Part shown: positions 1 through 10,933 of the stretch, one piece after another
Numbering within the stretch: the first letter of the stretch is position 1
Layout of the letters: every line of letters starts with the position of its first letter
Virus record (IMG/VR): IMGVR_UViG_2690316233_000003
Direction: 5' to 3' (one strand)
Source: a virus
Lineage: Duplodnaviria; Heunggongvirae; Uroviricota; Caudoviricetes
Length of the DNA stretch: 10,933 nt
Position numbers and translations under genes: made by a program
The notes under the pieces: model-generated
The model's input: the letters and a program-made list of their open reading frames with translations, nothing else
What the model was told of the DNA's origin: nothing
The model's database searches: none

Positions 1-179
1 TCCTCTCGTCGTCGTTTCTTCTCTGCTGCTTTTTCCGCTTTTTCGCGTTCTTTACTTCGTCGTTCGAGTGCTATCTTGGTTCCACACTCTGGAGAGCACC
101 ACCACTGATTAGCGAATGCAGGGTGAAACCATTCCCGACATTCATCGTTTTTACATCGTCTTCGCGCTGGTTTAGCCAT
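1..179 (-). CDS. ninG: NinG/Rap-like recombination protein, N-terminal 59 codons (gene runs off the window start)
   Basis: Minus-strand ATG at 179-177 preceded by GAGGAAG. Translation [59 protein letters not shown] matches my recollection of the lambda NinG N-terminus. The start overlaps the end of the upstream small ORF (ATGGCTAA). Confidence 0.75.
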
Positions 180-348
180 CGTCTTCTTCCTCGTACATTG
201 AGCTATTCGGATCGCTCATCAGCTCTGCGCAGCAGTGCTCACACACGTGAACTTCCAGCACATGCAGCTTCTGGCCGCAGTTAGCGCACGTTAAAGCTCG
301 CTCGACGCTTTCTTTCTGGTATTGAAGGGATTGGGATGGGCTAAGCAT
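172..348 (-). CDS. ninF: NinF-like small protein (58 aa) with CxxC...CxxCC motif
   Basis: Not in the ORF track (<60 aa). ATG 348-346 overlaps the stop of the upstream gene; stop 174-172 overlaps the ninG start. Translation [58 protein letters not shown]; size and position match lambda NinF as I recall it. Confidence 0.65.
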
Positions 349-724
349 TATTGGCGTCCTGCATCATGAGAAAGACAATCATGGCGGCACGGAGTGGATT
401 GTCATATGCGACACCAACATTCGGTCCGGCATCATCAAACAAGTCCCTTGCGTTGTCTGTAGCGCACGGCATTGAGGGATTGTCTAAAATTATGCTGATG
501 TTGTTTTCAGTGATAATCGGCCATGCGTCTGCTGGGTTTGCGCATGGGTTAAAGGATCCGCGCTCAACCTCTACTTCAACTGCGTCTCCGTTTACAATGT
601 CTCCCTCAAATGAGATAAACACCATCGCGCCATTCTCACCTTCTTTGTAATCCGGTGATCCGTTATGAATGGCTTCGAATACCGCCACGTTAATTTCAAA
701 ATCACTTAACTGTGAATAATCCAT
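341..724 (-). CDS. hypothetical protein (127 aa) sitting between ninE and ninF (the P22 ninX position)
   Basis: Track ORF 341-766 trimmed to the ATG at 724-722, which has GAGGAAG 7 nt upstream; the track start at 766 is a GTG with no RBS. Tightly packed with neighbours (ninE stop TGA 729-727). Acidic protein; no motif I recognise. Confidence 0.6.
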   Translation of the reverse strand: MDYSQLSDFEINVAVFEAIHNGSPDYKEGENGAMVFISFEGDIVNGDAVEVEVERGSFNPCANPADAWPIITENNISIILDNPSMPCATDNARDLFDDAGPNVGVAYDNPLRAAMIVFLMMQDANNA

Positions 725-726
725 TG

Positions 727-903
727 TCACTTCCTCGCACGATGTCTTAGCCACCGGATATCCCACAGGTGAGCCGTGTAGTTGAAGGTTTTTACGTCAG
801 ATTCTTTTGGGATTGGCTTGCGTTTATTTCTGGAGCGCTTCGTTGGAAGGTATTTGCAGTTTTCGCAGATGATGTCGGTGAAAATTCGTCGCTGTCGTCT
901 CAT
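727..903 (-). CDS. ninE: NinE-like small basic protein (58 aa)
   Basis: Not in the ORF track. ATG 903-901 overlaps the ninB stop (ATGA) and is preceded by GGAGG at spacing 5. Translation [58 protein letters not shown] resembles lambda NinE from memory. Confidence 0.65.
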
Positions 904-1310
904 TCGTACCTCCTGTCGGTAAATCTGACACCCTGACCAATAGCCCAGGCTGTTGTGTACTCGATCAGACTTGCCATACGCTTCACACTCATCTGCGCGC
1001 TACTTTCGCGAATGTTGACGTATTCGCCTTCAAGCCCGGGCAAAACATCAGCTTCCTGTTTTGTTGCCACTGCATGACCGCTGATCAACAAAACCTTCCA
1101 TTGTTCCGGTTTTAACCATTTTCCGCACCATTGAACCTGACGTGCGATATCCGCCAGCATCGCGTGAAATTTTGCGTTCTGGTCAAGGTTGCGCTTGTAG
1201 TCAGTAATGCGGATGGTAACTGGCTTGTCTTTATCGAGTGGTGTTGCGAGGATGGCGTTGATTGCGGCTTGCTGTTGTTGCTTACTTCGGAGGAAGATTG
1301 TTTGCTTCAT
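900..1310 (-). CDS. ninB: NinB (Orf-family recombination mediator)
   Basis: 136-aa ORF. The segment [44 protein letters not shown] parallels lambda NinB (...KPIVVTIQERNRSLDQNRKLWACLGDVSRQVEWHGRWLDAESWK...). Lies in the nin region downstream of the replication genes. Confidence 0.85.
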
Positions 1311-1638
1311 CGAAATTCTTCTCTTTAATTCCAGCGGCTCTGATAGCTTTCATTACTGCAATTACCGTTTTGTCACGCCCATCCTCATAACCCATCGCAT
1401 AAGCACCTTCTTCACCATCTTTCCAAAAGTCGTCATTCGATTCTGGCCAGTCGATATCCAGTTCAATAGCTGCTCGCGATGCCTGCCATAAAGTCCACCA
1501 CTCATTTAAGGAGTGACGAATATCCATGCTTGAAAATGCGAAGTACCTATCACCATTTCTTGCCTCGGTTATCATCTCGAATGGTAATCTCAATTTTTTG
1601 GCAACGTATTCCTCAAACTGCTTTCTTGATTCGTCCAT
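1282..1638 (-). CDS. hypothetical protein (118 aa), nin-region
   Basis: Track ORF 1282-1662 trimmed to the ATG at 1638-1636 (track start is a GTG). The upstream gene stop (1642-1640) is 1 nt from this ATG; the 3' end overlaps the ninB start. Product not recognised. Confidence 0.55.
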   Translation of the reverse strand: MDESRKQFEEYVAKKLRLPFEMITEARNGDRYFAFSSMDIRHSLNEWWTLWQASRAAIELDIDWPESNDDFWKDGEEGAYAMGYEDGRDKTVIAVMKAIRAAGIKEKNFDEANNLPPK

Positions 1639-1639
1639 A

Positions 1640-1855
1640 TCAATCCCCGTTAGTCGTTTCACTCACGAATCTGACAAAACCAGCCATGTTAATTTGCATG
1701 AGTTTTTTCAACACCTTGTCTCGCCGGCTACGTTTTGGTTTTGGCCTGTGGTTGAATCTTTCACAAACTGGAAGGCTTGATGATTTCCAGTACCTATTAC
1801 GCCTTGCTCCATCTTCCGCCATATCGGCATGAATAAGGCCTGCGAGTGTGCTCAT
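1640..1855 (-). CDS. hypothetical small protein (71 aa), basic
   Basis: ATG at 1855-1853 with GGAGAGG about 5 nt upstream; the track start at 1861 is a GTG directly abutting the SD. Stop is tightly coupled to the next gene. Confidence 0.5.
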   Translation of the reverse strand: MSTLAGLIHADMAEDGARRNRYWKSSSLPVCERFNHRPKPKRSRRDKVLKKLMQINMAGFVRFVSETTNGD

Positions 1856-1869
1856 ATTCACCTCTCCAG

Positions 1870-2052
1870 TTACATTGGTTTTGTAATGTTGCTAGTCATC
1901 TTACGAATAAAAAAATGCGTACGTAGCTTTGCTTCCCACATGTAAATCTCCTCAAGGCGAGATAAATCTACAAATACCGGACCTTTGTAATCTGGTCTTG
2001 ATGCCCTTATGTATGTGCTAATAGTTTGTGCATCTTGCTCGTCAAGATTCAT
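1870..2052 (-). CDS. hypothetical small protein (60 aa)
   Basis: ATG 2052-2050 with GAGGGA 4 nt upstream; overlaps the preceding gene by 11 nt, as expected for an operon. Confidence 0.5.
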   Translation of the reverse strand: MNLDEQDAQTISTYIRASRPDYKGPVFVDLSRLEEIYMWEAKLRTHFFIRKMTSNITKPM

Positions 2053-2245
2053 GACTTCCCTCTCTAACAGATTTCAGGTTATTCCACTCCGTTACCGCAC
2101 TGCGATAATTCGCGGCCGCCACAGCGGCGTGGTTAGCGCAGTAGATTTGGCACCCGTTCTCCATGTCGAATATTGTCGGTGATTTTCCACATTTACATTT
2201 TTTGGCACGCGGTGCGTCTGAACACATTCCGTTAACGGTGTCCAT
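2042..2245 (-). CDS. hypothetical Cys-rich small protein (67 aa), possible zinc-binding
   Basis: ATG 2245-2243 with GAGGGGGA upstream. Cys pattern CKCG...C...YC. First gene after the post-helicase terminator. Confidence 0.5.
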   Translation of the reverse strand: MDTVNGMCSDAPRAKKCKCGKSPTIFDMENGCQIYCANHAAVAAANYRSAVTEWNNLKSVREGSHES

Positions 2246-2269
2246 TAGGATCCCCCTCGTTCTTAATCC

Positions 2270-2301
2270 AATAAAAAAGGGCTACTGTGTAAATAGCCCC
2301 T
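2270..2301 (-). terminator. intrinsic terminator downstream of the helicase gene (tR2-like position)
   Basis: On the minus strand: GGGGCTA-tttacacag-TAGCCC stem-loop (plus coordinates 2279-2300) followed by a TTTTTTATT run (plus-strand A run 2272-2278). Confidence 0.5.
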
Positions 2302-2326
2302 GTTATTAGCTCAGTGATGTAGATGG

Positions 2327-3703
2327 TCATACGTCCGCCCCTTGTGCATATCGTCTGCCACGCGCAGCAGGTGCATTTGATGCTGTGCAAATCTGTCTGG
2401 CTTCATCCTGGTCACATGCAACAAAGTGTCCGTTACAGAACCGCTGGTAAACCGTACCAAGTGAGCCAAAACGGTTTTTCGTCACGATGATTTCAGCAAA
2501 TGGCGCGGCGCTACTGTTCTCGTCATATACCGCTTCCCGATAGAGCATGATGATTGAGTCTGCGTCCTGCTCAATGCTTCCTGAATCACGCAAATCTGCG
2601 TTTGTCGGGCGTTTGTTTGGTCGCTTCTCAACATCGCGCGAAAGCTGACTCAGGGAGATAACAGGCGTTTTCAGGTCTTTCGCCATCGCCTTCAGGCTTC
2701 CGGAGATGTGAGCAATTGCAAGGTCGTTGCGGTCTGCTTTCGGCTTCTCAATCAGGCCAAGATAATCCGCCATGATGAGTGACAGGTTTGGATTTTCCTG
2801 TTTGTGCCGTTCTGCGATTGAGCGTATTTCTTCGACCGATAACCGCGAGGCATCGACTACCCATACATCCAAATCCGCAAGCTGACTCATGCCGTTAGCA
2901 ACACGTGCCCAGCCCTCATCATCCATCGATGCAGGATTTCGCAGCACGCTAACCGACATCCTCCCGGCGTTGGCAATGCTTCGCTCTGCAATCTGCAATG
3001 CGCTCATTTCCATCGAGAAAATCAACACTCCGCGCCTGACGTCAGAACCAGGAATAACGCGGCTTGCAACGCCTTCGGCAATCTTCAGCGCCAGTTCGGT
3101 TTTCCCCATACCAGGACGAGCAGCGATTATCACAAGGTCTTCTGCGTTCATCCCTCCGGTGATGGCATCAAGTTCTTCGATTCCGGTCTTCAGGGTATCT
3201 GACTCTTCTCCGTTCCTCAGACGCCTGTCAAGCGTGTCAGTGTAGTCAGTAATGATTTCCCCTAACCGTACCGGTTTAACCTCGTCACGGGGCTTTCTGA
3301 TGGCTGAGAGACGCTTTACAAGCTCATCCATCGCCTGACTCGATGCGTCGATGGTTCCGCTCTGAATTGGTTCACGCATTTCATCCATGATTTCCAGAAC
3401 CAGACGGCGGTGATAGTTATCCGCGACCATTCCGGCATATCCCTTCAGGTTTGCGGCACTCGGGCAGTTTTTGCTGGTCATCAGGATTGACGTGAAATGC
3501 TCCTCTCCGCACGCCTCGGCAACCATCAGCGCGTCGATTAGGTTTCTGTTTCTCGCCTGCTTACGGATAACTTCGAAGGCTTTCCTGTAGAGCGGAATTG
3601 AAAACGCTTCCGGCTCAAGCGTTGCCAGAACGTCACTGGCGGTTGGAGTTAATCCACCAATCAGCAGGCCACCGATAACACTCGCTTCGATATCCTGTCT
3701 CAT
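2327..3703 (-). CDS. replicative DNA helicase, DnaB family (phage-encoded, P22 gene 12-type)
   Basis: 458-aa ORF with a Walker A P-loop ([15 protein letters not shown]) and DnaB-like N-terminal region. Its ATG (3703-3701) overlaps the stop of the O-like gene (ATGA). Confidence 0.9.
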
Positions 3704-4647
3704 GCAATCCCCCTGTCTGCAAACTTCCCTTCCCGAACTCCCGTTAACGAATCTTCTCTCAGCAAGTAATCAAAATCAGCCGTCCAGCCAGTGTCGTTGT
3801 CTCCGAAGTAAAACGGCTTGGCCTGATGCACAAACGCCCTGACATACGCTCTGAAACCGTCCACGTTTGGCGTTTTCAGTTGCGGGATGATTTTCTTCAG
3901 GCGGCGTTTGCGTTTCTCGTTGACCGCAACAGCGTGTGGCAGTCTGTCACCGACTTCGGTGTTGTAGGCGTTCAGGAAGGATTCGTAGTCGATTCGTTCT
4001 GCCTTGCGACGTTCAGGTTTAACCTGCTCATCGCCTCCCCCATTGGGGGGTAGGGGGGTATTATTTATATTCTTGTTAATACCTTCTTGTTCATGATGTG
4101 CGGTTGTTTGTGCGGCTTCATGTGCGCTTTCATGTGCGGCATGTACGCTGAAAGCCGCGCCATTACTGGCTTCATCATGTGCGGCATCATGTGCGGTTGT
4201 TTGTGCGGCTTCATGTGCGGGTGAATTGTCCATTTTTTGAGCATATTCATGGTAATTTGTGATGGTGATCACACGACCTTTTTGCTTCTCTCCATCAATG
4301 GTGATCATCCCCTCTTTCACAAAAACCTGAAGCATCCGCTCAACCTGATCACGGCTTGCTGGCTTGCCATGTCTGTCGCATAACTGAAGACCTAAATCAG
4401 CTGCTGTCACAACCAGTTGACCGGGTTGCAGATGCCATTCATGACCTTTGAAGTTCGCTTTGTATGGCTTTCTGGCGGCATTCAGGAGAAGGTTTTCCCA
4501 CAGGGTGCGAAGATAAACATCTTTCGCCCATGACTGTTTCAGAATGCTCCGGTACAACGGAATGTAACCAGTTTTCTGGTTCTCCATCCTGTTGCTCCTG
4601 CGCTCGTGTGCGGCGCTGAAATCGTAGATTTTTGCTGTATTGCTCAT
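3700..4647 (-). CDS. replication initiator, lambda O-like N-terminus; origin iterons lie inside the gene
   Basis: 315-aa ORF. N-terminus [10 protein letters not shown] resembles lambda O (MTNTAKILNF). A central low-complexity repeat (HEAAQTTAH / HDAAHDEA) is encoded by the DNA iterons. Directly followed by the helicase gene. An alternative internal start at Met21 (4587) has a better SD (AGGAG). Confidence 0.85.
4036..4225. repeat. ori-like iteron array: two clusters of four 12-bp-spaced TGTGCGG cores, an AT-rich tract and a G/C near-palindrome
   Basis: TGTGCGG (or a one-base variant) starts at 4097, 4109, 4121, 4133 and at 4178, 4190, 4202, 4214. A block of about 31 bp is duplicated (about 4096-4127 and 4188-4219). 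AT-rich segment about 4058-4090; CCCCCATTGGGGGGTAGGGGGG at about 4036-4060. This architecture parallels the lambda origin inside O. Confidence 0.7.
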
Positions 4648-4649
4648 AA

Positions 4650-4922
4650 CTACCTGCCTTGACGAAAGACCTTAAGAACATCGTTAAACTGACTTACGGA
4701 TATGTCTTCTTTGAGCAGCTTTTCCAGAAATGCGTTTGGAATGAACGTATATCCCTCCTCTTTTGGTAGAGACGGGAGCAACGCCCTCGCCTCAGCCTTC
4801 AGAAGCTCAGTTCTGGCAACTTTCACAAAAGAGATTTGAGTTCTTTCATCAATGGAACGAAGGAAGCGCAAACGCTTAGCTTCTTTGTGTGTATCAGGTG
4901 GATTAAAGCCTTTGTTTCGCAT
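4650..4922 (-). CDS. hypothetical basic protein (90 aa) between cII and the O-like gene
   Basis: ATG 4922-4920 with GAGGT upstream; stop 3 nt before the O-like ATG. The 194-aa track ORF 4650-5234 is this gene plus a spurious read-through in a cII-overlapping frame. Translation MRNKGFNPPDTHKEAKRLRFLRSIDERTQISFVKVARTELLKAEARALLPSLPKEEGYTFIPNAFLEKLLKEDISVSQFNDVLKVFRQGR. Confidence 0.6.
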   Translation of the reverse strand: MRNKGFNPPDTHKEAKRLRFLRSIDERTQISFVKVARTELLKAEARALLPSLPKEEGYTFIPNAFLEKLLKEDISVSQFNDVLKVFRQGR

Positions 4923-4944
4923 ATAATTACCTCGTTGGATGTTG

Positions 4945-5241
4945 TTAAAATTCCATTTGTATTTGATCAGAACGCTCGGTCTTGCACACCGGGCGTTTTT
5001 TATTGGTGAGAATCGAAGCAACTTGTCGTGCCAATCGAGCCATGTCGTCGTCGACGACACCCCATTCAAGAACAGCAAGCAGCATTGAGAACTTTGGAAT
5101 CCAGTCCCTCTTCCACCTGCTGATCTGCGACTTATCAACTCCCACAGCTTCCGCTGTCTTCTCAGTTCCAAGCATTGCGATTTTGTTAAGCAACGCACTC
5201 TCGATTCGTAGAGCCTCGTTGCGTTTGTTTGCACGAACCAT
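4945..5241 (-). CDS. cII: transcriptional activator CII (lambda-type)
   Basis: Translation MVRANKRNEALRIESALLNKIAMLGTEKTAEAVGVDKSQISRWKRDWIPKFSMLLAVLEWGVVDDDMARLARQVASILTNKKRPVCKTERSDQIQMEF is near-identical to lambda CII as I recall it. The track ORF starts further upstream; the true start is the ATG at 5241-5239. Confidence 0.95.
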   Translation of the reverse strand: MVRANKRNEALRIESALLNKIAMLGTEKTAEAVGVDKSQISRWKRDWIPKFSMLLAVLEWGVVDDDMARLARQVASILTNKKRPVCKTERSDQIQMEF

Positions 5242-5258
5242 ATGTAAGTATTTCCTTA
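5219..5258 (+). promoter_or_regulatory. pRE-like CII-activated promoter (TTGC-N6-TTGC CII sites overlapping the cII 5' end, antisense to cro)
   Basis: TTGCGTTTGTTTGC at 5219-5232 on the plus strand, followed by TAAGTAT at about 5245-5251. This is the classic lambda pRE arrangement, oriented toward cI. Confidence 0.6.
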
Positions 5259-5320
5259 GATAACAATTGATTGAATGCATGCAAATAAATGCATACACCA
5301 TAGGTGTGGTTTAATTTGAT

Positions 5321-5352
5321 GCCCTTTTTCAGGGCTGGGATGTGTAAGAGCG
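5321..5352 (-). promoter_or_regulatory. nutR (boxA + boxB) N-utilisation site
   Basis: On the minus strand: boxA CGCTCTTAC (plus coordinates 5344-5352) and boxB hairpin GCCCTGAAAAAGGGC (5321-5335), immediately downstream of the cro stop. Confidence 0.8.
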
Positions 5353-5360
5353 GGAATGTC

Positions 5361-5576
5361 TTAAGCGGCTTTGTGTTCCGGCGGGAACACGTCATCAAGA
5401 CTGACTTTTGCGCCTAACTTGTTTAGGCATGCAACAAGAGCGCGGCATGTTTTAAGGTCTGGGAAGCGACGACCAGATTCCCAATGCCCAATAGCTCCCT
5501 GTGTGCATCCAACTGCCTTAGCAAGTGTTGTTTGAGAGATATTCAGTGACTCTCGATATTTTCGTAGGTTGCTCAT
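5361..5576 (-). CDS. cro: Cro-like repressor (HTH_XRE), non-lambda immunity type
   Basis: 71 aa from the ATG at 5576-5574 with GGAGGG upstream. HTH ISQTTLAKAVGCTQGAIGHWESG. First gene of the rightward operon, divergent from cI. The track ORF 5361-5816 over-extends upstream. Confidence 0.85.
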   Translation of the reverse strand: MSNLRKYRESLNISQTTLAKAVGCTQGAIGHWESGRRFPDLKTCRALVACLNKLGAKVSLDDVFPPEHKAA

Positions 5577-5596
5577 ATGCCCTCCATAGTAACCAT

Positions 5597-5687
5597 GAGA
5601 CAATAATACGATATGTACTTTTGGAATGCAAACAAAAAATACATCTTGTGCATGGATGGTTTTAGTACAGAGCGTAATAATAAGGAT
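5597..5687. promoter_or_regulatory. OR region: divergent pR (toward cro) and pRM (toward cI) with operator half-sites AGTAC...GTA(C/A)T
   Basis: Minus-strand pR: -35 TTGCAT (plus 5626-5631), 17-bp spacer, -10 TATTAT (plus 5603-5608). Operator-like 15-mers at 5605-5619 (revcomp AGTACATATCGTATT) and 5664-5678 (AGTACAGAGCGTAAT), related to the OL site AGTACAAATCGTACT. A possible weaker third site lies near 5636-5650. The pRM position was not resolved. Confidence 0.55.
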
Positions 5688-6347
5688 ATGAAAATGAAAT
5701 GGTATGAACTGGCTAGATCCAGAATGAAAGATCTCGGCATAACTCAAGAGAAGTTGGCTGAAGAGCTTGGTATGACGCAGGGTGGAATTGGTCACTGGTT
5801 GCGCGGATCTCGTCATCCATCTCTTGACGAGATTGGTGTGGTGTTTAAATACCTTGGTATTGATAGCGTCTCATTCAACCACGACGGTACATTTTCACCT
5901 GTTGGCGAATACTCATCTATCCCCGTTAAAAAACAATATGAGTACCCTGTTTTTTCTCATGTTCAGGCCGGGATGTTCTCGCCTGAGCTTAGAACCTTTA
6001 CCAAAGGTGATGCGGAGAGATGGGTCAGTACAACCAAAAAAGCCAGTGATTGTGCGTTCTGGCTTGAAGTTGAAGGTAATTCCATGACCGCACCAACAGG
6101 ATCCAAGCCAAGCTTTCCTGACGGGATGTTAATTCTCGTTGACCCTGATCAGGCTGTTGAGCCAGGTGATTTCTGCATAGCCAGACTTGGTGGTGACGAG
6201 TTTACCTTCAAGAAACTGATCAGGGATAGCGGTCAGGTGTTCCTACAACCACTAAACCCGCAATATCCAATGATCCCATGCAATGATAGCTGTTCCGTTG
6301 TAGGGAAAGTTATCGCCAGCCAGTGGCCTGAAGAGACATTTAGTTAA
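5688..6347 (+). CDS. cI: CI-type prophage repressor (HTH N-terminal domain + LexA/S24 self-cleaving C-terminal domain)
   Basis: The C-terminal two-thirds ([38 protein letters not shown]...GNSMTAP...[26 protein letters not shown]...) is near-identical to lambda CI, including the Ala-Gly cleavage site and the Ser/Lys dyad. The N-terminal HTH domain differs from lambda ([23 protein letters not shown]). The start could be 5688 or 5694 (leaderless or weak SD); the track start 5613 is rejected. Confidence 0.9.
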
Positions 6348-6377
6348 CAGCCTCACCACTCTAAAGCACACAACAAT

Positions 6378-6407
6378 AACCCGACCTTAGTGTCGGGTTT
6401 TCTTTTT
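6378..6407 (+). terminator. intrinsic terminator downstream of cI
   Basis: AACCCGAC-cttagt-GTCGGGTT stem-loop followed by TTTTCTTTTT. Confidence 0.6.
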
Positions 6408-6459
6408 CCAAAATATAAACCCATTAAATACAAAGCGTTATAAAAAACCAATTATATTT

Positions 6460-6501
6460 AGAACATTTTGTATTGACTCAATAAAGTACAAATCGTACTA
6501 T
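6460..6501 (+). promoter_or_regulatory. pL-like promoter with OL operators
   Basis: -35 TTGACT (6473-6478), 17-bp spacer, -10 TACTAT (6496-6501). Palindromic operator AGTACAAATCGTACT (6485-6499) lies in the spacer and -10; a second related site at 6460-6474 overlaps the -35. Located upstream of nutL and N. Confidence 0.55.
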
Positions 6502-6541
6502 TTAGCCATCAGCAGGACGCACTAACCACCATGAAGGTGAT

Positions 6542-6571
6542 GCTCTTAAAAATTAAGCCCTGAAGAAGGGC
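6542..6571 (+). promoter_or_regulatory. nutL (boxA + boxB)
   Basis: boxA-like GCTCTTAAA at 6542-6550 and boxB hairpin GCCCTGAAGAAGGGC at 6557-6571, matching lambda nutL as I recall it. Confidence 0.85.
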
Positions 6572-6681
6572 AGCATTCAAAGCAGAAGGCTTTGAGTAGC
6601 GCGAAATGCAGCTGCAAGACAGCAACCGTGGAGATAAGCATCACGGCGCGTTACTCAAAGCTAACTGACAGGAGAATGACC

Positions 6682-6813
6682 ATGAATAACGAAGCGCTTA
6701 AAGAAATGATTGCGAAACTCCTTGAGGACGCACGCCGAATTCAAGAAGTGGAGCCAAACGCAGGGACACAATCACGTATTGATGAAGCGATGAAGTTGCT
6801 CAAAGGAGAATAA
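6682..6813 (+). CDS. small ORF (43 aa; 45 aa if started at 6676) in the N leader, abutting the N start
   Basis: ACAGGAGAAT SD at about 6669-6675 followed by in-frame ATGs at 6676 and 6682. Translation MNNEALKEMIAKLLEDARRIQEVEPNAGTQSRIDEAMKLLKGE. Stop TAA 6811-6813 is 1 nt before the N ATG. The longer track ORF 6592-6813 has no SD at its start. Confidence 0.45.
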   Translation: MNNEALKEMIAKLLEDARRIQEVEPNAGTQSRIDEAMKLLKGE

Positions 6814-6814
6814 A

Positions 6815-7141
6815 ATGGATGCACAAACACGCCGCCGCGAACGTCGCGCAGAGAAGCAGACTCAATGGAAAGCAGCAAATCCCCTGTTGGTTGGGGTAAG
6901 CGCAAAACCAGTTAACCGCCCAATTCTCTCGCTGAATCGCAAACCGAAATCACGAGTAGAAAGCGCACTGAATCCGATAGACCTTACGGTGCTGGCTGAA
7001 TACCAAGAACAGATTGAAAGCAACCTGCATCGTATTGAGCGCAAGAATCAGCGCACATGGTACAGCAAGCCACGCAGTGAAATGGGTGTGACTTGTGTTG
7101 GTCGCCAGAAAATTAAATTAGGCAGCAAACCACTTATTTGA
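6815..7141 (+). CDS. N: antitermination protein N (lambda-type)
   Basis: Translation MDAQTRRRERRAEKQTQWKAANPLLVGVSAKPVNRPILSLNRKPKSRVESALNPIDLTVLAEYQEQIESNLHRIERKNQRTWYSKP... carries the arginine-rich boxB-binding motif and is near-identical to lambda N from memory. SD AAGGAG at 6803-6808. Confidence 0.95.
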   Translation: MDAQTRRRERRAEKQTQWKAANPLLVGVSAKPVNRPILSLNRKPKSRVESALNPIDLTVLAEYQEQIESNLHRIERKNQRTWYSKPRSEMGVTCVGRQKIKLGSKPLI

Positions 7142-7151
7142 GGACTGATAC

Positions 7152-7394
7152 ATGAGAGTAAAAACTATGGGCGCAAGCCCATTAAGCGGTCGTATTTTTC
7201 AAGGAACATTAAACACTGAAAAAGGAATGTGGGTAGGAAAGAAAGAAGATGTCACCGAACAGGCAGTTAAGGCAGTAGCTGAACACATGATGATAAAAGA
7301 CCAGAAATATGCATACGAAACGAAGGATGGCAAATGGCTGATAATAAGTCATCAAATAGTTGATAAATTACCAGAAGAGTTTATTGCTGATTAA
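7152..7394 (+). CDS. hypothetical protein (80 aa), first gene of the AT-rich accessory block after N
   Basis: ATG 7152 with GAGGA 8 nt upstream. Visibly AT-richer than the flanking conserved genes. No recognisable motif. Confidence 0.55.
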   Translation: MRVKTMGASPLSGRIFQGTLNTEKGMWVGKKEDVTEQAVKAVAEHMMIKDQKYAYETKDGKWLIISHQIVDKLPEEFIAD

Positions 7395-7425
7395 AATTAT
7401 TTTGGCATAAACAACAGAGGCTAAC

Positions 7426-7722
7426 ATGGAATTTAAAGGTACTGAAGGTAAGTGGGAAATAATGATGGATGGCGATGAGATTAAAATCATCCAGGCAGAC
7501 TCTCTTGAAAATGGCACAGGCTGTCGTTCGTATATTGCAATCTGTGAGGAAGTTCAATGCATTGAAGATGCTAATCTAATAGCGGCAGCACCTGACCTTC
7601 TCGAAGCACTTCAGTTATTACTTAAGCAATCCCAAAATAGAACAACGACAACATATCCAGAATGGTATGGAGCTGTTAATAAAGGTCTCGCAGCAATCAG
7701 AAAAGCTCTTGGGGATAAGTAA
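7426..7722 (+). CDS. hypothetical acidic protein (98 aa) with C-terminal NLIAAAPDLLEAL motif
   Basis: ATG 7426 with AGAGG 5 nt upstream. Stop overlaps the next start (TAATG). I recall the AAAP(D/E)LLEAL motif from Ead/Ea22-like phage proteins; this is unverified. Confidence 0.6.
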   Translation: MEFKGTEGKWEIMMDGDEIKIIQADSLENGTGCRSYIAICEEVQCIEDANLIAAAPDLLEALQLLLKQSQNRTTTTYPEWYGAVNKGLAAIRKALGDK

Positions 7723-7910
7723 TGAAAGTAAAAATAACTGCTTCTAATACCAGTTTTGTTAGTGTTGGTGATATTACAGAAGTAATAACAAACCATGATG
7801 GAACACAAGTTATGTGGTCTGATTTTTGTAAAAGATATGAGCGAGTTAGTTGGTGTAAAAACGTATGGGGAGTCGAATACGAAGAATTACCTGAAATGCA
7901 TGACGAATAA
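7722..7910 (+). CDS. hypothetical small protein (62 aa)
   Basis: Translationally coupled to the upstream ORF (TAATG overlap); followed by a hairpin and an intrinsic terminator. Confidence 0.55.
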   Translation: MKVKITASNTSFVSVGDITEVITNHDGTQVMWSDFCKRYERVSWCKNVWGVEYEELPEMHDE

Positions 7911-8005
7911 GCACTGTGTATTCATTCCAACGAGTGAATACACGGAGCAATGTCGCTCGTAACTAAACAGGAGCCGACTTGTTCTGATTATTGGAAATCT
8001 TCTTT

Positions 8006-8033
8006 GCCCTCCAGTGTGAGGGCGATTTTTTAT
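8006..8033 (+). terminator. intrinsic terminator inside the pL operon (between the 62-aa and 122-aa genes)
   Basis: GCCCTC-cagtgt-GAGGGC stem-loop (8006-8023) followed by GATTTTTTAT. Confidence 0.6.
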
Positions 8034-8051
8034 CTGTGAGGATATGAACAG

Positions 8052-8420
8052 ATGTCAAACATCAAAAAATACATCATTGATTACGACTGGAAAGCATCAA
8101 TAGAAATTGAAATCGACCATGACGTAATGACAGAGGAAAAACTTCACCAGATTAATAATTTCTGGTCAGACTCTGAATACCGACTCAATAAACACGGTGC
8201 TGTATTAAATGCTGTATTAATCATGCTGGCGCAACATGCTCTGCTTATAGCAATTTCGCAAGACTTAAATGCATATGGTGTTGTTTGTGAGTTCGACTGG
8301 GATGATGGAAATGGTCAGGAAGGATGGCCTCCAATGGATGGTAGTGAAGGAATAAGAATTACCGATATCGATACATCAGGAATATTTGATTCAGATGATA
8401 TGACTATCAAAGCCGCCTGA
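8052..8420 (+). CDS. hypothetical strongly acidic protein (122 aa) in the slot preceding cIII
   Basis: ATG 8052 with GAGGA about 9 nt upstream. By my hand count about 23 Asp/Glu against 8 Lys/Arg, with a D-rich C-terminus (TDIDTSGIFDSDDMT). A GC hairpin (8409-8430) overlaps its stop. Confidence 0.65.
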   Translation: MSNIKKYIIDYDWKASIEIEIDHDVMTEEKLHQINNFWSDSEYRLNKHGAVLNAVLIMLAQHALLIAISQDLNAYGVVCEFDWDDGNGQEGWPPMDGSEGIRITDIDTSGIFDSDDMTIKAA

Positions 8421-8495
8421 GCGCGGCTTTACCGCATACCAATAATGCTTCACGAGAGGCATTTTCGTTATGCAATCAAATATAAGGAGTTACCC

Positions 8496-8630
8496 ATGAT
8501 GCACTTTCAGCTCGCGGGTAGCGGCGTCATGTCCGCTTTCTACCCGCACGAATCTGAATTATCACGCCGAGTTAAACAATTAATCAGAGCAGCAAAGAAA
8601 CAACTGGAGGCGTTATGCGCAATGAAATAG
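8496..8630 (+). CDS. cIII: CIII-like protein (FtsH inhibitor family; P22 C3 position)
   Basis: AAGGAG at 8484-8489, ATG at 8496. Translation MMHFQLAGSGVMSAFYPHESELSRRVKQLIRAAKKQLEALCAMK; the central amphipathic helix resembles lambda CIII (PSESLLERITRKLRDGWKRLIDIL). The track start 8445 lacks an SD. Confidence 0.7.
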   Translation: MMHFQLAGSGVMSAFYPHESELSRRVKQLIRAAKKQLEALCAMK

Positions 8631-8767
8631 CCATCAATCACCAGATGCTTCGTGCTGCACAGAACAAAGCAGTAATAGCCAGATTTATTGGTGATTCCAA
8701 AATGTGGCTTGAAGCAAATAAAGCGATGAAATCAGCTATCAACCTTCCGTGGTATCGCAGGAAATGA
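8615..8767 (+). CDS. kil: Kil-like small protein (50 aa; host cell-division inhibitor family)
   Basis: Not in the track. GGAGG at 8606-8610, ATG at 8615. Translation MRNEIAINHQMLRAAQNKAVIARFIGDSKMWLEANKAMKSAINLPWYRRK shares the I-A-x-F-I-G-D-x-K-M...EA motif I recall from lambda Kil. Position between cIII and arf/erf matches P22. Confidence 0.6.
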   Translation: MRNEIAINHQMLRAAQNKAVIARFIGDSKMWLEANKAMKSAINLPWYRRK

Positions 8768-8922
8768 GTTTTACAGATAACTGGTCAGACGAAGAATTCA
8801 TTCGTCAGATGAAAGAATTAATCGGTAACGAAGGAGATATTCATGTCACTTGCAACCACAGTGAAGGAGAGCAAGTTACAGAGACGCATGTACACGCAGA
8901 AGGCTCTCTGGTATCGCCATAA
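8764..8922 (+). CDS. small protein (52 aa) at the Arf position upstream of erf
   Basis: Not in the track. ATGA overlap with the kil stop. Translation MSFTDNWSDEEFIRQMKELIGNEGDIHVTCNHSEGEQVTETHVHAEGSLVSP. Assignment is by synteny with P22 (kil-arf-erf) only. Confidence 0.45.
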   Translation: MSFTDNWSDEEFIRQMKELIGNEGDIHVTCNHSEGEQVTETHVHAEGSLVSP

Positions 8923-9023
8923 TGGTGACCGCGAAGGAATGCGGGTATGCCTTAACTTGTCCCGAGTCGAAGTATTAAATCAGCGTTATTTCCTTGGGCC
9001 GTGTCCATTCTGAGAACAATCAT

Positions 9024-9629
9024 ATGAGCAAAGAATTTTACGCAAGACTGGCAGCTATTCAGGAGAATCTGAACGCGCCAAAGAATCAATACAACTCATT
9101 CGGCAAATATAAATACAGAAGCTGCGAAGACATTCTTGAGGGTGTTAAGCCGTTACTGAATGGCCTGTTTTTATCAATCAGCGATGAAGTTGTGTTGATT
9201 GGTGATCGGTATTACGTGAAAGCCACGGCAACTATTACCGATGGCGAAAACAGTCATACGGCAACCGCTCTTGCACGAGAGGAAGAAAGCAAGAAAGGAA
9301 TGGATTCTGCACAAGTTACGGGAGCCACAAGCTCTTATGCACGCAAGTACTGCCTCAATGGTTTGTTCGGCATTGATGATGCGAAAGATGCAGATACCGA
9401 CGAGCATAAACATCAGCAGAACGCAGCAGCAAAGCAATCAAAACCATCACCTACACCTGAACAGGTTCTAAAAGCATTCACTGACGCAGCATTGCAGAAA
9501 AACACCGTAGAAGAGCTTAAACAGGCGTTCGCCAAAGCGTGGAAGATGCTCGAAGGCACACCTGAGCAGCACAAAGCGCAGGACGTTTACAACATCAGAC
9601 GAGACGAATTAGAAGGAGCGGCTGCTTAA
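9024..9629 (+). CDS. erf: Erf (essential recombination function, single-strand annealing protein)
   Basis: Translation MSKEFYARLAAIQENLNAPKNQYNSFGKYKYRSCEDILEGVKPLLNGLFLSISDEVVLIGDRYYVKATATITDGENSH... matches my recollection of P22 Erf. The track start 8994 is a TTG; the ATG at 9024 is preferred. Confidence 0.8.
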   Translation: MSKEFYARLAAIQENLNAPKNQYNSFGKYKYRSCEDILEGVKPLLNGLFLSISDEVVLIGDRYYVKATATITDGENSHTATALAREEESKKGMDSAQVTGATSSYARKYCLNGLFGIDDAKDADTDEHKHQQNAAAKQSKPSPTPEQVLKAFTDAALQKNTVEELKQAFAKAWKMLEGTPEQHKAQDVYNIRRDELEGAAA

Positions 9630-10012
9630 TGGCACATTCGATTACTGTAAGACTAAACAAGCCCGCAAGAGAGTTTCAGGCCGGGGAAAATATCGGATTC
9701 AACATCCGTGCTGGCGTTCAGTATTACGATCGCCAGACAAAAAAGAAAGAATGGACAAACTACAGCGCCGTTGTATTTGCCAAGCCGGGAGAGCAAGCGG
9801 ATTACTACCGTAGTGTTCTTGTTGAAGGTGGCATTGTAGAAATTACCGGAGAAAACATCAGGGTTGATGTTTATCAGGGGCAAAATGGTCAATCAATCAC
9901 TCTTGAATTACTGAATGCAAAGATTGGATTTGCAACTTCAGGAAACAGCCCGCAGCAGCAAAGTAGTAACCAGCAGAACACTCCTGTATACGACGATTCC
10001 ATCCCATTCTGA
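9629..10012 (+). CDS. SSB-like single-stranded DNA-binding protein (127 aa)
   Basis: TAATG overlap with the erf stop. Gln/Ser-rich linker and C-terminal acidic tail ...YDDSIPF, resembling the bacterial SSB tail (DDDIPF). Sits immediately after the annealing protein. Confidence 0.65.
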   Translation: MAHSITVRLNKPAREFQAGENIGFNIRAGVQYYDRQTKKKEWTNYSAVVFAKPGEQADYYRSVLVEGGIVEITGENIRVDVYQGQNGQSITLELLNAKIGFATSGNSPQQQSSNQQNTPVYDDSIPF

Positions 10013-10035
10013 TTCAGAAAAATAAGGATTTAATT

Positions 10036-10332
10036 ATGCCAGCGCCTCTGTATGGTGCGGATGACCCGCGCCGCTGTTCCGGCAATTCCGTATCGGAGGT
10101 GCTGGATAAATTCAGAAAAAACTACGACCTGATAATGTCGCTACCGCAGGAAACGAAAGAGGAAAAGGAATTTCGCCATTGTATATGGCTTGCAGAGAAA
10201 GAAGAACGCGAGCGAATTTACCAGACATCAATCCGACCATTCCGCAAAGCCACATATACCCACTTCCCTGAATATATCGATCCGCGCCTGCGTAATTACC
10301 GCTCACGCTATGGCGCTATCAGTAATGACTGA
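10036..10332 (+). CDS. hypothetical 98-aa protein, possibly Abc2-like (anti-RecBCD)
   Basis: AAGGA SD upstream of the ATG at 10036. Size (98 aa) and position next to the erf module match P22 Abc2; sequence identity is not verified from memory. Confidence 0.45.
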
Positions 10333-10342
10333 GGAATTCACC

Positions 10343-10507
10343 ATGAGAGGACTTGCATACAATCCCGGCATTCTTCCGGCAGAAATGATTATTCGCCAAC
10401 GCGTAAAGCCAATGCCATCGAGAGAGGAATTGCTTAAGAGAAATTCTTTTCCATCAGTGAATCAAAACAAATATCTGAATGCGATGTGGCGGAGTGGGAA
10501 AAAATGA
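10343..10507 (+). CDS. hypothetical small protein (54 aa)
   Basis: GAGG 8 nt upstream of the ATG at 10343; stop overlaps the next ATG (ATGA at 10504-10507). Not in the track as a separate ORF (it is the C-terminal part of track ORF 10190-10507). Confidence 0.4.
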
Positions 10508-10933
10508 AACAAATGACACTAATTGAGATGGATGGATTTCTGAAAGGTAAATGCATCCCCCGAGATTTAAAGGTTAACGAAACAAACGCTGAATATCTTG
10601 TCCGTAAGTTTGGTGAACTTGAATCAAAACTAGAAACGGCGTTGCGGGAGTGTCGTTCTGCTGGAATCACGATTGACAACCTTGAGGCTAAGTGCGCAGC
10701 GCTGGCTGCTGAGAATGCAGAGCTGAAAGAATCTGAGCGTGAGTTCGATAAGATGTGCGCCGAAGAATTTGGACCCGACTGGGTTAGTGAGTTCACTGAA
10801 ACACCAGCCACCGACGCCTTCCTGGCTGAAGTGAGGGCGCAGGGTGTGGAGATGTTCTCAGAAAAATTCGGAGGTGGCACTCCGCTATCCAATATGGTCA
10901 AAGAGGTTGCGGCTGATTTTGCGGCGAAGCTTC
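10504..10933 (+). CDS. hypothetical protein, 5' partial (at least 143 codons, runs off the window end), predicted helical/coiled-coil
   Basis: Open plus-strand frame from the ATG at 10504 to the window end: [81 protein letters not shown]... Same strand and coupling as the upstream operon; the opposing track ORF 10434-10901 is Ser-rich low complexity. Confidence 0.5.

Follow-up and report, generated by a model that had tools for sequence, protein, structure and literature searches.

Four small genes between a lambda tR2-type terminator and ninB form a mosaic accessory cassette in a lambdoid prophage

What are the four small open reading frames that lie between a replicative helicase gene and ninB in this viral DNA, and what might their products do for the phage? 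The window, which is the whole stretch of 10,933 nucleotides that was analysed, had been the subject of a sequence-only reading, in which a terminator and four tightly packed genes of unknown kind, each with a good ribosome-binding site, were placed in the ren/ninA slot. The terminator, the four genes, and the ribosome-binding sites are all present, on the minus strand. The four uncharacterised phage genes are real and lie between a lambda tR2-type terminator and ninB. As sequences they are not unknown, for they belong to catalogued families and are 96–100% identical to proteins of HK97 and of Shiga-toxin (Stx) phages. The region is an ordinary, heavily sampled mosaic accessory cassette of a lambdoid prophage.

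Gene layout and evidence for coding

The four ORFs follow one another head-to-tail on the minus strand, 3' of the helicase gene and the terminator. The upstream context is the DnaB-type replicative helicase (HK97/P22 'P'; 2327..3703, minus strand), with a Pfam DnaB_C match of 261 bits and a DnaB N-terminal domain, and the downstream boundary is ninB, encoding the Orf recombination mediator (900..1310, minus strand; Pfam NinB, 187 bits). Between them lie ORF1 (2042..2245, 67 aa; HK97 gp60 family, phrog_6308), ORF2 (1870..2052, 60 aa; phrog_21123), ORF3 (1640..1855, 71 aa; Pfam DUF7301, PF23975, and phrog_1785), and ORF4 (1282..1638, 118 aa; Phage_phiTE_015 family, PF26207, and phrog_343). The lengths of ORF3 and ORF4 are counted from ATG; a program-made ORF list gave 73 and 126 aa, respectively, each by way of an upstream GTG. 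ORF1 and ORF2 overlap by 11 nt, ORF4 and ninB overlap by 29 nt, and the spacers ORF2–ORF3 and ORF3–ORF4 are 14 nt and 1 nt, respectively. Shine–Dalgarno sequences stand 6 nt 5' of ORF1 (GAGGGGG), 5 nt 5' of ORF2 (GAGGGA), and 5 nt 5' of ORF3 (GGAGAGGTG), and a weaker one (GGGGA) stands 6 nt 5' of the start of ORF4. Rfam and tRNA scans of the window gave no matches.

The earlier reading would have been overturned by a lack of conservation or of a coding signature, and the opposite was found: the four ORFs matched PHROG profiles with E-values from 5e-31 to 4e-51 for the set, ORF3 matched a Pfam family, and all four are under purifying selection. A comparison of ORF1 with a homologue of 80% identity counted 40.5 synonymous against 17.5 nonsynonymous differences; dS was saturated and dN was 0.12. 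The dN/dS values were 0.04–0.3 for ORF3, 0.17–0.37 for ORF2, and 0.3–0.7 for ORF4. When the four proteins were scanned against Pfam, NCBIfam, and PADLOC, DUF7301 in ORF3 was the sole match; the Pfam copy used was without the PF26207 model, and ORF4 was placed through its homologues instead. Searches of PDB sequences with single sequences and with profiles gave no useful match for the four proteins, and in the literature on DUF7301, phiTE_015, and HK97 gp60 we did not find functional studies.

ORF2 has an annotated homologue of 41% identity in Serratia phage Eta. ORF3 matched DUF7301 at 105.5 bits (cut-off 27) over residues 1–64 of the 65-position model, has a basic central stretch, and differs from the phi330 copy by 6 synonymous changes and 1 nonsynonymous change. 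For ORF4, all 120 homologues among the matches listed carry a precomputed PF26207 assignment, one of them at 99% identity, and the PGAP pipeline names the O157 copy "phiTE_015 family protein". Roughly 150–220 sequenced phages, 933W and further Shiga-toxin phages among them, carry relatives of ORF3 and ORF4.

It is nevertheless conceivable that the ORFs, or part of them, are decaying remnants without function, above all ORF2 and the tail of ORF4 with its frameshift. In the O157 Stx2a phages ORF2 is cut short by a premature stop, and 8 nonsynonymous codon changes were counted there against 5 synonymous ones; the C-terminus of ORF4 varies through indels in a T-run, its final 8 residues in the window being due to a run 1 nt shorter, which lets the frame enter ninB; and PGAP leaves out ORF1 and ORF2 in two E. 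coli genomes. Because it is truncated in the O157 phages, ORF2 must at least be dispensable. Decay as a general account, however, disagrees with dN/dS values that stay below 0.4 in intact copies of ORF2 and far below 1 in ORF1 and ORF3, with protein-level homologues in phages of Serratia, Klebsiella, Salmonella, Hafnia, and Pectobacterium, and with ribosome-binding sites and coupling that are still intact. We therefore consider it highly improbable.

The terminator, NinA, and expression of the cassette

A putative intrinsic terminator lies at the lambda tR2 position (2268..2301, minus strand), with a 10-bp stem, a 5-nt loop, and a T-run; in the terminator scan the hairpin covers 2301–2277 and is followed by TTTTTTATT. 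Folded in isolation, the hairpin has an energy of −12.6 kcal/mol, compared with −15.7 kcal/mol for lambda tR2. The terminator is enclosed by a mini-ORF of 32 aa (2232..2330, minus strand), which is equivalent to HK97 gp56 and is annotated as ninA in CUS-3 and PhiR12_2. The 'ninA slot' of the sequence-only reading is thus occupied by this separate mini-ORF (2330–2232) and by none of the four genes. Lambda tR2 has been described as located within the NinA ORF (PMC4824070), and the geometry in the window agrees. Ribosomes could partly mask the hairpin, the helicase stop codon being only ~26 nt upstream (PMC4824070).

At the start of the mini-ORF lies a conserved boundary sequence, ATGACCATCTACATCACTGAGCTAATAACAGG (2299..2330, minus strand), which opens with ATGA, where the stop codon of the helicase gene overlaps the start codon of NinA. 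The same 32-nt sequence with the same ATGA overlap stands 3' of the upstream gene in lambda, and across the relatives it follows either the DnaB-type helicase or Ren. The hairpin begins 30 nt past the NinA ATG, as lambda tR2 does. The stems, in contrast, are unrelated: the window has a stem of the GGGGCTATT...AGTAGCCCC type and lambda has GGCCTGC...GCAGGCC. At the identical place, relatives have one or the other of these two hairpins. Because two unrelated stems hold one site across the relatives, we believe that the terminator structure itself is under selection. Lambda also shares the GAGAGGGAAGTCATGA junction into the next gene and the chaining of nin-region genes by stop/start codon overlaps, but in lambda ninB comes directly after tR2, whereas in the window four genes are inserted there.

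This anatomy also bears on the idea that the cassette does the work of lambda ren, protecting the phage from Rex-type exclusion. All that speaks for it is a rough map position, with the genes lying somewhere after those for replication and before ninB. In lambda, ren precedes tR2, whereas the four ORFs come after the tR2 equivalent; a custom Ren HMM gave no matches in the window; and phages among the relatives carry Ren alongside genes of the ORF1, DUF7301, and phiTE_015 families, the order being Ren, NinA, ORF1 and so on to NinB. In phages with a lambda-type P gene, Ren sits just upstream of the slot. The label 'ren slot' was accordingly wrong, the cassette filling the tR2–ninB junction, and we regard equivalence to ren as scarcely credible.

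It is also plausible, as the earlier reading had it, that expression would depend on antitermination by N. The antiterminator gene N, of the lambda type, is present at 6815..7141 (plus strand), and its translation has MDAQTRRRERRAEKQ at the N-terminus, which we take to be the lambda N arginine-rich motif. The boxB elements of nutL (GCCCTGAAGAAGGGC, 6557..6571, plus strand) and nutR (GCCCTGAAAAAGGGC, 5321..5335, minus strand) are exact lambda sequences, and a scan of the minus strand from 2330 to 900 did not find a sigma-70-like promoter. With N and both nut sites in place and no promoter detected inside the cassette, delayed-early expression dependent on N is plausible, as is the activity of the terminator, judging from the sequence. 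Early rightward transcription from pR would traverse nutR, and the N-modified RNA polymerase would pass the intrinsic terminator in the NinA mini-ORF at the tR2 position. The four small genes would then be transcribed as part of the delayed-early RNA, linked to each other and, at the end, to ninB through stop and start codons that overlap or abut.

Exchange of modules among related phages

The cassette is assembled from modules that can be exchanged, with short conserved sequences at the junctions between them. In 171 related loci the conserved order is NinA, [ORF1], [ORF2], [DUF7301], [phiTE_015], [DUF7301, Lar], NinB, in which the bracketed modules are variably present or absent and the breakpoints fall at conserved junction motifs. 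For example, the junction motif GAGAGGGAAGTCATGA (2049..2064, minus strand), which contains a Shine–Dalgarno sequence and ATGA, is identical to the tR2/ninB junction of lambda and forms the mosaic breakpoint between ORF1 and ORF2: the match to HK97 stops at position 2048 of the window, and the match to the Stx phages starts at 2064.

On the HK97 side, the gp56/gp60 region (also in CUS-3, HK446, and HK544) shares with the window the end of the helicase gene, NinA, the terminator, and ORF1 at 99% DNA identity. HK97 differs in that gp60 runs straight into ninB, whereas the window adds three genes of the Stx-phage lineage. On the other side, the ORF2-ORF3-ORF4-ninB block has 96% DNA identity to the Stx2a-converting O157 phages WGPS6, phi330, and 1717, which differ from the window in being without ORF1, in the interrupted ORF2, and in an ORF4 of 110 aa that meets ninB through an ATGA overlap. 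Genuine Lar genes (PF14354) were found in the tR2–ninB slot of E. coli MB64, of 933W-type phages, and of locus L022.

The family of ORF4 was founded on gene 015 of Pectobacterium phage phiTE, with which ORF4 shares an N-terminal frame, FEEY...WxxWQASRAAIE. Most lambdoid members, including ORF4, have a C-terminal half (WPE-NDD...GAYAMG...IRAAGIK) unlike that of phiTE_015. A minority of lambdoid members have other C-terminal halves. The next gene also differs, being Lar-like in phiTE and ninB in the window. An obligate pair of a phiTE_015 gene and a zinc-ribbon gene was considered and rejected, since ninB directly follows most phiTE_015 genes.

ORF1, Lar, and the possible function of the cassette

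Residues 1–66 of ORF1 are 100% identical to HK97 gp60, and the full-length profile match to phrog_6308 has an E-value of 3.6e-51. C8, C17, C19, C32, and H39 are invariant in the family, and position 36 is Cys in all aligned members but one aberrant sequence. In the AF2 model (pLDDT 72), a Cys loop is followed by three strands and a C-terminal helix. The conserved Cys and His residues and the modelled topology fit a putative zinc ribbon and lend support to the earlier suggestion of a zinc-ribbon-like protein. When 1.84 billion representative proteins were searched exhaustively with an ORF1 profile, and in a word-indexed search as well, only a narrow enterobacterial family came up, with no bridge to Lar, and a scan of the contigs of species-representative genomes found no real relative.

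We considered whether ORF1 could be a divergent zinc ribbon of the Lar/RalR type, which would relieve the phage genome of type I restriction during infection or replication. Lar/RalR proteins (PF14354, TIGR03655) are similar in size to ORF1, are rich in Cys in the N-terminal half, continue into a helix that carries a WN motif, and occupy the same genomic slot in related prophages. The layouts run in parallel, with C-x-C-G in ORF1 for CPFCG, then strands, C36-x-x-H39 for CxxC, and a helix AVTEWNNL for A[IV]xxWNxR, in which W and N are retained and R is not, and the AF2 model has three strands plus a helix. The local hhalign score between ORF1 and Lar was 18.4, compared with 11.1 ± 2.9 for column shuffles, of which 6 of 300 reached it; the local P-value given by hhalign was 0.003–0.01. 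A custom Lar HMM covered nearly the whole domain of the most divergent ORF1 relative (P0017), and only 6 of 2000 shuffles equalled it. In two loci (L020 and L021), ORF1-family genes lie directly 3' of a phiTE_015 gene, which is the position of Lar in phage phiTE and E. coli MB64.

On the other hand, ORF1 and 7 relatives gave no match to Pfam PF14354 or NCBIfam at E-values up to 10, the hhalign probability was 4–11% with an alignment limited to the C-terminal helix, and the ORF1 of the window scored 2.7 bits against the custom Lar HMM, built from 12 sequences, a score that 298 of 2000 shuffles reached. The CPFCG and CxxC knuckles are not kept, ORF1 having C17-K-C19-G and C32-x3-C36-x2-H39, that is, CxC and CxxH in place of two CxxC knuckles, and the large profile search yielded its narrow family only. 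MB64 and L022 carry both ORF1 and a genuine Lar, which shows that the two are not simple alternatives. Starting from the 933W-type Lar, a further search recovered only 6 proteins and did not add depth to the Lar profile. The resemblance of ORF1 to Lar is not statistically supported, and we consider a Lar-type function of ORF1 unlikely. Even more speculatively, the HK97 gp60 family might be an unrecognised and highly divergent branch of the Lar-type zinc-ribbon anti-restriction proteins, with CxC...CxxH ligands, and the tR2–ninB junction a compact anti-defence island in which DUF7301, phiTE_015, and ORF2 are inhibitors of host immunity; this seems to us quite unlikely.

Alternatively, the small proteins could be accessories of replication or recombination that work with the adjacent helicase or NinB and not against host defence. 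Most characterised nin-region genes act on DNA, such as those for NinB, NinG, RusA, and methyltransferases. Positioned between the helicase gene and ninB, the four genes are chained to the latter in translation, and a DnaB-type helicase precedes ORF1 in most loci. However, in phages with a lambda-type P gene it is Ren that precedes ORF1, genes of the phiTE_015 and DUF7301 families are found after replication genes of either type, and modules come and go beside the same helicase and the same ninB. Moreover, ORF1 is the only one of the four in HK97, and lambda lacks them all. A partnership with the helicase or NinB is in our view very unlikely.

The reading that we favour, and that is probably correct, is that of a mosaic accessory cassette in the pR operon, whose delayed-early genes are expressed by N-dependent read-through and encode products that modulate DNA metabolism or defence in the host and that the phage can do without. 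By analogy with the nin region of lambda, the products would be nonessential for plaque formation; the lambda nin genes are dispensable when Q is supplied in trans (PMC10695390). The products may bind or modulate host proteins of DNA metabolism or defence early in lytic growth, and ORF1 would act through a zinc-stabilised domain of three strands and a helix. The slot itself has a flavour of host interaction and defence, with genuine Lar within it and Ren just upstream. Being neighbours in a mosaic hot spot says little about a shared function, and most phiTE_015 genes are without a Lar or ORF1 partner.

The useful outcome of this study is a corrected anatomy of the locus, namely its strand, its NinA/tR2-type terminator arrangement, its position outside the ren slot, and its module boundaries. 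Should the proteins prove to target restriction or other host defences, a function could be assigned to four widespread families of hypothetical proteins, and the tR2–ninB junction would be worth searching for anti-defence genes.

Anatomy of the four genes

The window comprises a lambdoid early region whose rightward operon runs on the minus strand. The plus strand carries a nutL boxB (6557-6571), a cI-like repressor gene and a lambda-type N gene (6815-7141); cro, cII, a nutR boxB (5335-5321), an O-like initiator gene (4647-3700), a DnaB-type helicase gene (3703-2327) and ninB (1310-900), with ninE and ninF further downstream, lie on the minus strand. The closest records came from HK97-like, P22-like and Stx-converting phages, none extending over more than 57% of the window, a pattern typical of mosaicism. 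In the O-like protein, a repetitive stretch rich in His and Ala (~4065-4250, minus strand) coincides with ORFs of odd composition on both strands; this stretch may reflect origin iterons inside O.

Between the terminator and ninB, the minus strand encodes ORF1 (2245-2042, 67 aa), ORF2 (2052-1870, 60 aa), ORF3 (1855-1640, 71 aa) and ORF4 (1638-1282, 118 aa). The genes abut or overlap one another, ORF4 overlaps ninB by 29 nt, and a purine-rich Shine-Dalgarno site lies 5-6 nt upstream of each. The sequence-only reading had described these four genes, each with a good Shine-Dalgarno site, and on the minus-strand reading its coordinates and lengths were correct. The mechanical ORF list gave 73 aa for ORF3 and 126 aa for ORF4, because starts were taken at upstream GTG codons.

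Each ORF gave a full-length match to a single PHROG family (phrog_6308, 21123, 1785 and 343, respectively), with E-values from 5e-31 to 4e-51. ORF3 is Pfam DUF7301 (105 bits), and PF26207 (Phage_phiTE_015), a name also used by PGAP, was found on all listed ORF4 homologues. Between ORF1 and an 80%-identical homologue, synonymous change was saturated, with a dN of only 0.12. The dN/dS values were 0.04-0.3 for ORF3, 0.17-0.37 for intact ORF2 copies, and 0.3-0.7 for ORF4, the loosest among the four. A lack of conservation or of coding signature had been named as what would overturn the earlier claim; instead, the PHROG matches and substitution patterns showed that ORF1-ORF4 are genes under constraint. 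At the protein level, relatives beyond Escherichia were found for ORF2 (a 41%-identical annotated gene of Serratia phage Eta), ORF3 (Klebsiella, Salmonella and Cronobacter phages) and ORF4 (Hafnia, Cronobacter, Enterobacter and Pectobacterium phage phiTE). In the RefSeq records of E. coli UPEC_U013 and MB64, homologues of ORF1 and ORF2 are intact yet uncalled by PGAP (locus positions ~1504-1976).

The terminator and the order of modules

On the minus strand, the helicase gene ends in a TGA (2329-2327) that shares two bases with an ATG (2330-2328). The hairpin AGGGGCTATT-TACAC-AGTAGCCCTT (2301-2277, minus strand), followed by TTTTTTATT, has a 10-pair stem in the consensus scan and an isolated fold of -12.6 kcal/mol. 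The 32-nt ATGACCATCTACATCACTGAGCTAATAACAGG, which starts at the helicase stop (2299-2330, minus strand), also lies 3' of ren in lambda, H-19B and PhiR12_2; in lambda it is followed by GGCCTGCTGGTAATCGCAGGCC-TTTTTATTT and then by GGGGGAGAGGGAAGTCATGA, the start of ninB. In a published study, lambda tR2 was placed 30 bp downstream of the NinA AUG, with 16 bp between the terminator and the NinA stop (PMC4824070), and this placement matched the lambda sequence exactly. The geometry of the window's terminator is identical, whereas its stem is unrelated. Among relatives, 37 distinct versions of this segment carried either the window/HK97-type or the lambda tR2 hairpin at one site. This conservation of structure without sequence provides the strongest evidence here for a functional terminator.

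The terminator is enclosed by a 32-aa ORF (2330-2232, minus strand), which is annotated as ninA in CUS-3 and PhiR12_2 and as gp56 in HK97. Therefore, none of the four ORFs is ninA, although they had been assigned to a ren/ninA slot. The ren assignment also failed: in lambda, ren lies between P and tR2 and the tR2-ninB interval is empty, whereas the four ORFs lie downstream of the tR2 equivalent, and Ren co-occurs with ORF1, DUF7301 and phiTE_015 genes. Both hairpin types encode hydrophobic peptides in the NinA frame (L001, L018, L103 and other loci), and in phage phi330 a third variant of NinA is still hydrophobic but lacks a strong hairpin. NinA may be a genuine small membrane peptide and/or a by-product of the terminator.

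The ORFs of 171 related loci (80 chosen via ORF4, 80 via ORF1 and 11 reference loci) were classified by HMMs. The order was fixed, with modules freely present or absent: DnaB-type helicase, or lambda P and Ren; NinA; ORF1; ORF2; DUF7301; phiTE_015; a DUF7301-Lar pair (Lar being the restriction-alleviation family); and NinB. Approximately 63 of the 80 ORF1-selected loci had the HK97 arrangement (NinA, ORF1, NinB), and approximately 11 had the four-gene arrangement of the window. The whole stretch was found in one place in only 2 of 5426 complete E. coli genomes. GAGAGGGAAGTCATGA (2064-2049, minus strand), the motif of the lambda tR2/ninB junction, marks the breakpoint between ORF1 and ORF2. Both GAGAGGGAAGTCATGA and ATGACCATCTACATCACTGAGCTAATAACAGG are common to lambda and many relatives and coincide with mosaic breakpoints, and they are likely module-exchange sites.

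ORF1 and the Lar family

The ORF1 family is narrow, with 16 proteins in a word-indexed search, 8 when 1.84 billion representatives were searched exhaustively with a profile, and none in a scan of species-representative genomes. C8, C17, C19, C32 and H39 are invariant, and C36 is Cys in all aligned members except one aberrant sequence. The AF2 model, from a shallow alignment (pLDDT 72), has a Cys-bearing loop, strands at 24-28, 31-36 and 40-44, and a helix at 47-62.

This layout and the AVTEWNNL helix recall Lar/RalR (CPFCG ... CxxC ... ALERWNKR). The position is also suggestive of Lar likeness: ORF1-family genes directly follow phiTE_015 genes in two contigs (L020 and L021), and Lar occupies the same place in phiTE and E. 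coli MB64. The local hhalign score of ORF1 against Lar was 18.4, against 11.1 +/- 2.9 for column shuffles (reached by 6 of 300), and the Lar HMM gave 9.3 bits on P0017, the most divergent family member (reached by 6 of 2000 shuffles). On the window's own ORF1, the same HMM gave 2.7 bits, reached by 298 of 2000 shuffles. With hhalign against 10-12 Lar sequences, the C-terminal helix alone aligned (probability 4-11%), and ORF1 had no match in Pfam or NCBIfam. Fold searches returned nothing informative, and ORF1 and genuine Lar co-occur in some loci. Taken together, these comparisons did not statistically support membership of ORF1 in the Lar family. We believe that a Lar-like function, the only mildly new idea here, is unlikely.

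A phiTE_015-family gene lies directly 5' of a predicted zinc-ribbon gene, either Lar-like or of the ORF1 family, in the unrelated Pectobacterium myovirus phiTE (L009, 2224-2902) and in several enterobacterial prophages (L008, 2193-2692; L020; L021). The pairing is not obligate, because it is absent for most phiTE_015 genes.

The remaining genes and the proposed role

ORF2, ORF3 and ORF4 had no match in PADLOC, NCBIfam or PDB. ORF2 (1870-2052, minus strand) is intact in the window and other E. coli prophages; in the O157 Stx2a-converting phages (L001 and L007) it has a premature stop, with 5 synonymous and 8 nonsynonymous codon changes relative to the window. The ORF4 T-run (~1314-1320, minus strand) is one base shorter in the window than in the O157 Stx phages, and the stop is thus shifted, giving 118 aa and the run into ninB, whereas the 110-aa O157 form terminates at an ATGA shared with ninB. 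Databases commonly contain either form. The ORF2 stop and the T-run shift are signs of looseness.

The ORF4 model (pLDDT 72.5) has three N-terminal helices, a beta hairpin and a long helix, with no fold match in BFVD. The family keeps FExW ... WxxWQASRAAIE, with a conserved C-terminal half in most lambdoid members. Its N-terminal insert (window ~1600-1500, minus strand), 25-35 residues between motifs, is hypervariable in sequence and length, and a binding surface subject to recombination or diversifying selection could account for this. A divergent DUF7301 subtype, ~35% identical to ORF3, lies directly 5' of Lar in most classified Lar-containing loci, including the 933W type; the exceptions are L008 and L022, in which Lar is preceded by phiTE_015 or ORF1. 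In phage 2851 (L017, NC_049943; 2038-2463), the 141-aa "Lar-like restriction alleviation protein" is over-extended 5' and crosses a DUF7301-like gene out of frame; the real Lar comprises only the C-terminal 78 aa, in agreement with the PhiR12_2 annotation.

The consensus scan found no minus-strand promoter-like site within the cassette. An antisense promoter-like site inside ORF1 (2147-2176, plus strand; TTGGCA, a 16-18 nt spacer, AATATT or TATTGT) is oriented toward the terminator and the start of ORF1; the 9/12 match of this site is no better than chance expectation, and no Rfam family was found there.

Beyond the observed anatomy, selection, module structure and slot contents, we propose that ORF1-ORF4 would be expressed as N-dependent delayed-early genes through the tR2-type terminator. 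The helicase stop lies ~26 nt from the hairpin, within the range over which trailing ribosomes lowered termination efficiency in a tR2 reporter study (PMC4824070), so basal read-through may not be negligible. Lambda nin genes are nonessential when Q is supplied in trans (PMC10695390), and ORF1-ORF4 would likewise be dispensable. Overall, the observation behind the sequence-only reading was confirmed, and its interpretation held only in part. The four genes form an ordinary accessory cassette of lambdoid phages that is already catalogued, and their small products may modulate host DNA metabolism or host defence.

Follow-up and report, generated by a model that had tools for sequence, protein, structure and literature searches.

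A putative replication origin of short direct repeats inside the initiator gene of a lambdoid prophage

The window analyzed here is a 10,933-nt stretch of viral DNA, and the features under discussion all lie on its minus strand (Table 1). The initiator gene belongs to the lambda O / P22 gene 18 family: residues 20-132 of its product match Pfam Phage_rep_O (E=3.6e-15), and the gene is 98.7% identical to the annotated O gene of phage CUS-3. It is followed by a gene for a DnaB-type replicative helicase (DnaB_C, E=9.5e-78; DnaB, E=4.5e-13), whose counterparts in CUS-3 and ST104 are annotated as replicative helicases. The early-right region with cI, cro and cII shows 98% identity to CUS-3 and to Stx2a phages. 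The initiator reading frame contains a second in-frame ATG at codon 21 (4585-4587) with AGGAG just before it, and this codon may be the real start of the protein. The sequence AGGAGCAACAGGATGGAGAACCAG is kept in relatives, and MENQK is the start of many database initiator proteins.

Table 1. Features of the initiator gene, its internal repeat region and the adjoining helicase gene (positions in the window).
Feature	Position	Strand	Sequence or basis
DnaB-type replicative helicase gene (P22 gene 12 type)	2327..3703	-	overlaps the initiator stop codon
Initiator gene (lambda O / P22 gene 18 family)	3700..4647	-	ORF list and translation; 315 codons counted from the first ATG
C-terminal domain coding, P22 gene 18 type (about aa 217-315)	3703..3999	-	DNA identity to P22-like phages
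G+C-rich inverted repeat	4034..4058	-	CCTCCCCCATTGGGGGGTAGGGGGG; coding strand CCCCCCTACCCCCCAATGGGGGAGG (CCCCC / AAT / GGGGG)
AT-rich tract, candidate unwinding region	4059..4091	-	6 G/C in 33 nt (18% GC); A-rich on the coding strand
Repeat cluster 2, adjoining the AT-rich tract	4092..4139	-	four 12-bp units
Cluster 2 units	4128-4139; 4116-4127; 4104-4115; 4092-4103	-	CCGCACATGAAA; GCGCACATGAAG; CCGCACAAACAA; CCGCACATCATG
Non-repeat spacer between the clusters	4140..4172	-	33 nt in 29 of 29 parsed loci
Spacer motif (about 24 nt)	4146-4169	-	CCAGTAATGGCGCGGCTTTCAGCG; in the spacer of the window
Repeat cluster 1, promoter-proximal	4173..4220	-	four 12-bp units; kept in 29 related loci, same position and register
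Cluster 1 units, coding strand	4209-4220; 4197-4208; 4185-4196; 4173-4184	-	CCGCACATGAAG; CCGCACAAACAA; CCGCACATGATG; CCGCACATGATG
Winged-helix DNA-binding N-terminal domain coding (about aa 21-137)	4237..4587	-	AlphaFold2 model

The AlphaFold2 model of the initiator is of moderate quality (19 sequences, mean pLDDT 57) and consists of two folded domains separated by a low-confidence linker (aa 138-216, pLDDT <50). The N-terminal domain (pLDDT 70-88 across aa 30-137) contains helices at 82-88 and 99-111 and strands at 115-120 and 124-129, in which aa 99-111 form the predicted recognition helix and aa 115-129 the wing. A Foldseek search with the model gave no significant fold match, the hits being weak winged-helix regulators alone (E about 0.07 or worse), and no sequence relative was found in the PDB. 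The C-terminal domain is helical in the model. We presume that it contacts the helicase, as inferred from lambda O and P22 gp18. The repeats described below encode aa about 143-190, inside the linker, which agrees with their placement between two domains by the initial annotation.

That annotation had counted eight TGTGCGG cores inside the gene. Seven exact copies are present in the array (4097, 4109, 4133, 4178, 4190, 4202 and 4214), and the eighth slot, at 4121, reads TGTGCGC. The heptamer occurs 8 times in the whole window against 1.23 expected, a number reached in none of 200 shuffles. The arrangement into two clusters of four, each at exactly 12-bp spacing, was described correctly, and the units are indeed in frame with the minus-strand reading frame, whose translation contains the repeated peptide quoted there. 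The jump from one cluster to the other is 45 bp start to start, which, against a spacing of 12 bp, shifts the register of one cluster by 3 bp relative to the other. A higher-order duplication in the array is shown by a perfect 31-bp repeat (4096-4126 and 4189-4219, offset 93 bp). The units are direct, with an asymmetric 8-bp core and without the 18-19-bp dyad of the iterons of lambda and P22; that they are shorter than the lambda iterons had been noted. No inverted copy of the core was found within the array. In the two CCGC[A/G]CA classes (see below), most relatives have CCGCRCAYCATG as the last unit of cluster 2. The eighth exact TGTGCGG of the window, a solitary one at 4607-4613, was considered as an autoregulatory site and rejected: close relatives that share the repeats lack it, others with unrelated repeats have it, and since its presence does not follow the repeat type it looks like a chance occurrence.

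Downstream of the array in the direction of transcription lie an AT-rich tract and a G+C-rich inverted repeat, the near-palindrome of the initial annotation. The tract includes the lowest G+C content of the gene (0.20 in the 30-nt window 4060-4089) and holds two copies of TTCTTGTT 14 bp apart (AACAAGAA on the coding strand), and AACAAGAAGGTAATAACAAGAAT within it is kept across repeat classes. The ends of database matches meet here: P22-like phages match 3700-4076 at about 96% DNA identity, whereas their N-terminal part differs, and Klebsiella phages match 4064-4600. Judged by these match ends, the AT-rich tract is the joint between a module of N-terminal domain and repeats and a module of C-terminal domain and helicase. 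A near-identical inverted repeat occupies the same place in gene 18 of ST104 (annotated as similar to P22 gene 18). Most loci have an inverted repeat of other sequence at this position, irrespective of the type of C-terminal domain, with CCCAC-gaa-GTGGG and CCCGC-gag-GCGGG among the variants.

The layout is kept in about 35 enterobacterial relatives. Twenty-nine loci were parsed in full, out of 36 genome loci plus phage records, and every one of them retains 3+3 or 4+4 units at 12 bp, the 33-nt spacer and the AT-rich tract. The third-codon positions of the cores are near-fixed. Among 140 units of the CCGCACA class they are C in 138, A in 137 and T in 120 (1.3-1.9 bits), compared with 0.54 bits at the third position of four-fold codons that are invariant in these genes. 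By this measure the DNA of the array is constrained beyond the requirements of the peptide, in agreement with the dual constraint proposed initially. Nine loci form a second class (CCGCGCA), in which position 5 of the core is G in 55 of 56 units; the change from GCA to GCG is synonymous for alanine, and GCG is the rarest alanine codon in these loci (12/107). Only two protein columns, A82S and D100H, separate the two classes.

Residue 100, at the start of the predicted recognition helix, differs with the repeat class (D, H, Q or K). There are five such classes, and they track this residue and the helix-turn-helix half of the N-terminal domain. The link between class and residue 100 rests on few clades, and physical linkage could contribute to it, because the helix-turn-helix coding sequence directly adjoins the repeats. 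Relatives with N-terminal domains of 46-52% identity show the same layout with other repeats and unrelated linker peptides (SPDEPCDKPSD and GVEGSDEPPVE are examples). Overall, the repeats move with the N-terminal domain, and the right-hand inverted repeat with the type of C-terminal domain and helicase partner. These comparisons predict a specificity pair, Asp100 with CCGCACA versus His100 with CCGCGCA, the base change in the core being synonymous.

Taken with the order of its elements, which along transcription (repeats, AT-rich tract, inverted repeat) is that of lambda, as the initial annotation had it, and of P22, the segment 4034-4220 is very probably the replication origin of a lambdoid E. 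coli prophage, located inside the gene of its own initiator. Origins of this kind are known from lambda, P22 and phage L; the present one is built from short direct repeats. No reports of binding, footprinting or plasmid replication for this origin type were found in the literature, and searches for the repeat sequences, the motif sequences or CUS-3 plus iteron returned nothing relevant.

By analogy with lambda and P22, we infer initiator binding, DNA opening and helicase loading as follows. The winged-helix N-terminal domain would bind the eight 12-bp direct repeats (core CCGCACAT, coding strand), and the bound initiators would build a multi-protein complex over about 130 bp. This complex would strain and then open the adjoining AT-rich tract, upon which the C-terminal domain would recruit the phage's own DnaB-type helicase, the product of the next gene. 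The lack of dyad symmetry and the 12-bp spacing suggest that the units probably receive one DNA-binding domain each, head to tail. One 12-bp unit would then be the counterpart of a single half-site in a lambda iteron, and eight units that of lambda's four dimer sites. The mode of binding is a guess, since direct 12-bp repeats differ from the dyad-symmetric, O-dimer iterons of lambda. If it holds, this origin provides a second well-defined model of how lambda-family initiators read DNA, by short direct repeats and not by dimer sites.

The lambda origin likewise lies in the middle of the initiator gene, between the domains of a protein of the same Pfam family, and includes initiator sites, then an AT-rich tract of some 35-40 bp whose coding strand is rich in A, and finally an inverted repeat. 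It differs in having four dyad-symmetric iterons of about 19 bp, each for an O dimer, in place of eight 12-bp direct repeats with an 8-bp core; it lacks an element like the conserved 33-nt one that splits the clusters in the window; and its partner is the P loader instead of a DnaB-type helicase. In Klebsiella and Yersinia relatives of the N-terminal domain, the AT-rich tract is followed by the lambda-type ...GAGAATTCTGGCGAATCC..., and the next gene bears the annotation replication protein P or DNA replication protein.

The P22 type (ST104) shares with the window the C-terminal domain (about 96% DNA identity), the type of helicase partner, an AT-rich tract with two short repeats before the inverted repeat, and a nearly identical right-hand element (CCCCCTTACCCCCTAACGGGGG against CCCCCCTACCCCCCAATGGGGG). 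Unlike the window, it has another N-terminal domain, four dyad-symmetric repeats of about 18 bp (TTAGCC...GGCTAA) and no central spacer motif.

The closest architecture is that of gene 18 of the phage L / ST64T type, with 3+3 short direct repeats, a 33-nt spacer containing CCAGTAATGACGCGGC, and an AT-rich tract followed by an inverted repeat, all inside the initiator gene and with a DnaB-like helicase downstream. Two equal clusters of short repeats (4+4 in the window) and a 33-nt spacer with CCAGTAATGRCGCGGC are common to both. The phage L repeat TGTCCAACGGA recurs at 11 bp, as opposed to CCGCACAT at 12 bp, and the two initiators share no more than 22% identity. The phage L genome paper (PMC8022706) records the corresponding array as a putative origin (rep_origin 31649-31725 in MW013502) and describes six imprecise 11-bp repeats, with no mention of a two-cluster layout or of the spacer motif.

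The division into two clusters could also mean that the array binds the initiator but serves in part for copy control, cluster 1 titrating or pairing initiator molecules (compare incA of P1) and cluster 2 alone acting as the origin. Alleles with one cluster of 3-5 units and no spacer motif do occur in nature (proteins of 284, 288 and 292 aa, and versions of 264 and 268 aa). They retain the cluster adjoining the AT-rich tract, and this, like the 3-bp offset between the clusters, speaks for a separate role of cluster 1. It may be that half of the array is dispensable, or else that the prophages carrying these alleles are defective. Against such a division of labor, the viable phages inspected have the complete gene (948 bp in CUS-3 and Kapi1; full-length matches in HF4s, Gally and JEP4), and the parsed loci, which come from different species, keep both clusters without exception and in equal number. 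Equal numbers suggest a symmetrical structure and not an accessory array, and we consider the copy-control reading unlikely.

A second alternative holds that the repeats have no role as DNA but serve the protein as a His/Ala-rich linker (HESAH, HExxH-like), selected as a peptide or made by slippage. They are in frame within a linker predicted to be disordered, and the copy number of natural alleles differs in steps of 4 and 31 codons, which fits. Conservation, however, tracks the 8-bp DNA core rather than the codons: three third-codon positions are near-invariant, the first base of the first codon of each unit varies (giving P, A, T or S), and one clade alters all its units by a synonymous base. 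Furthermore, distant relatives hold the DNA periodicity with unrelated, histidine-free peptides, and in phage L a period of 11 bp makes a one-unit peptide repeat impossible. A purely peptide-level explanation is therefore very improbable.

It is less probable still, to the point of being barely credible, that the repeats are bound by a host factor such as DnaA or by another phage regulator while the initiator sites lie elsewhere, since relatives with similar hosts differ in the core, which goes with the helix-turn-helix half of the initiator, and no other repeated element was found within the gene. The core agrees with the DnaA box consensus at only 4-5 of 9 positions.

The stretch between the clusters is conserved more widely than anything else in the region and, to judge by this, is no mere gap. 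Strong conservation is seen at several of its third-codon positions among the 29 parsed loci, and it carries a motif of the form CCAG-N5-R-N-C-R-N-GGC-Y-T..AG, which window 4146-4169 fits and which elsewhere occurs inside or beside a replicon-specific repeat array. Representatives of other replicon types share 18-24 of the 24 motif positions, compared with at most 17 in random 5-kb sequences, and the motif was seen flanked by repeat arrays in 10 of the 13 further contexts inspected. Matches were found at lambdoid O-type origins of several repeat classes, at the phage L-type origin, in the G+C-rich stretch of P1 oriR, in P1-like RepB plasmids, in a satellite in E. coli Nissle 1917, and in Prim-Pol, D5-type and AAA_25 helicase replicons.

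In P1 oriR, the sequence AAGCCAGACGTGGCGCGGCCTGCAACGATC lies between the fifth iteron and the GATC repeats. Of 30 positions compared with the spacer AAGCCAGTAATGGCGCGGCTTTCAGCGTAC of the window, 22 agree, including 18 of the 24 that make up the motif, and with respect to repeats and opening region both elements face the same way. In P1 the element touches the opening region, whereas in the window the second repeat cluster intervenes. The P1 origin is otherwise unlike that of the window: it is intergenic, depends on DnaA and Dam, and uses 19-bp iterons with an unrelated Rep_3/RepA initiator. Its parts are the RepA iterons, the G+C-rich stretch, GATC 7-mers and DnaA boxes. The role of the G+C-rich flank of P1 "has remained unclear" (2016 review, PMC5043065).

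A tentative reading, to which we give somewhat less than an even chance, is that the motif is a putative sequence-specific working part common to many unrelated enterobacterial mobile-element origins. Its reader would most plausibly be something common to all these replicons, either a host factor or the priming machinery. The presence of the motif at origins with unrelated initiators suggests a shared, previously undescribed host-dependent step, and the motif, about 24 nt long, may matter more than the origin in which it was noticed. If true, this reading would assign a function to the G+C-rich stretch of the P1 origin and establish the motif as a new common module of repeat-based origins.

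One specific idea is that the motif acts as a start signal for the host primase DnaG. The motif begins with CAG, which puts CTG, the start signal favored by DnaG, on the complement, and the 11-base stretch AGTAATGGCGC matches the usual primer length. The motif is not known to fit sigma-54 or sigma-70 promoters, the DnaA box, the IHF or Fis sites, the marbox, or the Ter, dif/cer, Chi, ops or nut sites. A search of Rfam with 3900-4400 returned nothing meaningful. A spacer hairpin (AAGCC / GGCTT) was rejected: in the independent contexts compared by eye only the invariant CC...GG is complementary, with no convincing compensatory change.

There is a resemblance, provided that 5 nt are removed, between the 5' part of lambda oop (reverse complement GATCCAGTAATGACCTCAGAAC) and the Xenorhabdus form of the motif. 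This is an unproven lead: orientation and position differ, and the oop segment is not the published 'ice' site.

This type of origin is common. Of 5,426 complete E. coli genomes, 281 contain the 231-bp origin segment, as do 48 Stx2a-converting phages in the phage collection searched, which makes this origin type relevant to the replication of these toxin phages after induction. The origin of the satellite gave no match in the phage collection; the motif-bearing satellite itself was found in 424 of the 5,426 E. coli genomes.

Judged from its gene content and from the identity of its O gene to those of phage CUS-3 and other phages, the window, read on the minus strand, is the early-right region of a lambdoid prophage. 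Upstream of the initiator gene are genes for a helix-turn-helix protein and an S24-peptidase repressor (Pfam); at its other end, the initiator stop and the helicase start overlap. The initiator gene shares 98-99% identity with the O gene annotated in CUS-3, and with the O genes found in phages HF4s, Gally and JEP4 and in many Stx2a-converting phages. Its actual start codon is uncertain, because AGGAGCAACAGGATGGAGAACCAG (4585-4610, minus strand) reads as a ribosome-binding site followed by an ATG at codon 21, where many database entries begin the protein (295 aa). This stretch is nearly invariant among relatives, and the preceding 20 codons are variable. In phage Kapi1, the small ORF directly upstream of the initiator gene (locus L248, 626-898) carries the annotation note "CDD:Phage_rep_O"; the ORF in the counterpart position of the window (4650-5234, minus strand) gave no Pfam match. 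The upstream ORF is possibly a partial duplicate of the initiator N-terminus.

Features of the origin-like region, and further occurrences of the spacer motif (L-numbers denote retrieved loci or records)
Feature	Position	Strand	Description
Initiator ORF	3700-4647	-	315 codons; Pfam Phage_rep_O on residues 20-132, E=3.6e-15
DnaB-type helicase ORF	2327-3703	-	DnaB_C, E=9.5e-78
Repeat cluster 1	4220 down to 4173	coding strand (-)	12-bp units CCGCACATGAAG, CCGCACAAACAA, CCGCACATGATG, CCGCACATGATG
Spacer, 33 nt	4172-4140	coding strand (-)	AAGCCAGTAATGGCGCGGCTTTCAGCGTACATG
Repeat cluster 2	4139-4092	coding strand (-)	units CCGCACATGAAA, GCGCACATGAAG, CCGCACAAACAA, CCGCACATCATG
AT-rich tract	4091-4059	coding strand (-)	AACAAGAAGGTATTAACAAGAATATAAATAATA
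G+C-rich inverted repeat	4058-4034	coding strand (-)	CCCCCCTACCCCCCAATGGGGGAGG
Spacer motif, window	4146-4169	-	CCAGTAATGGCGCGGCTTTCAGCG, between the two repeat clusters
Spacer motif, L124	3686-3709
Spacer motif, L247	3809-3832
Spacer motif, L130	about 10023-10046
Spacer motif, L127, L197, L218, L146, L135, L203

The initial annotation described eight TGTGCGG cores at 12-bp spacing, flanked by an AT-rich tract and a G/C near-palindrome. Two clusters of four units at this spacing (45 bp apart, start to start) and both flanking elements are indeed present, but only seven cores are exact, the remaining slot reading TGTGCGC. TGTGCGG occurs eight times in the window against 1.2 expected, a count reached in none of 200 shuffles, and the G+C minimum of the initiator gene (0.20) falls at 4060-4089. 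The eighth exact copy stands alone outside the array, near the 5' end of the gene (4607-4613). It was rejected as a meaningful site, since its presence does not track the repeat class in relatives, and it seems to have arisen by chance from encoding the peptide SAAHER.

Relatives of the N-terminal domain, taken from phage records and one genome per species (36 loci), share a common plan. All 29 loci parsed in full contain 3+3 or 4+4 units at 12-bp spacing and a spacer of exactly 33 nt; the tract AACAAGAAGGTAATAACAAGAAT belongs to the plan, and the last unit is CCGCRCAYCATG in most of them. The units are read in the frame xCC GCA CAT nnn, and in the CCGCACA class (140 units) the third-codon positions of the core are nearly fixed (C in 138/140, A in 137/140, T in 120/140), with less than 0.6 bit at unit positions 9-12. 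Invariant four-fold-degenerate codons in the N-terminal domains of these loci served as the control: their third positions hold 0.54 bit, and the majority base has a mean frequency of 0.55. A second class, found in nine loci, has G at core position 5 in 55 of 56 units (CCGCGCA), converting the alanine codon GCA into GCG, which is silent in the protein and the rarest alanine codon in the genes of these loci (12/107). Because this silent change is fixed across the units of the array, peptide selection cannot account for it. Distant relatives, with N-terminal domains 46-52% identical, keep the plan with different repeats (for example C[CG]CGAT[GA]A, GTCGAA/GACGAG and GAGGTAACA), which encode unrelated peptides without histidine. 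These observations argue for an array that functions as DNA, beyond encoding a repeated peptide, and agree with the earlier proposal that one sequence is under constraint as an origin and as coding DNA alike.

The repeats are also linked to the initiator protein. Only two alignment columns of the N-terminal domain, A82S and D100H, separate the CCGCACA from the CCGCGCA class, and the remaining repeat classes have Q or K at position 100. An AlphaFold2 model built from 19 sequences (pLDDT 70-88 over residues 30-137) predicts a winged helix-turn-helix with helices at 82-88 and 99-111 and a β-hairpin at 115-129, so residue 100 would open the presumed recognition helix. Residues 138-216, modeled with low confidence, are coded by 4000-4236, and all the origin elements therefore fall within the linker joining two folded domains. 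Some loci are mosaic, the first 70 residues matching one class and the helix-turn-helix half the other (L021 compared with L003, L017 with the window initiator), which suggests that the repeats follow the DNA-binding half of the domain, an argument somewhat weakened by the physical adjacency of that half to the repeats.

Natural alleles among database initiator proteins differ by 31 residues (93 bp, a cluster plus spacer) or by 4 residues (one unit). Alleles with two clusters, measuring 315 aa when counted from the first ATG or 295 aa when counted from Met21, are by far the commonest; at 90% identity they form protein clusters with 409, 294 and 1,458 members. One-cluster alleles have 3, 4 or 5 units (proteins of 284, 288 and 292 aa, counting from the first ATG) and lack the spacer motif; three-cluster alleles measure 346 or 326 aa and four-cluster alleles 357 aa. 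The database alleles P0001, P0006, P0016, P0038, P0044, P0046 and P0051 span one to four clusters, each of 3 to about 10 units. In the viable phages CUS-3 and Kapi1, whose genes were inspected, the gene is 948 bp long with two clusters; HF4s, Gally and JEP4 match it from end to end, and it is also present in Stx phage TL-2011a. A single three-unit cluster without spacer occurs in a Symbiopectobacterium genome bin (L040, 2001-2700), where the N-terminal domain carries frameshifts and stops; this is probably a decaying prophage within a symbiont genome.

P22-like phages match the C-terminal domain and helicase (about 96% over 3700-4076), and Klebsiella phages match the N-terminal domain and repeats (about 80% over 4064-4600). 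Since the former matches end and the latter begin at 4064-4076, the conserved AT-rich tract appears to be the recombination joint of the two halves of the replication module. The right-hand inverted repeat goes with the type of C-terminal domain. At its position, gene 18 of ST104, whose annotation notes similarity to P22 gene 18, carries CCCCCTTACCCCCTAACGGGGG, and relatives with a lambda-type C-terminus have a lambda-like sequence (...GAGAATTCTGGCGAATCC...), which we take to be the inverted-repeat region of ori-lambda. Other C-terminal types carry other inverted repeats, including CCCAC-gaa-GTGGG versus CCCGC-gag-GCGGG.

Conserved, DNA-constrained and initiator-class-specific repeats, an AT-rich tract and an inverted repeat are thus established inside an initiator gene adjoining a helicase gene. 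This is the defining layout of the lambda and P22 origins, with different and short repeats, as initially suggested, and the element would work like them. By analogy with these origins (summarized in PMC7466680 and PMC5043065), the N-terminal domain would bind the repeat units, the resulting complex would distort the DNA and open the AT-rich tract, and the C-terminal domain would recruit the phage helicase. However, the dyad-symmetric dimer sites of lambda and P22 are absent here. Because the repeats are direct and follow one another every 12 bp, each unit probably takes one DNA-binding domain, head to tail, and the eight units would then correspond to lambda's four iterons, which comprise eight half-sites. 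The 12-bp period exceeds the helical repeat, so alignment of the proteins on one face would favor untwisting, which could pass to the AT-rich tract. The reading frame does not set the repeat period, because in phage L the period is 11 bp.

The array is ordinary in function, though a neat case of dual constraint; the part surprising to specialists is the spacer motif, a candidate functional element common to different replicons. The open-access literature yielded no description of the CCGCACAT repeats, of their arrangement in two clusters or of the spacer motif common to these replicons; older print may hold some. Several third-codon positions in the left two-thirds of the spacer are conserved within the family, and the region gave no match in Rfam. 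By sequence, the motif recurs at origins with unrelated initiators, usually with the repeats of the respective replicon flanking it. In phage L, the region annotated as a putative origin (MW013502, 31649-31725) shares the common plan. Three copies of TGTCCAACGGA, spaced at 11 bp, precede a 33-nt spacer (AACACCAGTAATGACGCGGCTCACAGCAAATGT) and three more follow it; next come an AT-rich tract and an inverted repeat. The phage L initiator nevertheless has only 22% identity to that of the window.

Scanning viral contigs for the exact pattern CCAGTAATGRCGCGGC gave 66 distinct contexts. Similarity extends (GGC-YTNYAG) in 37 of them, and the remainder look like chance matches. Besides O-type genes, the extended matches adjoin unrelated replication genes: a D5_N/DUF5906/Pox_D5 helicase-primase, Prim-Pol with PriCT_2, Prim-Pol with DUF5906, an AAA_25 helicase, a Rep_3/RepB initiator, another Phage_rep_O protein (with palindromic repeats) and a 405-aa winged-helix protein. 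Next to such genes, the motif lies inside or beside a replicon-specific repeat array in 10 of 13 contexts. Where the neighbor is the helicase-primase, the replicon is a satellite that encodes capsid, small terminase, primase, Icd and integrase proteins. E. coli Nissle 1917 carries it, as do 424 of 5,426 complete E. coli genomes. All 24 positions of its motif agree with those of the window, but the flanks are unrelated.

The match beside RepB falls in the origin region of P1-like phage-plasmids, where about 195 bp separate the motif from the RepB gene downstream; a 32-nt query matched 566 plasmid records, mostly non-mobilizable 85-175-kb E. coli plasmids. In canonical P1, the annotated order of oriR is the fifth RepA iteron, GCGATACACTTCT, AAGCCAGACGTGGCGCGGCCTGCAACGATC, GATC 7-mers and DnaA boxes. 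Between the oriR segment and the window spacer, 22 of 30 positions agree (manual count); over the 24-nt motif 18 agree, compared with at most 17 in random 5-kb sequences. This segment is presumably the "G+C-rich stretch" of the P1 origin core, which Brendler, Abeles and Austin reportedly studied in 1991. The role of such G+C-rich origin flanks "has remained unclear" according to a 2016 review (PMC5043065).

In lambda (J02459, about 38650-38672), the 5' part of oop RNA (GATCCAGTAATGACCTCAGAAC), directly upstream of gene O and in the opposite orientation, resembles the Xenorhabdus form of the motif (CCAGTAATGACgcggcCTCAGAC), interrupted by a 5-nt gap; this likeness could be chance or a remnant.

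Follow-up and report, generated by a model that had tools for sequence, protein, structure and literature searches.

What determines the immunity specificity of a prophage whose repressor ends in a lambda-type C-terminal domain, and whose flanking regulatory elements are lambda-type, but whose repressor N-terminal domain and Cro are not? The question is posed by a 10,933-nucleotide stretch of DNA from a member of the Caudoviricetes (IMG/VR record IMGVR_UViG_2690316233_000003), hereafter the window. In it cI and cro diverge from a 111-bp control region in which three sites at 5604-5679 overlap the predicted pR and pRM promoters; a second operator trio sits on pL, about 820 bp from the first, with nutL and N downstream. 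We take the region to be the immunity (lysis-lysogeny) switch of a lambdoid or P22-like prophage of the VT2-Sakai (Sp5) specificity type, with putative operators, and put the probability of this reading at about 0.9. On sequence criteria the type is common to VT2-Sakai, the Morioka Stx1 and Stx2-II phages, Nil2, 2851 and 1717.

This immunity module is already known, its repressor, Cro and operator set having been annotated earlier in the Shiga-toxin phage VT2-Sakai. Both AP000422 and AP005153 carry three OR and three OL putative operators together with pR, pRM and pL, and the same six operator sequences appear for PST1/Sakai in Table S5 of Yin et al. (2015), with reference to Fattah et al. (2000). 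Every operator and promoter of this type bears the label 'putative' in the public records, and the literature searched contained no binding, footprint or immunity experiment for it. A search of 5426 complete E. coli genomes found the 582-bp specificity-determining block in 786. The switch is thus an ordinary one, since VT2-Sakai was already annotated with it and roughly one complete E. coli genome in seven has it. The cro-cI block is ~98% identical to that of five sequenced phages (vB_EcoP-720R6, Louie, Dewey and phi458 among them) and 92.4% identical to that of VT2-Sakai, the Stx1 phage, Nil2 and 2851. Compared with complete E. coli genomes and phages, the window as a whole was at most 76% covered by any one record. 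Scanning it against Rfam gave no match, and the backbone within the window is without stx. The window itself adds little, being one more copy of a common and annotated type. What modest value it has lies in illustrating modular phage evolution with textbook clarity: the specificity unit (Cro, the CI N-terminal domain, OR and OL) is inherited together although a lambda-type C-terminal domain splits it in two. The type matters medically, since induction of the Sakai Stx2 phage is under its control.

The near identity of the CI and Cro recognition helices, on which the original prediction was built, was borne out. Both proteins match Pfam family HTH_3 (for CI, E 2.8e-10, with Peptidase_S24 at E 1.8e-28), and BLASTP aligns them at 35% identity over 62 aa (E 6e-11). 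The alignment has identical residues at 9 of the 13 positions of the turn and recognition-helix motif, at seven of the eight in TQGxIGHW (TQGGIGHW in CI, TQGAIGHW in Cro) and at ~17% of those in the remaining domain. The 13-aa motif aligns with helix 3 of lambda repressor, QSGVGALFN, and there are weak sequence matches to the 434 and P22 C2 structures. The CI N-terminal domain and Cro differ from their lambda counterparts, to which the former is only distantly related, in being a non-lambda HTH_3 pair with one recognition helix; the CI domain is specific to this immunity type. In the Salmonella phage SPN9CC the two helices are altered in parallel (TKGAVSHW in CI and TRGAVCHY in Cro). From codon 82 onward the window's CI is 97% identical to lambda CI at the amino acid level, the lambda-type part beginning near lambda residue 101, in the linker. 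Alignment with lambda repressor 3bdn shows that the AG cleavage site, S149 and K192 are conserved as A92-G93, S130 and K173. As to the start of cI, an in-frame ATG at 5688 is an alternative to the putative one at 5694.

BLAST names the immunity type as that of VT2-Sakai (Sp5; AP000422), which was compared along with its relatives (Stx1 phage AP005153, Stx2-II, Nil2, 2851, 1717 and PST1 phages such as PA4). Cro is identical to VT2-Sakai Cro at 71 of 71 residues (BAA94123, translated from AP000422), the two CI proteins agree in length and in their lambda-type C-terminal domain, and the 28 aa of CI helix 2, turn and helix 3 are identical, the few amino acid changes in the N-terminal domain all falling outside the HTH. 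The arrangement of pR, pRM and pL is also the same, and the six operators occupy orthologous positions and retain the invariant AC...GT in the window; each differs from its Sakai counterpart by one or two bases, which lie at the outermost position, among the central five or, in OL3, at a variable half-site position. The DNA as a whole is ~8% diverged. OR1 and OR2 are 32 bp apart in VT2-Sakai versus 33 bp in the window, and Sakai OL2-OL3 is 33 bp. The flanks differ, the Sakai N being annotated as similar to 933W/H-19B N and its cII to 933W/HK022 CII where those of the window are lambda-type, and VT2-Sakai has two extra ORFs between cI and OL where the window has none. Another candidate, the repressor of the O104:H4-type phage BAA2326, which is also ~61% identical to lambda CI, was rejected: the OR sites footprinted for it, ATAACTGTGCGTAATG among them, are different; to the left of its cI there is a restriction-modification system, and neither OL nor N can be recognised there; and the CI proteins of PST1 (Sakai) and PST2 (O104-like) are at most 49.8% identical.

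Table 1. Features of the switch region (window coordinates); operators and promoters are predictions.
Feature	Position	Strand	Remarks
nutR, lambda-type	5321..5352	-	boxB 5321-5335, boxA 5345-5352; 3-9 bp from the 5354/5355 junction; in lambda-like flank
cro	5361..5576	-	71-aa HTH_3-type Cro; outside the lambda Cro fold family
Cro G23-G35 codons (GCTQGAIGHWESG)	5472..5510	-	Turn and recognition helix; from translation, helix placed by HTH_3 match and PDB alignments
pR, predicted	5603..5632	-	-35 TTTGCA 5632-5627, 18-bp spacer, -10 TATTAT 5608-5603, start near 5596
OR1 TAATACGATATGTACTT	5604..5620	.	Over pR -10 and spacer; centre ~-16 from pR start; Sakai operator ortholog
OR2 AAATACATCTTGTGCAT	5637..5653	.	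Abuts pRM -35; centre ~-43 from predicted pRM start; Sakai operator ortholog
pRM, predicted	5653..5681	+	-35 TGGATG 5653-5658, 17-bp spacer, -10 AATAAT 5676-5681, start near 5688
OR3 TAGTACAGAGCGTAATA	5663..5679	.	Over pRM spacer and -10; centre ~-17 from predicted pRM start; Sakai operator ortholog
cI	5694..6347	+	217 aa from ATG 5694; HTH_3 N-terminal and Peptidase_S24 C-terminal domains
CI G26-G38 codons	5769..5807	+	Turn and recognition helix (13-aa motif); identical in VT2-Sakai CI
Lambda-type part of cI	5937..6341	+	94.3% nt identity to lambda; includes Ala-Gly cleavage site A92-G93 and Ser/Lys dyad S130, K173
Terminator-like hairpin, intrinsic	6378..6399	+	After cI; within 36-bp stretch 6370-6405, 86% identical to lambda rexB 3' region
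OL3 AAATACAAAGCGTTATA	6426..6442	.	Ortholog of annotated Sakai operator
OL2 TAGAACATTTTGTATTG	6459..6475	.	Overlaps start of pL -35; centre -41 from pL start; Sakai operator ortholog
pL, predicted	6473..6501	+	-35 TTGACT, 17-bp spacer, -10 TACTAT; start 6508, where lambda homology begins
OL1 AAGTACAAATCGTACTA	6484..6500	.	Best match; in pL spacer and -10; centre -16 from pL start; Sakai operator ortholog
nutL, lambda-type	6541..6571	+	boxA-like TGCTCTTA 6541-6548, boxB 6557-6571

Which sites would the two proteins read? Operator-like sequences had been claimed in the pL spacer and at two places between cro and cI, and a search with AGTACNNNNNGTACT at up to one mismatch returned exactly these (5605-5619, 5664-5678 and 6485-6499), against 0.12 matches expected from 200 shuffles, none of which reached three. 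The three named sites are thus real matches, but the set was incomplete, lacking OR2, OL2 and OL3. These emerged with a position weight matrix derived solely from the Sakai six and scored over ~10,900 window positions: the six orthologous sites rank 1-5 and 7, and five of them score at least 12 bits, versus 0.245 expected in shuffles. OR2 is the weakest, its 10.9 bits being reached by ~0.9 random positions per shuffled window. Two further candidates were rejected as operators, a matrix match at 4948-4964 (end of cII), which is at chance level and away from promoters, and a half-site-only match at 6443-6459, which is missing the invariant GT. A generic inverted-repeat finder (6-nt seed) missed the operators on account of their short (5-6 nt), imperfect arms, so that pattern and matrix searches are needed. 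The six predicted operators are 17-bp pseudo-palindromes (OR1-3 at 5604-5679, OL3-1 at 6426-6500) with the consensus AAGTAC-N5-GTACTT, in which A5, C6, G12 and T13 are invariant, and all fall on promoters; CI and Cro are predicted to bind them. Centre-to-centre spacing is 33 bp for OR1-OR2 and OL2-OL3, and 25-26 bp for OL1-OL2 and OR2-OR3. The lambda operator sequence is unrelated: its consensus (TATCACCGC...GGTGATA) has no match at up to three mismatches in 5300-6600, and the sole match in the window, at 9233, is at chance level.

A repressor and a Cro that read one operator set have a precedent in phage 434, in which both proteins are likewise all-alpha HTH_3 proteins whose recognition helices start with the same residues (QQSI) and which both read the same pseudo-palindromic operators. 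The 434 operators are, however, 14 bp long (ACAA-N6-TTGT), the helix differs from TQGxIGHW, and the C-terminal domain of the window's CI is lambda-like, not 434-like. A closer parallel is the c2-cro region of the Salmonella phage L/ST64T, which has the same C2/Cro recognition helix (TQGAIGHW in C2, TQGAIGHY in Cro), the same operator core and three OR and three OL sites, with centre spacings of 34 and 26 bp in OR and 30 and 25 bp in OL. Because recognition helices and operator cores are the same, it could be proposed that the window module, VT2-Sakai and L/ST64T make up one cross-reacting immunity group, and ST64T operators (for example TAATACATTTCGTACTA and AAGTACATTTTGTATTG) do score 18-19.5 bits with the Sakai matrix in the same layout. 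We consider this unlikely, although it is the most probable of the alternatives weighed here: identity is only ~54% between the CI N-terminal domains and 69% between the Cro proteins, and specificity can be altered by residues outside helix 3, by the N-terminal arm and by spacer-dependent DNA shape, as is established for 434 versus P22. The literature searched offered no cross-immunity data for the window/Sakai type against ST64T. In other respects ST64T stands well apart from the window, its DNA being only ~65% identical and its C2 having a 434-like C-terminal domain.

It might also be argued that what looks palindromic is AT-rich sequence belonging to the promoters, or a set of chance matches, and that the true operators lie elsewhere in the same intergenic regions; the footprinted sites of the BAA2326 Stx2 phage repressor are weakly symmetric and not predictable by eye, and OR2 is weak. 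The shuffles and the position of all six sites on promoters make this very improbable, as does the invariant AC...GT, which is present in 12 of 12 Sakai half-sites and is kept again in ST64T despite ~35% divergence of the surrounding DNA.

With the six sites taken as the putative operators of a Sakai-type switch, how would it work? A consensus promoter scan recovers pR and pL, overlapping OR1, OL1 and OL2, and the predicted pR matches the 'putative major rightward promoter' annotated in AP000422. The same scan left pRM below threshold; it was read from the sequence, its position being transferred from the AP000422 'maintenance promoter for cI' annotation, and from its predicted start the cI mRNA would have little or no leader. 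If the switch works as in lambda and 434, pL and pR would be occluded by CI dimers bound at OL1/OL2 and at OR1, CI on OR2 would activate pRM by means of a patch of acidic residues in helix 2 (E19 and E23, aligned to lambda E34 and D38), and OR3 would turn pRM off at high CI concentration. Cro bears the same predicted base-contacting helix (Q, G and H at helix positions 1, 2 and 6) and would read the same six sites in a different order of affinity, shutting pRM in lytic growth. Induction would proceed by RecA-stimulated self-cleavage of CI at A92-G93 with the S130/K173 dyad, establishment via the lambda-type CII/pRE in the left flank, and antitermination via lambda-type N acting with the lambda-type nutL and nutR.

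In overall logic and gene order the switch follows lambda, and its operator-promoter geometry is close: lambda centres computed from its coordinates lie at -17, -41, -17, -42 and -19 for OL1, OL2, OR1, OR2 and OR3, close to the window values of Table 1. Such a six-site map, with its geometry, could guide footprinting of these putative operators. The window has no rexAB, and therefore OL and OR are ~0.8 kb apart versus ~2.4 kb in lambda; and OR1-OR2 is 33 bp versus 24 bp in lambda, so that lambda-style OR1-OR2 cooperativity via the lambda-type C-terminal domain is not to be assumed. One rather improbable idea is that this domain works here on a different layout, in which OL1-OL2 and OR2-OR3 are the short pairs and OR1-OR2 and OL2-OL3 the 33-bp ones. 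Should lambda-like pairwise cooperativity depend on the short spacing, OR2 and OR3 would be occupied jointly by CI, which would then auto-repress pRM at low concentration. A 'hair-trigger', low-repressor logic is a standing proposal for Stx phages, and early pRM auto-repression would fit it. Were the idea true, the match of ST64T in layout despite its 434-like C-terminal domain would mean that layout is set by the module of N-terminal domain, Cro and promoters and not by the cooperativity domain.

How old is the chimeric cI? The lambda comparison (blastn and ungapped alignment print-outs) confirmed the predicted lambda character of the CI C-terminal domain, cII, nutR, nutL and N (91.4-97.7% identity). 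Besides the lambda-type part of cI, the lambda-like stretches are 4949-5354 (cII and nutR, 96.3%), 6507-6594 (pL +1 to nutL, 97.7%) and 6804-7116 (N, 91.4%). Between them, 5355-5936 has no nucleotide similarity to lambda, and 6342-6506 has only a weak 36-bp match at 6370-6405. The junction expected inside cI at about 5930-5940 was located at 5936/5937, and that expected between cro and nutR at 5354/5355. The original prediction had placed these two accurately and overlooked two more, at ~6342 and 6506/6507, which make OL/pL a second non-lambda block. The four junctions track functional boundaries, namely the cro stop (6 bp beyond it), the CI linker, the cI stop and the pL start.

The same prediction also held that specificity had been swapped by recombination. 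Mosaicism relative to lambda stands, but a direction and a date for the swap find no support: the C-terminal coding parts of the window, Sakai and lambda are mutually 92-94% identical and the window and Sakai N-terminal parts 93%, so that the C-terminal parts are no closer than the N-terminal ones. The prediction had named as its refutation a region collinear with one known phage and free of a junction inside cI, and formally this is what is seen: cro-cI is collinear with known phages, with no cI-internal junction relative to them, which makes the chimera an established allele and leaves the mosaicism versus lambda unaffected. If a parent with lambda immunity and a heteroimmune donor had lately recombined in this phage, leaving a fresh specificity swap, the sharp passage from >94% identity to no lambda similarity at 5354/5355 and 5936/5937 would be accounted for, but such an event is scarcely credible given that the same chimera, junction and gene length occur in alleles 7-8% diverged (VT2-Sakai, 2B8), that divergence is equal in the N-terminal (93.0%) and C-terminal (91.7%) parts, that the C-terminal parts of window and lambda, at 93.7% identity, are no more alike than an old split would leave them, that the block is so widespread among E. 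coli genomes, and that SPN9CC has the same combination of N-terminal and C-terminal domains at 58% and 73% nucleotide identity. The chimeric cI instead predates the split between the window and Sakai alleles, and hence no recent event in this phage is called for. Seen from a family that includes SPN9CC, it is lambda that is the phage with the odd N-terminal domain.

On every membership feature that can be tested at the sequence level, the immunity region of the window is of the type found in the Stx2 phage VT2-Sakai (Sp5; GenBank AP000422). A megablast search of phage records found window positions 5250-6560 covered at ~98% by five phages (vB_EcoP-720R6, Louie, Dewey, vB_EcoP-683R2 and phi458), and exactly 5361-6347, the interval bounded by the stop codons of cro and cI, covered at 92.4% by a large group, among them the Morioka Stx1 and Stx2-II phages, Nil2, 2851 and Stx2a phages of the PA series. 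VT2-Sakai and phage 1717 were added, at 92.8%, by a tblastn search for the CI N-terminal domain. The translated Cro is identical to that of VT2-Sakai (71/71 residues), as is CI from helix 2 through the turn to helix 3, the few N-terminal-domain substitutions all lying elsewhere. The region is not imm-lambda, because a search for lambda operators found none and because the fold family of its Cro is not that of lambda Cro. These data support the original prediction of a heterologous immunity module. The module is already known and is common: its 582-bp specificity block (5355-5936) is present in 786 of 5426 complete E. coli genomes.

Comparison with lambda 34500-40500 (blastn plus ungapped print-outs) delimited four lambda-type stretches, between which there is no similarity to lambda except a weak 36-bp match at the terminator. 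Their boundaries place the two predicted junctions correctly to within a few bases. The one inside cI (5936/5937) cuts the linker of CI, ten residues ahead of the Ala-Gly cleavage site, and the one between cro and nutR is at 5354/5355, 6 bp past the cro stop. Two further junctions lie at ~6342 (cI stop) and 6506/6507 (pL start), so that the lambda-type C-terminal coding segment divides the non-lambda specificity unit, with cro-OR-cI(N-terminal) on one side and OL/pL on the other. Gene order was taken from an ORF listing and family searches of the window, whose + strand is the reverse of the conventional lambda map orientation.

Features of the window (operator scores from the VT2-Sakai matrix)
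Feature	Position	Strand	Details
DnaB-like helicase gene	2327-3703	-	ORF listing, family searches
O-type replication gene	3700-4647	-	ORF listing, family searches
90-aa ORF	4650-4922	-	full-length match to phrog_2519 (unknown function)
cII	4945-5241	-	ORF listing, family searches
Lambda-type stretch	4949-5354		cII, pRE region, nutR; 96.3% identity
cro	5361-5576	-	ORF listing, family searches
Predicted pR	5632-5603	-	promoter scan; TTTGCA, 18-bp spacer, TATTAT
OR1	5604-5620		18.0 bits
OR2	5637-5653		10.9 bits
Predicted pRM	5653-5658, 5676-5681		TGGATG, AATAAT; weak, under scan threshold; placed by Sakai annotation and sequence reading
OR3	5663-5679		14.7 bits
cI	5694-6347	+	ORF listing; other in-frame ATG at 5688
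Lambda-type stretch	5937-6341		cI from lambda residue ~101 to end; 94.3% identity
Terminator hairpin	6378-6399		after cI; followed by pL, then nutL
OL3	6426-6442		14.4 bits
OL2	6459-6475		16.1 bits
Predicted pL	6473-6501	+	promoter scan; TTGACT, 17-bp spacer, TACTAT
OL1	6484-6500		20.1 bits
Lambda-type stretch	6507-6594		pL start to beyond nutL; 97.7% identity
43-aa ORF	6683-6813	+	MNNEALKEMIAKLL...; full-length match to phrog_32391 (unknown function)
Lambda-type stretch	6804-7116		N; 91.4% identity
N	6815-7141	+	ORF listing, family searches

How old is the cI chimera? The gene is 654 nt and gap-free in the window, 720R6, Sakai, 2B8 and the Salmonella phage SPN9CC. Between window and Sakai, identity is 93.0% over the N-terminal part and 91.7% over the C-terminal part; in the latter, lambda matches the window at 93.7% and Sakai at 92.7%. 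SPN9CC matches both parts (58% and 73%). Since the identities are alike in both parts and SPN9CC shares both, the chimera is older than the split between the window and Sakai alleles; by these comparisons the chimeric cI is a stable gene family. Specificity had been described as swapped by recombination: the mosaic relative to lambda stands, but the cI identities do not tell donor lineage from recipient.

The HTH_3 domains of CI and Cro are homologous (35% identity over 62 residues, E 6e-11). Both peptide motifs quoted in support of a near-identical recognition helix occur in the translations, and by our count on the alignment they agree at 9/13 positions, and at 7/8 in the core TQGxIGHW. Identity is concentrated in the helix-turn-helix, falling to ~17% in the remainder of the domain, and the CI motif aligns with helix 3 of lambda repressor, opposite QSGVGALFN. 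The helices are conserved in the Salmonella phage ST64T (C2, TQGAIGHW; Cro, TQGAIGHY) and have changed in parallel in SPN9CC (CI, TKGAVSHW; Cro, TRGAVCHY), a pattern that fits the reasoning that both proteins are constrained by a common set of sites.

The predicted operator, AGTACNNNNNGTACT, has exactly three matches with at most one mismatch in the whole window (5605-5619, 5664-5678 and 6485-6499), against 0.12 expected from shuffles, no shuffle out of 200 giving as many as three. With up to two mismatches there are 5 against 2.0 expected, by itself not significant. In AP000422 three putative operators are annotated in OR and three in OL, together with pR, pRM and pL; identical OR sites are annotated in AP005153, an Stx1 phage. 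Yin et al. (2015; PMC4587872) give the same six sequences for the Sakai-type group PST1, crediting Fattah et al. (2000), although, measured against the GenBank annotation of VT2-Sakai, the labels in their Additional file 6 (Table S5) seem to be exchanged: reverse-complementing 'OR1-3' gives the sites annotated near pL, and 'OL1-3' match those between cro and cI. A symmetric weight matrix built from the six VT2-Sakai sites alone was run along the window, where five sites score at least 12 bits (0.245 expected in shuffles). The consensus is AAGTAC-N5-GTACTT, with A5, C6, G12 and T13 invariant in 12/12 Sakai half-sites. The three sites of the original prediction are those with the best symmetry; OR2, OL2 and OL3 were not among them.

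Taking starts near 5596 (pR), 5688 (pRM) and 6508 (pL), the operator centres fall at -16 (OR1, from pR), -43 and -17 (OR2 and OR3, from pRM), and -16 and -41 (OL1 and OL2, from pL). The values from lambda coordinates (-17, -42, -19, -17 and -41) are nearly equal, so the promoter-proximal geometry is lambda-like. By analogy the region would work like those of lambda and 434: CI would repress pL and pR, activate pRM from OR2 and repress it from OR3, and Cro would read the same sites. RecA-stimulated cleavage of CI would be expected at A92-G93 via S130 and K173, each of which lambda repressor shares at the aligned position. No demonstration of the binding steps for the VT2-Sakai type was found in the literature searched.

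The one point of remaining interest in the region is its unusual operator spacing. Centres are 33 and 26 bp apart in OR and 33 and 25 bp apart in OL, making OR2-OR3 and OL1-OL2 the close pairs and OR1-OR2 and OL2-OL3 the wide ones; the OR1-OR2 gap is ~9 bp longer than in lambda. Speculatively, such spacing combined with a lambda-type cooperativity domain could alter the logic of cooperativity. ST64T, which has phage L-type immunity and ~64-65% DNA identity to the window over cro-OR-cI(N-terminal), has six strong Sakai-matrix matches in the same layout (1416-1492 and 2228-2299 of its sequence), spaced 34 and 26 bp in OR and 30 and 25 bp in OL. Its C2 C-terminal domain is 434-like, not lambda-like, showing that the unit of N-terminal domain, Cro and operators recombines at the linker with differing C-terminal domains. 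As recognition helix, operator core and site layout are the same, E. coli Sakai-type and Salmonella L-type phages may overlap in immunity specificity. In SPN9CC (1418-1493) matrix matches are weaker and suggest, with low confidence, an OR spacing of 24 then 35 bp, the opposite pattern to that of the window.

Between the end of cI and OL3 (6348-6425), the 'moron slot' holds only the terminator hairpin, so that OL and OR are only ~0.8 kb apart; in lambda this slot carries rexA/rexB, in VT2-Sakai two small ORFs and in phi458 a 1047-nt ORF. Lambda has no gene at the position of the 90-aa ORF between cII and the O-type gene, and lacks the ~210-bp nutL-N segment (6595-6803) that houses the 43-aa ORF. 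The O-type gene contains 12-bp tandem repeats (4109-4220), probably the iterons of the origin, as in lambda O; they encode His/Ala-rich repeats and, in other frames, give rise to spurious ORFs rich in repeats. Across the 88 bp of the lambda-like pL-nutL block there are only two mismatches, one at 6524 and one in nutL boxA (6541-6548), which reads TGCTCTTA in the window and CGCTCTTA in lambda.

Follow-up and report, generated by a model that had tools for sequence, protein, structure and literature searches.

An early-left operon headed by a small gene

The window, by which we mean the whole 10,933-nucleotide stretch of DNA that was analysed, covers a lambdoid immunity and early-left region with its pL operon on the + strand, and its best matches over the whole length are mosaic E. 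coli prophages, none of which covers more than 76% of it. The features on which the following argument depends are:

5613-6347, LexA/CI-type repressor gene
6378-6399, terminator of the repressor gene, just after that gene
6473-6501, + strand, pL-like early-left promoter (TTGACT-17-TACTAT), from a consensus scan and alignment with the lambda and HK542 pL transcripts
6541-6571, + strand, nutL, from an alignment match to lambda and HK542 nutL
6541-6549, + strand, boxA of nutL, TGCTCTTAA
6557-6571, + strand, boxB hairpin of nutL, GCCCTGAAGAAGGGC, the hairpin being predicted in the fold
6588-6662, + strand, structured N leader, predicted by MFE and centroid folds, with a 16-bp outer stem (6588-6603 with 6647-6662) and two small hairpins inside
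6670-6677, + strand, first copy of the octamer AGGAGAAT, the ancestral SD of N that now serves the small ORF, 7 nt from ATG 6682
6682-6813, + strand, small ORF of 43 codons plus TAA, product MNNEALKEMIAKLLEDARRIQEVEPNAGTQSRIDEAMKLLKGE
6718-6726, + strand, CTCCTTGAG, codons 13-15, whose predicted partner is CTCAAAGGAG (6799-6808), a pairing that would mask the SD of N
6804-6811, + strand, second copy of AGGAGAAT, the SD for N, within the end of the small ORF (codons 41-43 and stop), 6 nt before the ATG of N
6815-7141, + strand, antiterminator gene N, 108 aa, with the lambda-type Arg-rich motif MDAQTRRRERRAEKQ, from alignment with lambda and HK542 N

Like that of lambda pL, the transcript probably begins with ATCAGCAGGACGC, near 6508, and the HK542 record labels the equivalent promoter site 'similar to coliphage lambda PL'. 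The aligned boxB, GCCCTGAAGAAGGGC, is the same as that of lambda nutL, and nutL differs from that of lambda only at the first base of boxA, where lambda has a C but the window and HK542 both have a T; the lambda record annotates Nutl at the corresponding site. On the 3' side of nutL come the structured leader, the small ORF and N, the last of which matches Pfam N36 (PF11438) with an E value of 6.2e-26 and carries an N-terminal Arg-rich boxB-binding peptide with its cognate boxB upstream. Beyond N lie DUF7446, DUF2528, cIII (8445-8630; Pfam cIII, E 4.6e-30), kil, erf, a 127-aa ORF and an anti-RecBCD gene (Abc2), all but the 127-aa ORF being covered by the profile scan of the downstream genes. 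A scan of the + strand from 6502 to 7141 returned no promoter- or terminator-like site, hence none between the small ORF and N, and we accordingly set aside the idea of a moron, which would bring its own promoter and terminator: the small gene is embedded in the pL transcript. An Rfam search returned no known RNA family within 6300-7200.

The initial annotation of this locus had placed a 43-45 codon ORF behind the ancestral SD of N, and such a frame can be read directly at 6682-6813: behind an AGGAG SD (6670-6674) come first an in-frame ATG (6676) and then the conserved start ATG at 6682, and the frame closes with a TAA at 6811-6813, the product counting 45 aa if the ATG at 6676 is taken as its first codon. 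We favour ATG 6682, where the SD-ATG spacing of 7 nt is that of lambda N and the start agrees with those of the homologues. The ATG at 6676 lies only 1 nt from the SD, and homologues begin MNNE or MNxE, which also speaks against a 73-aa ORF from the TTG at 6592, whose frame is merely open through the leader. The ATG of N (6815-6817) follows the TAA after a single nucleotide, just as had been annotated.

Alignment to lambda (J02459) and HK542 bears out the initial statement that in lambda the leader runs directly into the N start: both phages read …ACAGGAGAAT-CCAG-ATGGATGC, a junction that can also be written …AAAGCTAACTGACAGGAGAAT-CCAG-ATGGATGCAC, with the SD region, CCAG and the start of N in succession. 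The window instead reads …ACAGGAGAAT-GACC-ATG(43 codons)…AAAGGAGAAT-AAA-ATGGATGC, and the RBS from which lambda and HK542 translate N thus belongs here to the small ORF, again as proposed at the outset. Compared with HK542-type phages, CCAG is replaced by 137 nt (6678-6814), for an insert of about 134 nt. The leader alignment suggested in the initial annotation does fix these boundaries, although the lambda leader, at ~200 nt, proved unsuitable as its reference: the window leader is of the short HK542/SfI/HK244 type, and positions 6585-6677 are 100% identical to the leaders of HK542, HK244, SfI, ev243 and phi458, which then enter N.

The octamer AGGAGAAT borders the insert as a direct repeat (6670-6677 and 6804-6811), and its presence at both junctions identifies the SD of N as a second copy of the ancestral one. 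The motif AAGGAG (6803-6808) does lie within the last codons of the small ORF, where the initial annotation had put a new SD for N; its position therefore stands, but its novelty does not, since it duplicates the old site, with a spacing to N of 6 nt here versus 7 nt in the ancestral arrangement. Relatives of the small ORF without N downstream end in …AAA GCA GAA TAA or …AAA TCA GAA TAA, which makes most of the octamer native to the 3' end of the ORF, and we infer from these ends that microhomology with the SD of N guided the recombination.

Conservation, family and predicted fold of the small protein

Comparative sequence analysis identifies the small ORF as a genuine gene under strong purifying selection. 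Against the alleles L012, L024, L002 and L013, Nei-Gojobori estimates of dN/dS range from 0.05 to 0.15 at a dS of 0.5-1.3, these values being quoted for pairs with unsaturated dS, and against Pectobacterium and Serratia homologues the synonymous sites are saturated with amino acid identity still at 60-75%. Each of the 15 loci with the window allele keeps an intact frame, as do the diverged alleles, so that in this set related phages with the same sequence and a broken frame, which the initial annotation had named as the observation that would speak against its reading, were not seen.

The gene's family is already catalogued, though uncharacterised. The protein matches PHROG 32391 over its full length (E 3.1e-34, 117.8 bits, residues 1-43 on positions 1-43 of the 43-position profile), and a ~40-aa N-terminal module is common to phrog_32391, phrog_30817, phrog_12693 and phrog_2982, the last three of which bear variable C- or N-terminal extensions that are missing from the window ORF. 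Neither PHROG 32391 nor the related PHROGs carry a functional annotation, and the window protein is identical to RefSeq WP_001701111.1, a 'hypothetical protein' (E. coli TW14425, E94, 503440), an accession that no paper in our literature search mentions. Homologues fall into 217 clusters at 90% identity and, in a search that covered 1.84 billion representatives, 113 clusters at 50% identity, all of them short proteins. Their host genera comprise Escherichia, Shigella, Salmonella, Klebsiella, Enterobacter and Citrobacter, and further Serratia, Pantoea, Providencia, Edwardsiella, Hafnia and Lelliottia, while the hosts of phages with family members include Pectobacterium, Cronobacter and Aeromonas. 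Throughout these temperate phages and prophages of Enterobacterales and Aeromonas, a near-invariant core of ~37 aa (LKxxIAxLLEDAxRxQxxEPNAGTxxRI) is flanked by highly variable tails, with A11, D16, N26, T29, R32 and I33 invariant among 81 sequences.

With an 81-sequence alignment, AlphaFold2 confidently predicts a helix-loop-helix hairpin (pLDDT 92.5), with helices at residues 3-23 and 27-42 and the EPNAGT motif in the loop; these helices and the coordinates together agree with the earlier description of a small helical protein encoded between nutL and N. A heptad spacing runs through the hydrophobic residues (L6, I10, L13, A17 and I20; I33, A36 and L40), and a hairpin of 43 aa cannot bury its hydrophobic face by itself, which points to a dimeric or partner-bound state. 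The conserved polar residues K7, D16, R19, Q21 and R32 are candidates for a binding surface. Sequence searches of Pfam, NCBIfam, PADLOC and the PDB with the small ORF gave zero matches, the extra parts of the longer family members hold no Pfam domain, and Foldseek found nothing below E = 1 in the PDB and family members only in BFVD. Its top match, the 46-aa LUZ24 gp4 of a Pseudomonas phage (PDB 6yse), is a helical hairpin of the same size with a TM score of 0.71, but at a nonsignificant E value of 1.7 and 23% identity it is a match that any alpha-hairpin would yield. LUZ24 gp4 is an early phage protein and an inhibitor of the host silencer MvaT, and we treat the likeness as an analogy only, with no bearing on homology or common function.

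Across the family the gene is usually promoter-proximal in an early-left operon, with or without N, and most members have no N nearby, residing in Rac-like, DicA-type and P2-like elements and in Pectobacterium phages. Rac-like prophages are arranged as ydaS/ydaT, repressor, DUF1391 (ydfA-like), homologue, kilR and recE, which makes the homologue the second gene past the repressor, and in many of them the core is embedded in an ORF of 121-137 aa; within the portions of the literature available to our search, DUF1391 appeared only in a Shigella/EIEC association study. The first annotated gene past a DicA-like repressor has the core as its N-terminus in Cronobacter phiES15 and Aeromonas pAEv1818, a 118-aa protein encoded upstream of kil begins with it in the Stx-type phages 75/02 Stx and POCJ13, and one allele sits in a P2-like context after a P2-type gpA gene. 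K-12 YdfB (Qin) and YdaG (Rac) occupy the same operon slot, next to the DUF1391-type ydfA and ydaF, respectively, and the homologues of Rac-like prophages, directly after the ydfA-like DUF1391 gene, match it; homology to either protein was nonetheless rejected at hhalign probabilities of 0.2% (YdfB) and 0.5% (YdaG).

An Arg-rich ORF lies within 700 nt in 7 of 31 distinct alleles, and we consider the N-type neighbours credible in the three lambda-type alleles, the EC12 type and two Serratia-type alleles. The gene thereby occupies three placements relative to N-type genes, namely upstream of a lambda-type N, downstream of an H-19B-like N (EC12) and upstream of an Arg-rich ORF (Serratia-type). 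In the EC12 type, where the ORF follows the H-19B-like N, its flanks hold a diverged copy of the RBS region of lambda N and the final 23 nt of an N gene of the window type, and these flanks suggest loss of N from a former ORF-N unit.

The ORF-N junction and its leader

The layout in which the small ORF immediately precedes N is rare: among 5,426 complete E. coli genomes, 882 of which carry a lambda-type N 5' region, 5 have it, so that ~0.5% of the lambda-type N genes in this set have the small ORF. It is absent from all INPHARED phage records and recurs in six contigs from IMG/VR and in one each from Logan and from a metagenome. Pattern scans of IMG/VR and JGI metagenomes for more N-linked alleles gave only known alleles and chance matches, and a scan of genome contigs 10 distant loci only. 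The N-linked alleles are of three kinds, the window type, L012 (91% amino acid identity) and L024 (88%), which differ at many synonymous sites of the ORF (dS 0.5-0.75) and by ~10-14% in DNA within both the ORF and the 5' end of N, and which share 88-90% DNA identity across the N 5' region. In all three the stop-start gap is 1-2 nt and the final codons of the ORF contain a purine-rich SD, and the cassette also moves by recombination between prophages that differ in repressor, leader and N C-terminus. By this degree of sequence divergence the ORF-N arrangement, though rare, is old and maintained.

The lambda N leader is the natural point of comparison. According to the Discussion of PMC5725501, which cites Wilson et al. 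1997 and 2002, translation of N in lambda is repressed by N and Nus factors that are bound at nutL, with a highly structured leader in between, in line with the earlier statement that N is regulated through this region; repression by N and cleavage of the leader by RNase III are known for lambda only (PMC5725501). The window shares with lambda the same pL, a near-identical nutL, a leader stem that ends before the RBS, the same AGGAG SD with its 7-nt spacing and the same N start. It departs from lambda in that the RBS beside the leader stem starts the small gene, while N begins 133 nt further downstream, behind the ORF and a second copy of the SD. The leader arms, AGTAGCGCG and CGCGTTACT here and GGGTGTGTG and CACACACC in lambda, differ in sequence with their complementarity kept, and the predicted stem ends 8 nt before the first SD copy, in the MFE and centroid folds (z = -3.2 for the whole 358-nt stretch 6503-6860) as well as in the partition function. 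With the regulated RBS now in the possession of the small gene, it is the small gene that should be the direct target of nutL control.

In the predicted fold, the SD of the small ORF is mostly unpaired (mean P(unpaired) about 0.7), whereas the GGAG of N's SD is paired, with P(unpaired) values of 0.03-0.13 in the window and 0.03-0.2 across the N-linked alleles. Pairing of N's SD is likewise predicted in L012 and in L024, but L024 uses another partner, which deprives the masking of covariation support. The N-linked alleles have CTC CTT GAG together with GGAG, versus CTT CTT GAA or CTT TTA GAA in close alleles without N; these N-linked alleles may nevertheless represent one clade, in which case the codon association is not independent evidence. 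Selection for masking is not significant either, as 12-14% of synonymous recodings mask the SD equally well or better. Given such recodings and the possible single clade, masking-based coupling of N to the small ORF appears plausible from sequence and fold prediction but unproven. The TAAaATG junction and the downstream SD within the last codons of the upstream ORF are features of translationally coupled pairs of genes in the operons of phages and bacteria, and the predicted sequestration of that SD, though matched by 12-14% of synonymous recodings, would be another; in contrast to such pairs, N's SD is strong enough for independent initiation and is followed by an A-rich spacer, so that coupling may contribute little.

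A captured ribosome-binding site and the proposed role of its new owner

We consider it most probable, at roughly 60%, that a small gene was recombined between the SD and the start of N, that it now heads the pL operon with N partly coupled to it, and that it encodes an early hairpin protein with a host target. Recombination would have placed the gene exactly between the SD of N and its ATG, leaving the upstream copy of AGGAGAAT, beside nutL and the leader stem, to drive the small gene and the downstream copy to serve N. As first cistron of the pL transcript the gene would, by analogy with lambda, inherit the control that nutL-bound N and Nus factors and the structured leader exert on the adjacent RBS. 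N synthesis would then have two sources: ribosomes that finish at the TAA and restart 1 nt later or unmask the SD of N, and independent initiation at N's own SD copy. The hairpin of 43 aa, which probably dimerises or joins a partner, would engage a conserved host protein early in lytic growth, in a host-takeover or accessory role comparable to those of Kil, CIII, Ral and Gam rather than an N-specific one. It resembles these pL proteins in size (~40-70 aa), expected early expression from pL, predicted helical structure and accessory, mosaic distribution, but has no sequence or profile similarity to any of them, and the proposed trans role is a guess by analogy with this class. Both halves of the proposed layout, insertion of a mosaic small early gene and translational coupling, are themselves of known kinds.

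The shortness of the ORF, its bare 'hypothetical' annotation, its rarity in E. coli and the apparently defective state of several prophages that carry it would suit a fortuitous open frame or a decaying, functionless remnant, a reading that the conservation analysis has effectively refuted: a dN/dS of 0.05-0.15 over many synonymous changes, a core kept from Escherichia to Aeromonas, intact frames in 15/15 loci of the window allele as well as in diverged alleles, and a confidently predicted fold all argue against it. A subtler possibility is that translation of the small ORF matters and its product does not, with ribosomes melting the helix that hides N's SD and reinitiating at TAAaATG, and with the nutL-proximal RBS setting the level of N and thereby keeping or retuning autoregulation. 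Such a regulatory uORF would account for the 1-2 nt stop-start gap and internal SD kept in three diverged alleles, for the paired state predicted for N's SD and the open state predicted for that of the ORF, for the N-linked codons CTC CTT GAG, complementary to the SD, where non-N relatives have CTT CTT GAA and have lost GGAG, and for the position of the ORF's RBS in place of the regulated N RBS of lambda. The masking, however, does not stand out significantly from synonymous recodings, the codon association is weakened by possible common descent of the N-linked alleles, and the peptide is strongly conserved in many N-less contexts, which argues that selection acts on the product. A leader peptide conserved only together with its regulated gene was rejected on the same grounds, the core being kept in many loci that lack N. 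As the whole explanation we therefore regard the uORF as rather unlikely; as a secondary effect in cis it is compatible with the captured small gene proposed above.

The initial annotation had gone further and suggested a new regulator of N expression or of the lysis-lysogeny switch, and a trans-acting protein of this kind might modulate the activity or stability of N or the developmental decision itself, for instance by binding N, Nus factors or Rho, or by protecting CII as CIII does. The family adjoins N-type genes in three arrangements, the first gene of pL would be expressed as early as any can be, and the product is a small, amphipathic helical protein like CIII. Most alleles nevertheless have no N-like neighbour and belong to Rac-like, DicA-type or P2-like contexts, and with ~0.5% of lambda-type N genes carrying the ORF, N evidently works without it. 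The window moreover has its own cIII (Pfam cIII, E about 5e-30) and kil, and the small ORF has no Pfam cIII match, which also led us to reject it as a CIII substitute. The functional suggestion has thus fared poorly: the family, catalogued as PHROG 32391, lives mostly in N-less contexts, and we judge dedicated regulation of N or the switch improbable. The prevalence of N-less members, together with the window's own cIII and kil, favours an accessory early protein, and from these gene neighbourhoods the product is unlikely to be an N-specific regulator or a replacement for CIII.

Because the family occurs beside three different N-type genes, it may yet have a link to antitermination. In one version, which we regard as very improbable, the helix-loop-helix core would represent a hitherto unrecognised class of early phage effectors acting on the host's transcription elongation and termination or translation machinery (e.g., Nus factors, Rho or the ribosome); the three placements beside unrelated N-type genes would reflect cooperation with antitermination, and the protein, encoded by the first and N-autoregulated cistron of pL, would have a dose that tracks that of N.

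The lambda N leader is a classic model of translational control by a transcription elongation complex, and the captured small gene makes the window a natural variant of it, in which another cistron has taken over the regulated RBS and N keeps a duplicate SD. The layout lends itself to testing the reach of nutL-tethered repression and the way in which coupling can pass it on. Beyond N itself, the ORF marks a compact and very strongly conserved family at the promoter-proximal end of early operons in many enterobacterial prophages, Stx-phage relatives among them, and conservation this strong in a phage protein of 40 aa usually means a conserved host target. A target in the transcription or translation machinery, if true, would raise the interest of the family considerably; at present the locus is a neat, modest example of mosaic evolution.

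Leader helix and mosaic N gene

The arms of the N-leader stem vary in sequence with the leader type: AGTAGCGCG/CGCGTTACT in the window (6588-6662) and in phage HK542, whose leader of the same type runs straight into N, GGGTGTGTG/CACACACC in lambda and GGGTGTCGTG/CGCGACACC in L012, another locus with the small ORF followed by N. Complementarity is nevertheless kept within each of the types compared, a natural covariation that supports the conserved helix of the leader. As for the coding sequence, the approximately 25 final residues of the window N (7060-7141; …YSKPRSEMGVTCVGRQKIKLGSKPLI) are the same as in HK542, unlike the lambda C-terminus (…YSKPGERGITCSGRQKIKGKSIPLI). The N gene is itself a mosaic, and at least four distinct C-termini occur among small-ORF-linked N alleles.

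A second tightly packed gene pair lies in the same operon as the small ORF and N:

8445-8767, cIII and kil (Pfam cIII; Pfam Lambda_Kil)

The two genes overlap by about 16 nt (8615-8630), and the cIII start is probably the internal one, MMHFQLAG….

Family members in other settings

In Rac-like prophages, represented by L063 (2785-3198) and some 60 similar IMG/VR loci, the family core lacks its own start codon and is embedded in an ORF of 121-137 aa downstream of a ydfA-like DUF1391 gene. The equivalent slot of locus L014 holds a stand-alone 44-aa version, which starts 1 nt past the DUF1391 stop.

Two further IMG/VR contigs, L054 (3130-3307) and L085 (3130-3310), carry small-ORF alleles whose nearest relative is the Serratia phage BZS1 allele and, 40 nt downstream, an unannotated ORF of 45-46 aa, with a GC-rich hairpin (GCGCCCTGCTGGGCGC) in between. 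This ORF has a strong arginine-rich motif, MRITLTKRERRRARREIRTQRRRA…, and could encode a short antiterminator resembling N; the related loci L005 and L084 lack it.

Protein match P0005 (83 aa, partial), from a 542-nt contig labelled Ligilactobacillus salivarius, is a copy of the small ORF with 95% identity, its extra length having been called from the open frame upstream, through the N leader; the Lactobacillales label almost certainly reflects contamination with E. coli prophage DNA. Another family member is present on a Vagococcus contig (L105).

Apparently rearranged ORF-N loci

In E. coli EC12 (L002, 2595-3200) and at two further loci, L025 and L026, the small ORF is present as a close allele, 45 aa long with K-A-E at its C-terminus. 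The N gene upstream of it is a different, H-19B/933W-like one, whose product begins MTRRTQFKGNSRSRRRERLKAK. Flanking the allele are a copy of lambda's N RBS region that has diverged (ctaaccgacaTgagCatgacc) and the final 23 nt of a window-type N gene (ggcagcaaaccacttatttgagg); in L026, ral follows the small ORF. The locus looks as if N had been deleted from an ORF-N unit.

A different arrangement is found in the E. coli E94 prophage (L009, 3213-3587), where N is an in-frame chimera of two N-type sequences: codons 1-18 are lambda-type, with the arginine-rich motif MDAQTRRRERRAEKQAQW, and are fused to a second, complete N-type protein that resembles P22 gp24 and has a separate motif, GNAKTRRHERRRKLAIERD. 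The nutL boxB, GCGCTGACAAAGCGC, is P22-like, and the match between the left and right arms of the leader stem is lost. The small-ORF cassette and the lambda N start seem to have been recombined into this prophage as one piece.

Follow-up and report, generated by a model that had tools for sequence, protein, structure and literature searches.

A mosaic gene assigned to the XkdD/Y8K6 family and its 62-aa neighbor in the early-left operon of a lambdoid prophage

Locus and operon context

We analyzed a stretch of phage DNA (referred to here as the window; 10,933 nt) in which two small adjacent genes, encoding proteins of 98 aa and 62 aa, sit in the N-dependent early-left (pL) operon of a lambdoid prophage. 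The operon was assigned to this class because the antiterminator N gene is present, and the gene maps of lambda and P22 were used as the comparison for its context. The gene order is N, DUF7446, 98-aa gene, 62-aa gene, PreS sRNA/tL2a, ea10, cIII, kil, arf-like, erf, ssb, and abc2, where the last six genes were identified as encoding cIII, Kil, an arf-like "recombinase," Erf, SSB, and Abc2. The features of the locus are as follows.

6557 to 6571, upstream of N, reverse-strand match in the scan: nutL boxB, GCCCTGAAGAAGGGC
6815 to 7141, plus strand: antiterminator N gene (Pfam N36, E = 6.2e-26; phrog_271)
7152 to 7394, plus strand: DUF7446 gene (80 aa), the first accessory gene after N (PF24233, E = 5.6e-29; phrog_1578)
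7416 to 7420, plus strand: Shine-Dalgarno-like AGAGG, 5 nt before the 98-aa ATG (read from the sequence)
7426 to 7722, plus strand: 98-aa gene, XkdD/Y8K6 family (PF27050, PHROG 1273; full-length match to phrog_1273)
7720 to 7724, plus strand: TAATG stop/start overlap (TAA, 7720 to 7722; ATG, 7722 to 7724; one base in common)
7722 to 7910, plus strand: 62-aa gene (PHROG 10407; phrog_10407, E = 2.9e-46)
7916 to 7943, plus strand: 12-bp hairpin in the conserved lambda ral-ea10 spacer (fold; identity to lambda)
7944 to 8031, plus strand: putative LPR1/PreS sRNA, about 88 nt (identity to lambda; 5' coordinate from the reported length)
8004 to 8031, plus strand: terminator tL2a, with a GC-rich stem (8004 to 8025) and a U-run (8026 to 8031) (terminator scan)
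8052 to 8420, plus strand: Ea10 homolog (DUF2528), the next gene of the operon (PF10800, E = 3.7e-46)

Both ORFs and their TAATG junction thus exist as originally predicted. A search for a promoter belonging to the pair yielded 6 promoter-like sites (5.2 expected), none of them significant; a dedicated promoter at 7368 to 7397 was considered and rejected, since the single promoter-like site there falls within chance expectation. Both genes would be translated from the N-antiterminated pL transcript.

Downstream of the pair, the segment from 7911 to 8051 is identical to the lambda ral-ea10 spacer at 141 of 141 bases. The Ea10 homolog that follows matches lambda ea10 in position and in its 369-nt length, and its first codons, like the spacer upstream of it, are identical to those of lambda. 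In lambda, an RNA named LPR1 lies between ral and ea10 and has its 3' end at tL2a; this RNA, PreS, is bound by Hfq (approximately 88/68 nt) and activates the translation of dnaN, and its sequence was reported in 2,537 genomes (bioRxiv 10.1101/2024.10.31.621285). We found the PreS block in 2,237 of the 5,426 complete Escherichia coli genomes, versus 60 for the gene pair. The original prediction had placed an 11-bp-stem hairpin and then a terminator after the pair. The hairpin is indeed present, with 12 pairs (including one G-U pair) rather than 11, and the terminator was recovered as an intrinsic terminator at 8004 to 8031 (terminator scan; fold z = -4.6). By sequence comparison, the two elements belong to the widespread and conserved PreS/tL2a block and are not private to the pair. 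The hairpin abuts the 5' side of the start deduced for the 88-nt PreS and might conceivably have a role in processing or mRNA stability. Unlike that of lambda, the putative PreS block here forms the 3' flank of the 62-aa gene and not of ral. Rfam 15 contained no family for the PreS spacer.

The lambda orf28-ral segment occupies a position identical to that of the pair, i.e., between N and the PreS/tL2a-ea10 block, and it consists of small dispensable accessory genes, as the slot of the pair would. In RefSeq, Ral-family genes are alternatives in the same slot of other E. coli prophages, while the pair itself has no sequence similarity to Ral.

The 98-aa gene: family, fold, and mosaic structure

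Residues 1 to 97 of the 98-aa protein aligned with positions 4 to 100 of the 103-position phrog_1273 profile (E = 2.8e-30). Homologs with 88 to 96% identity to the protein carry the precomputed label PF27050, and a homolog in the same position is named "XkdD/Y8K6 family phage-associated protein" in RefSeq; NCBI already lists the exact 98-aa sequence under the name hypothetical protein. A family profile search retrieved 5,925 representatives of 50%-identity clusters (E ≤ 1e-3), nearly all of which are 85 to 130 aa in length and match end to end (profile positions 1 to 97 are covered by nearly all of those listed). All of the 54 diverse family members tested matched phrog_1273. Three long repetitive proteins (P0153, P0167, and P0239) that had been candidates for domain fusions proved to be repeat-driven false positives of the profile search. 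The protein has the features of the family (i.e., a length of 98 aa within a range of about 85 to 130 aa, a location after N in a pL operon, and three conserved blocks), and these comparisons identify it as a typical member, along its full length, of the XkdD/Y8K6 phage family, which is very large and already catalogued. Neither the 98-aa nor the 62-aa protein had a meaningful match in NCBIfam release 20 or in a copy of Pfam without the PF27050 model, and PDB sequence searches with single sequences and profiles gave no match below E = 0.1. PBSX XkdD, which is encoded in the PBSX early region, is presumably also a family member, going by NCBI's family name.

The protein can be divided into five segments.

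7429 to 7455, plus strand: N-terminal anchor E-F-K-G-T-x-G-x-W, residues 2 to 10 (conservation)
7456 to 7563, plus strand: variable cassette 1, residues 11 to 46, predicted three-stranded beta meander (AF2 strands; cassette types)
7564 to 7614, plus strand: motif E-D-A-N-L-I-A-A-A-P-D-L-L-E-A-L-Q, residues 47 to 63 of 98 (conservation; helix 46 to 70)
7615 to 7692, plus strand: variable cassette 2, residues 64 to 89, running from the last part of helix 1 through a loop into helix 2 (cassette types)
7693 to 7719, plus strand: C-terminal anchor A-I-R-K-A-L-G-D-K, residues 90 to 98 (conservation)

The 98-aa protein contains all three of the family blocks (i.e., F-K-G-T-x-G-x-W, A-N-A-x-L-I-A-A-A-P-D/E-L-L-E-A-L, and A-I-x-K-A-L-G-D/E). 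Among 54 diverse members, each of F3, T6, G8, and W10 in the first block, L51, I52, A54, A55, P56, L58, L59, and L62 in the motif, and A90, I91, K93, and A94 in the last block is kept in at least 90%; L95 and G96 are kept in at least 90% of the A4 set. The motif is therefore nearly invariant across the homologs, and it marks a recurrent family of small phage proteins, as the original prediction had it. The same prediction located the motif at the C terminus of the protein and on otherwise unrelated proteins of the Ead/Ea22-like type, and these parts did not hold. The motif is internal, being followed by 32 to 35 more residues that include the second conserved block, A-I-x-K-A-L-G-D/E, at the true C terminus, and its carriers align end to end as one family.

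That the motif is a portable C-terminal signature of Ead/Ea22-like proteins is now extremely improbable. Such proteins are also encoded in lambdoid early-left operons, and their genes do occur in the same operons. However, they are about 180 to 200 aa long and are encoded far downstream in the operon. Pfam Ead_Ea22 (PF13935) was matched neither by the 98-aa protein (E ≤ 1) nor by the 54 family members (E ≤ 0.01). The pattern AAAP[DE]LL is absent from both lambda Ea22 and P22 EaD, and these two proteins did not match the family profile (E = 0.2 and E = 0.038, respectively, in a five-sequence search).

An AF2 model of the 98-aa monomer (pLDDT 88, pTM 0.77) contained strands at residues 10 to 15, 18 to 23, and 38 to 43 and helices at residues 46 to 70 and 77 to 95. 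An earlier model built from a shallow alignment had a pLDDT of 71, and its PDB Foldseek matches were noise. In the predicted structure, helix 1 begins with the NLIAAAPDLLEAL motif and is part of a helical hairpin packed on a small N-terminal beta meander. Rather than being a terminal tag, the motif constitutes the invariant core of a single homologous fold.

The segments between the conserved blocks behave differently. Cassette 1 occurs in 79 types among 215 proteins, and the type carried by the 98-aa gene is also found in gp030 of the virulent Klebsiella phage KpS8. Cassette 2 occurs in 91 types, which reassort with those of cassette 1 (cross-table). At the nucleotide level, a 24-nt sequence in the motif DNA (CTAATAGCGGCAGCACCTGACCTT) is identical at 22 of 24 positions in four E. 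coli genes with differing flanking cassettes; the alignment of these four genes contains all four cassette combinations and a second joint in the tail. Megablast breakpoints fell at query nt 154 to 174 and 266 to 313. The 98-aa gene is a mosaic of two variable cassettes set between three conserved anchors (the N terminus, the motif, and the C-terminal AIxKALGD/E). Recombination inside the anchor-coding DNA reassorts the cassettes, and the motif DNA is one recombination joint.

The same family is represented in the model phage P22 by orf78 (profile E = 2.6e-13), which UniProt describes as [quoted passage not shown]; judging from "8.6 kDa," it is probably the "Y8K6" of the NCBI family name. Like the 98-aa protein, P22 orf78 has the motif (...LASAAPELLEAL...) and the conserved tail (...AIGKALGKE). 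It lies in the same slot, i.e., after the N-analogue gene 24 and ral and before the terminator preceding c3, and its end overlaps the beginning of orf87, the small gene downstream, in the manner of the 98-aa/62-aa junction. It differs in its length (78 aa), in having another cassette 1, and in lacking the F-K-G-T-x-G-x-W start, and orf87 (MEWIKCSERMPE...) is unrelated to the 62-aa protein.

The genes neighboring family members are typical early-region genes, such as those for N, Erf/RecT, cIII, and methylases. Since Erf/RecT-type recombinases are among the commonest of these neighbors, and arf-like, erf, ssb, and abc2 lie downstream in the operon of the window, one could regard the 98-aa protein as an accessory factor of the recombination/replication module (e.g., a helper of Erf/RecT, SSB, or Abc). 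We find this highly doubtful. The whole lambdoid pL region adjoins recombination genes, so that proximity is little informative, and PreS/tL2a and the ea10-cIII-kil genes separate the pair from erf. In addition, some family members sit among nucleotide-metabolism genes of virulent Mydovirus phages, and structure and PDB profile searches with the 98-aa protein detected no nucleic-acid-binding fold.

The junction and the association of the two genes

The original prediction took the TAATG junction as a sign that the two proteins are made in a fixed ratio, as in two-component modules. The same TAATG occurs at the erf-ssb junction of this operon (9627 to 9631), and the kil-arf junction is ATGA. 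Among 88 family genes, 56 overlap the gene downstream and a further 16 lie within 15 nt of it, and these downstream genes are highly diverse. Stop/start overlaps are generic to tightly packed pL operons and say nothing about a shared function. The sequence GGGGA (7711 to 7715), which is located in the tail codons of the 98-aa gene 6 nt before the ATG of the 62-aa gene, is likely a ribosome-binding site. The 62-aa cistron would be started by termination-reinitiation and/or from this GGGGA in the upstream Leu-Gly-Asp codons. An RNA structure that hides the 62-aa start and thereby forces coupling was rejected because the junction showed no more structure than shuffled sequence (z = +0.95).

In an alternative view, selection at the DNA/RNA level, more than protein function, maintains the conserved blocks and above all the C-terminal tail, as homologous-recombination joints through which modules are exchanged and as an embedded ribosome-binding site for any cistron downstream. 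The 24-nt joint lies between cassettes that cannot be aligned, and the joint in the tail, AAAGCTCTTGG(G/A)GA, stays conserved where the downstream genes differ. Unrelated genes that precede 62-aa homologs also end in ...ALGDK, ALGGE, or AIGEEE, and junction strings such as AGGAGTGATG and AGGAGTAACCATG recur across the family. However, the amino acid blocks are nearly invariant in members only 25 to 49% identical to the window protein, they persist at very different composition (P0254) and in virulent phages where DNA identity is lost, and in the fold, which is predicted with confidence, they lie in the packed core. An explanation mainly at the DNA/RNA level is thus very unlikely and would account for at most the last two or three residues; the two kinds of constraint probably act together.

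The 62-aa protein aligned over its full length with the phrog_10407 profile (residues 1 to 62 on positions 1 to 62 of 62), and its exact sequence is on record in 652 contigs. In comparison with a 66%-identical homolog, its gene is under purifying selection (dN, 0.24; dS, 1.08; ratio, about 0.22). This family is narrow and occurs in enterobacterial temperate phages; clustering at 90% identity gave only 21 clusters, which come from E. coli and Salmonella. The 62-aa protein is the product of a separate, genuine, and narrowly distributed gene. A natural fusion of the two proteins was sought in phrog_16117, which has the 62-aa domain at its C terminus, but the 98-aa protein does not match it.

The two genes are associated in one direction. 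A family gene lies directly upstream in 54 of the 74 scorable loci with a 62-aa homolog (about 73%), while the reverse is rare, a 62-aa homolog being found downstream of 6 of 83 family genes (about 7%; IMG/VR loci). In the other loci (about 27%), 62-aa homologs follow other genes, including an unrelated 44-aa gene (12 loci; e.g., ETEC1730) and a 53-aa gene (3 loci). Conversely, phage mEp043 has a different gene, of 52 aa, after the 98-aa gene, which elsewhere precedes an unrelated 67-aa gene. Among complete E. coli genomes, 195 carry any part of the pair and 60 of these carry both genes.

These data bear on the proposal that the pair is a dedicated two-protein module (for anti-defense, exclusion, or a toxin-antitoxin system) whose stoichiometry is fixed by the overlap. 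The one-base stop/start overlap and the 54 of 74 loci with a family gene immediately upstream agree with it, as do diverged pairs (62-aa proteins at 50 to 60% identity, with family genes of 78 to 116 aa) in loci L144, L145, L149, and L154 to L156, and locus L036, where a family member 31% identical to the window protein accompanies a 49%-identical 62-aa homolog. Nevertheless, we judge such a module to be unlikely. About 5,900 family clusters at 50% identity stand against 21 clusters of the 62-aa protein at 90% identity, with about 7% of the sampled family genes paired, and all combinations of cassettes and neighbors occur. The 52-aa, 67-aa, 44-aa, and 53-aa neighbors mentioned above also speak against a module. 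PADLOC (both proteins; E ≤ 1) returned no defense or toxin-antitoxin family, the pair has no significant promoter of its own, and the adjacency can be explained by linkage in one slot together with a common junction sequence. The fixed-ratio claim is not supported; the two genes reassort freely, and overlaps are routine in the operon. The nonrandom placement of the 62-aa gene, including the pairs that have diverged to 50 to 60% identity in the 62-aa protein, may still reflect some functional tie.

Overall, we consider it probable that the pair represents ordinary accessory genes in the variable lambda "ral slot" that can be exchanged separately.

Possible functions and significance

The database names of the proteins were all "hypothetical" and a full-text literature search for the motif returned no paper, so the original statement that no function is on record was sustained. 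Literature searches for the motif, PF27050, phrog_1273, XkdD, Y8K6, and orf78 found no function, and a lambdoid co-transfer paper and a Red-recombination paper contained nothing specific on the genes of the pair.

As accessory genes of this slot, the two may encode small, nonenzymatic, and dispensable binding proteins that modulate a factor of the host or of a competing phage, as do the neighboring slot genes ral, sieB, and gene 17. We advance this reading tentatively, on the basis of the small size of the proteins, the absence of enzyme motifs, the operon position, and the variability of the cassettes. The conserved scaffold of the 98-aa protein would then present the variable cassettes, and these would determine specificity. 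The phage DMS3 protein Aqs1 (PDB 6v7u), one of the small helical-hairpin proteins with which phages modulate their hosts, has a generic two-helix hairpin likeness to the 98-aa protein at 10% identity; it has neither the beta meander nor the motif, and it offers an analogy for the mode of action and not evidence of homology. Ral, the occupant of the slot in lambda, alleviates restriction (bioRxiv 10.1101/2024.10.31.621285); a corresponding anti-defense role for the pair is conjecture. A more specific version, in which the family is a cassette-display scaffold whose three invariant anchors double as recombination joints and whose two hypervariable surface cassettes are swapped to follow variable host targets (e.g., immunity proteins), with the 62-aa protein as a cofactor confined to one enterobacterial branch, appears quite unlikely at present.

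The window contains no new object: both exact proteins are already on public record, labels for the family exist in Pfam, PHROG, and NCBI, and the RNA has been published. The analysis instead corrects the reading of the motif, which is not of the Ead/Ea22 type, is not C-terminal, and is no mark of an obligate pair. It also draws attention to a "known unknown," i.e., a family of about 5,900 clusters at 50% identity that is found in both temperate and virulent phages, the model phage P22 among them, and for which searches of the literature, the PDB, and databases found neither a function nor a solved structure. P22 orf78 and mEp043 gp46 are tractable entry points to this family, and the architecture of cassettes and anchors hints at the location of any specificity. 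In different prophages, the mRNA context of PreS is supplied by the variable accessory genes upstream of it. If the cassette-display scaffold were true, it would provide a role for one of the largest families of uncharacterized small phage proteins, including P22 orf78.

Genomic setting of the gene pair

The window comes from a lambda-like prophage and comprises its immunity and early region; the two overlapping genes studied here (i.e., the pair, encoding proteins of 98 aa and 62 aa) occupy the "ral slot" of lambda, in which variable accessory genes lie between N and the constant PreS-ea10 block. Ral-family genes are found at the same position in other prophages (RefSeq). The features are as follows.

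Features of the window
5613-6347 (+), CI-type repressor
6378-6399, candidate bidirectional terminator directly after the repressor gene (symmetric hairpin AACCCGAC...GTCGGGTT, T-runs on both strands)
6473-6501 (+), pL-like promoter
6557-6571 (+), nutL boxB, GCCCTGAAGAAGGGC
6676-6813, conserved small ORF of about 43 to 45 aa (MTMNNEALKEM...; phrog_32391, E = 1.5e-33)
6815-7141 (+), antiterminator N (Pfam N36, E = 6e-26)
7152-7394 (+), DUF7446 gene, just upstream of the pair
7426-7722 (+), 98-aa ORF
7722-7910 (+), 62-aa ORF
7911-8051, 141-nt spacer between the 62-aa ORF and the Ea10/DUF2528 gene
8052-8420 (+), Ea10/DUF2528 gene
Beyond 8420 (+), cIII, kil, arf-like gene, erf, ssb, and abc2, in that order
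Minus strand, cII, replication genes (including a DnaB-type helicase, assigned by its sequence), and nin-region genes

Both ORFs are real genes. PHROG 1273 covers the full length of the 98-aa protein (E = 2.8e-30), and the 62-aa protein has a match in PHROG 10407 (E = 2.9e-46); for the latter, a comparison with a 66%-identical homologue gave a dN of 0.24 and a dS of 1.08, and the protein is therefore under purifying selection. The exact sequences of both are already in NCBI, where they are labelled "hypothetical protein," and nothing in the pair region is new as an object.

Three neighboring elements deserve mention. The hairpin at 6378-6399 resembles a bidirectional terminator parting the immunity genes from pL; rex genes are absent between the repressor gene and pL. 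The small ORF lies between the nutL boxB and N, its last base 1 nt short of the N start codon, whereas the annotated nutL of lambda precedes N by just about 80 nt, and no ORF is annotated between the two. The DUF7446 protein (residues 17 to 68) has a weak PADLOC match (E = 0.0078) to DndE, which belongs to DNA phosphorothioation systems; the match may be due to chance or may point to mimicry of part of the Dnd machinery.

A large family of mosaic genes

A word-indexed search returned 164 close homologues of the 98-aa protein, all with precomputed PF27050 assignments and none with an informative name; membership of the window protein in PF27050 is thus indirect, resting on these homologues and not on a direct model match. 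One E. coli member is named "XkdD/Y8K6 family phage-associated protein" in RefSeq. A profile built from 22 close homologues and run against 1.84 billion cluster representatives matched 5,925 proteins (E ≤ 1e-3), almost all of 85 to 130 aa and aligned end to end, and a second profile search yielded at least 7,587 clusters at 90% identity. Three blocks are nearly invariant among 54 members with just 25 to 49% identity to the window protein: F-K-G-T-x-G-x-W near the N terminus, A-N-A-x-L-I-A-A-A-P-D/E-L-L-E-A-L in the middle, and A-I-x-K-A-L-G-D/E near the C terminus. The original prediction, that the protein carries a motif recurring in small phage proteins, is borne out by these matches. It had placed the motif at the protein's end; the motif (EDANLIAAAPDLLEALQ) is in fact internal (residues 47 to 63), followed by 35 residues that close with a second conserved block, AIRKALGDK.

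The Ead/Ea22-like identity first proposed was rejected. The window protein has no match to Pfam Ead_Ea22 at E ≤ 1, nor does any of its 54 relatives at E ≤ 0.01. Lambda Ea22 and P22 EaD, translated from the reference genomes, lack the motif and do not match the family profile. Since the founding proteins lack the motif and the Pfam model finds no match, the family name was mistaken, and the idea of an Ead/Ea22 tag is refuted.

A member does occur in P22, where orf78 (...KLASAAPELLEAL...AAIGKALGKE) lies between ral and gene 17 of the pL operon and matches the family profile (E = 2.6e-13). Its UniProt entry reads [quoted passage not shown] from which "Y8K6" probably derives. The family also extends to virulent phages, such as Klebsiella Mydovirus KpS8 (gp030; L162:2504-2761), and 85-aa members were found in about 40 other Mydovirus-type genomes, i.e., large virulent phages of Klebsiella, Cronobacter, Salmonella, and Proteus. 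In these members, the central cassette shows about 50% identity to its counterpart in the window protein and is therefore common to temperate and virulent phages. Some phages carry two family copies, at times in tandem (L055:3992-4646, L085:3830-4584, L027, L043, and L075), and some proteins contain an internal duplication with two complete motif copies (P0208 and P0254).

The family gene itself is a mosaic. Megablast alignments to complete E. coli genomes are broken at two places in the query, nt 154 to 174 (the LIAAAPDL codons) and nt 266 to 313 (the tail and junction). Aligned at the DNA level, four E. coli genes (window, EC974, AW1.7, and E. coli W) show all four combinations of cassette 1 (residues 11 to 46) and cassette 2 (residues 64 to 89): the window gene has the cassette 1 of EC974 with a different cassette 2, and the cassette 2 of AW1.7 with a different cassette 1, while EC974 and E. 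coli W have cassette 2 in common and differ in cassette 1. The DNA of the joints hardly varies, a 24-nt stretch of the motif (CTAATAGCGGCAGCACCTGACCTT) being identical at 22 of 24 positions across the four genes and the tail sequence AAAGCTCTTGG(G/A)GA likewise being nearly invariant. A cross-table of 215 proteins gave 79 cassette-1 types, 91 cassette-2 types, and 126 combinations, with common cassette-2 types occurring with several cassette-1 types.

An AlphaFold2 model from a 56-sequence alignment is confident (pLDDT, 88; pTM, 0.77) and predicts a three-stranded beta meander (residues 10 to 15, 18 to 23, and 38 to 43) followed by a helical hairpin (helices 46 to 70 and 77 to 95). The motif forms the first half of helix 1, and the C-terminal block closes helix 2. 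The conserved hydrophobic residues L51, A55, L58, L62 and I52, L59, with I91, A94, and L95, are so spaced that they would fit a packed core. Given near-invariant joints between reassorting cassettes, the conserved blocks serve both as fold determinants and as recombination joints. That they are kept mainly for needs at the DNA or RNA level would agree with the near-identity of the joint DNA, and we consider this improbable beside blocks that persist in proteins of 25 to 49% identity.

One-sided linkage and a generic overlap

The association of the two genes is real, yet one-sided and breakable. Viewed from the 62-aa gene (76 IMG/VR loci, 74 scorable), a family gene abuts upstream in 54 loci, some of them holding diverged pairs whose 62-aa proteins are just 50 to 60% identical. 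An unrelated 44-aa gene (MNAVEFTKWMAEQD...ANALGDK) takes that place in 12 loci and a 53-aa gene ending in ...AKAIGEEE in 3; the remaining loci have an intergenic gap. Viewed from the family gene (88 genes from 80 IMG/VR loci and reference loci), the start of the next ORF is overlapped in 56 cases and lies within 15 nt in 16. These downstream neighbors are very diverse, i.e., 62-aa, 52-aa (MNKKYIVEV...), and 67-aa types, TraR/DksA-like 72-aa proteins, small membrane peptides, and second family copies; of the 83 family genes from IMG/VR loci, just 6 are followed by a 62-aa homologue. Co-occurrence of homologous pairs thus holds from the 62-aa side and fails from the other, and of 195 complete E. 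coli genomes that have at least a portion of the pair, only 60 have both genes.

The 44-aa protein often substitutes for the family gene (L004:2388-2522 in E. coli ETEC1730, L086, L089, L091, and others). It starts with ..EFTKW and ends with ..ANALGDK, echoing the first and last family blocks, and may have arisen by internal deletion, although it does not match the family profile significantly (E = 0.14). In the 144-aa PHROG family phrog_16117, the 62-aa domain forms the C terminus (profile positions 89 to 142) and follows an unrelated N-terminal stretch of about 88 aa, and the 62-aa unit can therefore be a domain of a larger protein.

The predicted TAATG junction is present at 7720-7724, the 98-aa stop codon (TAA, 7720-7722) and the 62-aa start codon (ATG, 7722-7724) overlapping by one base. 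Every upstream gene abutting the 62-aa gene ends in the tail A-[LI]-G-[DEG]-[EK], within whose codons GGGGA or GGAGGTGA lies 5 to 7 nt before the ATG. This pattern points to a junction and ribosome-binding sequence that travel with the 62-aa gene. Stop/start overlaps occur at 4 of the 11 junctions of the window's pL operon, including erf-ssb (9627-9631, also TAATG) and kil-arf (8764-8767, ATGA), and a fold test of the 98-aa/62-aa junction RNA found no significant structure. The overlap is therefore operon housekeeping and not a two-component hallmark. The generic overlap, the breakable linkage, and the lack of a PADLOC match for the pair speak against a two-component module made in fixed ratio, as originally proposed; despite the 54 abutting loci, a true two-protein module is unlikely.

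The PreS spacer and possible roles of the pair

A hairpin and a terminator were both found after the pair, as predicted; the hairpin (7916-7943) has 12 pairs, one of them G-U, rather than 11, and the terminator comprises a stem (8004-8025) and a T-run. Compared with shuffled sequence, the spacer has a far more stable fold (z = -4.6), and it is identical at 141 of 141 positions to the ral-ea10 spacer of lambda. According to a 2024 preprint, the lambda spacer encodes an Hfq-dependent sRNA, LPR1/PreS (about 88 nt, processed to about 68 nt), whose GC-rich stem and U-tail are the terminator tL2a; PreS is produced in the lytic cycle, activates dnaN translation, supports phage replication, and is conserved in 2,537 genomes (bioRxiv 10.1101/2024.10.31.621285). 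The block occurs, without annotation, in 2,237 of 5,426 complete E. coli genomes and has no family in Rfam 15. With a length of 88 nt measured from the U-run, the PreS 5' end would lie at about 7944, right behind the hairpin. The hairpin is conserved, and the passages of the preprint drawn on here do not mention it; we conjecture that it may be a processing signal for the PreS 5' end or a 3' stabilizer of the upstream mRNA.

Both genes would be expressed from the N-antiterminated pL transcript, with the 62-aa cistron started by reinitiation or by initiation at the embedded Shine-Dalgarno sequence. Foldseek searches against viral models found uncharacterized relatives of the 98-aa protein only, and PDB sequence-profile searches found no match, leaving no solved or annotated relative from which function could be transferred. 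With erf and ssb in the same operon, the 98-aa protein might be a helper of the recombination module, which strikes us as very doubtful. Characterized slot occupants, i.e., ral, sieB, and gene 17, modulate host or rival-phage factors. By analogy, our tentative guess is that both proteins of the pair may be small, dispensable binding proteins of this kind, the conserved scaffold of the 98-aa protein presenting two exchangeable cassettes. The importance of the finding rests on the size of this uncharacterized family and its presence in P22.
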